Shown: positions 1 through 64,000 of the stretch, piece after piece
Numbering within the stretch: position 1 is the stretch's first letter
How the letters are laid out: each line of letters begins with the position of its first letter
From: Blepharisma stoltei ATCC 30299
Lineage: Eukaryota > Protista > Ciliophora
Direction: 5' to 3'
Length of the DNA stretch: 64,000 nucleotides
Assembly: GCA_965603825.1 (NCBI GenBank)
Contig: CBFDEM010000062.1
Span: forward strand, 620,001 to 684,000
Translations under genes and position numbers: made by a program
Notes under the pieces: generated by a model
Database searches by the model: none
What the model saw: the letters and a program-made list of their open reading frames with translations, nothing else
Told to the model about the DNA's origin: nothing

Positions 1-228
1 TTTCTTTTAATCATAAGCACTTGAAAATTTCTATTATAAAGTCTGCATAATACTAGTGAGGATGCTAGCCTGTCGTTTTTGCATTCTTCTAACATATTTA
101 TTTATGGAAATTTTTGATTTGCAAGTTTTTCACAAATAGCAAGTCTATGATTCTTATGGAATTAGTAATACTCAATTTAAACAGCAAAATTTGACGGAAA
201 TATGATTATTAACAAAATAAATTGAAAT

Positions 229-824
229 TTATTCTTTTTCAATTGGCTTATTTTGGAAATTAGGAGGCTTTCCTAGCTGCTTATATACATTCATTAAGAA
301 GTCATAATGTTTGGCATCCACTGGATCTTTAAACCTTTCCCTTGGATGTTTAGGCTTTAAATTAGGAATTATCACTTTTTCATCTTGCACAGGACTTGGA
401 ATTCTAGGCTGTTTTGGGATCAATGCCTGCTTAGGCTCCATACTTTTCCACAAGCCTTCTCATGGTTTCCTCACATTTTCATTGCCATAATGGACTTTCG
501 GTAAAAAGTGATGCGGATTTTTGTCAACAAATTGGTCTTTTCTAATAAATAACTCATTTTTCCTTGGATTTAGATTAAAACTTTTATTATGGCGACTCAT
601 TTCAGGACCGTTTGTAGGGGTAATTGGGACAGGGGTAGCGTTAAATGACTGATTTGAAATCAATTCATAGACATGAGAGGAATCTAGATAATATGGAGAC
701 TTTCTCGCTGGAGATAAACTTGAAGACCCGCTATGCAATAAAGGGTTAAACCGATTATTAGAAATTGGTCTTTGAAGGGTTTTGATATCTAAGTATGATA
801 ATTACTGCTATTATAGGGCATCAT
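229..824 (-). CDS. Hypothetical Pro/basic-rich protein
   Basis: ORFs 460..738 and 229..453 join in frame through TGA 460-462. The frame stays open to about 801. The start at 824 (or 821) needs a putative 17-nt GT-AG intron at 789..805, so the 5' end is uncertain. Confidence 0.55.
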
Positions 825-952
825 TTTTATCATAAGTACTCATATTTTAGTATAAATTCCTTGTATTTACTGCACAAAATAATCAACAAAGTTTTTTAGC
901 CTTCCTCTTTTATTGAATAATTTTATTAATTCATATCCTTATCTCTATTAGC

Positions 953-1576
953 TTAGCAAGCACATTTTCCATTATCCTCTTTCTTCTTGCTTGCGTCAAG
1001 TTTTTTCCCTCCCATTCCTCTTACTGCATCTTCCACTGTATCTTCTTTTGCTTGACTTCTTTTCATGATTTCTTCCACCAGTCTCACTAAAGCTTCATTT
1101 GCATTTGTTCCTACCTTAGAACTCGTCATATAGCTCGCTACAAACTGCCTTTGGTTAGCAAACCTCGATAAATCGTCACTGGTCATTCCACTCCCAGGCA
1201 CTAATAAATCAGCTTTATTAGCAACCAACACCATCGGTATTGGTGAACCATCAGGAAGTCTTACATTATCGTCAACACTTCCTTTTCACAAGCTTGCTTG
1301 TTCAAGCGTCCCCTCACGTGTTGCATCAGTAACCACTAATGCGCCATTGGCATCTCTACAATAAAGCCGTGAGATTCCTCCTAACCTATCTTGTCCTGCC
1401 AGATCCCACAATTGGACTCTAACAGGCTCTCCATTGATTTCAATTATTTTCAGGCCAAATTCACAACCTATAGTAGCTTTGTATTTTTCCGTGAACGTGT
1501 TATAGACAATTCTGTTGACCAGCGAAGTTTTGCCGACTCCTACATCTCCGATGACTAAAACTTTGAAAAAGCTCAT
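953..1576 (-). CDS. Rab GTPase, Rab32/38/29-like
   Basis: Motifs GDVGVGKTS, ATIGCEF, WDLAGQDR, NKAD and C-terminal CAC. TGA 1286-1288 supplies the W of the Rab32-type segment W-KGSVDDNVRLPDGSPIPMVLVANKAD. Confidence 0.9.
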
Positions 1577-1594
1577 ATTTTTTGGAAACTTTAA

Positions 1595-3097
1595 ATGGAA
1601 AGCGAAATTTATAGCTCGCTTTTGAAATCTAATTTATTGAAGGAAAAAATATCTGTGAGGCTGCAGAAGGATGTAGAAAATGAACTGGGGAGCTTGGAAA
1701 GAGAAAGAAAAGAAGCAATTAGGCTGAGCCAACTTGTGCATGAGACTGAAGAAGAGCTTGAACAAGTTAATAGAAAAATCAAAAAATGCTTTGAAAATAA
1801 AGAAATTCTGAGTGAATTATCAATTTCTGGGAAAAAGCTGGAAACTGCAAATACTTTATTTCAAGAAATTTTGGAAGAAAATAAGCTTCTGAGATCACAA
1901 ATTGACTCGTTAAGACAAAATATTATAGCTTGGAAAAGAGTCATTCACACTACACAGACTGAAACTGAAAAATATTCAAAGTTGTCTCAACAGAAAGGTG
2001 AAAATATGTGCAATTTAATAATTTCTGAAGACCAAATCCAACAGCAATTATCTCATTTGAGATCAAAAAGTGCAAACTCTCATGAAAAATTTGCGAATAG
2101 AATAAATTCTCTGGCAGCAGTTATCCAATATGAAGAAGACCATAAATCACAAATCCTAAAAAATATAAAAGAGAGCTTAAATGTTCAGATGTTTAGGCCT
2201 CTTAACATGCTAGATAATGCTAAGGTTGCTAATTATTTAATTTCTAGGTATAAAAATCAAATAGTAGCCAAGCAAAAAGAAACAAAAGAATATATTGAAC
2301 GCATACAGGGCTTAGAAAAAGCACTGAAAATTATAACAGAAGCCACTGGTATAGCTTCTTGTCAAGAAATTACCACACAATTCCTGAAGTCTGAAGAGCA
2401 AATAGGAGGAATGACACGATATTTAAATGAACTGAACACTGAGTGAGATATCCAGTTAAAAAACCTCAGCTTTATTTTTTTATTTGCAATGCAAAAAGGT
2501 ATGACTAAAAGCGCTAATAAAAAAGATGCAATGGAAAAATCAGAAGCCATAGAGAAAAAAGCCCAAAAAGTATTAGAAGATAATAAAAAATTGGGTATCA
2601 AATGCGCTCAAGTGCAGTTTCAATTAAATCACTCTTTCAGTATTATAAAAGTATTTAAAAATTAGCAAATGCTCAAAAAATGCCAAAAAGCGCCAGTTAA
2701 ACCACAAATAAATGTAAGCCCTCCTATTGTGCCTGAAGAAACGTGTGAGGAGAATATTATTTTTTATTTAAGCCAAATTGAGGAATATATTTCATTATTT
2801 CAGATGATTATATCAAATTTGTCATATCCAAGGCCATTAACCCCTATTAATTTGCAGACTTCTCCGATAAATGTTCCTAAATTAAATGTAAATCATATTT
2901 AGCTCATTTTGGAATCAAAAGAACTCTTCAAAGATTCAGATTCTGAGGAATCAAAATCTCCTAAAAATCTAGATTTTATGAAGAATCGTGCCAAATATTT
3001 ATATTCAGCTTATACAGAAAGAAGAGCATCAATTCATCATTCGCCTGCTAAGAGTGAAAGCATAGCAAGAGGAAAAACGCTTAGGAACCCAGAATAA
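1595..3097 (+). CDS. Coiled-coil protein, outer dynein arm docking complex DC2 (CCDC63/CCDC114)-like
   Basis: Long coiled coil; IITEATGIASCQEITTQFLKSEEQIGGMTRYLNELNTE resembles the DC2 conserved segment. One frame is restored by TGA 2444-2446 and 15-nt introns 2651..2665 and 2888..2902. Confidence 0.65.
2651..2665 (+). other. 15-nt spliceosomal intron
   Basis: gtatttaaaaattag; removing it deletes an in-frame TAG and joins the ORFs. Confidence 0.85.
2888..2902 (+). other. 15-nt spliceosomal intron
   Basis: gtaaatcatatttag; removing it joins ORF 2669..2902 to 2909..3097 in frame. Confidence 0.85.
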
Positions 3098-3128
3098 ATA
3101 TAATTGTTTGATTAATTAATTATTGAAT

Positions 3129-5219
3129 CTAAAGACTCATTTCTCTATCAAATTCAATTGTCGAGATACTATAGCTCTTGAATAATTGAGAAGTTGTCAT
3201 TGTCAATCCTCTTGATTTTAACTTCTTAACAGTGTCTCTATTTTCTCTCCCAATTTTCATTCTTTCAATAGCTTCTTTAACTCCAGGCTGCTCTTCTGGT
3301 ATAGTATCATTTTCTTCTCTTTCAAAAAGTTTCGGCCTGAAAGTAAATTCAGCTTTATTTTTCTCAATTTCTTGGTCTTCAATTGGCTTCTGAATTTTTT
3401 CTCTATGAATGGTGGCTATTGGAGCGAACTTATATAAAGCAATATTTTTATCTATATGCTCAGCTGCGACCTTTTCTTTATATTCTTTATATAAATTTTG
3501 ATGGTCAGATTTTTGAGCTTCTTCATAAATTTTAGGTAAAGGCAAAACTTTTGGGTTAAAAGTGCATTTTTCAAGTTCTAATGCGTCAAATTTTTGTTTT
3601 AGCTCAGCTTGCTTATCTAAAAGCTTTTGCCGTTCTAGGTATAAGTCATTTGACAGAGAAATAGAATCTCTTGCCTTACTTTTATTTTTCGCTTTCAAAG
3701 CATATTTTTGGGAATTTTGTGAAATTTCAGGTTTAAACGAATACTCAAAACTTTGCTTAAAAGTTTGATTTAGATTGCTGTGGTTGACAATTTCATTGCG
3801 GTTTTTATAAAGAATGGCAGATTTTATGTGAATATTTTGTGCTTGTGATTGAGATAAGTTTATCCTAGCAGGGAAATTCTTACGATCTTCCATTCATGGC
3901 TGATAAAAGTTCATAACTGCATTAATTACCACAAACAACGAATCTTTTGTAACACTCTCAACACTTTTCTCCAAAGTTTTCCATAAAGATAATGCAACTA
4001 ATCTAGCTTCATCTTCATTTTTATTTTCAGGCAAAAAATGCATAAGTCTAAATACTTCAAGCATTCTGTTATAATTAACGGCATTGGAGTCATCAATATC
4101 TACCAATTTCCATTTTTCATCAAATTCTCTTTTTAGCTTGTCCATAAGAACTTGCTCAGAGTTATCGCTTATAATTTTTGTTTTAAGCTTCAGGGGCATA
4201 GTTAAACTTTTATTTAGTCTTCGAACAGCATCATTGTAGAGATGATCGCTTATTTCTTCATCTCTAACCATTTCTTTTGATCTTTTATTTACAGTTGGTT
4301 TAAATAGAACTTGAGAGTCATCAGTTGACTCACTGATTTGAGATGAAGAAAATGACTTGTCTTTTGAAGAGCTTTGGTTGCCCACTGTTTCTTTTGGCTT
4401 GAGATTATATAGTTTTTCATGTCTTTTTTCTTCGAATTCATCAGTTGATGTGGATTTTCTAAAAGAAGGAGTCCATGGAAGCTTAGATTCGTGCCAAGAA
4501 ATATTAAACCAATGCTCACTTGTCCTTTTGAACTGCTCCTCATTTTCTTCTTGAACCTTCTTAATTTTGTTCATTTTTTCATCCAGATATTTTTTTGAGT
4601 CTAAATAAAAATCATCATAGGATCTGTTTTTTGCAGGATTTGGATTGATTTTAGGGATAAAAGTGCATTGCTCCATTTCAGACTTCGCTAGATCTTGGCG
4701 ATTTTTTTCTATATCGTTTATATATTTATTTTGAAAACTCAAAAGACGTTTCCCTGATTCATTTTTTATCGCTGTGCTGCCGTCTTCTTCTAATTTATTT
4801 AGATTAACAAATTTTTTCTTTATTCCAAGTGTCTTGAATGCTTCACCTTGGACTTTTGGGTCAAAAAGCATATCGAGGTCATAAGTTTCTCTGTTTAAAG
4901 TATCTTTATTTAATATAGGAATTGTGACTGAGTCATAAGAAACTCTAGATGATGATGTGGAAAACAGTCGCTTTTCTTTTCTTTTAGGGGTTTCAATAGG
5001 CTTTGGAGAACTCGGCTTAGCATTTGGTTCAGGATCTTTTTGGACTTCAGTTAACGCTTGCGGTTCAGCTTGAATTGGAGTTTTTGAGAGGCTTTGCTCA
5101 ACCGGCTTTTGAGATGGAGAACTTTGTGAGACAGCGGCAACTCCATCACCTTCGCCGATATCTAAATCTTCGTCAGAAAAGTCTTCGTCGCTATCCCAAC
5201 TTGAAGATGAGCTTGTCAT
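3129..5219 (-). CDS. Ciliate-type protein with repeated CTFxPKI / FxPxI motifs (paralog of 15983..18646)
   Basis: Two abutting ORFs joined by TGA 3894-3896. The paralog has TGG at the same place (NFYQP-W-MED vs GFYQE-W-MND). Confidence 0.85.
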
Positions 5220-5714
5220 TGGCTATTTATATATTATGATAATGACATTTTTGGCTGGCTTATAGTTTACTGCTTTAAATAATAAGATATTTAAAATTAT
5301 TTGAAATAAATTAGATTTGATAAGAGTATTTATGCTTGAATAGCGACTTTTAATACTAATTATGTGAGAGATATGCTAGACCAGTAAAATGAACACATGA
5401 CAACCATCTTGTTGAGATTTTTAAAAAAGACCATAAATATTCTCAATAAATTAAAATTATGGTGTCTTTTATTATATCTTTAATTAAAATTCATGCTTAT
5501 ATTAGGTAAATTTTTCATAATTTAAATATTTAAAATTTGCAATTATCTTTTCCTAAACAATCATATTAATTTTTTCTAATTTTCTTTCTGTCTTTTATGC
5601 CTTCCTTTTGCTTTTATTTCTAAGATATTCACTTATTTTCACTAAAAATAATTAATTTGACTTCAATTCAAAATTCCTTAAAGAATGAGAGGCTTATAAC
5701 CATTTTTTGTTGAC

Positions 5715-5957
5715 ATGGTAAGACCTATATAGCCAAAAGAAGTTAAAGACATCAGGATGTTTGTCCAAATGTGCAGACCAGGCACCAACCAAAAGGCACA
5801 AGCAAAATCTGTCACCATTAAGAAGATAGGGAAAGTGACGAAGTTCAAGCTCCGTTGCAATAAATATCTTTATACTTTGGTATTGGATGATGTGCAAAAA
5901 GCAGACAAACTTAAGCAATCTTTACCTCCAAGTCTCAACAAAAAGGAAATAAACTAA
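5715..5957 (+). CDS. RPL38: 60S ribosomal protein L38 (eL38)
   Basis: ATG 5715-5717, intron 5718..5732, then PKEVKDI...TKFKLRCNKYLYTLV...KADKLKQSLPP. Confidence 0.95.
5718..5732 (+). other. 15-nt spliceosomal intron directly after the start codon
   Basis: gtaagacctatatag; removing it restores the conserved eL38 start MPKE. Confidence 0.92.
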
Positions 5958-6021
5958 CTTGAGCTTTTCTGTTGAAATTTTTGAAATTAATTTAGGTATA
6001 ATCGTAAAAGCTAATATTTAT

Positions 6022-7596
6022 TTAGGATGGTGGAGGAATTGTCCAATTTTCAGGAACTGGACCAATGTCTGAAATAATTTCTCTATGAGAACTCCAAACT
6101 AGTTGTATTGCTTCAGGTGTAGCAATTCCTGCAGCTCTTGGATCTCCTGAAGGACCAAACCAATGATTTTGTGGAGCTCCAGTAGTTCTAGCTCTGATTC
6201 CTGCATAAGTAGTCCCATTTACCGTCCTCCCAAGCACATGATTAGCGAATTGTTGGTCTTTAGTGACAACAGCAGCTGTTAAGTGGTGTGATAATTTTTC
6301 CAGGATGGCTAAAACATCTTCTATATTATTCCACTCCGTCACAATTTGGAATGGCCCAAATAGCTCAGTTGTAACTAAATCCCAGTGTTTAGGAATTTGG
6401 TCTATAGGGACATAGACTGCAGTTGGATAATATGACCCATAGATTTCAGGAATCGAATGTGGCACATCTAAAGGTCTTCCTCCAAATAAAACTCTGGCAC
6501 CTGGAATCGCAGCACAAGCATCTACGTGTCTTTGAATTTTTTCATTATTTCACGTTAAAACTGGGCAAATTGATAAGTCATTAAGTGACCTTCTTTCTGC
6601 GAGCTGTTTAAGTTTATCGAAAATTCCGGCTTGAACCCAATTATTGTGGGCAAATAAAATAGACTGGGCTGAGCATTTTTGGCCACTGAATGCATATGCA
6701 TCCTGATCTGATGTCCAAGCGACATAATCAAAATCATGTACATCAGGCCCTAAGACTTTCCAATCAAACCCTGCGTCTTCTACTTTTACTTTTCCTTTGG
6801 TAATTACTGATAAATGATCTGCAATGCGACTTGAGCCTGTGAATTGAATGCATCTGAATAAATCATCACGAATCAGCTGCTCCATTGGCTCTCCAGTCCC
6901 ATGTAAAATATTTACATCTTCTAGTGGCATCCCACAAAAATGCAAAAACCTTACAAACTGCTCAAGACATAGAGCTGCTTTTGGATCTGGTTTAATTGTA
7001 ACAGCGTTTCCCATAAATAAAGCACCAAGAAGCTGGCAGATCGGGATTTCTAATGGAAAGTTAAAAGGTGCAACAATCCCTACAGGACCGTATGGCCACC
7101 GATATCCATGTGACTGCTGCCCTAAATGGTCTCCAGGTACTGAAAATCCTCTCGCTAGGAATCTTACTTGATCTCCAGAGAAGTTTTCACAGAAAGTTTT
7201 AAGAATTCCGATTTCTCCTCTTGCCTGAACCGTATGCTTTGGGACTGCTCTTTGAATTAATCTTGCGAAATAATTGTAATATTCTTCTTGGTTTAAATAA
7301 GAAGCCACTCTTTGGCAAACTTGCCCATAAGTTCTATATCTTTCAACGTTTTTCAAAGGATTGTGAATGCCTGATTTTGAGACTGCTGAGATGCTCTTGT
7401 AGTATGGCTCAAGCTCAGTTTTAGATGTGTTTGGGACATAGAGGAATTCACCACCAAAAAGAGGGTCTAAACATTTGAGATAGTCAGATGAGGACGTCCA
7501 TTTGCCACCTACAAGGTTCATCAGCTGAGCTGGGTTGGTGCTGGAAATGGTTTCAGGGTCAATAGTTGCCCATGTAAAATTAAATGCTCTTCTCAT
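6022..7596 (-). CDS. ALDH12: Delta-1-pyrroline-5-carboxylate / glutamate semialdehyde dehydrogenase, ALDH12 (plant-type), probably mitochondrial
   Basis: Motifs RFLARGFSVPGDH, PFNFPLEIP, FTGSS, EDAGFDWK, SGQKCSAQS and RARTTGAPQNHWFGP; in-frame TGA 6550-6552. Confidence 0.9.
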
Positions 7597-7692
7597 CTAT
7601 TTTATTACTAATAAAAATGTGTAGCTCTTTTATGGAAGCTTTTTAAATTATCCAGACAAATTTCAATAGACATTTATTAATTGTAAAAAATA

Positions 7693-7875
7693 ATGGATCC
7701 AAAAATTAGAGATTATTTGATTATGCTGGGAGGAGGTTTAGCAATTTTCTTCGTAGGATATGAAGTCTTCAGCCCAAATAGCTTTTTAAACTCAAGCAGT
7801 GTTACAGGGGAAGTCGCGAAAGAAGCCACAAAAGTAGCTGCGAAAACTTATGTGAATGAAAAAATATCTAAATAA
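7693..7875 (+). CDS. Small single-pass membrane protein (60 aa)
   Basis: ATG in AT-rich context, hydrophobic YLIMLGGGLAIFFVGYEVF, coding-like composition, TAA stop. Confidence 0.55.
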   Translation: MDPKIRDYLIMLGGGLAIFFVGYEVFSPNSFLNSSSVTGEVAKEATKVAAKTYVNEKISK

Positions 7876-8397
7876 ATTCGCTCTTCAGGCTAAGTAAGAT
7901 AGTAAATTGATTCTTTGTAAATTTATGATAAAATCTGCGAGCATATAGGCAGAAAGAAAGGAATTTTGAAATAAAATGGAGGCACAGCTGATCAGAATAG
8001 ATACTATTGGAGAAGCTTCGCTTAAAATAGGGCAATAAATTTTAATAATTTAATAAATTGTTTTGTTTAGATATACTTTGAGAGTTAATTTCAGAAGTGA
8101 GTTTTTACAAAGTGATGCATGCAAATGCATAAATTTTATTATCAATAAAGGCAAATATAAAAAATACTTTTAACTTCTAGATTGTTTTGACAAATATATA
8201 ATAAACAGCAATTATTTGTGAAATCAATATGCACTAATTTATTTAAAAATATAGCTATATCGGTGAAGCGGCCAAAGATTGTCAGCTGCCTCAATTTTGG
8301 AAAATTTGCTGGATGGCTCATTTAAAAAACTATTGATGTTTTTATAGGTTTTAAACTCTCATTTATTATCTTGCTTTAGAAGAGAATAATTATTTAA

Positions 8398-9003
8398 ATG
8401 GCAGACTATAGAGAACTTGAGCCTAGAATTATGCCAGCAGGTCCCAGCCTTGATAGTGAATCAATTCTTCGTGACATGACTCCGTCTCAAAAATTCCAGC
8501 AAGAAGATCGCGAGCTTATAGTCAGACCTTTTCTCCTTCGCATTCAATATTTCAGTATCTTTTTGCTTTCAACATCGTGGATTTTACCTTTAGTCTGTTG
8601 GTTTGCAGGCCCGCATAGATATATTTTTTATGCAAGTCTAGGTGTTTTTATTGTCCATTTGGTGATTGGCAGCATAGGATTTTTTGTAGTAAAAGGAACT
8701 GATGATCGATACTCCAAAATGAAAAAGTATCGTTTATCTTTGCATATATTTTTCCTAGGCTTTTTAGCAGTTGTTATAGCATATGAAGCATTTGGGTTGG
8801 GCTTTGCAATACAACATAACAGAGATAATTGTGGAGACTATGACAATAATAGAGTTTGCACGAAAAGATGGGGCGTTATGTCAGAACAAATAATTCTGAT
8901 GATGATCCTGCCAGCTGTCAATATATGGATTTGCATTAGTTATGCATATATTACAACATTGACTAAGGAGTGTTTATCTAAGTTAATTGAAAGGACTTTA
9001 TAA
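8398..9003 (+). CDS. Four-TM membrane protein, unknown function
   Basis: Four hydrophobic segments with a Cys pair in the loop between TM3 and TM4. Confidence 0.8.
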   Translation: MADYRELEPRIMPAGPSLDSESILRDMTPSQKFQQEDRELIVRPFLLRIQYFSIFLLSTSWILPLVCWFAGPHRYIFYASLGVFIVHLVIGSIGFFVVKGTDDRYSKMKKYRLSLHIFFLGFLAVVIAYEAFGLGFAIQHNRDNCGDYDNNRVCTKRWGVMSEQIILMMILPAVNIWICISYAYITTLTKECLSKLIERTL

Positions 9004-10755
9004 TTACATAGCAGATTTAATATCATCTTCGGTTAAAATTCCTTTAAGCTCGTCAGCATTAATAAAGGACTCATGCTCCATATTTCTCAGCTCGTTTCAT
9101 GTGATTTTATCTTTTCGCTGCATTAATCTCATTCTTATTGCATTAATTCTGACTCCAATAGGCACAGAGCTTGACCTTTTTGGCTTTTCGTCTTCTTTTT
9201 GCTGCTTTCATTCATTTATCCTTTGTTTTACGATAGATTGATCTTTAAACTTGTATTTTTTGCTTAAATCATACTCAGGAATTCTATATCCGGCCTGTTC
9301 CATGCTAAAAGGCAAACCAAAACCTTTCAATTTTTGGTTATATGTATTAGGGTCATCACATTGCAAATACTGATAAAGTAGCTGTCTTTTTTTGGTCAAT
9401 CCTATATCTTTTATTTCGTTTTCTGAAATCCCACTCATCTGGGCTGCCCAGAACTGTTCTGCTATATTTTCAACTGCTGATAGGAATTGTGTTAAGTCCA
9501 TTGTCCTTGTGCAATTCTGGTTATTTACAAAAATTTGAGAAACTTGAGGGATCGTCAATCTTTGGGAGCCTTTTTTACCTATGATGCCAAAATCATTGCA
9601 AAATTTAATAAATTTGCTGACATTTAAAACTTGCTTATGTGTAGTAATTTGGTCAAAAGTGGGAGATTTCCCTATTCCTTTGTATTGGCTGGCATAAAAG
9701 CTGAAAATTTCTTTAAGTCCTTTGACTTGTTTTTCTATTAAAGTTTCAGGAGCAGATTTATAATAAGATTTTGAGGAAAAACTTGTATTGATAAGCTTTA
9801 GGTTTTCTATTAGATCATAAAGATGGCTTGACAAATCGCTATCAGACTTCATATTTGGGATCAAATCAGTATATTCCTCAATTGTGTTTAGCATCTGAGA
9901 TTCATATGACAGCCTATTAAGGCTTTCTTTACTTGCTCATTCTTCTATTAAGTCTATGCATTGACTATAAGTAAGCTTAAGATATTTTGTTTGTGATTTG
10001 TTTTGTGTGTGCTTAAACCTGTTTTCAATCATCCTATCAAATAGGAATAAGTCTTTATCTTGAGGCAGTTTCATAAGTCATAACATATCTCTTAGCATGC
10101 CTTTAAGTTCATGTGCTTCAATCATATTGGACTGATTCGACACTTTTGATTGAAAAATTAATTCAATATCACTTGCATATATATTTAAATAAGGCTCTAT
10201 CCAGTTCCCTTTATGATATCTGCGGCTATCGCTAATAAGCGAAGTATTTACATTTTTTTCATATTTCTCATTCATTGTGCTTGATTTTGTCAACACTTTA
10301 GGAGTAGTGACTAATGATTTTATCTGCTTATAATCACTGCTTTCTATAACTGCATTAATAAGTGGCCTTTTCAGTATATTTATACTGCTTTGTTCTGGGG
10401 AATCTGAAAATTCCTGCTTGGATGAGTCGTCTTCAGTTCAAGTTATGTCGCCTTGGGTATAAGAAACTCCCATTGCTTTAGTTAGCAGCGTTTCTAGTCT
10501 CTTTTTAAAAGACTCCCAAGTGATATTTCTATATAAAAATTACTCTGGGTTTATAGTGTCAGTTGGATCTAGTGGATTTAAAGGGATTGAAAAAAACTCC
10601 TCTAGCTGCTCTATGTCACCTTTAAATACTTTGGAAATTTTATGTAAAATTTTTTTGAGACCTGAAGTAAGTGTAACAGGCTTCTTGGACCCGACTTTTC
10701 AGAATATTGATTTGGTAACTTCTCCTTCAAGAAGGTCAATTAATAGTTCTTCCAT
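9004..10755 (-). CDS. Protein with a C-terminal p25-alpha/TPPP-like domain
   Basis: One frame from ATG 10753-10755 to TAA 9004-9006, using six TGA and intron 10529..10543. LKEIFSFYASQ..LNVSKFIKFCNDFGII..LTIPQVSQIF..MDLTQFLSAVENIA resembles p25-alpha. Confidence 0.7.
10529..10543 (-). other. 15-nt spliceosomal intron
   Basis: gtaatttttatatag on the minus strand; removes an in-frame TAA. Confidence 0.85.
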
Positions 10756-10810
10756 ATCTTTATAAATTAAATTCAAATAAATTCATTTATTATATAAGTG
10801 GCTAGAATAA

Positions 10811-12760
10811 ATGCCTCCTAAAAAGAAAGCAGAACCTATAGAATCTTCAATAGAGCAGTTCAAGGGAGAAGCCCAAGAAATAGAGCTTGAAGCAATTGAA
10901 TTAACTGATGATGTGACTTCTCTTGGAAATCGGCTATTTATCTGCTACTTGAGGCAGCATTTAATAGGAAAAGGTGTGCTAAATAACCAAATAATCCAAA
11001 TCCAAATATATGGCAGACCTCAAAATTTTAAGTTGACAATTACTTTAGAAGCGCAGCTGGATTCATTGAGTATAAATGAAGAAGCAAGTTTGCCATATCT
11101 CATAACAAAAGCCACACAATTTCATATTAAATCAAAGCCTGAAATTCCAAAGGAGCCAGAAAAAGAAGTAAAAGTGCTGCCTATTAGGATAGGAGGGCTT
11201 CACAGCCAACTGCAGAACCTTAAGCAAATTGTGGAGATTTCTTTGGTTTGTCCTGAAATTTATGAAGAATTGAATATTCCAGCTCCAAAAGGGGTGCTGC
11301 TTTATGGACCTCCTGGGACTGGGAAAACAATGATTGCGAGATATATAGCTGAACAAACTAAGGCAAAATTAATCATCTTCAACAACTCAATTTTTAGCAA
11401 GTTTGTAGGGGAAAGTGAGCAAAAAATCCATGAGCTATTTGATGAAGCCAGGAGTGCAGCCCCGGCCATAATTTTTATTGATGAAATTGATACACTGTGC
11501 CCGAAGCGAGATTCTGGTATTGAAGAATACCAAAAAAGAATAGTTACGACTTTTCTATCAGAACTTGACGGTGTTACCTCAAACTCTAAAGTATTAGTAA
11601 TAGCTACAACCAATAGACAAAATACTTTAGATGCAGCATTGAGAAGACCAGGACGCCTTGATAAAGAAATAGAAATTCCAGTCCCTTCAAGAGATGACAG
11701 GCTAGAAATTATTACTTTGATATGTGAAAATATGAAGAAAGTCAGACTGTCAGCTGAAGAAATGGGCATGCTGCTTGAACAGACACATGGATTCGTAGGT
11801 GCTGATTTGGTAAGTTTGTGCAGAGAAGCAGGAATTAGGGCGATTGCAAGGTATCAATTAGGCAATCAACTAGAAGTGACATATGAGGATTTTATTGGAG
11901 CATTGTCTGAGGTCTCTCCTAGTGCTTTAAGAGATCTCATTATTGAGGTTCCAAAAGTGAAATGGAGTGATATAGGAGGCTATGACGAAGTAAAACTACA
12001 AATAAAACAAGCTGTAGAATGGCCTCTTGAGTATCCAGAAAAATTTGAAAAATTCGCATTAAGGCCTTCAAAAGGAATTTTATTATATGGGCCTCCTGGC
12101 TGCAGTAAGACAATGCTCGCCAAAGCTGTAGCAACTGAATCAAAAATGAACTTTATGGCTATCAAAGGCCCTGAATTGTTTTCAAAATACGTCGGAGAAA
12201 CAGAAAGATCAATTAGAGAGATCTTCAGAAAGGCCAGGATGTGTGCCCCAAGCATTATATTTATTGACGAAATTGATGCTATTGGCTCACATAGAGAAGA
12301 AGACAGCTCAGGAGTCAACGAAAAAGTGCTAACAACACTTCTTAACGAAATGGACGGAATAGAAGTACTTAAAGACGTCATCATTTTGGCTGCCACTAAT
12401 AGGCCAAATATTATAGATAAAGCTTTAGTTAGACCTGGGAGAATTGATAAAATGATTTATATTCCACTTCCAGATAGAACTGCTAGAGAGCTAATCTTGA
12501 GCCTTAGCATGTCCAAAATGCCTATTTCTGGCGATGTTAACATCACAGAAATTGCTGGTATTCTTGAAGGTTACTCAGGGGCAGAAGTCGTTTTAATCCC
12601 AAGAGAAGCTGGAATTTTAGCTATCACAGAAAACTTAGACGCAGAAGTTGTGAACAAAAACCATTTTATGCAAGCCATCGCAAAAATTAAGCCAAGAACC
12701 ACAAGGGAAGAAATACAGTTTTATGAAGCTTTTGAGAGAAATTTGAATAAAATTAATTAG
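10811..12760 (+). CDS. Double-AAA ATPase of the CDC48 family, AFG2/SPATA5 (Drg1)-like
   Basis: Two AAA modules: GPPGTGKT / IFIDEID / RRPGRLD and GPPGCSKT / KGPELFSKYVGE / RPGRID. GCSKT in D2 is typical of AFG2/SPATA5. Confidence 0.85.
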   Translation: MPPKKKAEPIESSIEQFKGEAQEIELEAIELTDDVTSLGNRLFICYLRQHLIGKGVLNNQIIQIQIYGRPQNFKLTITLEAQLDSLSINEEASLPYLITKATQFHIKSKPEIPKEPEKEVKVLPIRIGGLHSQLQNLKQIVEISLVCPEIYEELNIPAPKGVLLYGPPGTGKTMIARYIAEQTKAKLIIFNNSIFSKFVGESEQKIHELFDEARSAAPAIIFIDEIDTLCPKRDSGIEEYQKRIVTTFLSELDGVTSNSKVLVIATTNRQNTLDAALRRPGRLDKEIEIPVPSRDDRLEIITLICENMKKVRLSAEEMGMLLEQTHGFVGADLVSLCREAGIRAIARYQLGNQLEVTYEDFIGALSEVSPSALRDLIIEVPKVKWSDIGGYDEVKLQIKQAVEWPLEYPEKFEKFALRPSKGILLYGPPGCSKTMLAKAVATESKMNFMAIKGPELFSKYVGETERSIREIFRKARMCAPSIIFIDEIDAIGSHREEDSSGVNEKVLTTLLNEMDGIEVLKDVIILAATNRPNIIDKALVRPGRIDKMIYIPLPDRTARELILSLSMSKMPISGDVNITEIAGILEGYSGAEVVLIPREAGILAITENLDAEVVNKNHFMQAIAKIKPRTTREEIQFYEAFERNLNKIN

Positions 12761-12774
12761 CGTGTAATCTTGGA

Positions 12775-13929
12775 CTAGTAGCAGTGAGAAAACTTTCTTA
12801 AAAATATTATGAAACTGATAAGGTTAATAAGGATCGGCAAAATAAAAATAATGAGTCCTGTAAGGAATTGAGCATAATGCCGATCACTAAGACTCTGATT
12901 GCAAATATAGTTAATAGATGTTTCCGTGTAAAGGTCTTTTAAATAAAATGTGTGTGAATGAATTAGATCTCCTAAAGTATTTTTATGAGTGATTTCTATA
13001 AGCCCAGTTTCCCAATCAATTTCAAATGTTGAAAAGTGTTTTTCGTGCACCCTCGGATAAACATTATAAGGCATCTGGACATATATCGAAAAATACGGAA
13101 TAATAACAGGCCCATATGTAGTTAGCTCTGTATGAGAGAGTCCACTTGCAGTAATTTCATAAATTGGGTACTTCCAACATTTATTTAGCAATAATTCTCC
13201 GTAGTGAATATCACCAGTCACCAATATCACCCCTGGGATATCTTTAATTAAATTGAGCAGCCTTATCCTGCTTTTCTCATGTATCATCTCAGCGAGCAAA
13301 TATCTATACTCTACATTTACCTGAATTCCTACAAGAATTAATGTAATTTCTCCAGGATTTTTCAGTTCTTTTCCTAACCACTCCCATTGTTCCTCTCCAA
13401 AAGTGTCTCCATCAGGGTTATCTTTATCATCACTAAACCACCGATTATCGAGCAAAATAAGTTTTATCCTTTTCCCAGACTCTCCAAACATTACTGAGTG
13501 ATAAATCCCTTCATGATCTCTTGTTTCGTTTAGAAATTCCAAAAAAAATTGCTTGGAAATTTCTTTATGGATAAAAGTTTTGTTTCCAGCATTTAGGCCA
13601 TAGTCATGATCATCCCAAATCCCAGTTACCATGGTAGAATTGCTGAGTTCGGCGTAGCTGGGGAGCGTTTTTAAGTTGTTATAAGTTTGCTGCCAGTCAG
13701 AAAATTTCATAGTAGTGTGCATAAAAGGTAAATACATTTCGTCAGCATAGACGACATCGCCCAACCATAGAAATAAATCTGGCTGCCAAGTGTTAATACT
13801 TGTAAATATTCTTGGATTTGAGTTATTGAATTGACCATAGCAAGAGCCAAATGCGATTTTTGATATTGTTTTGGTAGGGGAGAGTGGAAGTGCAAAAATA
13901 ATTCCTACTAAAACGAGTTGAATTTTCAT
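12775..13929 (-). CDS. PhoD-like alkaline phosphatase / metallophosphoesterase, membrane anchored
   Basis: Motifs IAFGSC, WLGDVVYAD, WDDHDY, LLDNR and TGDIH. Signal peptide from ATG 13929 and a C-terminal TM. Confidence 0.9.
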   Translation of the reverse strand: MKIQLVLVGIIFALPLSPTKTISKIAFGSCYGQFNNSNPRIFTSINTWQPDLFLWLGDVVYADEMYLPFMHTTMKFSDWQQTYNNLKTLPSYAELSNSTMVTGIWDDHDYGLNAGNKTFIHKEISKQFFLEFLNETRDHEGIYHSVMFGESGKRIKLILLDNRWFSDDKDNPDGDTFGEEQWEWLGKELKNPGEITLILVGIQVNVEYRYLLAEMIHEKSRIRLLNLIKDIPGVILVTGDIHYGELLLNKCWKYPIYEITASGLSHTELTTYGPVIIPYFSIYVQMPYNVYPRVHEKHFSTFEIDWETGLIEITHKNTLGDLIHSHTFYLKDLYTETSINYICNQSLSDRHYAQFLTGLIIFILPILINLISFIIFLRKFSHCY

Positions 13930-14375
13930 TAAAAACCAACTATTTTTATAACTTTCCAAAAATAAGCATAAGCAAATATAATAAAAAACTGGGTGTCTGA
14001 GTTTTTGATAATTGATTTTGAGGTCTGTATATTTCCTCTTTATAGAAATTAAGAAAATGAATAATATGATAGATAGCGTCTAGAATTTTACTAAAACTGG
14101 ATTGAATACATACAGTTTATATATTTACATCTATTTCATAATTTATTTCAAATATTCAATGAAATTATTTCCACAATCTGCTTTTGCAAGTTTTATATTA
14201 ACTTATAAATATTTCTGCATACCATTTATTATTATAATTAATTAAAACATCGACAAACCCAACTTTGATATTTTTGTAGGCACAGCTCTTTCAAGATATT
14301 TCTATTTTTTTAATGGCCTTCATTTTTAATTTAATTCTGATATTAGATATCCAATTGATTAAACATTATTATTAC

Positions 14376-15665
14376 ATGACACTTCAAACTCTATTTCTAT
14401 TTGTCGGAATTGTGTTGGGATATATCAAAATTCCCCTGGAAAAGATAATAAAAACCAACACAGTAGAATTATCATATGTAATTCCATTTGAAAGCTCGAT
14501 AGACTTAATAGACTTAAGTGTAACGAGTTACATTGACAACATGAGCAATAAACTATACAGAGGGAATATTTCAGTTGGCACGCCTCCCATTGAATTCAAC
14601 GTTGTTTTTGATACTGGAGTTAGTTGGATGCTGATACCATCAATAAAATGTAAATCGTCTTGTCACAAATGTGATAATTTTTTTAATTCTTCAGCAAGCT
14701 CATCTTTCAAGTCACTGAATCAAGAAATTAGGGTCGATTTCGGCTCTTGAAATGCTATCGGGAATTTAGGTAGCGAATTAGTTTCAACAAAAGAAGCTCG
14801 CGAGCTTTCGGTTTCTGATCAAGCTTTTATTTCGATAAATAATGATAAAGGATTAGAAAATCTTGGAGCAGACGGCATTTTAGGACTAGGATATAGCAAG
14901 TTATCAGATGGATACCCAACTTTTTTAGATAACTTAATGCACCAAAAACAAATCAGCAAGAAAATATTTTCGATTTATATTAGCGATAATAAGTACGAAA
15001 GAGAATCAGCTATCATATTTGGTGGCTATGATTTGCCAAGCTATACAAAAAATGAGGAGGTTAAATATGTGAGAGTTCTTTCTGAGACAGGATATTGAGC
15101 TGTTTTATTGTCTAAACTTAAAGTTGGGAAGTCTATATTAAAATCTGCTTCTGTTGCCGCAATTATTGACTCTGGAAGAAGCATGATATCAGTTCCAAAA
15201 GTTGATTTAGAGTATATTCATAAGAAAATAGAAGACCAAGGGCAATGTATAAAAGATTCTGGCGATTTAATTTGCGATTGCGGAACATCATATGTGATTG
15301 AAGACTATCCGATTATATCGTTTACTTTGGGCTCAGAATATATATTTACGCTAGGGCCTGAGGATTATTTTCTAAAAACAAATAAAAAATGCCAACTTCT
15401 TTTTAGCCAATTGCCAATCAGCAATTATTGGATACTTGGAGATGTTTTTCTAAGGAGATATTATTCAATATTTGATGCAGAAAAGAGCATGATAGGGTTT
15501 TCATTGTCAATAAACTCAAAGGATGAGGAGACGCCTATACTGATGATAATGCTAATTATTTTATCAACAGTTATTGCATCTCTTATGTGCATTGGCATAA
15601 TTATTTGCTATATGAAAAAGAATTATGAAAAAACTCATCCATTTAATTATCAAAGAATAGATTAA
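14376..15665 (+). CDS. Pepsin-family (A1) aspartic protease with C-terminal TM anchor
   Basis: Motifs VFDTG, DGILGLG, IIDSG and WILGDVFLR. In-frame TGA at 14748-14750 and 15096-15098; the second gives the conserved GY-W. Confidence 0.9.
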
Positions 15666-15982
15666 TCTAATAATAAAATTATCTTAGAATTAAAATCAAA
15701 GATTATAGTTAGATTCTAGATTTAAGCTAATCAGAAGCTATTAAATTTATCATAATAAAATTATTTCATCAATTCAATTTTGGAGGAATGCAATTTTAAT
15801 AATAATTTATAGTGATAAAATTTAAATAAACAGCCTAATGGCTATTTAGTATTCTTTATGAATTAGGCATTAATTCAAGTGCCATCGATATTTATAATAT
15901 GAGTCTTTTGTGCTAAAAAGGCTTACCAATTTTAAAATATTAGTAGTTAAGACAAGTCTATTAAAATTAATAAATAGTGGAT

Positions 15983-18646
15983 ATGTCAAGTTCGCCTTCA
16001 GATTTTGATAGCGATGTGGATTTTTCTGACGATTCAGATCTAGATATAAGTGAAGGAGCAGGGGTTGCCAAAATTTCAAGTGGCGCTCAAGTTGATAAGC
16101 CAGCAGAACCAAAACAATTAGAAATTCCCGTTAAAGCTGAACCCATCATTACTCAGATAGTAGAAGAAATAAAGCGAATTTTACCCCCAAAGCCTCAAAA
16201 GCCAAAAACTGCCAAAGCAAAAGCCCGCCGTTCATTAAGCCTCAGCAGAATTCCATTGCTAAATAAAGAAACCATAAACAAAGACACATATGATATTGAG
16301 AAACTTCTGAATCCAAAAGTCCAAAAAGCAGCACTCCAAACTTTAGGCTTAGAAAAGCAAATTTCTCTTCCAAAAAGTTTCAATTTGAATTTAGAAAACG
16401 AAACAAAGCCAACCCCAAAAGTTACTGATGTCGCTAACCGCCTCTTAGAGAACTGGGAAAAAGTCAAGGCAAAAAAATTAGCAAATAGAGCACAATCAGA
16501 CCAAAAGGAGATGGAGCAGTGCCCATTTAAACCTAAAATAAATAATACTGAAGCCAAAAACCGATCACATGATGAGTTTTACGAAGATATGAAAAAGTAT
16601 TTAGATGAAAAACTAAAAAAAATAAAAAATAAACAAGACGAAAATGAAGAGCTTATCAGAACCAAAAGCTTAGAACTGCCTTTTACACCTTTACTGTGTG
16701 CATATTCATTGAAAATTGAGTCAGCGAAAGCAGAAAATACCATGCCTAGGCACGAAAGACTTTATCAGCTTCACAAATCAAAAGATAACCAAAGCCTGCA
16801 AAGTATTCTGCGAGACAAATCATTTGCTTCAACCCAAATGACCCAATCAACTGATGACTCCCAGGTTTTATTCCACCCTACAGTGAATAAAAGATCCAAA
16901 GAATTAGTGAGAGACAGCTCAGTTGAAAATATTTTATATCAAGATGCCTTAAGAAGACATCACAAAAGTGTTGACGCTCCAGCTCCTCGAGTCCCTGATA
17001 AAGTCATATGCAGCAACTCAGAAAAAGTACTAATAGAAAAACTGAAAAATGAATTTGAAGATGAGTGGAATCTTGTTGATATTGATGATACAAATATCGT
17101 CACATATTCAAGAATGCTGGAAATACTTAGAAGCATGTATTTCTTATTGAATCCGAAAAAACAAGAAGAAGCAAGGCTGCTTACATTAGATCTTTGGAAA
17201 ATTTTAGAATCAAGCTATACGCCAGTGAATAAAGAGTCACTAGTAGTAGCACTTATTGCGATTATGGGATTTTATCAGGAATGGATGAATGATGAAGAAA
17301 AGTTTCCTAATAGGTTGAATCTTTCTAAAGAGCAAGCGAAAAAACTTCATTTTAGGAATTCCTTACTCTATGAGAACAGATTGTCTGTTGTAAATAAAAG
17401 CACTATCAATAAAACATATAGGGAAAACTATGATTTTTCATTTAAGCCTCAAATATGCGCACAGTCAGAAAGGTTAGTTACGTCTTCAGTTGACAAAAAG
17501 CCGAGGAATTCAGATTCACTAGCAGTTGAGCTGTATAGAGAAAGGGTAAAACTCCAACAGAAACAAGACGCTTTAAAACAAAAATTCAGTGAATTAGAGC
17601 TTAAAGACTGCACCTTTGCCCCTAGAGTAAAGGAATTGCCTAAATCTTATCAGCAGGCTAAAATAACAGACAAAGAAACACTATCAAAAGACTACAAAAA
17701 CCTCATAAGCTCTGCTCCTACAAAAGTCGAAAGAACTGCTGCATTGTTTTCTTTGGCATCTTTGGAAAAAAATAGAAAGGAAAATAACTATAAGCCTTAT
17801 GAAGAACAAGAAGAGGAAAAAAATAAAGAAGATCTGACGTTCAAGCCTAAACTGTATCAGAGAGAAAAAATTGATGAAGATAAAGAAAAGCATGCTGGGG
17901 TACAAGAAACAGTGGAAAGAATTGTAAAAGCAAGAAGAGATAGAGAAATAGTAAAAGCATGAAGAGAAAAAGGATGGACTAGGTCTCCTGAGTCTCGCCA
18001 AGCTGAAGCTAAAGAAGAAACGAGAGGCAGAAATCCTTTAAGGCCTCCACAAAAAGTCCCTGATAAAAGTGTCAAAGATAAAGAAACTAAAAAGATACCC
18101 AAAGAAGAAAAAGCGAAAAAAATCCCTATCAAAAGGCCATTTCCCAAGCCTCAAAATAAGCTGCCTCTTTCTAAAGCTAAAGAAGAAAAGCCTAAGCCAG
18201 TAGCTAAGCCAATAGAAAGCCTAGAAAATTCAAAAGACTCTATAGACTCTCACAATTCGATATCTACAGCATCATCAGAAATCCATGCTGAGTGCCTAAA
18301 TAACTCCGGCTCCAGCTTAGAAAATGGTAAATTTATCTCAAATGAAGTCATTTACGAAGACGAAGAAATGGAAAACACTTCAGAAGAAGGAGACCTTCAT
18401 CAAGAAAGCACTGAAAATCAAGACCAAGAAGGAATAGAAAGCGAAGAAAGCTCTTACTCTGATGAGGATGAAAATACGTTTAACATAGAAATCAACCTAG
18501 GAAATGGCAAGACTGAGTATTTAGCAATAACAAAAGGAGTAGACCCAGAAGATTCTGTTAGAGAGTTCTCAGCAAAGCATGGGATTACAGGAGAAGCAGA
18601 GGCAAAAATTCTACAGCTGGTGAAAAATCTTCCTAGTGAATCCTAA
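15983..18646 (+). CDS. Ciliate-type protein with CTFxPK motifs and a C-terminal 'IEINLGNGK..AI.KG.DPE' domain (paralog of 3129..5219)
   Basis: Open frame from ATG 15983 through TGA 17960-17962 into ORF 18368..18646. Confidence 0.85.
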
Positions 18647-18683
18647 AATTTAATTTCATATTTGCAGTTAAATTTTTATAAAA

Positions 18684-21107
18684 ATGTCATCTAATTTTGC
18701 CTCGAAAATAGCCCATTCGGCGGGAAAAGTTTCTCTTACTTCAGACAGTCAAAACAAGTAATATTTATTCAGTGTTATCTATAGCGGCGGAAATGACACA
18801 TTAATCCATTGCCTTTCTTCAGAAAGCATGAAAACTTATGACTGGGACCATTCAATTACAGCTTTAGGATTTTACAATAACTCATTGATACTTGGGGATA
18901 GCGAAGGCAAAGTATACTCTATCAATAATCTTGAGACGAAAGAAAAAAGTTTAGTTGCTTCCTTAACTGGGGAAGTTACTTGTATTTCTGTAAGAGAAAA
19001 TCTTATAGCAATTTCTGGAGAACAGTCAAGTCCACTAATAGTAGCCGATAACTCAATAAAAACCTTGGAACCAGGGCACAATGGAGGAGTAATGAGTGTT
19101 TCTATAAGTCCAAATCTCGCTTATCTTTCGAGCATGGGATATGATGGAAAGCTGAAAATCTTTGATACACAAACAAAAGAGAATGTTTATGCTCTCGATG
19201 TAGTAAGACCATTAAAAGGTGCCACTCAGCAGATGTTGCAAGGAGATTGGAGTCCAGACAGCTCTAGCTATGCTATCCCTGGAGACATGGTATTCAGCTT
19301 CATATGTTTAAAAAATGGTAGCTGAAAATACGAGCCTACCAAAATTGTCTGCAATAACAACATTTCTATCATAAAATGGCCGTTTCCCAATACACTAGTC
19401 ACAGCAAGTCTTGAAAAAAAGATAAGGATCTGGAACATAGAAAAATCAAAATGCTTACAAATAATAGATAGTCCAGAGATGCCTTGCTCCTTATTGATTT
19501 TTAATAGAAATTTGATTGCAGCAAGCTTTGATGGAAAAGTTGAAGTCTATAATAATGTTGAATGGGGAATTAAAGAAATTGAAGAAAAAGAAGCAACTAT
19601 AGAGGTTTCTGAAGGAAAAAATGCAGATGATAAAGAGGAGGATGAGAATAAGTATTTTTTCCAGAGAGCTATTGGGGCGTTCCCTCAAGAACCAATTGCT
19701 TCTGCAATTACTGATACCTCATATGCTATATTATTTTGGAGCTTATCAGGCAAAATAGTGAGCAAAGAGTTTTTTACAGCTGAAGGAGTCCACAACTCAG
19801 TTATAGAAATTACTTTTTCAGAAATTTCTTTTCATAAGAACCTCTTTTTTTCTAATGATTATAACTTGGTTTTGGCAACTATGGGTAAAAGTGGAGCACT
19901 TCTAGGCTCAAAGTCAGCCGAAGAAGAAGTGGATGATGGGTTTATTGCAGAAGATTCCACTCACCAGCGACCAAGGCTAGTTTTTAAGAGCTTCTTAGAA
20001 GATCATGACTGGGTTATTGCACTTCCGTGGCGAGAAAACCCTGAATCTCTTGTTGTTGGAAACACATGGTGTGCAGCCGTAACATCTCTTATTTATCTTA
20101 GGATTTTTAGTATAGAAGGTATACAAACTCATATCATTTCTCTTCCTTTGCCGATTGTTTCACTTGCCAGCTATGAAAACCAATTCGCAATGGTTTATCA
20201 CTCTGGACCTCCAGTGCTTGGATGCCAAACTTTAAGATGCGAAATTTGGCAGATGAATACTCTGGTAACTGAAAATGAGCCTGAAACTTTTGTTAAAGAA
20301 GAAATAAGCATAGGTCTAAGTCCTGATGAATCTCTGCAATGGTTTGGCTACTCAGAAAGTGGGCTCCTTTGTACGGTAGATTCAGGCTGTGTTGTCAGAG
20401 GTCTATGAAGAAGAACTGGGCATTGAACTCCACTATGTGAAGTCCTTGATTTTAACAGAATTGTAGGAGTTTCTAATAACGAAATAGTCGGAGTAAACAG
20501 AGAATCAGAGCTTCTAGAGACAAAGCCTTTCAAAATCCCTGTCTGTCAAAATAAAACATCAGAACTAGAGGAAGAGTCCATTTTGTCGAAATTCAACTTA
20601 GATCATGATAGAATTGAGACTGAAGTAAGCGAGAAGAATTTTCTAGAGATAGACAAACTAGCGCTAAAAGGCATGCAAATTGCAGCTGAAAGCGGAGACT
20701 ACATAAAAGCTGTAGGATATACAAAATTACTAGTTACCAAAAAGTCAAAAGCGATTGCGTATACTTTTGCTAATAAATTTGCAACTCAATTAAAAATTCC
20801 CTTCTTCCTAAAAAAAGTTCTCGCAGCTTTAGGATATGAGCAAGAGCAAAAAGAGGTTATTAGAAAAGAAAGCAAGCCAGTTGTAGCAGAGCCTGTAAAT
20901 CCGGTTAGTTTTACTCCTAAACAGCCAGAGATTCAAGCTACCCCTCAGCCTACAATGCAAGAAGCTCCTATACCTTTTACTAAATCAAAAACAGAAAACA
21001 TGAACTTTTTCGAGTCTTTAGATGCTCAGCAGCCACTTAAAAGGAAAATCGAGCCAGAATCAAGCTCAACCAAAAAACGAAAATTACAAAAATCAGGTGA
21101 AAATTAA
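18684..21107 (+). CDS. WDHD1: Ctf4/AND-1/WDHD1 replisome hub (WD40 + SepB domain)
   Basis: N-terminal WD40 repeats. SepB motifs: W....P..E......G..W.A..TS..YLRIFS..GIQ, L.WFGYSESG and W-TP. Intron 18758..18772; TGA at 19323, 20406 and 20424. Confidence 0.88.
18758..18772 (+). other. 15-nt spliceosomal intron
   Basis: gtaatatttattcag; removes an in-frame TAA. Confidence 0.85.
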
Positions 21108-21135
21108 TAAAATTAAGTAAATTTTAATAAATAAA

Positions 21136-21723
21136 ATGAAGCTCTATGCTCATTATAGAGAAAACACATATACAGTAATACTAGAACCACATCGAAGCGT
21201 TGGCTACCTCGCAGGCTTAATTGCAGGCTTAACCTCCAATTGCTCAATCTGGATTAGCAAATTTCCAAGCGGCCAAGAAATTTCTGAAAACATCGCGATT
21301 TCTTCGTTTTTTGATGAAAATGATGACGTGTGGGTTGTAAGAAGTGAAGAAAGCAAGGCTCCAATATCAGTAGGCAATAAGCCTAAAGAAGCTCTAGAGT
21401 ATTTAAGCCTATCACAATATTCCTTTTATGAGTCTGGAAAAATGTGGGTAAAGGTCGATGTTCCATTCGAAGGGATTGGAGCTCATCCAAAAGAACTGAT
21501 TTCTCATGAATTTGGGGAAAGATATTTTGGGTTTTCTATTAGAAATTTCAAAGGGAAAAACTATAAATTTTTCGTACCTAAACTCCAATGCAAAATCAAT
21601 CCAGAAAAATCTAAAATTGCTATTATGAGTGGCAGCATAAGAGTGAGCTTATATAAGGACAAGGAAAATGATAACTGGTTCTCGCTGTTCAAAGCTAAAA
21701 CTATTGGAGGGGATGATGACTAG
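21136..21723 (+). CDS. CS-domain co-chaperone (CacyBP/SGT1/p23-like)
   Basis: LSQYSFYES..VKVDVP..GI...F.ER.F...I...GKNY...L...INPEKS.....I.V.L.K....W. Confidence 0.75.
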   Translation: MKLYAHYRENTYTVILEPHRSVGYLAGLIAGLTSNCSIWISKFPSGQEISENIAISSFFDENDDVWVVRSEESKAPISVGNKPKEALEYLSLSQYSFYESGKMWVKVDVPFEGIGAHPKELISHEFGERYFGFSIRNFKGKNYKFFVPKLQCKINPEKSKIAIMSGSIRVSLYKDKENDNWFSLFKAKTIGGDDD

Positions 21724-21886
21724 TTAATGAATTATTCTTTTAATTATCAATAGCATGCTATAAAACAAAATTTAAATAAACTTCACTTAATCTTATAAAA
21801 ATAATCAATAGCTTGCTGATTTCTTCAATTATTCTTGAATATTCCCATTTATTCTCCTGATTTTAATAAATTTTCTTGTGAATTAA

Positions 21887-22723
21887 ATGTTTGGCTTATT
21901 CGGTAAGAAGAAACCTAAGGTTTTGCGAGAATTCACCCATGGAACCACAAAACTTCAAATTGTTCGAAATTCTATCAGCAAAGAAAATGTTGGAGCAATA
22001 GTCAATATTACAAATGCTACATTAGACCAGCCTGACGGAGTAGCCAAAGAAATCATCAGCAGCGGAAGTCATCAGATGCTCCTAGATTGTAGAAAATGGG
22101 TACTTGATAATGGACAGCTCGCTCCTGGACACATAGCAGTCACGCCAGGAGGAAAACTAGCAGCAATTCACATCATTCACCTATCATCCCCTAGCTATCA
22201 AAGATCACTTCCAGGCCAAGACGCAGCCCTTCGAGAGTTGATTTGGAGCTGCCTCGCAAAAGGGGAAGAGCTAGGAATTAATTCAATAGCTTTGCCTGCT
22301 TTTTGTATAGGGTCATTTGGGTATCCATTAGATTTAGTGGTCCCTGTCATGCTGAATACAGTTCAACAGTATCTTCTATCACATGAAGATACGAAATATA
22401 ACTTAATTCGCTTCACAAACCAAGACAAGTCTATTTACGAAGTATTTGTCAGCGAATTCGAAAGAAGATGGCCGGACTCAATCCCACAAAGTAAGAAAAA
22501 GGCTAAAAAATCAAGACAGCTGGCATCATCACTGACACCAGGAATGGATAGACTTGTTGAGAGGGAAATTGAAAGGCAAAGAGTTTCTTCACCAAAGCCA
22601 CAGAAGGCAAAAGCAAAGCCAAGCAAGAAGAAAAACGATAAAAATGAGCAAGACATTGAGCTGAAAGATGGCGTTAACTTGGAGGCTTTGAGAAATGTAG
22701 CCTTTAAAGAAGATAGAAAATAA
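21887..22723 (+). CDS. Macro-domain protein
   Basis: AIVNITN, VTPGGKLAAIHIIH, SIALPAFCIGSFGYP; basic low-complexity tail. Confidence 0.85.
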   Translation: MFGLFGKKKPKVLREFTHGTTKLQIVRNSISKENVGAIVNITNATLDQPDGVAKEIISSGSHQMLLDCRKWVLDNGQLAPGHIAVTPGGKLAAIHIIHLSSPSYQRSLPGQDAALRELIWSCLAKGEELGINSIALPAFCIGSFGYPLDLVVPVMLNTVQQYLLSHEDTKYNLIRFTNQDKSIYEVFVSEFERRWPDSIPQSKKKAKKSRQLASSLTPGMDRLVEREIERQRVSSPKPQKAKAKPSKKKNDKNEQDIELKDGVNLEALRNVAFKEDRK

Positions 22724-22797
22724 GTAATCTTCTTATATATGCTTAAAAATATTTTGAGCTAATTTAGTAGTAAAAAATCATTATAAATACTTTAAAT

Positions 22798-25700
22798 TTA
22801 GCTAAGACCTTTTCTATTTCCAATGCTCTCGACATCATTGTTGCGATCATTGTCCTGGTCAAGACGAGATTCGTCAGCAGGGCTTTGGTTATGCTGTCTT
22901 AGCCCGACTACAGAGTTATCTACGTCCATGCTCTCATCTTTTTGGAACTTCAAGGCATCGTATATTTTACTTCTTGACTTCCCAGCTGCAGGAACCAAGA
23001 AATTCGGATAATATTTTTTCTGGACTATTAAAGTTACTATTCCGATTACCCCCCAACCTATAAAAAGTACAATAAACCAAGCGATATTATTCGAGTCCGC
23101 GGCATTTGAAATTGTTGCAAGCACAGCAATATAAAACACCCCAATAAGTGAAGAAAGCTCCCATAAATTGCATCTTCCATAGTTAAATGGTCTGATTTTA
23201 TAAGTAACGATAGAGAAAAGCAGGATTAGGATTGAAAATAAAATTCCATGAGCTATAGGCTGTGAGCCTTGCAAAGATTTACCTACTGCAATAAGCAGAA
23301 TTTGCACACATGTTTTAAAGAGTAGGAAAAATGGCTTCACCATAAGATTTACACCAGTTTTGGCTTGCTGCCATAGTGGACGAGAAAATACAGCTACAGG
23401 CTGGTAGCATGATAATGCCAGAGCTGACATCACAATATACGGATAATGGCTGCTTGTTCAGCAGTTCATATAGCAATCTCTCCACACAAATGCTTTAGCC
23501 TGAGCTTTATGGTCACACACAAAGACATCAAGTAGCATCGTCATAAAAGGCAAAAACATTGTATTCCCAAAAAACGGCAAATACATGGTATTCACAAGCC
23601 CCATAAATCTCTGGCATAATGGTATTTGTGCAAGCCATTTTTCTGCGTTAGCCATAATAAGCATAATCAAGAAGAACCAGGCATAGCATAAAACTGACAC
23701 CACAATCAGCATAGTCCAATAAGTGCTTTTATTCCCATGGGTCATTTTTAGAACATCAACCATAAAAATATTTGCTGCTGATTCAATGACTGTTTTAAAT
23801 GCTGGGAATGTGGGAGCAATTGCCACAAATTGGAAAAATTCGATAATAATGGTAATGATGACCAAATTGTCTTTCCATGACCTGACGACTGGCTCAGTGA
23901 TTTCTTGGAATTCAAGCTGTTTCCATTTTTTATAAGCAAAATAACTGAGCAGCAAGGTAAGTGCAAATAAAAAGAAACCAATACAGATAACAATAACGAC
24001 ACCGTCCCAATCAATAGATACCATGTTTTCTGCAAACGGGCAGTCATATGAGCTTGACCAATGGTCAGATGGTGGACTTGCGCTTTCTCCGCTGAATACT
24101 ATAGAGACGCCTGCTATATTGGTAAAAACAGTTGGGTTGCTTGGATCATATGTTTGGATAGTCACAATGGAGTTGTCTTGCATATTGACTACAGAAAACC
24201 CAAATCCAGATCTATCATTAGATCCATCAATAAACTTTATAATCCCGCTAACCCCAGTAATATCAGCCGATCTCAGAGCTTTTGTAAGATCAGTGCCTGA
24301 GTTGAAATCTTCTCCATTAGAAATCATTGACTGCACAGTTGTAGCAATTAGATAAATTGCATCATAAGCGTACATCCCATATACCGAATAGCTGGAATTA
24401 TATGCTTTTGTATAACTAGCTTCAAATGAAGCCCCAGTATCGCCAATAGCTCTTCTATAAGCCAATCCAAAAGCGCCATTAATGACAGAATAAATTGTGC
24501 TTGCATCATCTTTATAGTTTGCTGTAATCAATGATGTAAGCTCTGAAGTTAGCCATCTGGGGCCAACCCATGCATAGTCACTACCATAAATTTCTTTTTT
24601 GTGAGCAGTAAGGGCCACTTGCACGCCAATAGTATAAGATCCAATATATACAATAACTTTTATTTGATGCCTGACTATGTTTGATAAAACTTTATCGACA
24701 CTATTTTTTGTTGTTGAGGTCAGGCCTAAATCTGGATTGTAGGTAATTTTTCGCTTGTCTACATCATTTTTCACTGTAATCCCAAGAGTTTTTATATTGC
24801 TCATAAAAGAAGTGTACACATCTATTCCATACTCGTCTCCTGTGTATACAACACCGATTGTTTTTCAGCCTATTTGTTGAATAAATAAGGCAAGAGCAAC
24901 ACCTTCTAGGTCGTCTGCTTCTATTAGTCTCATGAACTGAGGGTAGGTATCAGTGCTTGTTAAATTTGTTCATGTAGATCCATAAGAAATCAGTGGTTTT
25001 GGGTCTGAGGTGCCAGAAATAGCAGAAGAATAAGCAATTGATTCTTCTGTCTTATAAGGGCCAACGTAAGCTAGTATATTAAAGCTCGCCAAGGATTTAA
25101 TATTAGATGCAGCAAGGTCTTTATTCATATAAGTGTCTTTATATTCAACAATAATTTGATAATCACCCATAATACCCTTAGAGTTTACTTCTTTGACTCC
25201 AAGATCAAAACCGTTTTTTATTGCAGTAGCGCCACTATATGTATTTCCGTCTTGGTCATGGGCAGGATAAAGCAAACAAATAGTTAGCAGAGGAATTTTA
25301 TCATTTGGGACTGTCGTTGTAAAACCAGGCCAAGTAATCGAGCTTCCAGAAGTATTGATAGTTCTTGATGAGGAATCCCATTTACCTACATATACCTCTA
25401 AGAAGTTCTGGATGTTGTAAATATAATAGCTCGACACCTTTATCCCATTTTTGTCAACCTTTATGGAATAATCTAGTGTAGGTGTGGAAGGATTTGTTAA
25501 AATGTACTGTGCAATAGCTGCGCCAGAAATCTGGGTCTGCAATAAATCAATACTGAGCACATATTGACTTGCTAACGTAAGAGCAGTAATTATATTTCCA
25601 AGCGGAAAACTTGTCAGATAGGAATCGTCAGAAGCTACAAATCCTATTGCACCAGTTTTCAATATCCCAAAAGTATTCGAATCAAGATCAGCATAAGAAT

Positions 25701-26481
25701 TTTTTGAAACTTCTCCCAAGTCCACCATTGCATCACTGCAAAAAATCCACGCAAATCCTGACCCACCCATAACACTGACGTCAGCAGCTCGTAGAAGCTG
25801 AGCAGCATGTGTGGAATCTGTGCACACTAAAATTACTCTAGCTCCAGAGCTTTGAGTAGTTCCTTGCAATCGCGATATTATGGTAGATCCTGAATTCTGG
25901 TCATCTAAATCAATAACAATTTCATCAAGCAACGACATTGAATTAGCTGTGAGCACTGTTTTAAATGAGCTTGCCCAATTCAGATGAGAGGTATCTTCGT
26001 CATAGGCTAAGCCCAGGTTGGTCCAGCCATAGTTTTTGACTATATCGAAAAAAGCGTAGGCTTCTGTGGCATAGTTTGTTTCGAAAAATAATGTATTGCC
26101 ATTGACATTTTCACCGCCTGCGTTATCAAATGGCCTTTGAATGACTATATGAGCAGAATCAATTTGAACGGCTTGATAGGATAAAAATTGGGTATATTCT
26201 AGTGAGTTTGTGGCATCAATTATCATCTTGACGCCATTATTGACGAAGGCTGCTGGAATTGACCATGCGGATATTCCAGAAGATTCCGTCAAGTCGACGC
26301 TTGCAACTAGAATTTTTAAGGCAAATGGGAGTTGCAACTCATTTTTTATACGGAGTTCTAAGCCTATCCCATTTGTCAAAAGTTCTGCTATAAATTTTGG
26401 GTCTGTGTTAGATGAGTAAACTATGCCAACAGGGAGTTGTAAGCACCGGCAAAAATCAAATAAAAGAAGCAGGAATAACAT
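22798..26481 (-). CDS. Large receptor-like protein: signal peptide, two ANF-receptor / Venus-flytrap domains and about 9 TM helices (1227 aa)
   Basis: One frame via TGA at 24970, 24865 and 23458. Two repeats of the VFT motif (YGWTNLGLAYDED; IG-W-KTIGVVYTGDEYG), plus YAYDAIYL and ITGVSGIIKF...DR, followed by a hydrophobic multi-TM region. Confidence 0.85.
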
Positions 26482-27549
26482 ATTTTATAAATACCTCAGA
26501 ATTTCATCCTTAATGGTTTTTATGTTTGGCAGCTTAATGGCTTATAAATCAATGTATGAGGAATTTGGTTAAATTTTTAAATAGATAATCTTTTTTTTAA
26601 ACTATTTTTGCAAAAGTTAAATTGGCTAGTCTAAAACTCACATATATTGAAAGTGGTTTTTTTATAAACTGGACAATTGCTGATTATAAAAAATAATTAA
26701 TATCATTAGGAAGGAGAAATTATGATTTTTAATTATGATAAACAAATAAATATTCATTTTATTAGTATTTAATTTTCAGAGGAAGATACAAAGAATCTTA
26801 TTGATTAGTTTAATGAAAAATAAGATATCATTAATTATATGAAAATAGAAAATTTTATGCTTTATATTGCAAAGTTATTTTCTAAACTCTTTTTGAAGGA
26901 CTGACTAATTTATCACATTTTTAATTAGGTTTCATTTTTATGGATAGTTAATTTTTATCGCTAACAATTTTTCCATTATTTATTTTTTAGAAATTATCAT
27001 TTTAAGCAAAAGTAGCAAAGCTTAATTTTGTCGATGAAATAAAATTCATATATTATAAATAATTAACTTTCTATAAGCTAATTTTAATAATGGAAAATTA
27101 ATGGAATCTTTAAATACTACATTTGAAAATGAGATTCCTATATTGAGGAATAATGTGACTAAAATTGACCCAGCTGATTGATCGAGCAGATATATCTCCG
27201 AAAATTATTGACTGAAACAATCTGCTTCCAACTCCTGAAGGATCAACCTAAAAAGAATTCTTTATTTGAGTCAGATATAAAGATACCTTATAGAGATTAT
27301 TATAAGAGTAGAACTTGAAATGGTTTATATTAATATAGATGAGAAAAAATTAATTATCAATTATATAAATTCATTTATATTGCCTTTCAGCTTCTTTGAA
27401 CTATAAAAGAAAGAGAATGAAAAAATTAAATAGGCAATTATATTTTGATTTATAAATAAAAGCTGCTAGATATCAATCGAAGCTTTAAGCGTATAATAGA
27501 GCACATAATACTAATTTTAAGTAATAAAAATATCACATCTTGATAATAA

Positions 27550-29598
27550 ATGGCAAAGTCTTCAAAAAAAGCCAAAATTAGAGCTAAAAGAGAAGAAGGA
27601 GAAGTCGCTCAGATTCCTGAATCTTTACAAAATATTTCATTACCAAGAATCATTGATATCGAAACATTCAGAGAAGCTCGCAAAATCGAATTAAATCATT
27701 TTTTGACTGTTTTAAGCCAAAAAGCTGCTGCAGGTGGCAATCTAGGCAGCAAAAAATCCTTCCAATTGCTGCCAAAACACATGAGAAGAAGAGCTATGTC
27801 TCATAACTCCTACAGAGTCCCTGCAAGAATAAGAGTTGCTATCCATAGTGCAGCTGCAATGAAGCAGCCATGCAGAAAGCGGCGAAGACACACAAGGACA
27901 ATGCTACTTGACTATGAAAGAAGGAACAAAAAAGCAATTTGGCTTGAAACTCACATATGGCATGCCAAAAGGATGAAAATGATAGAAAAATGGGGGTATA
28001 AGATAGCGCTTCATCCGAATGATAAAAGTATTAGAGCTGTCTATAGGTTTGCTTCTCATAATTGTGTGGTTTATGATAGGTCTTATTATATCTCATTGAT
28101 ACTGAAAGATAAGAACTTTATTGAAAGCCACGTAAAAGTTGAGAAGAAATGTGGATTTCATAGAGAAGGGAGTATAATGGATGGGGAGAAATTAATATGT
28201 CCTGTTGAGATTATTATGAAGGAAGAGGAATGAGTGATAATTATACACCCTGCTTCATATAAAGAAGTAAAAGAGCTGCTTGAAAAAGAAAATGTTTACC
28301 ATATAGATCTAAAAGATAAGGTTGTGATATATAGCTTTATGGGACCAAAAAGCACAGAGCTATTAGCATCTGTAATGAATATTAAAGAAAGCAATATAAA
28401 TGAAATTATTCAAGATTTAAAACAATTTAAAAATCTTGCATTTCCAAACGGTGCTGCAATAGGGCTAACTTTAATGATGAGCAAAAAGCACCAAAAGATT
28501 CGAACTATGCCAAAGCAGCTGTGCTTAACAGCAGAAACTTCCAACATCATACCTTCTCAACCATCTATAAACATTCTTAAAATGATTGTCAAGTGGAATC
28601 CATCTATAAGCAACACTCCTTTATGGGATACTTTAAAAGGCTCACCTGAGAAATCCCATGTGCCTCAAAAACTGACAACTAGGAATTCTAAGTCTAGGTA
28701 TCCAAAAGTCCCAAAAATCCCAGAAAAGCAAGAAAATCAGCCAATTAAAGAAGCTCCACAAATAGAAGAATCTGAAAAAATGGAAATTGAAGAGGTTGAA
28801 ACAGTAAATAAAGAATCAGTCGAAATGGAAATTGAAGTAGAAATCAGCGAAAATGAGCAATTTGAAGTTAATGGGATTTTAGTTTTCAGGAAAAGTAAAA
28901 TGGCTCGAGGCTTCGCTGAAGGCTGAGATCTAATACTGCCATCAGGCAATGGACCTGAATTCTGAAGGTAAAATATACATAGAACTTGCATCTATTCTGG
29001 GGCCAAAGCTATTGGGCTTAGAGATTATAATGCAATTAAGCTAGAGCAAGCTATTCCATCATATCCAGACGATTTTCCTACCACTTCAGCATACCAAACA
29101 TATGCTCAAGAGCAGGCAAAAATTGACGTGGAGAACTATTTTAAGAGACCTTCTTCTAAACGTGTGAATTTTGAAAGAATTTCAATGCCATTCCCATTTT
29201 ACTCTGATTGATTTGGGATCTTAGGTGTCACATCATATACACAGCTTAAGTTAATACAAATAAAATGCCATAATAGAATCCCACAGCGGCGAGCATTACT
29301 TTGTAAACCTGCCTCTGAAGATTTTATAGACAAAAAAGGCCCAACTTTTCAAGAACCTTTATCAGAAAAGTCAAAATTAAACCATTTGTGGACTGTAGAA
29401 GACTTCGGGAATTTTAAAGCAAATTTGTCAAGGCAAGTCGTAGGGTTTATTACTTCAGGAGGTTTCAGCTTTATCAAAGCAAGGGGATTCGGGATTGGGT
29501 ATATCCAAACAAACTATGACTCAGAAATAACTGACAAAATCCTGTTCAGGAACCCCAAGTCAAGATTTTATCATTTATGTGAAATTAAAAGGCTATAA
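27550..29598 (+). CDS. POP1: RNase P/MRP protein subunit POP1
   Basis: FQLLPKHMRRRAMSHN and WLETHIWHAKRMKM. POPLD motif G-W-DLILP..F-W-RTCIYSGAKAIGLRD, with both W encoded by TGA. Intron 28968..28982; C-terminal VGFITSGGFS. Confidence 0.93.
28968..28982 (+). other. 15-nt spliceosomal intron
   Basis: gtaaaatatacatag; removes an in-frame TAA inside the POPLD motif. Confidence 0.88.
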
Positions 29599-29631
29599 TA
29601 GGATAATTAATCTAAATATTCACAAGCATTT

Positions 29632-30786
29632 ATGTTGCTATCTAATCTAAGAGCTCTCAGATTCTTTTCTCAAGCCAAGCTATTTACTCCTGGCCCTTTA
29701 AGCACCACTATGACTGTAAAACAAGCAATGCTAGTAGATGTCAACAGATCAAGACATATGGTTGAAGTAAATCAATGGCTCGAAAACACCTTACTGAGCA
29801 TTGCTGGCCTATCCCAGCCTAAGTATAGAGTTATTTTCTTGCAAGGTTCTGGGACTTTTACAGTTGAAGGCATGATTGGATCCACTTTTGACAGAACAAA
29901 GCGAGGCAAATCTTTAGTTGTCGCGAATGGTGCATATGGTGAAAGAGTTGCCAAAATCTGCAAAATCGTTGGGATTCCTCATAAGGTGCTCAGATATGAA
30001 GACAACCAAGTAGTCCGCCCAGAAGATGTAGAGAGAGAAATGGACGATGAAGTTACACATGTCTTTTGTGTCCACTCAGAAACAACCTCTGGACTCTTAA
30101 ACCCAATAGTTGACGTTGGGCAAGCTGTCAAAGGCAAGAAAAAAGATGCGATTTATTTAGTAGACGCTGTCAGTAGCTTCGGAGGGGTAGATTTTGATTT
30201 TAAAAAGGCTGGGATTGACTATTTAGCGACTTCTTCTAATAAGTTGCTGCAAGGCGTCCCTGGGTTTGGGATTGTGTTTTGTAATACTGAGCATTTGGAT
30301 ACTTGTGAAGGAAACAGTCATTCTTGGGGAATTGATATTTATTTGAGGTACCAAGAGATGCTGAGGACTGGGGAGCATATCATGCTGACACCTCCATTTC
30401 AGCCGATTTTAGCTTTTAGACAAGCTTTAGAAGAGTTTTTAGCTGAAGGAGGTGTTAAAGCAAGACAGGCTAAATACCAAAGAAATCAAAGAGCCTTACA
30501 AGAAGAAATGAGTAAGAATGGGTTTCAGCTTTATATAAACCCAGCACACCAAGGCTGGATAATAAACACATATTTGCAGCCAAAAGACCCAAGATTTAGC
30601 TTTCAGAAGCTTTATAATTATTTAGCAGACAGAGGAATGCTAATTTATCCAGGAAAAGTCGCAAAAGTTGAATCTTTCCGAATTGGGACAATTGGAGAAC
30701 TTACAGAAGCTGATATGAGACTGTGTGCTAAATACGTCAGAGAAGCTTGTGAAGAAATGGGATTACAATTTCCTTTAAATAACTAA
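29632..30786 (+). CDS. phnW: 2-aminoethylphosphonate:pyruvate transaminase (PhnW/AEPT)-like class V PLP enzyme with mitochondrial-type presequence
   Basis: LFTPGPLST..VKQAML.D, LQGSGT, NGAYGER, VHSETTSG, DAVSSFG, SSNK (PLP Lys), IYPGK and FRIGTIG. Confidence 0.8.
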   Translation: MLLSNLRALRFFSQAKLFTPGPLSTTMTVKQAMLVDVNRSRHMVEVNQWLENTLLSIAGLSQPKYRVIFLQGSGTFTVEGMIGSTFDRTKRGKSLVVANGAYGERVAKICKIVGIPHKVLRYEDNQVVRPEDVEREMDDEVTHVFCVHSETTSGLLNPIVDVGQAVKGKKKDAIYLVDAVSSFGGVDFDFKKAGIDYLATSSNKLLQGVPGFGIVFCNTEHLDTCEGNSHSWGIDIYLRYQEMLRTGEHIMLTPPFQPILAFRQALEEFLAEGGVKARQAKYQRNQRALQEEMSKNGFQLYINPAHQGWIINTYLQPKDPRFSFQKLYNYLADRGMLIYPGKVAKVESFRIGTIGELTEADMRLCAKYVREACEEMGLQFPLNN

Positions 30787-30801
30787 ATCTACATACAATG
30801 A

Positions 30802-31932
30802 TTAAGAATTTAATCCTTGTGATCTGCATCGGGCAAATGATTTTCTAATTCTAAAAGCCCTTGTTTCGGCCTGGCTTTCAATATCGCCCTTTAAATTGCA
30901 TTTCATGAGCTCTTTTGTCAATGTTGAGCTTCTTATGTGTGGCATTCTATTAATTATAGTGTTCATTTTTTCTTTCGCCTGTGGTGTAGCTAATGGAAAA
31001 TTCCTGGGCGAGGAAGGCAAAGATGGTCTCGGAGTTAAGCACGGATGTGAAAAAGTAGCAAGCTTATTCCTTGCTATTTCACGGGCATTATAAGATGATC
31101 TCAAAAGCTGGACTGTAGCACTGGGATAGACCTGCTTTATATCAGAATTCTTTATCCTTGCTACTTTTAGTGTCTCTGAAGTGACTACTACCGAAAATGC
31201 TGAAGGTTTGTCAAAGAGTGCGCTTTCTTCACCAATTCAAGAGCCCTTTTCAAGGGTAGATAAAAATCTTTTGTACTGGCCTTGTTGGAAAAAAATCTTA
31301 CACTCTCCTTCAAGGATAATCAGGATTTTTTCATTAAAAGACCCTTGCTTAGCTATAATTACTCCGCGGCTGTAATACTCGATATCTAGTAAATAGGCAA
31401 GCCTTTCTCTTTGTTGTGCTGGAATTTGAGCGAGACCAGGAATATATTGATCAACGATTTTTCTTTTAGTTTCCATGTTCGCATTGACTTCTTTTCCTAA
31501 AAGAGATTTAAATATTTGAGCTTCTAGGCGAAGAACATACATATGTTCAATAGCAACGGCTGTCAAACTTCTTGGAAGGTCTTTTAAAATTCCTCTTTCT
31601 CCAAGGATGGTGCCTTTGCCTAGGATATTTCCAGGGATCATATCTCCCTTGTCTTTAAGAGTGTGGTTATATAGCTGCAGGGATCCTGACAATATAACGT
31701 ATATGCAATCACTTGGGTCTCCCTTCGAAAATAATACCTCATTTTCTCCGAGTTCCTCAGCTGTAAAGCTATTTAATAAGAGCATTCTATTCGCCATTGT
31801 TAGCCCATCAACCGCACTTTCCAGCGGTTTAAGCTCGCTAAGCAATCGATCTAATTCTTGTAATTCCTCATAAGTTTTCAATTTCTTTTTAATTATGCTG
31901 ATGATTCTTATAATGTCTGCTTCTGAATCCAT
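30802..31932 (-). CDS. Tandem cyclic-nucleotide-binding domain protein
   Basis: LFSKGDPSDCIYVILSG, GERGIL..PRSLTA, and a second CNB domain ending GS-W-IGEE (TGA 31237-31239). Confidence 0.85.
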
Positions 31933-31983
31933 TTTTGATTTGTATGCGTGTTATGCTCTTTCTAATTTATAACTCAAAATAAG

Positions 31984-33370
31984 ATGAATACAAGAAAAAG
32001 CAGATTCCAGGACACTAGCTCTTTGACGAATAATTATAGGAAATCTTGTGATATATGTAAAGCAGTACCAAACACAAAGTAAATTTGACTATAGGTGAGA
32101 AGAAAAAGAAACATATTGGGATCTCAAGAAGAAAAACTTGCAAGATAAAGTGGCAAAGCTGAGGGAAGACCCAAATATATGTGACTGAAGATCGCTTTCT
32201 CCCGGAAAATCAAAAATAGAGGTAAGAGAAAAACAGGTTGATCTTCAAAAATTAAAATATAAAATACAAGAAGCAAGAAATGCGTTAGGGAATAAATTCA
32301 ATAGAGCGACCGCGACTCCTAAAGATGAAAATTTTGCTAAATACACAAAATCAGATTTCGCAAATAGTGACAGTTTCAATGACAATAATGAGCTCATCAA
32401 GCATATTCGGCGCCTTGAGGATCAAATTTACCAGCTTGAAGAAGTAAACAAAACAATAAGAAAATCACTAGATTTCGCTAATGAAGAGCTTTCTAGGCTT
32501 CGTCAAGGAAATTTTTCAAAAGAAGACTCAGAAAAACTGAAAATAATTGAAGCCCAGTGATATGAAGATTCTGCAAAAAAAGAAGCTGCAGAAAAAGAAG
32601 TGCTGCAGCTAAGAAAAGAAATAGAAACCATGAAAGATTTAAATGGATATCTTGAAGAAAAATTAAAAGAAAAAAAAGAATCTGATGAAAGTGTGCTTGT
32701 AACCTTAAAAAATCTATCAAATGTGATTTTATCGAAAAAGAAATGGAATGGGATTGATAGTGATACAAGGGAAAAACTTGATATTTTCTTCGGAGAAAAT
32801 ATGAGCACACTAGTCGACTCTTATGAAGAAAAAGTTAATTTTCTGGAGATGGAGAGAGAAAAGTTTAAAAATGAGGTAAAAGAAACGAAAGATTCACTTA
32901 TAGGAATTCTTGAACAGCTAATTGATACAGATAAAGGTGACCTCAGAATCTTAAGCCAATTGCAAAGAAATGATACTAGAGATGCTTTAATTATGCTTGA
33001 GTCTTCAAAAGATTCAATAGAGGAGAGGATAAATAACTCACGTAATTGGATAAGAGAACTTCAAAAAGAAGAAATTGAGCTTGAGTATGAATCTGAATCG
33101 CCAATACCTAAGAGAAATATTTCACCTGTAAAACCGCGGGAAGATTTTAATTCTTATGAAGAAAATTTCAAAAATATTAATATAAATCAGCTTGAAACAG
33201 AAATTCAGCAGTTGAAGCTTGAAAATGAGGAAATGCAGCAAGTTATTAAAAATATAAAGCCGACTTGTGAGCAGTCTGATTTTATAGCATTTGTTGAATG
33301 CCAAGCAAGTGCTATTGAAGAGCTTTTGAAAGATCCTGAAGCTTTGGAAGAATGGGAAATTGAATTTTAA
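31984..33370 (+). CDS. Coiled-coil protein, unknown function
   Basis: ATG 31984. The 16-nt intron 32079..32094 corrects the frame, and three in-frame TGAs lead into ORF 32600..33370. Confidence 0.75.
32079..32094 (+). other. 16-nt spliceosomal intron
   Basis: gtaaatttgactatag; its length exactly fixes a +1 frame offset, and it has AC at -7/-6. Confidence 0.8.
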
Positions 33371-34000
33371 TTTTAAATTTTTATTTACCTTAATGACATT
33401 TTTCACAGAATTTAATATATGACTGAAATAGAAAAGAATATTTCAGAAAAAAATTCTATAATTACTCAACATAATTCAAACCAAATCTAAACATATTTCT
33501 AAAAGTTAAACTTTAGACATATAACAACAGATTTATTTTCTTTTTGTTTTAGTATATTCTGAAATTATTCGCATCACGATTTGCTATTATTAAAAATTAA
33601 ATTTAAATCCTTGGAATCAAATCCTTCATAACTTATTTATTTCAATTAAATATTTTTTAAATATCCATAATTTGCTTGAATTTCATAACGCATAGTTGAT
33701 TATTCTAAAAATAAAATGGAAAACTAGTCGCCTGATGGCTCCAACAGCCATGAAAAATTTGCCACCCTAAGCATGCTGTCACTTAAAGTAGCTTTTATTT
33801 AAGCTACCCTCTTAAAATTTTGATAGCAATTGCTAATCCTCCTATTAATTGGATTATAGCTTATACACGTTATAATCAGAAAAGATATTAGGGATTTTCT
33901 TCATTTTCTAATAAATATCATATTTTGATTTTTATATGGGCCATTAAAAAAAAGGATCACTATCTATTCAGCTCGAATATGGTGTGACTACCTAATAAAA

Positions 34001-34972
34001 ATGTTTATGTCAGAACAACGATCATCAGAAGAACCGAGGCAAAAAATCTTTGGCTCTAAAGAAGGAAAAGCTAAAAAGAGTCTAAATAAGAAATTCCCTA
34101 AAAAAACAATTTCACCACCAGAGTTCAAGAGTGATCCCTCTTCCCCACTTTCTGGCGGCGACTCAAATAAGGTGCTTCCAATACCTCATGGGGATAATCC
34201 CTACTCCAAAGCCAAACAGGCAGAGTACAAAGACAGAGACTACAAAAAAGCGGAATTTTACTATAAGCAAGCCATAAATCAAGGCGACAGGGTTGAAAGC
34301 GCCGTCAAGGATTTAGCTAGTTTATTGCACCAGCGAGGCAAAACAGCTGAAGCCTGCAAACTTTTAGAAGAAAACCGTGGTTTATTTATGAATAACTACG
34401 AAAAATACCAGAACCTATACAATACCATATACAAGCAGCTGGACGAAACCACAAGTTCTCTTAGCCGGATCCTAAAGGTTTCTGGCCTTGGGAAAGATGA
34501 CTCCTCTCAGAAAGTGACTGGACTCTTCAACAATTCTTCAAGAATCCTAGAGGTTGTGATGGGGCATGAAGAAGAGGATGGCGATATAAATTACTACGCT
34601 TTCCTCCGATTCAACTCGCATTCATCAGCACGTAAAGCTTTGGAGGCCTTCAGGAATTGGACCCGTCATAGAGTGGAATGGGTCACAAAAACTGGGGAAA
34701 TCATAGGAGATGCCCACTATGCCCGTCATAAGATGGAGGAGTACAGAAAAGCCAACCCGACCTTTGATTATATTATTTTTGATCGGGATCCTAAAGGCTA
34801 TGTACTTAGCTTACCAATTGACGGACACAGTGCTAAAATTAAAGAGGAGTTGCCAGAAGGAGAAGTTTCCATAAGAGGGCTTCTTGGGACTGATCTTTAT
34901 GATTCGATTTTCAACTATATTGATCCATCGCCTATTAGCTCTTTACGGGTAGCTGAAGTGCGGGTGAACTAA
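34001..34972 (+). CDS. TDM1/MS5/SDI1-like TPR domain fused to an RRM-like domain
   Basis: GDNPYSKAKQAE..KQAINQGDRVESAVKDLASLLHQRG, then RNP2-like LKVSGL and RNP1-like YYAFLRFNSHSSARKAL. Confidence 0.75.
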   Translation: MFMSEQRSSEEPRQKIFGSKEGKAKKSLNKKFPKKTISPPEFKSDPSSPLSGGDSNKVLPIPHGDNPYSKAKQAEYKDRDYKKAEFYYKQAINQGDRVESAVKDLASLLHQRGKTAEACKLLEENRGLFMNNYEKYQNLYNTIYKQLDETTSSLSRILKVSGLGKDDSSQKVTGLFNNSSRILEVVMGHEEEDGDINYYAFLRFNSHSSARKALEAFRNWTRHRVEWVTKTGEIIGDAHYARHKMEEYRKANPTFDYIIFDRDPKGYVLSLPIDGHSAKIKEELPEGEVSIRGLLGTDLYDSIFNYIDPSPISSLRVAEVRVN

Positions 34973-35022
34973 TATAAATATTTCTTTCAATTAAATCTTT
35001 ATAATTACCATTGTGGAATTAA

Positions 35023-37332
35023 ATGGACGAGGACCAAACAAAGTGCTTAGAAGACGCTATTTCAGTAGTCAAAGACGAGTCATATCATATGCAGAGGGCG
35101 CTTGATTCCAATAATCTTAACGAAGCTTTAAAGCATGCTTCTAATATGATTGGCGAACTCCGCACTTCACTATTGTCTCCTCGATCTTATTTTGAGCTCT
35201 ACATGCAAGTTTTCGATCAGTTAAGCAGGATAGAGGCATACTTCCGAGAAGAGTCCAGAAGGGGGACAAGGATTGTGGAGCTTTATGAGAAAGTCCAGCA
35301 TACCATCAGCATTCTCCCTAGACTTTACTTGCTAATCACGGTAGGATCAGTTTATATACAGACCAAAGAACTTCCAGCAAAAGATGTGCTGAAAGACTTG
35401 ATAGAAATGGTTAAAGGAGTCCAGCATCCTCTCAGAGGGTTATTTTTAAGATATTACCTCAACAAGGTCTGCAAGGACAAACTCCCTGACAAAGGCTCAG
35501 ACTTTAGCGATGGAGATGTTACAGACTCAATTGACTTTTTGATACAGAATTTGTCTGAGATGAACCGTCTTTGGATCAGAATGCAGCACACAGGGTCTGT
35601 GAAAGATAAGAATAAAAGGGAAAAAGAAAGAAATGACTTAAGAGTTACTGTAGGAGAAAATATCAACAGATTATCAAGTTTACAAGGAGTTAATATTGAC
35701 CTTTACCAAGAATTAGTGATGCCTAAAATAATGGAAATTGTGGTATCAAATAAAGACGCGATTTCTCAGCAATATTTAATGGACTGTGTTATTCAAGCGT
35801 TTTCTGATGATTACCATTTACAGACACTTCAGCTGCTCCTTGAAACTTGTAGCAATTTACAGCCAACAGTTGACATTCAGTCAATTGTGATAACCCTTTT
35901 GAATAGGCTTTCAGACTATGCTGGAGAAGCTGAGCTTGATGTTTTGCAGAATATTGATGTTTTTGGACTAGTAAAAGCTTATATTGATAAAGTGATATCC
36001 GAACAAGAAAGCTCCCTGGATACTAAAAAACTGCTATTGTTAGAAGTCGCTTTTATGAAGCTTTCACTGAAATGCTACCCATTAGATACAAATAACGTTA
36101 ACACCATATTGGAATCTTGTGTTTCCCTAATGGACAAAAGTACTCCAGAAAACCGGTCACATCCAGAATCGCTTAAATCGATCGTGAAGCTCTTGTCATT
36201 CCCATTGGAAACTTTATCCTTCGCAATTTTGACTATGAATAATTATCCAAAATTGATGACTTACCTACCTTTTTCTTCAAGAAAGCAAGTAGCATTCAAA
36301 ATCGTCCAATCAGTTGTAGTAAGCAAGAAATTCCTTGACACACTGGAGACAACTACACAGTTACTTGAATTTGTCTCGCCGTTACTTTATGATACAAGTG
36401 ACTCAGAAGAAGGATTTGATGCTTATGAGTTCGAAGATGAACAAAATAACATGGCAAAACTGGCACATCTAGTAAAATCAACTGACCTAGATACTCAATA
36501 TAAAATTTTAAGCCTTCTTAAGCAAAGGTTTTCACAAGGTGGGGATAAAAGAATCAAATATACTTTCCCAGCCTTGATTTTTGCTTTTATTAATTTCGCT
36601 AGACTTCTGAATGCTTCTGAGGAAAGCTGGAATACTAAACTTGAACAAGTTTTAGAGGTCTTAGCTGAGCTTGTGAGCAAAACTTCAGAAAATAACCCAG
36701 ATCTTGCATTAAAACTGAATTTGCAATGTCTGCAACTCATAAACCAATTCCAAAACAAAAAGTTCCAGCACACTGCTTTAGAGTTTGTAGAGCAAGCCTT
36801 TTATGTCTATAAAGAAGAGCTTGCTGACTCATACGCAAAACACGCTGCAATTAACTTAATTTGTGCAACTTTAGTAACTTTGAACTGTTTTGATGACGAA
36901 ACTTCTGATTCGCTCGTGAAGTTATGCACCCAACAGTCATTAAGACAGCTGAAAAAGCAAGACCAATGTTTAGGACTGTGCTTATGCACTCATTTATTCT
37001 ATAATGAATTCAGCCAAAACGAAAGAATAGTAAGTGACTGCTTAGGAAAAGCTGCAAAAATTGCTGAAATCTGCATTACTCATAAGAATTCTGTTAATTT
37101 ATATGTGACATTGGTCAATAAGTTCCTTTATTATATGCTGCAAGGTGTTAGCACATTAGAAGAAGATACTGTGAACCAGCTTCTCCAAGCTACTAAAGAA
37201 GGTATTGCGACTGCAGAAAAAGAAGGAGACAGCAGAGTTAATGTTAAAGAGCTAAAATCGTACTTAAGAGCTACCTTAAACTACATTAAAGCAAGACAGC
37301 AAGAAGGAAAGCTAAGCGGAGTCTCAGTTTAA
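35023..37332 (+). CDS. VPS35: Retromer subunit VPS35
   Basis: ELRTSLLSP..Y.ELYM, PRLYLLITVG, GVQHPLRGLFLRYYL and EMNRLWIRMQH. Confidence 0.97.
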   Translation: MDEDQTKCLEDAISVVKDESYHMQRALDSNNLNEALKHASNMIGELRTSLLSPRSYFELYMQVFDQLSRIEAYFREESRRGTRIVELYEKVQHTISILPRLYLLITVGSVYIQTKELPAKDVLKDLIEMVKGVQHPLRGLFLRYYLNKVCKDKLPDKGSDFSDGDVTDSIDFLIQNLSEMNRLWIRMQHTGSVKDKNKREKERNDLRVTVGENINRLSSLQGVNIDLYQELVMPKIMEIVVSNKDAISQQYLMDCVIQAFSDDYHLQTLQLLLETCSNLQPTVDIQSIVITLLNRLSDYAGEAELDVLQNIDVFGLVKAYIDKVISEQESSLDTKKLLLLEVAFMKLSLKCYPLDTNNVNTILESCVSLMDKSTPENRSHPESLKSIVKLLSFPLETLSFAILTMNNYPKLMTYLPFSSRKQVAFKIVQSVVVSKKFLDTLETTTQLLEFVSPLLYDTSDSEEGFDAYEFEDEQNNMAKLAHLVKSTDLDTQYKILSLLKQRFSQGGDKRIKYTFPALIFAFINFARLLNASEESWNTKLEQVLEVLAELVSKTSENNPDLALKLNLQCLQLINQFQNKKFQHTALEFVEQAFYVYKEELADSYAKHAAINLICATLVTLNCFDDETSDSLVKLCTQQSLRQLKKQDQCLGLCLCTHLFYNEFSQNERIVSDCLGKAAKIAEICITHKNSVNLYVTLVNKFLYYMLQGVSTLEEDTVNQLLQATKEGIATAEKEGDSRVNVKELKSYLRATLNYIKARQQEGKLSGVSV

Positions 37333-37568
37333 TAGTAATAATATTAGCCTGCCTTAAAGCTCTTCAATTTATTTGTATAATAAATCTTTTTGGATTTCGG
37401 AGTTTTATGTTTCTGATTTTATTTGTTTACAGTATTATATATGCGTTTAGAAATTCAAATGGACCATGACTAATTAAAATCTAAAAATTACCAAATTTGA
37501 CTGATGCTTCTATCGTTTATAAAATACTAGATAATTTTTAAAATTTATGATTAAAATTGATGTAAATT

Positions 37569-38723
37569 CTAAATAATACTCTCATTGTTCATCATACTAA
37601 AAGACTTGCTATACTTCGCACTGATAGAGCTTATTTCAGATTTTGATTCTACAAGCTCTTCCCTGAATAGCTCCGTGAAGTTAAAGTTTGATCCTTTTAT
37701 TTTGCTCAGTTTTGCTTCAAGTTTCGGGTCAGGGATTGGCGGTACTCTATTTTTGCTCAAAGAGTACTTATCATCAATTTTCCCTTTATTTACTGAAAAT
37801 CCATCTTCCTGCAGCTTTTCTTCCAAATAATTAATAATTGATTTATCCTCCAAGACCAATAAAGTTTCTTCAAATTCATAAGTATAATCCACCCCAATCA
37901 CCTCTACCAAATATTTTATGCAATCTTTGAATTTTTTTTGCTTTCGCTTTTTTGACCAGACTGCTGCGATCTGAATAGCATTTTCTTTTCTCTTATTGAG
38001 AATATGAAAATCCACATGGCAAACTTCATATAAATATCGTATGATATCAAGATTTCCAGTCCTACACGCAATTAGGCCACAGTTTTCTCCGGTGGTTTCA
38101 TCTAAATAGCTAACGGAGAATTCTGAGTTTTCTGGTTTATCTTTGAAATACTCATAGACATAGCGAAGCATAGAAAACTTCCCTTTGTCTACAATCCTTT
38201 GCACTGGTGTCATAGTGCTATAAGGAACCACAAGTTTGCTCTTATCTTGGGTGTGAGATTTGGTGGTTTTTGATTTAGCAAAAATGGAAAGCTCTTCGCT
38301 TTCTTCTTCATTATTGGCATCATCGTTAACTTCTTCGTTTTTAAGGTAAAGTGGGAGATAATATTCAAATAAAGCAAAATGCCCAAGCTCACAAATTACA
38401 TCTATTGGCCGCTTTCCCAGTTGCAAATATAGACGGTTCATAGCTGAAAATTTGGCTTTGGCCTCTTGGACAAGATATTTAAAAATATCTGTCGCGCCTA
38501 AGTATAAAGCATAGCCGAGAGCATTCATGTCACATTGATTTATTTTGAAGATGGGATCGTTTATGTTTATAACTGGCTCTTTATAAGGACTTTTGCCTTT
38601 TAAATACTTTACAGTCACGTCTTTTACCTTGTCAAGCGACTGGCGATCAATAGCAAGGGCTAATTTTCCAGTAACATATTTTGCGAGGTTCACATGTTTT
38701 TGACTTGTGCAGCAAGCGCCCAT
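37569..38723 (-). CDS. Ankyrin-repeat protein with N-terminal MGACC dual-acylation motif
   Basis: Ankyrin-like NALGYALYLG..IFKYLV, GENCGLIAC..GNLDIIRYL and ENAIQIAA; first in-frame ATG at 38723. Confidence 0.75.
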   Translation of the reverse strand: MGACCTSQKHVNLAKYVTGKLALAIDRQSLDKVKDVTVKYLKGKSPYKEPVININDPIFKINQCDMNALGYALYLGATDIFKYLVQEAKAKFSAMNRLYLQLGKRPIDVICELGHFALFEYYLPLYLKNEEVNDDANNEEESEELSIFAKSKTTKSHTQDKSKLVVPYSTMTPVQRIVDKGKFSMLRYVYEYFKDKPENSEFSVSYLDETTGENCGLIACRTGNLDIIRYLYEVCHVDFHILNKRKENAIQIAAVWSKKRKQKKFKDCIKYLVEVIGVDYTYEFEETLLVLEDKSIINYLEEKLQEDGFSVNKGKIDDKYSLSKNRVPPIPDPKLEAKLSKIKGSNFNFTELFREELVESKSEISSISAKYSKSFSMMNNESII

Positions 38724-39251
38724 GGTTATTTTTATAATCAAATCATTGATAAAATTAAATCAAATTTTCTACAGGTTGCATGCAAAATTTAAATTAAATC
38801 TATCAGAAACCTAAAAAAATTCAATTTAATGATGAATTATTAATCATCAAAAAAACCAGGTAAGCCGAATTTTCTCTTAAATCTAGTTTATTATGCAAAG
38901 GATTACTTTAGATTTCAAAGTGAAGACTAGGCATGAATTCTTGAGATGATAGCTTATTTCTTTGATAAAGTGAATTCAAGATTGATAAATTATAGATAAA
39001 ATATATATGATCATCACTTTTATCATTGAAATTTAGCTTGAAGCTCAGCTTATTAAGCTAAGATCAATGTTTTAATTTTATTATTAATCAATCTAATATG
39101 CACTAATTATATCAATTTCTCTAATCAAATCTTAAAAATAATAAAGGTAGACAGCTTAGAATCTATAGTAATAGTATGCACAAGATCAGCATCTCAAAAT
39201 TCGTTTTTAAAAGATCCAAACGCCAAATTTAGTATTTATTTTAAAGTTATT

Positions 39252-41828
39252 ATGAGAATTTCCAAAAAGGATATCTCTTTTGGGTTTTTTATACCAAGTG
39301 CATCAAAGCCAGTTTCTGTAGCAGCACATCCAGTTCATCCTTGACTCTTATTAGCTGAAGAAAATAGAGTAATTTATTTATGAGATTATTTACAAAAATC
39401 AGTCCTTAAGGTATATTCTTCTATTGAGCTTGATGAAGAAGTATTCGGAGGGCCGCTTAGAGATGTCAAATTCTTTGATAAGCATGTGCTCAGATGGAAA
39501 TGGCTAAATAAAAACACAAATATTACAATAGAAGCTTTCCAAGGTAAAGGAGGAAGATGCAATTGAATTGTAGTTGTGATGGAGAATAAAATCGGATTTT
39601 TTGATTATATTTCAGGAGCAACATCAACGATTCTTCAAAGTCAGTTGGATTTTCGCGCTTTGAATTGTGTAGAAATTATAGATTCTAGCTATTTAGCAAT
39701 TGGCTGTGGGGATGGAAGCATAAAAATCTGGGATTGCCAAGAATGGGAGCTTGTGAAAACTTTTCCGAAAGGGACACACACAAGAGGTATTACTAAACTG
39801 CTAAGTTTCTCAAAAAACTTGAGAGAAAGGCCTATTTTGCTTAGTGGGAGCTCAGATGGAATTTTGGCTGTTTGAAATGTGGATACTTGTACAGACGCCC
39901 CAGCATTTAGAATTCCATCAGGCTTGTCAGCAGCTCATAGTGGCTCTATTGCATCTCTATCATTAAATCCTGGATTAATGCAACTAGTCAGCGTTGGTAG
40001 CGAAAAAACACTTGCAATTTGAAATGTTGCGACTTCAACTGAAATTGCAAGATATAAAAATATGAAAGATGGCAATAAAAAGAAAGTCCTTGGCTCTGTT
40101 TTTTCCCAGCATCCTCTATTTCCTCAGTCAATGACTTTTTGCCATTCTGGTGGATCACAAATTTTAGCTATAGACACAACAATGCATAATCTGCCTAAAG
40201 ACCAGAGAGAATTTAATATTTTAATTGATCTTGCAGTTATAATTCCTGGAACTCATAAAATTCTGGAAATCAAAATTCATGAGCTGCAGCCATATTTGTT
40301 ATTTGTGGTAACTCAGAGTGGTGTTTATACTTTATATTATGAAAGATTCACTGTTCCTACATTTGGCTGGTCTCCTTTATTTAATACAAATATCATACCA
40401 GAAAGCATGACTTCATCTGTCCCAAGCCATTTTTTTTATTGTTTTAAAGACGATTGCTTACAAAGCGCAGTTTTTGCTATGAATGAAGACAATACAATGT
40501 CAACTCAGTTCCATAGGCTTGAAACCTCTTCAAGAATAATTGGAAGCTCAATAGAACTTACTGTCTCACCATCAGGGAATTTTCTGGCAGCTTTGTCGAA
40601 GCAGACTGGCTTGTATGATATTTTTTTTATAGGCTCAGAAGGCATTAATCCAATGGGAATTCCTGAGAGAGTAAAATCTGGATATACAACTCAGCTTGTA
40701 TGGCATTCTAAGTATGATAGATTTGCTGTGATCTGCCCTATAAATGAAGACGACACAATTGGCTCTTTTTCTTCTATTGTATCCAAAATTCTTCTTCTTG
40801 TCTATGAAGTTTCCAAAGGCAGAGTATCGCTCATTTATAGGGGTGATGAAATGCCAAACCCTTCTGGAATTTTTGGAGGCAGCTTATTAGGTATCACTTA
40901 TACTATAGAAAATTCTCCCTCAACCTGCTTTTACTCCTGGGAAAGCTTAAAACAGATTGGGGAGCCTTTTCCTGAGCCTCACTACATTTTTTGGTCTGAC
41001 AACTATTGCATTATTGCTTATAAAACAGAATTTTACTTTTACAAAAACTACCCTGAGTTTACCTTTTTGTGAAGGATAAACCATATAATCCGGACAGGGT
41101 TTTGGTGTTATTCAGTGTTTTTTTATTCAACAGATACAGATGTGTATTGGATCTTGCCTTGTTTAAAAACTCCTTTTCTCTTGGCTTCACATGGACTTGA
41201 TATAAACCAAGAATTGAGTTTTCAAAGTGAGGTTGTTAACCTTAAAGAGGATAAAGAAATTTCGGAGCTTTATAGGAAACCTCATGAATGCTGCTCAATT
41301 TTGGCCGTTTTTCAAGGAAGTTTATTGATGGTAAACAGCTCTTATCAATTATTCATTATTCCTCTGACATCTATTTTCTTAAGATTTTGCATGCTTGTAG
41401 GCTCAGGGCTAGCTGCTGAGGCGTTTCCACTTACATTTAAGATGCACGAAATGCTGCAGCCGAAAATTGCTTTGTGCTTAGAAAGTCTAGGACTTCCAGA
41501 GGCTGCTTTAGATTTGCCTTCTTTATCATATAAACAAAAAATCGAAATTTCAATGAAAAATAACATTCCTATAGTGCTTGTGATTTATATTTAGGACAAA
41601 AAAATAATTGAAAATAAACAAATTGTTAAAGAAATGCTGCAAAAATCGAAAGATCCAGAGTTTTTGATGAAATTGTACTCGTTTCTGATTGATAAAGAAT
41701 GCTATGAAGAAGCTCTTTTAGTGGCTTCTGCATTGAAGCAGCCAGATTTAATCTTAAGCACTTTTATCAAAGCCAAAATGCTAGGCAGAGGAGTCATATT
41801 GGCAAAGCGACTAGAAAAACGAGAGTAA
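39252..41828 (+). CDS. WD40 protein resembling TSET/TPLATE complex subunit TWD40-2 (TTRAY)
   Basis: About 853 aa after reading six TGA as Trp and removing intron 41580..41594. Motifs HPVHP-W-LL, GGPLRDVKFFD..V..W, VVMENKIGFFD, QLDFRALNCVE and LLSGSSDGILAV-W. Confidence 0.75.
41580..41594 (+). other. 15-nt spliceosomal intron
   Basis: gtgatttatatttag; removes a TAG and joins to ORF 41634..41828. Confidence 0.82.
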
Positions 41829-41954
41829 TAAATATTTAGACTTGCCCAAAGATTAGAGCAAGAACTTCTTTCTGAATTTCCAGCAAAATAATTATCACAT
41901 TCAATTTAATGAGAAAAATTATGATAATCATCAATTTTTTTAAAATTGGGCAAA

Positions 41955-42755
41955 TTAGCTGCCTGTTAAAAATTCTTTTATTTTGTTTTGTACTTCTTTT
42001 GGCTTTTCTGCATGTAAAAAATGCCCAGCACCGACTACTGATTGAATTCGTGTATTTGGCATTATCTGTGTATAAAAATCAATCAGCTTTATTTTGTCTG
42101 TGAGTAATGGATTCCTTATTGTATGTTTAGAATTTCCCCCAGAAAGTGCTAGAACTTCACCTGTAAACCTACCATCAGGATTTACCCATCCAGCAATGTC
42201 ATCTAAGCCTTGAAGTAAATTATCTAATCCTATTCTCCAGATATAATGATCTTCCTTCTCCATCTTCATATTTGAAGACAATAACGCAGTAATATGATGA
42301 TCATGGAAATGGTCATCTATTTCTTTTTCTATTTGCTTTCTAGATTTCCCTTCTAAGTGCAACGATTTCATGTACTCTAGATATTGCCTTAGCTCTGGGA
42401 ATCGCTGATTCATCATAAAGGTATAAGAAATAGGGGCTACATCAAGAATGCAAACTTTTTCAAATCTTTCAGGTCTGGTGCAGCAAGCGTACATAGCTGT
42501 TTTTCCTCCCATTGAGTGCCCTATCACAGATGCTCTTGGGATATTGTGCTTATCCATAAATCGAAATAGATCATCAGAAAGTATTTTATATGTCATACCT
42601 GGCTGATGAAAACTCCTTCCATGGTTTCTTGCATCTAATAGAAAATGGTTTCCATCGATTCCTTTGGCTATGCTGCTCAAATTTAAAGCATTTCCAAGCA
42701 GCCCATGAAGCCATAGCACTGGCTTGCCAGACCCAAAGTTGAAAAAGTTGACCAT
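41955..42755 (-). CDS. Alpha/beta hydrolase, ABHD11/YbfF-like
   Basis: LHGLLG, DARNHGRS, GHSMGGK, DVAP and AGHFLHAE. Confidence 0.9.
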   Translation of the reverse strand: MVNFFNFGSGKPVLWLHGLLGNALNLSSIAKGIDGNHFLLDARNHGRSFHQPGMTYKILSDDLFRFMDKHNIPRASVIGHSMGGKTAMYACCTRPERFEKVCILDVAPISYTFMMNQRFPELRQYLEYMKSLHLEGKSRKQIEKEIDDHFHDHHITALLSSNMKMEKEDHYIWRIGLDNLLQGLDDIAGWVNPDGRFTGEVLALSGGNSKHTIRNPLLTDKIKLIDFYTQIMPNTRIQSVVGAGHFLHAEKPKEVQNKIKEFLTGS

Positions 42756-42837
42756 TTTTGTATATATATATATGAAATTTTAATAATATCCCAATAGTTT
42801 ATTTAATATTGATAAATTAGTTATATTTAAATGCTAT

Positions 42838-42897
42838 AAGAAAAACTCTCCAGCCATCACATAAATTTTTGCAATGACTTTCACTTAGTCTATTCTT
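42838..42897 (-). promoter_or_regulatory. SECIS element in the 3' UTR of the glutathione peroxidase
   Basis: Minus strand reads AAGAAUAGACU-AA-GUGAA-AGUCAUUGC-AAAAAUUUAU-GUGAUGGCU-GGAG-AGUUUUUCUU. This gives helix I, a UGAN/NGAN core, a fully paired 9-bp helix II and an apical loop starting with AAA. Confidence 0.85.
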
Positions 42898-43401
42898 TTA
42901 AAGCAATCTTTCAATGTCTTGCACGATCTTTCTTGGTTCTGTTCTTGGTCCATAATATTGGAATACATTTCCTTGTCTATCAACTAAAAATTTGCCAAAA
43001 TTCCAACCAATTTTACTTCCTCTAAGTCTGCAGCTGAGTCTTAAAAATTTATAGAGATCGCATGCTTCTTTTCCGTTTACCTTAATTTTTGCGAAAACGT
43101 CAAATTTAGCACCGATTCCTCTGACAAAGCTCTTAATTTCTTCATGAGTCCCTGGCTCTTGGCCAAAGAATTGGTTACAAGGGAACGCAAGAACGCTTAA
43201 ACCACGCTCTCTATAGTTGTTATCAAGCTCCATAAGTTGATCATAATTTTTTGTGGTAAGCCCTCACTCACATGCAACATTGACGACCAGCATGACCTTG
43301 TTTTGGTACTTAGACATACTGATATCTTGCCCATCTATGTCTTTCACAACTATCTGGTAGATAGATTGGAAAGGCAAAGGGCCTTTAAGTTTATTGCCCA
43401 T
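42898..43401 (-). CDS. GPX: Selenocysteine-containing glutathione peroxidase (PHGPx/GPX4-like, 167 aa)
   Basis: MGNKL..KDIDG..KVMLVVNVACE-[TGA 43264-43266]-GLTTKNY, AFPCNQFFGQEPG and WNFGKFLVD. The TGA sits at the catalytic Sec/Cys position and a SECIS lies downstream. Confidence 0.93.
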
Positions 43402-43700
43402 ACACCGATTACCTCTCTTTTATTTATTAATCGCCATTGATTTCATTAAAATTTGTGTGATTGAAAATTTAATAATGAAATTCACCTATTTGAGATAGAT
43501 AAAACAGCAAGTTTTAAAATTATATAAAATATAAGGAATCTGGTTCCGAAGTTTAAAAATAAAATTCGATTTTTATTAGTTATAGGCCTTATTCATAAAC
43601 AATCACTTAAGTAACGATTTAGCTTTAATTCACATATGATTACTTATTATTTAAAAATTAATACCTATCTGAGACGATCTAATAATTATTTAATAACTGT

Positions 43701-44474
43701 TTAAAATATAGTGCATTTTTTCTTCTTTTTTTCTCGCTGAGCTGGGGCTGGAGGAAGAGTAACGTGAGGCGTCGTAGGAGCTGTTGGAGGAGGTGCTGTA
43801 TTTACTGTTGTAATCTTAGGCTGCTGCTCTTCTGAGTTTGCATAAGTGACAATTTCAGCTTTGATTACTTTTTGCGCACATTCTATATCAGCTGCAGAAA
43901 GGACAACTCCGCTTAAATCTGCTGCAATTCGGAAGAAGGAGTTATAAACTTGGTCCCCAGTCTTTGCGCTTACTAAGTAGGAGTATAGCCCATTTCGGTC
44001 AGCAAATGTGTTGTGCTTGTCGAGTTTTACAGCCTGCATGTGAAATAAGTCAGTTTTATTGCCAATCAGGCACATATAAGGTAAGTCAATTCCTTCAAAG
44101 GTTTTCTTTACCACTTGCAGCCATTCTTCTAAGTTAATAAATGATTGATAGTTCGTGATATCATAAACAAACACAACTGCATTGGCCCCGTATATATAAG
44201 TGCTTAGCATCTTGCTGCCAATGCTTTGACCTCCGATATCCCATATCTGAAGAGCGATGTGAATATTTCCAGGGAGTTCTAAACGTTTCACAAAGAAGTC
44301 AAGACCAATTGTTTGCTTGTAGCGAACTTGGAACTCTGCCTCATTCAGGCACATGCATAGTGATGTTTTGCCAACCGTACCATCACCCAAGATCACTACT
44401 TTATATTGGAGGAATTCTGGCTCTTCATCGCTATCAGATTCATCTAAGTTACTTTTTAATCCAGACAATGCCAT
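43701..44474 (-). CDS. RAB28: Rab28 GTPase
   Basis: Acidic N-terminus, GDGTVGKTS, YKQTIGLDFF, Rab28-type WDIGGQ, C-terminal CTIF; start taken at MALSG. Confidence 0.88.
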   Translation of the reverse strand: MALSGLKSNLDESDSDEEPEFLQYKVVILGDGTVGKTSLCMCLNEAEFQVRYKQTIGLDFFVKRLELPGNIHIALQIWDIGGQSIGSKMLSTYIYGANAVVFVYDITNYQSFINLEEWLQVVKKTFEGIDLPYMCLIGNKTDLFHMQAVKLDKHNTFADRNGLYSYLVSAKTGDQVYNSFFRIAADLSGVVLSAADIECAQKVIKAEIVTYANSEEQQPKITTVNTAPPPTAPTTPHVTLPPAPAQREKKKKKCTIF

Positions 44475-44750
44475 ATTATAACAACTAAAACATTGATTCA
44501 TGAATTTATCTGTTTATATCATAATCTGAATCAGCTAATTAGAATGCTGCTAGTTTTTTTGCTAAAAAACACTAAAAATAGATAAATAATTGTTTATGCT
44601 AAGGATGAGTCTATAAATCAGACTTTGGAAGGGAAATTTCTCAATTTTTTTAATTTAAATATTGCTGAGTTTATAAGAATTTACCTCAAAATTGAATTCT
44701 GCTACAAATGCAGAGCTAAGGATAAAAATTTAACAGTGATTAAATACAAT

Positions 44751-45449
44751 ATGGCCTTTGAAGAAGGAGAAGGCTTCAGCGAGATATTAAAAAGTATAAT
44801 ATATTTAGTCGTTCTCATTGGGGCAGCTAATGTTGGCAAAACAGCCCTTGTCTATCGTTATGTTTTAAACGAGCTTCCAGTCGCTCTTACGTCAACAATT
44901 GGAGTCGAGTTCACTAAAAGAGTTGTTACACACATGCCAACAGGCCAAAAAATACAACTGCATATATGAGATACAGCAGGCCAAGAACGTTTTAAAAGTG
45001 TAACAAAACATTATTATCGAGGAGCAGACGTGTGCATTATTGCTTATGATATATCGAATCGAGATTCATTTGAAGAAGTCCCAAACTGGCTAGCTGAGCT
45101 AAAAGACAATACCCCTGAAGAGTGCATCGTCTGCTTATTAGGCAACAAAATGGATCTAGAAGTAACAAATCATAGAAGAGTCACACGAGAAGAAGCTCTG
45201 AGATATGCTAATTCCCATGGACTTGTCTATCATGAAACTTCAGCATTCTGGGACAGAGAAGTGCAAATGAACCCTGATAACATCGTAGGAGGCATAGAAA
45301 AGATATTTGACAAAACAATAGGCACTGCTTTAGGGAGACACAGCCTTAAAGATGAGCCAAAAGAAGTTTTAAAAAACAATGAAAAAGGCGTGAAACTAGA
45401 TTTGCAGCAGCTTTACACGTATCATGCTGATACAAGATGTGGGTGCTAA
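44751..45449 (+). CDS. Divergent Rab GTPase
   Basis: GAANVGKT, TIGVEF, I-W-DTAGQE (W = TGA 44967-44969), NKMD, ETSA and C-terminal CGC; probable intron 44794..44808. Confidence 0.9.
44794..44808 (+). other. Probable in-frame, stop-free 15-nt intron
   Basis: gtataatatatttag; removing it gives the canonical Rab strand LKIVLIG. Confidence 0.75.
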
Positions 45450-45506
45450 TTATTAGAAAATTTTGATATAGGAGGTAAATTTATTTAAAATTCTAGTTAA
45501 TAAATC

Positions 45507-46628
45507 TTAATTCACAGCTTTAGTTTTTGTATCAAATGTATTTCCTCTCCTTGTTGGAAGCCCAGTCTTAATTGTTTTTTCAACTCCATAGATTTTTGTA
45601 ACTATCAAAGGAAGAAAATAAGTGCACACAATCCCTCCTACTAGTCTTAAAACAAGCAAGCTTATAAGTCTTGACATTCCTCCCATATTCTTAATCATCC
45701 ATGAATCCAATGCAGTTACAAATCCACATGCAGAAATGTGTAGAACCGACGATAAAGCCAGCAATTGATAGCTAAATGGAGGACCATTTTTTTCCTTCAA
45801 AAAATAATAGCCTATCACACATCCGAAAATAAGCCACACGTGGAGAGCTTCTGAAAAATTTTTAATAAGGGCATCACTTAACTGAAGTGTCCTATTGCAT
45901 TTTTCTTGATAAATTTGACTCCATACTGGGTCCCAGCCTGAGCCTCCAAACATATACAAAGATAAAGATACGAATGTATATGCTAAAATAAAGAAAAACA
46001 CTGATTTTATGGTAGCTTTATCTGAACCAAATCTATGCACAAGTTTCCAAAATTTTGGATGAAGCATAATTGCTGATACTAACGCTGCAAATAAATATCC
46101 CAAGGTAACTTGGAAATAAAAGTGGACTCCGAGATAAATTCTATCAAAAGCAGTGAGTATGAACAAAAACAGAAGGATAAATATTTTCCTTGTAAACTGT
46201 CCACCAGACCTTAGCCAAATCACACCAACCACAATAAGTCCGCATCCAGTCGATAATGCATGCCCTGAAGGTGCTCCAAAGTCTCTGGGACACTCAATCC
46301 CTAGCACTTTTGGATATTTCCAAAAAGGCCTTGGGTGCATCAAAGCCATCTTCAATGTTCCGGACAGCGCTGACCCAAAGAGTGCAGCTGCCATTCCAAC
46401 CATTCCTTCCTCACGTTTCCCCATAAGGAACATAATCCCACTAATAATCACAAAAATAAATCCCATGACGGCTCCAATAATCTCAAAAATAATGTCTACC
46501 GTACGAGTCCTCCCGCTTTGTACTCATTCAGCAAAATCAGCACTTGTGTCTTCCAGTCAGTTTTGTTGAGAAATTTGTATATAAGTGCCTAATAAAGCTA
46601 GAACTGCGAATGTGGCTATGAGCTTCAT
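45507..46628 (-). CDS. PAP2-family (glucose-6-phosphatase-like) membrane phosphatase
   Basis: KMALMHPRP, PSGH and DRIYLGVH. The frame extends through two TGA (46524, 46557) to ATG 46628. Confidence 0.88.
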
Positions 46629-46654
46629 CTAGCTTTTGGCGACTTTTTATGTAA

Positions 46655-48049
46655 ATGGAATATTTTGATTTAGAAAATCTTGAAAAGAAGGCTGAAAAAC
46701 TGATAAAAGAAATAGACGAAATTAAGCTTACCAAAGAGTTTACGAATTCTCCTAATAGAAATCTGGATGAATTAGGGGTTGTGTACTGCTTGACAGGGAA
46801 TGATGCAGCGCTTTATAGTAAACTTAAGCAATGCTATATTAAGCAGCAGTCGAGTGAACAGTTAGAATTTAAAACAGTTTTGGCAGGATATGCTGCTGGG
46901 AAATACTCTGAAGCACTGTTTTTGGCAAAAGATTTACTGGTAGCAAACCAATCTATTGAGATTTTTCAAGTGATTATAAAGATTTGTGTAAATCATTTGC
47001 TTATACCTGAATGGGCAGTTCACTATGCAAAAATTGGGCTGGAGTCCCACCCAGAGCATCCTTGGCTTTGCTTTTCAATGGGAATTGCTTATTCTTTGCT
47101 TGGCGACCAAGAAGTTTACTATAAAGATAAAGTTACATTATGAGAAAAATCAAGAGAAAGCTTACAACTCTGCAAGTCAAATAGAAGAAATTATTTATAT
47201 CATCTAGCATTAATAGAAGCCAAGCTTGGAAATTTAGACGAAGCATTAAGAAATGCTGCAGAAGGCTATAGGCTTTGCAATGATCCTTACTATAGTGCTT
47301 TATTAAGCTTGATTATGACAGCCCAAGAAGATTTTACAGGATCTTTACAAGTGATCAAAAGAGGACTGCAAGGGTGTCCTTCTAATATTCTATTAAGATC
47401 TGCAAAGTAAGAACAATTTAGAGTTTATACATATCTAAATCTATCAAAAATAACACAAGATAAAGCCCCTGTGAAAAAATCAATTATTTCTTTATTAAAA
47501 TCCAGTTTAGAATTTTTAGATAATGCTTCAACAATACCTGCAGACGAAAGAATTGCAGGCTTAACAAGCATAAAAGAAGAAAACTCAAATCCTGAGCACG
47601 ATAGCTTACAAGATGTCATTAAATTAGCTGCGAATAATTCCCACAATCCCAATTTTCAACAAGCACTCAGACTTGCCTTTGAAGCTGCTTTTGCAATTCA
47701 AGATGAAGAATTGATTGAATTTAGCTTAAATAGCCTCCAAGATAAAAAAGCTGAACAAGCGATATATGAGTTTCATAAAACTGGGGACATAAATGGGCTT
47801 GATAATTTCATAGAAAACTTAAAAGCTTGCGAACTGCTTGCTAAAGGGAGATACGACTCTGGAGACAAAGCCAGAGCAATGAGCGCTGCTAATCAAGCAA
47901 TTTCACTTGACAACAATTCAGCTGAAGCTTGAATAATTTTAGGGAAAATTCACAAGGACTATAATCAGCTTTCTGAAGCAATGAATTGTTTTGTGGCAGC
48001 CCTTAAATGTGCGAATGTGAGGTTTTCTATTCTTCCAGTCTATATTTAA
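46655..48049 (+). CDS. TPR protein, TTC7/Ypp1-like (short)
   Basis: YHLALIEA..LDEAL..ALLSLIMTAQ, AEA-W-IILG and C-terminal CF..AL....FSILP. TGA at 47141 and 47930; intron 47407..47421. Confidence 0.7.
47407..47421 (+). other. 15-nt spliceosomal intron
   Basis: gtaagaacaatttag; removes an in-frame TAA. Confidence 0.85.
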
Positions 48050-48083
48050 CTAGTCATTTTAAAAAAGTTATGAATAATTATAT

Positions 48084-49115
48084 ATGGATCATAATTCAGG
48101 ATTTTATAGCTCAGCCCACTCATCTCACAGCTCATTTACACCTCAGCTTTCAAGGACAAGCGTTTCCTCTACCACTGATTATGCATTTTTACGTGAAGTC
48201 TTGGATTTTACAAAAGAAAATATCCCAGGTCTAAGCACGATTAAGAAAAATTATTTAAATTTTGACTTCGGGGAAGGCGATATTATAGCACGAACCCAAA
48301 TGCCGGTTTCTGGCAACAAATTTAAAGCAGTTTTTATCGAGGAAAATTTTATTGAGTTTGGCATTGAATATTTTGGAGTTATAAGAATTATTCATCCAGA
48401 TATAATTTTAGAAATAAATATTCCGAATGAGAGAAGTTATGATCCAGCTGGATCTTCTCTTGATGGCTTTGATAATGAATATTTAAATTCTGACCAATTT
48501 ACATTTTTGACAAGAATTGTAGCTATTGAAGTTAAAGCTGCAAGTTTAGGAGTTAGGGAAAAAGATTTGGAATTGATAAGAAAATCAATCAGTCCTTTAT
48601 TGGAATATCATATGAAAAAAAAGTTCCTTATGGAGTGAATGAGTTTACAGGTAAAGCTTACTTGCTATAGGAAGCTAAAACCACCAAGATATAGTGAATT
48701 TTTAAGGCTGAAAACTTTTACTAAGGAGCTTAAGCTGCTTGAAGGAAGAGACCATACGAAGGAATATTTAGAAAAATGCATGCAGTTTGATAGGAATTTG
48801 ATCTCCTATGACAAAATTTATCCACCAAATGCTTATTACAAGTCACTGATGAAGCATGAATTGAGTTTGCCATATCAATTAAAGCTAAGATATGCAGAAA
48901 TCGAAACAAATGAGTCTTTGGTAAAGTCCGCTGAAACAGCAGTTCTTACTTACCTTCCTAAATTCACTCCTGACATGGACGATTATATTGAAAAAGGCAA
49001 AAAATTCAGCGACCTTACGCAGACTATTTATGAAGTAGACCGTGGATATTCTAATGGGCTTGCAAAAATTTATTTGCAATATGAGCATGACGAGAACGAA
49101 TGCAAAGTAATGTAA
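48084..49115 (+). CDS. Hypothetical protein with C-terminal CaaX (CKVM)
   Basis: Two abutting ORFs joined by TGA 48636-48638. Confidence 0.75.
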
Positions 49116-49142
49116 TTATTTAATTTCACAATTTAATTTTAT

Positions 49143-50093
49143 TTATTTTGAAATCATTTTTGGTGCATCAGCTTTCTGAATCGCCAGTGTCTTAATTTCT
49201 TGATTTTCAGTTAAGTCAAGTACTTGAAATCTCAATCTGGAACTTAAAGTTTTTGCAAGTTCTTGCAATTTTACAATATAAGAGTGAAAAGTTTCTTTAT
49301 ATCTTGAGTTACTAAACAGTGCATTGCATACACTTAGTAGGTAGCATAAAGCTTCAATTGTATCTTCTGTGCCAATAGAAAACATATAATTGCAACAGCT
49401 GCAAATAATCTTTGGTGGAATTAATCTTGCTTTAAATAGCTCCCCAATAAATCTGATACAGCCTAAGACTTTTTTCCGATCAGAAAATTCCCCATTTTCA
49501 TGTGAGTTTTCGAACATAAATTGGCAAGCTGTAAGAAGAGTATTCCTGAAATATGATACTTCTCTGCAGAGGTTTACGCATAGCTTAGCATACGTTTCTG
49601 AGTATTTTCCTTCAACAGAAGCTTTCTCTAAAATTAAGAGGCTGAGGCTTTCTGATGATTCGGGAGTAAGTAAGGCTAAAAGTTTTGTTTGAATTGACTC
49701 CGCATTTGTTGGAGCCAGTCTGTTTAAAAGTGATTTAAAGTTTTTTGTTAATTCATCGTTGCTAGATTTCAGTTTTTGTGGGATAGATCGCCAATTAGGG
49801 TCTATAATTTTAATCTTACGCTCTAAGATTTTTAAAAGTGCATCGCTTTTGACGATTGAGGACTCGTGATCTCTAGCAAGAAGAATTTGGTCAAAGTTAT
49901 AAACACGCTTGGAAACTTTCTTCCAAACTCTTTTAGGCCTTTCTTTTGGTGCTGCTGCCCGATTGCCTGGTTTTCTGTAAGCGTTTTTTTGACTGCTTTG
50001 GCTTAGGTAATTGGAATTTGCTCTGCCTCGAAGACGCTTAGGAGTGTAAAGTCCTTGGTCAACTGGCTGAGAGGATTCCGAATTGCTTTCCAT
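49143..50093 (-). CDS. MIF4G-domain protein, small eIF4G-like
   Basis: KSLLNRLAPTN, ILEKASVE..YSETYAKLC, LGCIRFIGELFK and SRLRFQVLDL; upstream YNFDQILL resembles an eIF4E-binding motif. Confidence 0.85.
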   Translation of the reverse strand: MESNSESSQPVDQGLYTPKRLRGRANSNYLSQSSQKNAYRKPGNRAAAPKERPKRVWKKVSKRVYNFDQILLARDHESSIVKSDALLKILERKIKIIDPNWRSIPQKLKSSNDELTKNFKSLLNRLAPTNAESIQTKLLALLTPESSESLSLLILEKASVEGKYSETYAKLCVNLCREVSYFRNTLLTACQFMFENSHENGEFSDRKKVLGCIRFIGELFKARLIPPKIICSCCNYMFSIGTEDTIEALCYLLSVCNALFSNSRYKETFHSYIVKLQELAKTLSSRLRFQVLDLTENQEIKTLAIQKADAPKMISK

Positions 50094-50858
50094 TTATAAT
50101 TTATTATTATTGGATTAAATTAAATCGGAATTAGTTCTTCCCTACTAATAAATTTACATCCCTATTTAATAATATGGCTGAAATGTTTAGGTCATTGCAG
50201 AATTCATTGATTATTTTTTTCCAAATAAGTCCACTTTTTAGTAAAGGCTAAAAGAAGAAATCAATTAGATTTTAATAAATTTGGTATCAAATAGAAATTT
50301 AATCTTGTTTTTAATTAAACTGAAATGTGATTTTTATCCGAAAAGCCAATAACTTTAAGCAAATTGGTAAATTAATTATATCTTTGATATATATTATATT
50401 AAACTAATTTAAATTTATGGCTTCGACTCACTTTTGACGAAGAATTATTATTGACTATTCAATCAAACAATCAGCTGTCTCTGAGTCATATATATTCGAA
50501 GTCTAATTTTAATTATTTATTAAATTTATGATCTTGTGAGTAAAAAGCACATACATTATAATAGCAATAGATTTCGTTATTGGTTTGAGTCTAATTTGAA
50601 ATAAATAGTTTATTGAACAAAATTTTTTATTTGTCTTTAAGAACTATATCTGTATTTTAGAGCTTTTTTTTTGGTCCAATAAAGGAATTTAATTTCTATT
50701 CATGGCGTCTAACTTAAGCAGAAGATGACCCAAGATCCTTTAATTTGGTTACTTATTAGATAAATAATTAAGTGGGCAAATAGTTTGAATATTTGCATTT
50801 GAGCTGTTATTTAAGAATTAATTATTGGCATCAATAAATTATTTTAACCATATAAAGT

Positions 50859-52061
50859 TTAAAATATCATTGATTTCCTTCCAGAGCTTAGAATAGTTTT
50901 CCTATTAATAGGAGATCTTTCAATTTCGCCAAACATAATACAGTGAGCACTGATTTCTTGGCTCAAATCGTCAAGACTTTTAATTGTCCCGCTTGCCTGC
51001 AGATTAAGCTTTCTTAGTTCAGATTCATTATTGAAGTAGAATTCTTGGTTTTGCTCAATATTGCTTCTAATTTCTTTTATTTCAAATTTCAATTTCGTTT
51101 TCTTTACTTTAGTTTTAGCAAGGCTTTCTTGTAATTTATTACTTCTAATATTCAATTCGTTAATAGTAGAAGTCAATTCTTTGACAATGCCCCTTTGATC
51201 TTTAATATCATCTTCCAAATTACTAACAATTTCTTTTAGTCCAGCTTCAGCTTCTTTAAGTTCTTTAATTTCTTCAGCATTAAATGCTGCCATCTTATTC
51301 AAATTTTGAATCTCATTGTCATATTCTGGAATTAATTTGCTAACTAAAAATAATTCCGTATCTTTTTCTTCCTTCATTCAACTTGCTTCTTTTATTCGTA
51401 TATTTGCAAGCTCAACTCTCAATGCCAGTGATTTAGTTTCTTCTTCTTTTATCGCTAAAGAATTTTCTAAATTACTCAATATGTCATTTTTTTCCCTTTG
51501 CGAGTAATTTTTATTTTCTATTTCTACTGTTAAGTTTTGTATAGTTTTTGAAAGATTTTGATCGATTTCTAAATATTTGAAATATTTTCCGCTTATTTTG
51601 GCTGTGCTATCTTCAATAGCTTTCAGTTCTTTACTTCTCTCATTTATCTGACTTTCTAACTGTTGCCTGTTTGCTAATTTTTCCTTCAAAATCTTCTCTA
51701 ATTTTGAGAGGTTCGAAGAGACACAATAATCATTAAATTTAAGCAAAGATTGCGTGTCATTTGCTTCAAAATAATTATAGGTTTTATTGGCCTCATTATT
51801 CCCGAAATGCAATGAATTTTGTCGCCCTATCTGATCAGATTCATTTTTGATGTCTTTAGTGATTAAAATACCTCTATCTCTTTCTGATAACTTGCAATTT
51901 GAGTGGTTTAAAAACGATCTGTTAAGGAATTTTTTCGATATAAAGTTGCATTCTTCACAATAATTATTTTCATTGTGCTGAAGAGCATCTCCTTTTTCTT
52001 GGTATGAATGCTTATTTCCATTAAGTTGGGTAGACAAAGTCTCAATTGAAATTGTTTTCAT
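50859..52061 (-). CDS. Coiled-coil protein, unknown function
   Basis: ORFs joined by TGA 51378-51380; start taken at MKTISIE. Confidence 0.7.
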
Positions 52062-52430
52062 AGAGATATTTATTATTTTAAATTTATATCGAAAATAAAT
52101 AAGGCCATTAAATTTTTTTATTTTGATGTATTTTAATGCCCCAAAACTTTTATTTTTAATTTTAAAAATTTTTAGAAGCATAGTGTGCCAAAATCATGTT
52201 GATATATAAATATAAAAACGCGAAATTGTCAATTTTTTATTATATCATAAAAGATTTATTTAACCTATTTTTATATTCATATTTTTATTCATTTTTCTTA
52301 TAGGTAGAGCCGGGAATAATATGAGATCAACTTACCAATGTAATAACAATTTTGGTTCAATGGCTTAAAAAATGTATAATAAATAGAAAATGTATACAAT
52401 TAAAATAATATCTACTTTGATTAAACACAA

Positions 52431-52898
52431 ATGCTAAACGATAACGAGCTTCATATGCAGGTCCTGGCAGGTTTTCAAAGAGAACCTACAGTAACTGACA
52501 AATACGGTGTTCATTTTGAATACCAAGATCTATTTTCTCGACTTATGGAAGTTAAAATTGAAAGAGAAAGCAAAGCAAAAGCTTTGGATAGAAGAAGATC
52601 AGTACCAAAAAATTCCCAGTACAATAGATCGCAGCATTTAAATTCAATGCAAACTCAACCGCTTACCGAAAGAATAATGTATACAGAAATTAGTCAACCC
52701 AAAAAAAGGAAGCCATCTACCAATACAAAATACAGAATTCTACGTCCAAATAAATTTGAAATTTCAAAGAGAAGTATTTCTCTGTGAAGACATCTTGAAG
52801 CACTAAATATTGATCGAGGCGATATAAGAAATCGACCGAGGACAGCTTCTCGAAAAAGAATAAATTTACATAGAAAATCTATTGACCAAAACCAATAA
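52431..52898 (+). CDS. Hypothetical basic protein
   Basis: Frame continues through TGA 52785-52787 to TAA 52896-52898; contains a GVHFEYQDLFSRL motif. Confidence 0.65.
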
Positions 52899-52967
52899 TT
52901 TGAAAATCTCTTTACAATATTTAATTTTCCATCAATTTAATTAAATTTTCCTAAATTTGCGATAAAT

Positions 52968-53783
52968 ATGAGCAGACCTGAAGAGATTGCTCCACCTGAG
53001 TACTTTTACAATGAAGAAGAAGCAAACAAATACACAACAAATTCCAGAATCATTGAAATTCAAGCAAAAATGTCACAGAGAGCCATTGAGCTTCTGAATC
53101 TTCCTGAGCCAGGATGTCTGGTCCTTGATCTAGGATGTGGCAGTGGGCTGAGTGGGGAAGAATTGACTGAGTGTGGCCATTTTTGGATAGGGCTGGACAT
53201 ATCCAAAGCAATGCTTGATGTAGCCAGTGAAAGAGGCGTAGAAGGCGACATAATTTTATCAGATTTAGGAGATGGATTTACATTTTTGCCTGGGACTTTT
53301 GATGGGGCTATCAGTATTTCTGCTTTACAATGGCTTTGCAATGCTGAAAAAGCTGATCATAACCCGTATAAAAGACTCGCTAAATTGTTTGAAAGTTTAT
53401 ATTCAGCTTTAGGACGAGGAAGGAGAGCAGTTTTTCAATTCTATCCAGCCCATCCACAGCAAATTGAAATGATTACACAAGCTGCAGTAAAATGTGGATT
53501 TTTAGCTGATTTAATTATAGATTTCCCAAATTCCACCAAGGCTAAGAAATACTATTTAGTGCTTTATAGTGGAGCTCACCAAAACTACAAACAATTCCAA
53601 CCCCTCGATGGGGATGACCAAGTAAAATTCTCAAAAAGAGATAAAACTCACAAAAAATCCAAAAAAATGCATAAGCACAGCAGAGAGTGGATTTTGGAAA
53701 AGAAAGCTAAGCAAAGAAAGCAAGGGAAAGAAGTCAGACACGATTCCAAATATACTGGAAGAAAAAGAAAAGATAAGTTCTAA
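52968..53783 (+). CDS. BUD23: 18S rRNA m7G methyltransferase BUD23/WBSCR22
   Basis: [38 protein letters not shown] and KYTGRKRK. Confidence 0.97.
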
Positions 53784-53893
53784 TTTGGGTTTGCATCTAA
53801 TTTTACCAATATTTTATGAAAATTTAAGCATTTTATTGAATATTTATATATAAAATACTTCGCAATATTTTGACCGTCAATTAAAAAAGTAAA

Positions 53894-54439
53894 TTATCCT
53901 AAAAGTTCATAATCATCAACTTTGTCATTATATTTCAGAACTTTTCTTTTAATTGAGCTTGTTTCAGACCATGTCACGAAATCCTCATATGTCCTAGAAA
54001 CATGAAAAGCAGGGTCTGTGATTACTTTTGGCCCAACACGAACATGGCCTTGCTCAATATACTTTACGGCATCTTTAGGTGTCTCTGCCATTCTTAGCTT
54101 GACCATGATGATTGGCAATCGTCTTCTGCAGAAGCTAGACACCGTCAATTTTTCACAGACAACAAGACTTCTCTTTGTATTAATCACTCCTTGTGCATAA
54201 AGTTTACTCAGCAAGTGTTCAGTCATTTCTATACGGAATGGATCATCGTCTTTCAGCTTTTTTATTTGATTGACAAGCTTCGTCACATATCCACAAATTT
54301 TGTTGTATTTTATGTAATCTTCTCTGCGCTGTATGTGGTATCTCCTCATAACAGAAACTTCTCTGTCATTTTCTGGCTTTCAGTTGAAAAAATTGACCTT
54401 TTTAAGTAGCTTTTGCTCATGGAATTTTAGCTCACGCAT
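53894..54439 (-). CDS. IMP3: U3 snoRNP protein IMP3
   Basis: MRELKFHEQKLLKKVNFFN-W-K (TGA 54380-54382), SSFCRRRL and EQGHVRVG. Confidence 0.95.
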
Positions 54440-54537
54440 ATTCTATTATTATATCTTAGAAAATTATCTGCTAATAGTTAAAATGGAGTATAAAGTAAAT
54501 TGTAAATAATCACATATCAATAATTATAAAATGAAAT

Positions 54538-55443
54538 ATGAGTAAACTTAGACTGAAGGAAAACCAAGAAAATTCTGATGATAGCAAATATTTGTTTACA
54601 TTTTCACGAGGATGGAATCATGATGATAGAATTGGAATCCATATTTTAGATGTTGAAAGTAGAGTCGAACAAAAATATTCCATAAAGTTTCCGAGACAGA
54701 CATTATTTATGCCTTCTATAGTTCGTCTGCCAAATAATGAATTAGCATGCTTTGGCTGCTTTGTATCAGCTACTTATACTAATGGTGTCCTATACAGAGA
54801 TAATATTGAAAGTTTTATATGCATTATTAATTCATTGACAATGAAAATAACAAGAAAGCTCACTTTTCCTGGAAGGCATCGTGCAGGATGTACGACTGTG
54901 TTCATAAAGGGCTATGTTTATATCATTTGCCTGCCTCATAATGATACCATTTATACTTTATTGAAATATGATTTAAGCAGAAATAGTTTAAAAAAGCTAG
55001 CTCGGCTAAAGCTAGGGAGTTATTCGTTAAATCTTCTTAGCTTTGAAGACAATATATTGATAGGATCTAATGATCGGAATGCTTATATATATGATTTATA
55101 CTCAAATAGCTATTCAGAAATACCTTTAATAGCGTTTTATGGGCATAAGGTATTTATTTCTTCAAAAGGAAGAGCATATTATTTAGAATTTGAAGGATTC
55201 ATTTATGAAAGCGGCTTTAAGAATCCTTATATTTGGAATAAAGTTAAAGATTTTAGCCCAAAATATAAAATAAATAATATAATCGATGTGACATGAGTGT
55301 ATTATAATGGCTTGATATTTCTAAGAAATTGTATAAAGACTATGAAAGGATATGAACCAGAAGAATTTTATCTAGAGTTCAACTTAGACTGTAAGGATAT
55401 TCAAAGAATAGACATTAGCAAGAAAAAATGCAATTTGTTTTAA
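54538..55443 (+). CDS. Degenerate Kelch-like beta-propeller protein with C-terminal CaaX (CNLF)
   Basis: LPNNELACFG, GYVYI, KYDL and YDLYSNSYS repeats; TGA 55294-55296; TAA 55441-55443. Confidence 0.65.
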
Positions 55444-55790
55444 TTTTTTCTCTGAGAGGAGTTTATTCATGTACTTCTTATTTGTTACAATTAAAATTGC
55501 AATAAATGATTCAAATAGCATATTTAATAATACCAAGAAGCATAATGAGTAAATTGAAGTAAATAAAAAGAAATTTTCAATAAACTAAGCTTTCTTGCTT
55601 AAACATTTTACAATAAAACACAATATTTGAAAATTCTATTTATCTTTTCTTTTTATGCATAAAGCAGTCTCTTTATATTAGTTTTTCCCTAGGAAAGCCA
55701 ATAAAATCTCCAATTTTCTCCAAAATGTGCAAAATTTAGTCTATAATTTGTTCTAATTTTATATAGAAATTAAATAAAAAGTTGCATAAA

Positions 55791-56132
55791 TTATCTCCAT
55801 GGATACATGCTTTCTCTGCTATACACTTCTCTGTGCTCTTGGCACACAGCTAATGGGCCGCAAAATAAGTGCGTAATGCAATCCCCCACGCACGATCCAT
55901 CAATTAAATATCGATCTCTCACTTTCTTTCTATTTATAGCCGCTCCGATGCAGCATGCTAAAACCGAACAGCAAAAAGCGTGATAGCAAGAGTCTCCTGT
56001 AGCCTTGCTAACAGTTAAAGCTTGATATATACAGCTTCCTCCTGGACATATCAAGCACACTATCATGCAGCTTGATACATCACTAAAGCATCCGCAAAGT
56101 GGCTGTTCCCACCGTATCACATTTCTCGGCAT
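55791..56132 (-). CDS. PLAC8/cornifelin-family Cys-rich protein
   Basis: WEQPLCGCFSD, R..VRDRY.I.GSC..DC..H.FC..LAVCQE. Confidence 0.9.
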   Translation of the reverse strand: MPRNVIRWEQPLCGCFSDVSSCMIVCLICPGGSCIYQALTVSKATGDSCYHAFCCSVLACCIGAAINRKKVRDRYLIDGSCVGDCITHLFCGPLAVCQEHREVYSRESMYPWR

Positions 56133-56159
56133 ATAAATTATTAGAGAAACTATCTTAAA

Positions 56160-57788
56160 TTATGCGGTAAATCTTTCCTCAACTTTATCAATTCTCAGCC
56201 TCTTCCCATAATTCATGTTATGCACATAAGTATAAAAGTAAGGAAATTCTTGAATGGCCGCCCACAGTCTTGGAGGTTTGTCTTCCATAAAATGAATTTT
56301 TTTAATAAGCACGTACATCGGCCTTAAATTATTTTCTTTGAAAGCATAAAGACACTCAACAGCCCTGTCTGTGTCTCCAGTTTTCAGTGTGTTTTGTAGA
56401 TAGCTATTAAGTATATACATGTCTGGCTTGAGTTTCTCGACCACAAACGAATCTCAAAGCCTGAAAACTATTTTAGGCTCATTAAGGAGTGTGTACATTT
56501 CCATTAAGGCTCTGTATTCTTCCTTCTCTTTTTTAAAGCCATATTCATCATAAATAGGAAGGACCATATCTTCAGCTTGGTGCTCTCGGAATGCTTTGCA
56601 GTGAACGGTGAGGAGGGAGCACACTACATGTTTTTCAACCATGCCTTTTTCTTCACATTGTCTAAATAACTCTCAGCTTTCTTTAATAAAAATATCTTTC
56701 GCGTTTTCTGTTGCATTTACACAAGCTTCTGCATAGGTCCTTAATAGCAAATTATAGAAGGTAGGAGTCATTTCAAGTCCGGCATTTTTCATATCAATAA
56801 GTGCATGCTGGGCAGACACTAAATCACCAAGCCTTGAGCAAGCTGTTAGAACTCCTTTAATTGTGTCACTATCAATTTGTATGAACAGCCCTTTCATTCG
56901 TCTATAAATGTCAAGTGCTTCTTCAGCATAATCACGCCTTTTTCCGAGTGCAAAAATAATTGCATTATAATGAAAAGCAACGTCTTTAAACCCAAGTGAT
57001 TGCAAATCATCCCATAGTCTTTTAGCATATTCTGCTTCATAACACTTAGCACAAGCTTTAATTGCAGTACTGACCATATATTCATCAATTTCTACTTCAG
57101 TTTGCCTCTTTTTATATACTTCTACACCTTCTAAAGATCTGTCAGCCTTATCCAGAGCTCTTATTAAATTAGTCCAATCAGCAGCGGTGACCTTATACCC
57201 TTTTGCTTTTTTTTCGTTAATTAATGCTTGAACTTTGTCAGGATTTGCACAATTCGCATAGGTTGACAGTAGTGTGGTATACATGCTACCATCTGGGTGT
57301 CCTAAAGCTTCTACAGCTTTATCAAAAACTATTTCAGCCGTATCTGTGTCTTGGGCTTTTCCACTTGCAACCATTAACTGGATATAGGTATGCTTGTCAG
57401 GGGTGATGCCCATAATTTTCATTTTTTCCAATATCCCAAGAGCCTCATCGATTTTTCCTCGGCTTGCAAGCATTCGTATTAAGAGATTGAAATTTTCTAA
57501 ATTGTACTCGCGATTGAGGAAAAAGCCTTCAAATGAAGCATCTAGGACTTCAAGAGCGTTAAAAGGAGTTACTTTGGCTTGGACTTCTTTGATGTTAAAA
57601 AATTCTTTTTGTATCTCTCTCTTTAAAGCTTCAGAGAGGGGAGGACTCTTTTTGGGCATGTTTGGCTTAACCAGCGCTACTGTGGTTTTCCCTGAGATCC
57701 TAGGCTTGATCTCATTCATCTTTTGCCAGGCTCTCTTTGAGACAAACTTTTTAGCTGTAGAGCCTGCTTGCTTTATCACAGAAGACAT
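56160..57788 (-). CDS. Pentatricopeptide repeat (PPR) protein, probably mitochondrial
   Basis: Many 35-aa PPR units (e.g. FNLLIRMLASRGKIDEALGILEKMKIMGITPD); TGA at 56673 and 56454. Confidence 0.88.
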
Positions 57789-57828
57789 TTATTTTCTTAT
57801 TAATTTACTAAAACTCTATTAAGAAATT

Positions 57829-58512
57829 TTATGCGTAAAGTGGATTAAGTGAGTAGGTTTTATAGCTGTCGTAGCCCCATTCACTCTGCAGGACATAAGG
57901 ATCTTCGAAAGTAATCCCTTCTCTTGTAACTTTGGCAAATTGGATCCTGTTGCTTGCTCTTGCGTCTCTGTACCAAAGAGTTCTCATGCAGCCTTCTACT
58001 AATTGTTTGGCTTCAGACTCGGTGAGATCAGGTCTCCAGTCATTTCCCAAAAGAGGCTTACAAAGATGTGCTGCAAATCCAGTGGTAACGTAATCAGCTA
58101 GTACATGGGTGCCGTATAAATCTAAATAAGCTAAGTATTGTTGACCATTGATAATTCCTGCTATGGCTACTGAGTTGTAGAGAGGGTTTCCTTTATTTCG
58201 CTTCCCATAGAGAATGGAACTAAGATAAGACGCATAGTGAGCTGCGCTGAGACTGATGTTGTCGTGCTGGATGAAGTCTTCTTGTTCCTTTTCTCTGAGC
58301 AGCCTTATGATTTCTTGAAAATCGGAGTATTCGCCGCTTGCACCAATCAAAGTGGAATTTCCAATCGCGGCCATCCTTGGAATATTCTTGTAACGAGCCA
58401 TAGAGCCAAAAGAAGCAAGTGTATCAGTGCACATCAGGATCCCATCGGCGTATTTGATAGCAATAACACTTGCACCGACTATAATTGGGTCAACAGTATG
58501 GTTTAGAGCCAT
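57829..58512 (-). CDS. PSMB4: 20S proteasome subunit beta-7 (PSMB4/Pre4)
   Basis: PIIVGASVIAIKY.DG..DTLASFGSMAR, GASGEYSDFQ and LWYRDARAS. Confidence 0.95.
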   Translation of the reverse strand: MALNHTVDPIIVGASVIAIKYADGILMCTDTLASFGSMARYKNIPRMAAIGNSTLIGASGEYSDFQEIIRLLREKEQEDFIQHDNISLSAAHYASYLSSILYGKRNKGNPLYNSVAIAGIINGQQYLAYLDLYGTHVLADYVTTGFAAHLCKPLLGNDWRPDLTESEAKQLVEGCMRTLWYRDARASNRIQFAKVTREGITFEDPYVLQSEWGYDSYKTYSLNPLYA

Positions 58513-58692
58513 TTTATTACAATTCCGTGATTAAGATCATAGCAATAGTTTCTATTAGAAGTTATTAATCCACTATTAAATATTCTCTTATTCTCATGAT
58601 TGAGCTCTATTTTTGGCTTTAATTTTTATGCATGAGTCCTCTAAATTGCATATAATTGTAATAACCTAACTTTATATTGATTTAAATGCAAT

Positions 58693-59088
58693 ATGTTAAA
58701 TATGTATAGAAGTTTTTCTCATACTATAACGTTACGCAGAAGTCGACAGGAAATAATTGCTGATGCTGAAACTCCTCATTTTAAGAAAAAGATCAAAATA
58801 CCTCGGCCAAGCAGCAAGGAGAGATCTAGACGCCAGATTGTGAGTTTTTGTAAAGAATATGAAAAAACGTTTAGAGAACCGATTCAAGTGCAGTTTGGAG
58901 GGAAAAAAAGCTTGCCAGAATCTTATAGTGTTTATAATGTGCCATTAGTAATTGAATCTTACTATGATCAAAATGAAATTCCTCATCGCAGCTCTAGAAT
59001 GAAGCTTGAAGAACTGCAAAAAAATTCTTTTATAAATGCAAAAGTTGAAGCCCCACAGTGGAGAAAACTAGACCAAACTCAAGCATAA
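58693..59088 (+). CDS. Hypothetical basic protein
   Basis: 131-aa ORF with coding-like composition between AT-rich spacers. Confidence 0.6.
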   Translation: MLNMYRSFSHTITLRRSRQEIIADAETPHFKKKIKIPRPSSKERSRRQIVSFCKEYEKTFREPIQVQFGGKKSLPESYSVYNVPLVIESYYDQNEIPHRSSRMKLEELQKNSFINAKVEAPQWRKLDQTQA

Positions 59089-59371
59089 GTTAATTCAAAT
59101 CTTTTTCATCTGAAAATATCTTTTTTGATTAACTGAAATCCAAAAATTAAATCACAAATTCTATTTCTTTATTTTAGTCGCTTTCTCTATCATAATTTAA
59201 CTATATAAATCAAAATCCTAATAGAAAAAGCCCACTCATTTTATTTAAAGTTTTTTGGGGGTAATTTATTAATAATTTCTAATGATGAAATCCTATAATG
59301 ATCTCTGATTGAAAATACACTTGACCTGATTATCAATAAAATTTCATTTAATTGTATAAAAATTATTAGAA

Positions 59372-62300
59372 ATGTACACTGTAGCAAAGCAGCAAGTCCA
59401 GCTATCTATTGATCCAGAAGCAAAGCATGCAAAAGGCCTGACCCGTATATTTTACACGCTTAATTCTTCCATAAACTCTCAGCCTCAAGCAATAAAATTC
59501 TCAATTTTCGCTAAAGAGCTCCAAGTGAGCAAAATTTGGACAAAAAACAAAACACAAATTCCTTTCCTCTACCCAAATGCGGTCAGCCAGGCTAACATGC
59601 TAGGCGAAGCCTTAGAAAATACCAGAGATTTCAAAGACCTTACAGAAATGCTTTATGTTGCCTGGGATTACGAAAACGAGCTAGGAGGACTTCTGAATTT
59701 CGTGTTGCCAGAAGACGTTGTCCGTGGGAAAAGTGAAATAGCTGTATATATAGAGTACACAATTTCTAGCCCTGCTGGAGGTCTCCGCTTTTATTTCTCA
59801 GAAGGAAAATCCATCATGCTAACCGACTCTTTGCATGAAGCCAAAAGATATTGGATGCCTTGCTATGACACAATCCAAAGCAAATATGATGTAGAGCTAG
59901 AGCTGCAGGTCCCCAAAGGATACTATGCTATTTCTTCAGGAGACTTAACAGGGCTAATAGAAGAAGGAAATAATCATTCTTTTCAGTACAAAATCAGCAC
60001 GTTTGTTGATGCCATTGGGTTCTGTGTAGCCCCTTTTAATATTTTTATACAAGACACCACCCATTCTAGCATAGCTCACTACAGCTTTGAAGAACCTAAC
60101 CAGCAGAATCGCCAAAAAGATTTGAGGTATACCATAAACAACCCTTATTTCTCATATGGGAACATAATTACTTATCTTACAGAAATGATTGGAAGCCAGC
60201 TGCCTTATAAGTCGCACAAGGTCATTTTTTTGCCAGACTTAGGGGAGTCTTTATGTTTTGCAGGGCTTAACATTATTGATGTGAAATACCTTATCAATGA
60301 AACTATGCATGAAGGGATTAATGCAGCTGCAAAAGAACTTATAAGGACTTGTTGTTTTAACTGAATGGGCGCCACATTTCGAATGATGACTTGGGCTGAC
60401 TACTGAATGATTATTGGGCTAAAAGATTATTTAGCTAGAAGCTATATTGGCGACCGACAAGATGGGAACTGGTTGAAATTTGATATCATGAAAAAGGTTA
60501 AGCGGTATTGCTCATATGTGGAAAAAGGCTTAGAAGTCAGGCCGCTTTGCTCTTTATACTTCTCTCATCCTAATGAGTTGAAAACAGACCGCGTTTACAA
60601 GCTAAAAGCAGGGCTGATTTTCCACATGATAGAAAGCAAAGTAGGGAAAGTTCACATAAAAAATGTAATCCAGACACATTTGAATACACGATGTGCTACA
60701 CATGAGCTGATTAAAACCCTAAAAAAGCACTGCAAAGTCAGCTTTAAAGAGTTTGCCAAAACTTGGATATATGGGACTGGAGCACCACTTCTTCAATGTA
60801 AATTTACACACAATAAGAAAAATAATGCACTTGATCTGGAAATCCAACAGACACCACTAATGAACACTTATTTAGAGTCTTTGGCAAATAAGCAGTATGA
60901 AAGCTTAGGAAACTCAAACTATGAAGTCCCTGTGAGGCTAAATTCAATGAGGTTTTACAATGGACCATTAATTATAACGATTTATGAAACTGATGGATAC
61001 GATATAGACAGCTTCCAAAGAGAAATTAATGTAGAAGGAGAACACTTTTATACACAAATTCCTTGTAAAAAAAGGATAAAACGGCCAACCAATACAAAGA
61101 GAAGAGAGGAAACTGAAGAAGAAAAACTTTATAGGATGATGGAATGCCCTGTATTGTGGGTCAGGGTGGATCCAGATTTTCAGATTTTAAGAAAAGTTGA
61201 TATTACACAGAGTGATTTTATGTGGATTGAACAGATGAAAAAGGAGAGAGACGATGTGTTGGCTCAATATGATGCAATTAAAGCTGCGAAAAAAATTACG
61301 TCAGATTATGCGAATGTTTTGAATTTGCTAAATGAAATATTGGAAAATAAAAATTATTATTATAGAGTTAGAACAAGAGCAGCCAAAACGTTAGCTGCCA
61401 TTAGTTACCCCATAAATGCTTATAAAGGGCTAGATTATTTGATTTACTATTTCAAGAAAAACCATTATGAGCATGATTTACTTAAGCCCAACAATTTCAC
61501 TTCTGCAGAGGAATACTTTGTTGACAAAGCAGTTCTGCAGAGTATAATAAAAGTAAATGATATGTCTTTAACTCACAACTATACAAGAATTAAAGTCAAC
61601 TCTAGCTTTGTAGTTGAATTTTTAGCAGAAGTTTTACGAAATAACGACAATTCAACTAATTTTTACGACGACTCACATTGGAAAGCAAATATTTTGCACG
61701 TGATTGCATCAACAACAAACCCTATCTACGTCGACCAAATATTAGAAGAAATTACATGGAACTGCAAGCTAGATCTAGCGCTTCCTTCAAAGCAATATAT
61801 CATTACCACGCAATGTTTAAAAGGATTGCTGAAACTAAATACTCATCATAAAGTATTACTTGACCTAATTTGCCAGTTTTTCTTAGAAAAATTAGACTTC
61901 TACCCTCCAGAAATCCAATCAAAAATCCTCAACTTTTTAATTTCTTACTCTATCAAGCAGCGGGCTTCAGCTAAGCTGATGTTCCAACTTATCCTCAAAA
62001 GAATAAAATCGCACCATGAGCATATCGTCCACTATCTTGGCTCTCTATGATTCATATTAGAAAGCATCAGTTCCTCTACCGCCAACGACTCAATTTTAAC
62101 AGAAATCAGGACCTCTGAAGAAATTCGAACAGTATTATGGGACGTTTGCACTTCTCCTCTTTCCTCTGCAGACCATCGGCTTATGTTTGCTTTCTGAAGC
62201 ATTTATCGCTATTATTTTCCAAGGTCCTGGAAAAATGAAGTCCTTGACCCAGCTTGGCGAGAAAAGCAAGACGCAGACAAAAACAATCAGCAAAGACTAG

Positions 62301-62710
62301 AAGCCATCGACATTTCTAAAGGCACCTGGGAAGACTGGGCACAAGAGATCTTAAATCGTCTGGTAAGGCATGACTATTCAACCCCCTTTTTAGAGCCAGT
62401 TGACTACGTGACAGAAGGCTTATATGATTATCCTGAAATCGTGACCCATCCTATGGATTTTTCCACAATCCAGACTAAACTAAAAAGCCACGAATATTCC
62501 AATTTTTATAACTTTTCTGGAGATGTCAGACTTGTCTTTGATAATTGCAGGAGTTATAACGCTGAAGGCTGCGAGCTCTACCGCTATGCAGAAACTCTAG
62601 ATGAGTGTTTTAGAGTACTATCAAGACCAATAGAAGAGCATTTAGGAAAAGGCCAGCCAGAAGTGAGGTTGAAATTAAGAATATTTGGAAGAGACGTTAA
62701 AGTTGAATAA
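59372..62710 (+). CDS. TAF2: TFIID subunit TAF2 (M1 aminopeptidase-like fold) with C-terminal bromodomain (1112 aa)
   Basis: RYWMPCYD, N-W-MG..WADY-W-M, WIYGTG.P, LWVRVDPD, ERDDVLAQ, YYRVR and KPNNF. Bromodomain PFLEPVD..DYPEIVTHPMDFSTI..LVFDNCRSYN. Four TGA: 60362, 60404, 62048 and 62195. Confidence 0.88.
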
Positions 62711-63616
62711 CTAAAATTTAAGATATTTGTCTTCAGCTCTCTTAAGTTCGTCCATATTTTGGAGTCTGAAAATTTCTTTGACACTTACGCAGTCTTTTTC
62801 TACAGGGACAAGCGACTGGTTTTCGTAGATAAGCTTGGTGGTTTGTTGCATGGTTTTTACTGCGCTTCTGATGTTGTGGTTGGCCCAGATGATCATGTTG
62901 ACTCCCCATTCTCTGAAGCTGTCTGTAGGTGTTGTGTAGTATTTTGTTGGTACAATGAGAACTGGATGTCTACGATTCCACTCTCTCATGAAAGCTTGAA
63001 TTTCTGTAGGCTCTGCAAGCTTGCTATGCATAAGAATTGCATCAGCACCAGCTTGTCTGTAAGCTTCAGCTCTTCTTACAGCTTCTTCTAGACCCCAGCC
63101 TGCAATAAAAGCTTCAACTCTTGCTACAACTACGAAATCCTTATCACTTGCTTGTTCTTTGCAAGCCTCAATTTTCCTACTGAATTCATTAATATCAGCA
63201 AGTTGTTGTTTAGCACCGTCTAATAATGAATTTGTCTTAGGGAAGAGCTTATCTTCAAGGCAGACGCCTGCAATTCCACGCTGCTCGAGCTTTTTGACGA
63301 GTCTTCTGGCGTTGTTGAAGTTGCCATATCCAGTATCTCCGTCAAGCAAAATTGGGATTGAAGTTCTGTCTGACATGAATTCGAGGACATCAAGGACTTG
63401 AGTCCAGGAAGCTTCATTACAGTCACGAACACCCAATTGAGCAGAAATTGAAAGGCCACTACCCCAGATTCCTTTGAAGCCAGCTTCTTCAACAATAACT
63501 GCTGACATTCCATTGTGGGCTTCCATGATAAATTGGAGCTCATTACTGTGGAGCATCTCTTTAAGCTGAGTGGTCTTTCTCTTAGTGGTGAAACTACGGG
63601 CTAATCTGCCTAGCAT
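62711..63616 (-). CDS. pepM: Phosphoenolpyruvate mutase (C-P bond forming) with mitochondrial-type presequence
   Basis: Diagnostic EDKxxxxxNS motif ([10 protein letters not shown]), [17 protein letters not shown] and VPTKYY. Confidence 0.96.
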
Positions 63617-64000
63617 TTATAATCCACATATTTTAAAAGGAAAATATGTGGAAGTGATGACATCAAGGGAAGTATTATCATATAAAATATTTAGAGTTAG
63701 TTTTTCAATGATATTGAGAAGATATGTATAAGTTGTATTAAGAAAATAGAGCAGATAAGTAAGCATTTTGTGATTTAATCACTTATAGCTTTCTTGAAAC
63801 TACATTGAAAATTCAATGCTCTTCAAACAAATACTTATAGGAGCTTTGATTATAATAATGAGAAATAATAAATTATTTAAACTTAATTTGCTATCATAAA
63901 CTATGTTAATTTTGTGCCTTATTATTCCAATATTTTTTGATAGACTTTTTAATAAAATTGAATTATTAATTAAATTATATAGTTGAGAGATAAAATTTAT

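Follow-up and report, generated by a model that had tools for sequence, protein, structure and literature searches.

UGA carries more than one meaning in several protists. In Condylostoma and Parduczia it specifies Trp, stop and, in conjunction with a SECIS, Sec, with TrxR as the example (Swart et al., 2016; PMC4967479); a tRNA-Sec(UCA) was identified in the genome assembly of C. magnum, and the short distance from the UGA to the SECIS was remarked upon (PMC4967479). Amoebophrya, in which UGA means Trp, has candidate selenoproteins together with a lone tRNA-Sec for UGA (Bachvaroff, 2019; PMC6394959), and in Blastocrithidia UGA is read as Trp or Sec, the SelTryp mRNA containing both meanings (2025; PMC12153298). 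For Euplotes crassus, PMC12153298 cites Turanov et al. (2009) for a UGA that stands for Cys or Sec, with the SECIS selecting Sec. A double meaning of UGA as Trp and Sec is no novelty among related protists; the preliminary description of the locus reported here rightly called the Cys/Sec case of Euplotes documented, but it missed the Trp/Sec precedents in Condylostoma, Parduczia, Amoebophrya and Blastocrithidia.

In Blepharisma, UGA is decoded as Trp by a tRNA-Trp(CCA) whose anticodon stem has 4 bp; the predicted tRNAs with a UCA anticodon are selenocysteine and mitochondrial only, and tRNA-Sec is the sole cytosolic tRNA with an anticodon fully complementary to UGA (bioRxiv 10.1101/2023.10.09.561518). 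A literature search found no paper describing Blepharisma selenoproteins. The window analyzed here, a stretch of 64,000 nt of Blepharisma stoltei ATCC 30299 (positions 620,001 to 684,000 of contig CBFDEM010000062.1, assembly GCA_965603825.1), contains a GPx gene with a TGA at its catalytic residue. With a probability of about 0.88, this is a genuine B. stoltei selenoprotein gene, whose peroxidatic Sec would be encoded by UGA and directed by a SECIS. The interpretation put forward in the preliminary description is supported computationally, with Sec insertion itself a prediction from the sequence.

The Blepharisma locus can be set against the described systems one by one. TrxR of C. magnum, a heterotrich, and of Parduczia sp., a karyorelict, likewise belongs to ciliates in which UGA is Trp or Sec, and has its SECIS near the end of the CDS. 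In these two organisms, however, UGA is also a stop ('triality'), whereas in Blepharisma it is reported to be unambiguously Trp, so that the choice at the GPx TGA, codon 46, is only between Trp and Sec. The Condylostoma and Parduczia TrxR has Sec as the penultimate residue, while the predicted Sec position of the Blepharisma GPx is codon 46, ~380 nt upstream of the SECIS. Blastocrithidia (SelTryp, SelK, SelT) and Amoebophrya (SelT, SelM, SelO) resemble Blepharisma in keeping the Sec machinery under a UGA = Trp code, but they represent unrelated lineages, trypanosomatid and syndinean, respectively, and other selenoprotein families, and the GPx gene differs in having a single TGA. In E. crassus the default Cys is a functional substitute for Sec; the default Trp of Blepharisma cannot replace Sec catalytically. 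Among other heterotrichs, a Sec-GPx has been described for Stentor coeruleus (PMC7409322), and Anigsteinia probably has a GSHPx selenoprotein (bioRxiv 10.1101/2022.04.12.488043), both matching the Blepharisma gene in enzyme family and in Sec position; these organisms use the standard code, so Sec competes there with termination and not with Trp.

The gene and its two informative codons are as follows.
43401..42898, minus strand: GPx CDS, intronless, 167 codons, with ATG at 43401 and TAA at 42900-42898 (from translation)
43266-43264, minus strand: TGA codon 46, the predicted Sec (peroxidatic) codon (from comparison of the catalytic column)
43005-43003, minus strand: TGG, the sole Trp codon of the GPx gene, encoding the catalytic-tetrad Trp of WNF (from codon reading)

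The interval 42838-43401 given earlier does hold the GPx gene, but its lower boundary is the end of the hairpin discussed below; the CDS stops at 42898. Codon 46 lies in the context VNVACE-TGA-GLT, and no other TGA is present in the gene. The 45 residues that precede it match positions 1-31 of the Pfam GSHPx profile (PF00255; 28.3 bits), and the 121 residues that follow it match positions 35-108, most of the domain (84 bits); because the matches end at 31 and resume at 35, the TGA falls into the short gap of the peroxidatic residue. The catalytic tetrad of GPx consists of Sec or Cys, Gln, Trp and Asn (PMC7409322), and it is complete in the window gene, in which the TGA occupies the Cys/Sec column and GQEPG, WNF and the Asn line up with their counterparts in the paralogs. 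That the single TGA sits at the catalytic residue and that the only Trp, in WNF, is written TGG had both been recognized at the outset, and both were borne out. Downstream of the TGA, comparison of the window GPx with an 80%-identical ortholog gives a pN of 0.13 and a pS of 0.78, with synonymous sites saturated; the low pN against a saturated pS argues that translation continues beyond the TGA under purifying selection. The only sign of expression is P0001, an ORF of 97% identity that comes from an assembled transcriptome.

The catalytic column is occupied by either Cys or TGA wherever it was inspected. The B. stoltei genome contains seven full-length GPx genes and one split or partial match, and the column is Cys in all six full-length paralogs of the window gene; two paralogs, located on another contig, are identical to Blepharisma stoltei proteins in NCBI and UniRef. 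Among the top 120 homologs in a metagenomic protein collection, the residue is Cys in 84 and is called 'W' in 11 (84 of the 95 scored being Cys), and about 18 further products are shorter (98-135 aa), most of them starting at or just past the catalytic column. DNA was examined for twelve GPx genes, eleven belonging to a close clade and coming from ten contigs (nine without the window), the twelfth being a more distant Sec-GPx outside that clade (L050). All twelve have TGA at the catalytic column, and no TGG was seen at this column among the GPx genes and homologs checked. In other organisms, the TGA recurs along with the hairpin in ten related GPx genes. A Cys-form relative of the L026 type also exists (P0013).

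The public records read this codon differently. P0271, a public protein of 167 residues, equals the window product except for a W at residue 46, so the deposited annotation reads the GPx TGA as Trp, and, on the reading preferred here, wrongly. A 'W' is recorded at the GPx catalytic residue in P0271, P0003, P0004, P0016, P0033 and seven further homologs. In P0271, as in P0003, P0004, P0016 and P0033 (four of four checked), the DNA has TGA at that 'W'. Since the 'W' calls turn out to be TGA in the checked cases, selenoproteins are systematically mis-annotated where TGA is read as Trp.

Contigs from related organisms place the TGA in different coding contexts. Six TGA codons in genes flanking the GPx of L032, in a tubulin-like gene and in the gene upstream, align exactly to six TGG Trp codons of the syntenic contig L030, which has no TGA-Trp in those genes; judged by this alignment, L032 is a contig that reads TGA as Trp. 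The catalytic TGA of GPx is retained in both. The closest foreign contig, L023 (Logan SRR24908292), encodes a GPx that is 80% identical to that of the window, and has two tandem TGA-containing GPx genes (L023:703-1206 and L023:1360-1863). A separate GUGA SECIS accompanies each of the two; in the upstream copy, a SECIS helix nearly identical to that of the window is combined with a more divergent protein. L024 and L025 contain GPx homologs that are 58% identical and have the same SECIS; their neighbor genes are free of internal TGA, and the upstream ORF of L024 has a TGA ten codons short of its end, which suggests that they come from standard-code relatives, such as other heterotrichs. L048:721-1227, a GPx 66% identical to the window's, has a second in-frame TGA 66 codons past the catalytic one, in a variable column and called W in P0003; on this contig of only 1.3 kb, the second TGA could stand for Trp, so that both meanings would occur in a single mRNA, or for another Sec, or it could stem from a faulty assembly.

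Elsewhere in the window UGA specifies Trp. The long ORFs bounded by TAA/TAG contain about 50 in-frame TGA codons and about 151 TGG codons, which reproduces the count of about 50 Trp-like TGAs made from the sequence at first reading, and TGA is found at conserved Trp positions of two genes.
59360-62707, plus strand: TAF2-like gene with four in-frame TGAs
39057-41591, plus strand: WD-repeat protein gene, a weak match to COPA/B-type beta-propellers, with six in-frame TGAs

In a MAFFT alignment of the TAF2-like protein with 22 homologs, TGA codon 349 corresponds to Trp in 22 of 22 and TGA codon 335 in 14 of 22; the two codons are conserved Trp positions of an M1-peptidase-like motif. In the WD-repeat protein, the signature Trp is written TGA in three of the four WD motifs and TGG in the fourth. 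Farther afield in the genome, TGA and TGG interchange at the same columns of paralogous Rdx-domain proteins. These large Rdx-domain (PF10262) proteins were considered as SelW/T/H-type selenoproteins and rejected: their TGAs align to Trp in paralogs and are therefore Trp, not Sec. The interchange of TGA and TGG Trp codons in the Rdx genes L063 and L067-L071 (G000) is found at the motifs H-x-W-CTNHDE and KL-x-x-x-x-W-P.

The element that would set the GPx TGA apart from these ordinary codons follows the stop codon without a gap.
42897-42835, minus strand: SECIS element, ~63 nt, starting at the first base after TAA (from folding and covariation)
42884-42881, minus strand: 5' SECIS core GUGA (AUGA variant), located 13 nt past the TAA and unchanged in all 11 sequences
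42851-42848, minus strand: 3' SECIS core GGAG, which contributes GA to the tandem sheared G.A pairs, its GAG being unchanged in all 11
42879-42870 with 42861-42852, minus strand: helix II, 10 bp, with both sides changed in nine of the ten pairs
42869-42862, minus strand: apical loop AAAAUUUA, with a conserved AA that is invariant at columns 31-32 of alignment A3
42847-42838, minus strand: 3' arm of helix I, with partners at 42891-42887 and 42897-42893

The hairpin folds at -15.8 kcal/mol (z = -2.8), and none of 200 shuffles folds as well. From its base upward, it consists of a lower helix, an internal loop (5' strand AAGUGAA, 3' strand GGAG), an upper helix of 10 bp and the AAAAUUUA loop. A SECIS-like hairpin straight after the TAA, with a GUGA/GGAG core, an AAA-starting loop and a basal helix, had been proposed in the preliminary description, and the fold agrees with it. 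The ORF of the next gene on the same strand opens only at 42779, which leaves room for a SECIS in the GPx 3' flank, and we infer that the hairpin is part of the GPx transcript.

The canonical eukaryotic SECIS (Rfam SECIS_1, RF00031) and the GPx hairpin share a kink-turn core in which a 5' UGA faces a 3' GA, an upper helix of ~10 bp and an unpaired AA(A) in the apical loop. The GPx element differs in having GUGA in place of AUGA, the commonest form, in its compactness (~63 nt), in beginning right at the stop codon and in being unscored by the Rfam model. Its anatomy marks it as a GUGA-core eukaryotic SECIS.

Comparison of 11 homologous GPx 3' ends (alignment A3) bears on this assignment. In all of them GUGA lies 13-14 nt past the stop and the 3' GAG another 32-34 nt on; the upper helix forms in each of the 11 when folded singly, and the lower helix in nearly all. 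In the alignment, pairs form in 84% of cells, and 13 of the 15 pairs are changed on both sides, with none of 500 shuffles matching the observed values; when the 3' partners are slid as a control, pairing falls to 37-50%. Against the variation in the helices, GUGA, the loop AA and GAG do not change in any of the 11. A seven-sequence subset of the GPx 3' ends gives the same covariation result. Helix I was tested in the register suited to most homologs, and four of its five core-adjacent pairs are changed on both sides; in the minimum-energy fold of the window sequence, helix I is displaced by one position from that register.

The Rfam SECIS models find no match in the window at the gathering threshold and none on the hairpin at E <= 10. 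At E <= 10 they are also silent on the TrxR 3' end described below and on L023, L024, L030, L048 and L050; because the TrxR SECIS and the homologous hairpins are missed as well, the silence is taken as a sensitivity limit of the models for this lineage. A GPx-specific covariance model built from seven GPx SECIS elements (R1) was used for a search of the whole genome, and besides the window's own element it returned no convincing SECIS among the 150 scored of ~34,000 first-look candidates, a sample that amounts to no census. The next R1 matches (22-31 bits) were rejected as SECIS, being without the core or any selenoprotein context.

The preliminary description had proposed a genome search for the Sec machinery, and a search of 41.46 Mb in 64 contigs located most of it. 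A tRNA-Sec(UCA) scores 75.6 bits against a gathering score of 47, is called SeC by ARAGORN and has, per the model, a 9-bp acceptor and a 6-bp D-stem. SepSecS (423 bits) and SelD/SPS (214 bits; a Cys form at the active-site position) are present, as is eEFSec with the eukaryote-specific domains III and IV (the third domain and the C-terminal RIFT domain). A 306-residue L7Ae-family protein is an SBP2 homolog, its best solved relative being the human SBP2 chain 7zjw_B (E = 1.2e-20, across the RNA-binding domain). The PSTK candidate is weak: a second member of the KTI12 family has PSTK as its best match in NCBIfam, at 50.7 bits against a cut-off of 290. The SepSecS gene (L009:1813-2706, G000:C40) has an in-frame TGA of its own, in the context KYVV-TGA-TRIDQK, so that the mRNA of a Sec-synthesis enzyme itself uses a sense UGA, presumably as Trp.

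The genome contains a second gene of the same kind.
L047:283-1896 (G000:C33): large TrxR gene, ending GC-TGA-G-TAG (GCUG)

Its 3' flank has a GUGA...AAA...UGAG hairpin of its own with a mini-stem, a type-2-like GUGA SECIS that begins ~27 nt past the stop, which places the Sec codon only ~33 nt from the SECIS core. All Trp codons in the two SECIS-bearing mRNAs (one in GPx, five in TrxR) are TGG, an outcome that has a chance of ~0.18 over six codons at ~25% TGA usage and is not significant, so that these few codons do not bear out the proposed avoidance of TGA-Trp in SECIS-bearing mRNAs.

In the decoding scheme that would account for these observations, near-cognate Trp-tRNA(CCA) decodes ordinary UGA codons, and the SBP2 homolog would bind the GPx SECIS, whose kink-turn core is formed by the 5' GUGA and the 3' GA. 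The bound protein would recruit eEFSec and Sec-tRNA(UCA) to codon 46, ~380 nt upstream, so that Sec is inserted and not Trp; we infer the action of SBP2 and eEFSec on the hairpin, as well as the success of Sec over Trp. Failure of Sec insertion would lead not to truncation but to a full-length Trp46 enzyme without the peroxidatic residue. The contest had been framed earlier as one between Sec-tRNA and an elongating Trp-tRNA rather than a release factor; the absence of a release factor from it holds, while the competitor is specified by the literature as the near-cognate tRNA-Trp(CCA). That low selenium yields the full-length Trp46 enzyme is plausible.

An alternative close to this scheme is mixed decoding, in which codon 46 receives Sec in some molecules and Trp in others, the proportion depending on selenium supply and on the efficiency of the SECIS, so that an active Sec46 enzyme would exist alongside a full-length inactive Trp46 form. 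It is consistent with the lack of a release factor to outcompete, elongation by tRNA-Trp(CCA), the reader of UGA genome-wide, being the alternative outcome (bioRxiv 10.1101/2023.10.09.561518), and with Euplotes, where UGA is Cys or Sec depending on position, as cited in PMC12153298. The strong conservation of both the TGA and the SECIS shows selection for Sec but is compatible with Trp as a by-product; mixed decoding is judged unlikely.

A simpler alternative would dispense with Sec: the TGA is read as Trp, the product is a dead or repurposed GPx-like protein, and the hairpin is unrelated, serving, e.g., mRNA stability or 3' end formation. This agrees with the default meaning of UGA in the window, with the W46 of the public annotation and with the silence of the Rfam SECIS models, yet no homolog has TGG at the column, which is always Cys or TGA, and L030 keeps TGA there though its neighbor genes write all Trp as TGG. 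The invariance of the GUGA, AA and GA signature amid covarying helices, together with a genome that encodes the Sec machinery (PSTK as a weak candidate) and a GCUG-type TrxR, makes the Trp reading very unlikely. Termination at the TGA, or a decaying pseudogene, has nothing specific in its favor beyond the role of TGA as a stop in the standard code, and it is effectively refuted by the use of TGA as a sense codon here, at invariant Trp columns and about 50 times in frame in the long ORFs of the window, and by the strong purifying selection on the 121 post-TGA codons, which bear most of the GSHPx domain.

With SECIS-directed Sec at codon 46 as the preferred reading, what is new here is this GPx gene, the compact GUGA SECIS at a fixed offset of 13-14 nt across the GPx clade, and the mis-annotation of residue 46 as Trp. 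The GUGA SECIS architecture is common to relatives with and without UGA = Trp, which suggests that it predates the code change. More speculatively, and with rather more against it than for it in our estimate, the GPx pool may be a selenium-dependent mixture of Sec46 and inactive Trp46 forms, and the compact GUGA SECIS may be a lineage adaptation that tunes the competition of Sec with a sense tRNA. If true, such a regime would be mechanistically unlike the classical competition of Sec with a release factor.

The GPx gene provides a clean and well-supported additional example of one codon with two amino acids, Trp by default and Sec with a SECIS, in a culturable ciliate that has a telomere-to-telomere-scale macronuclear assembly. 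As UGA is not a stop in Blepharisma, GPx and TrxR together permit a direct test of SECIS, SBP2 and eEFSec in competition with an elongating tRNA instead of a release factor.
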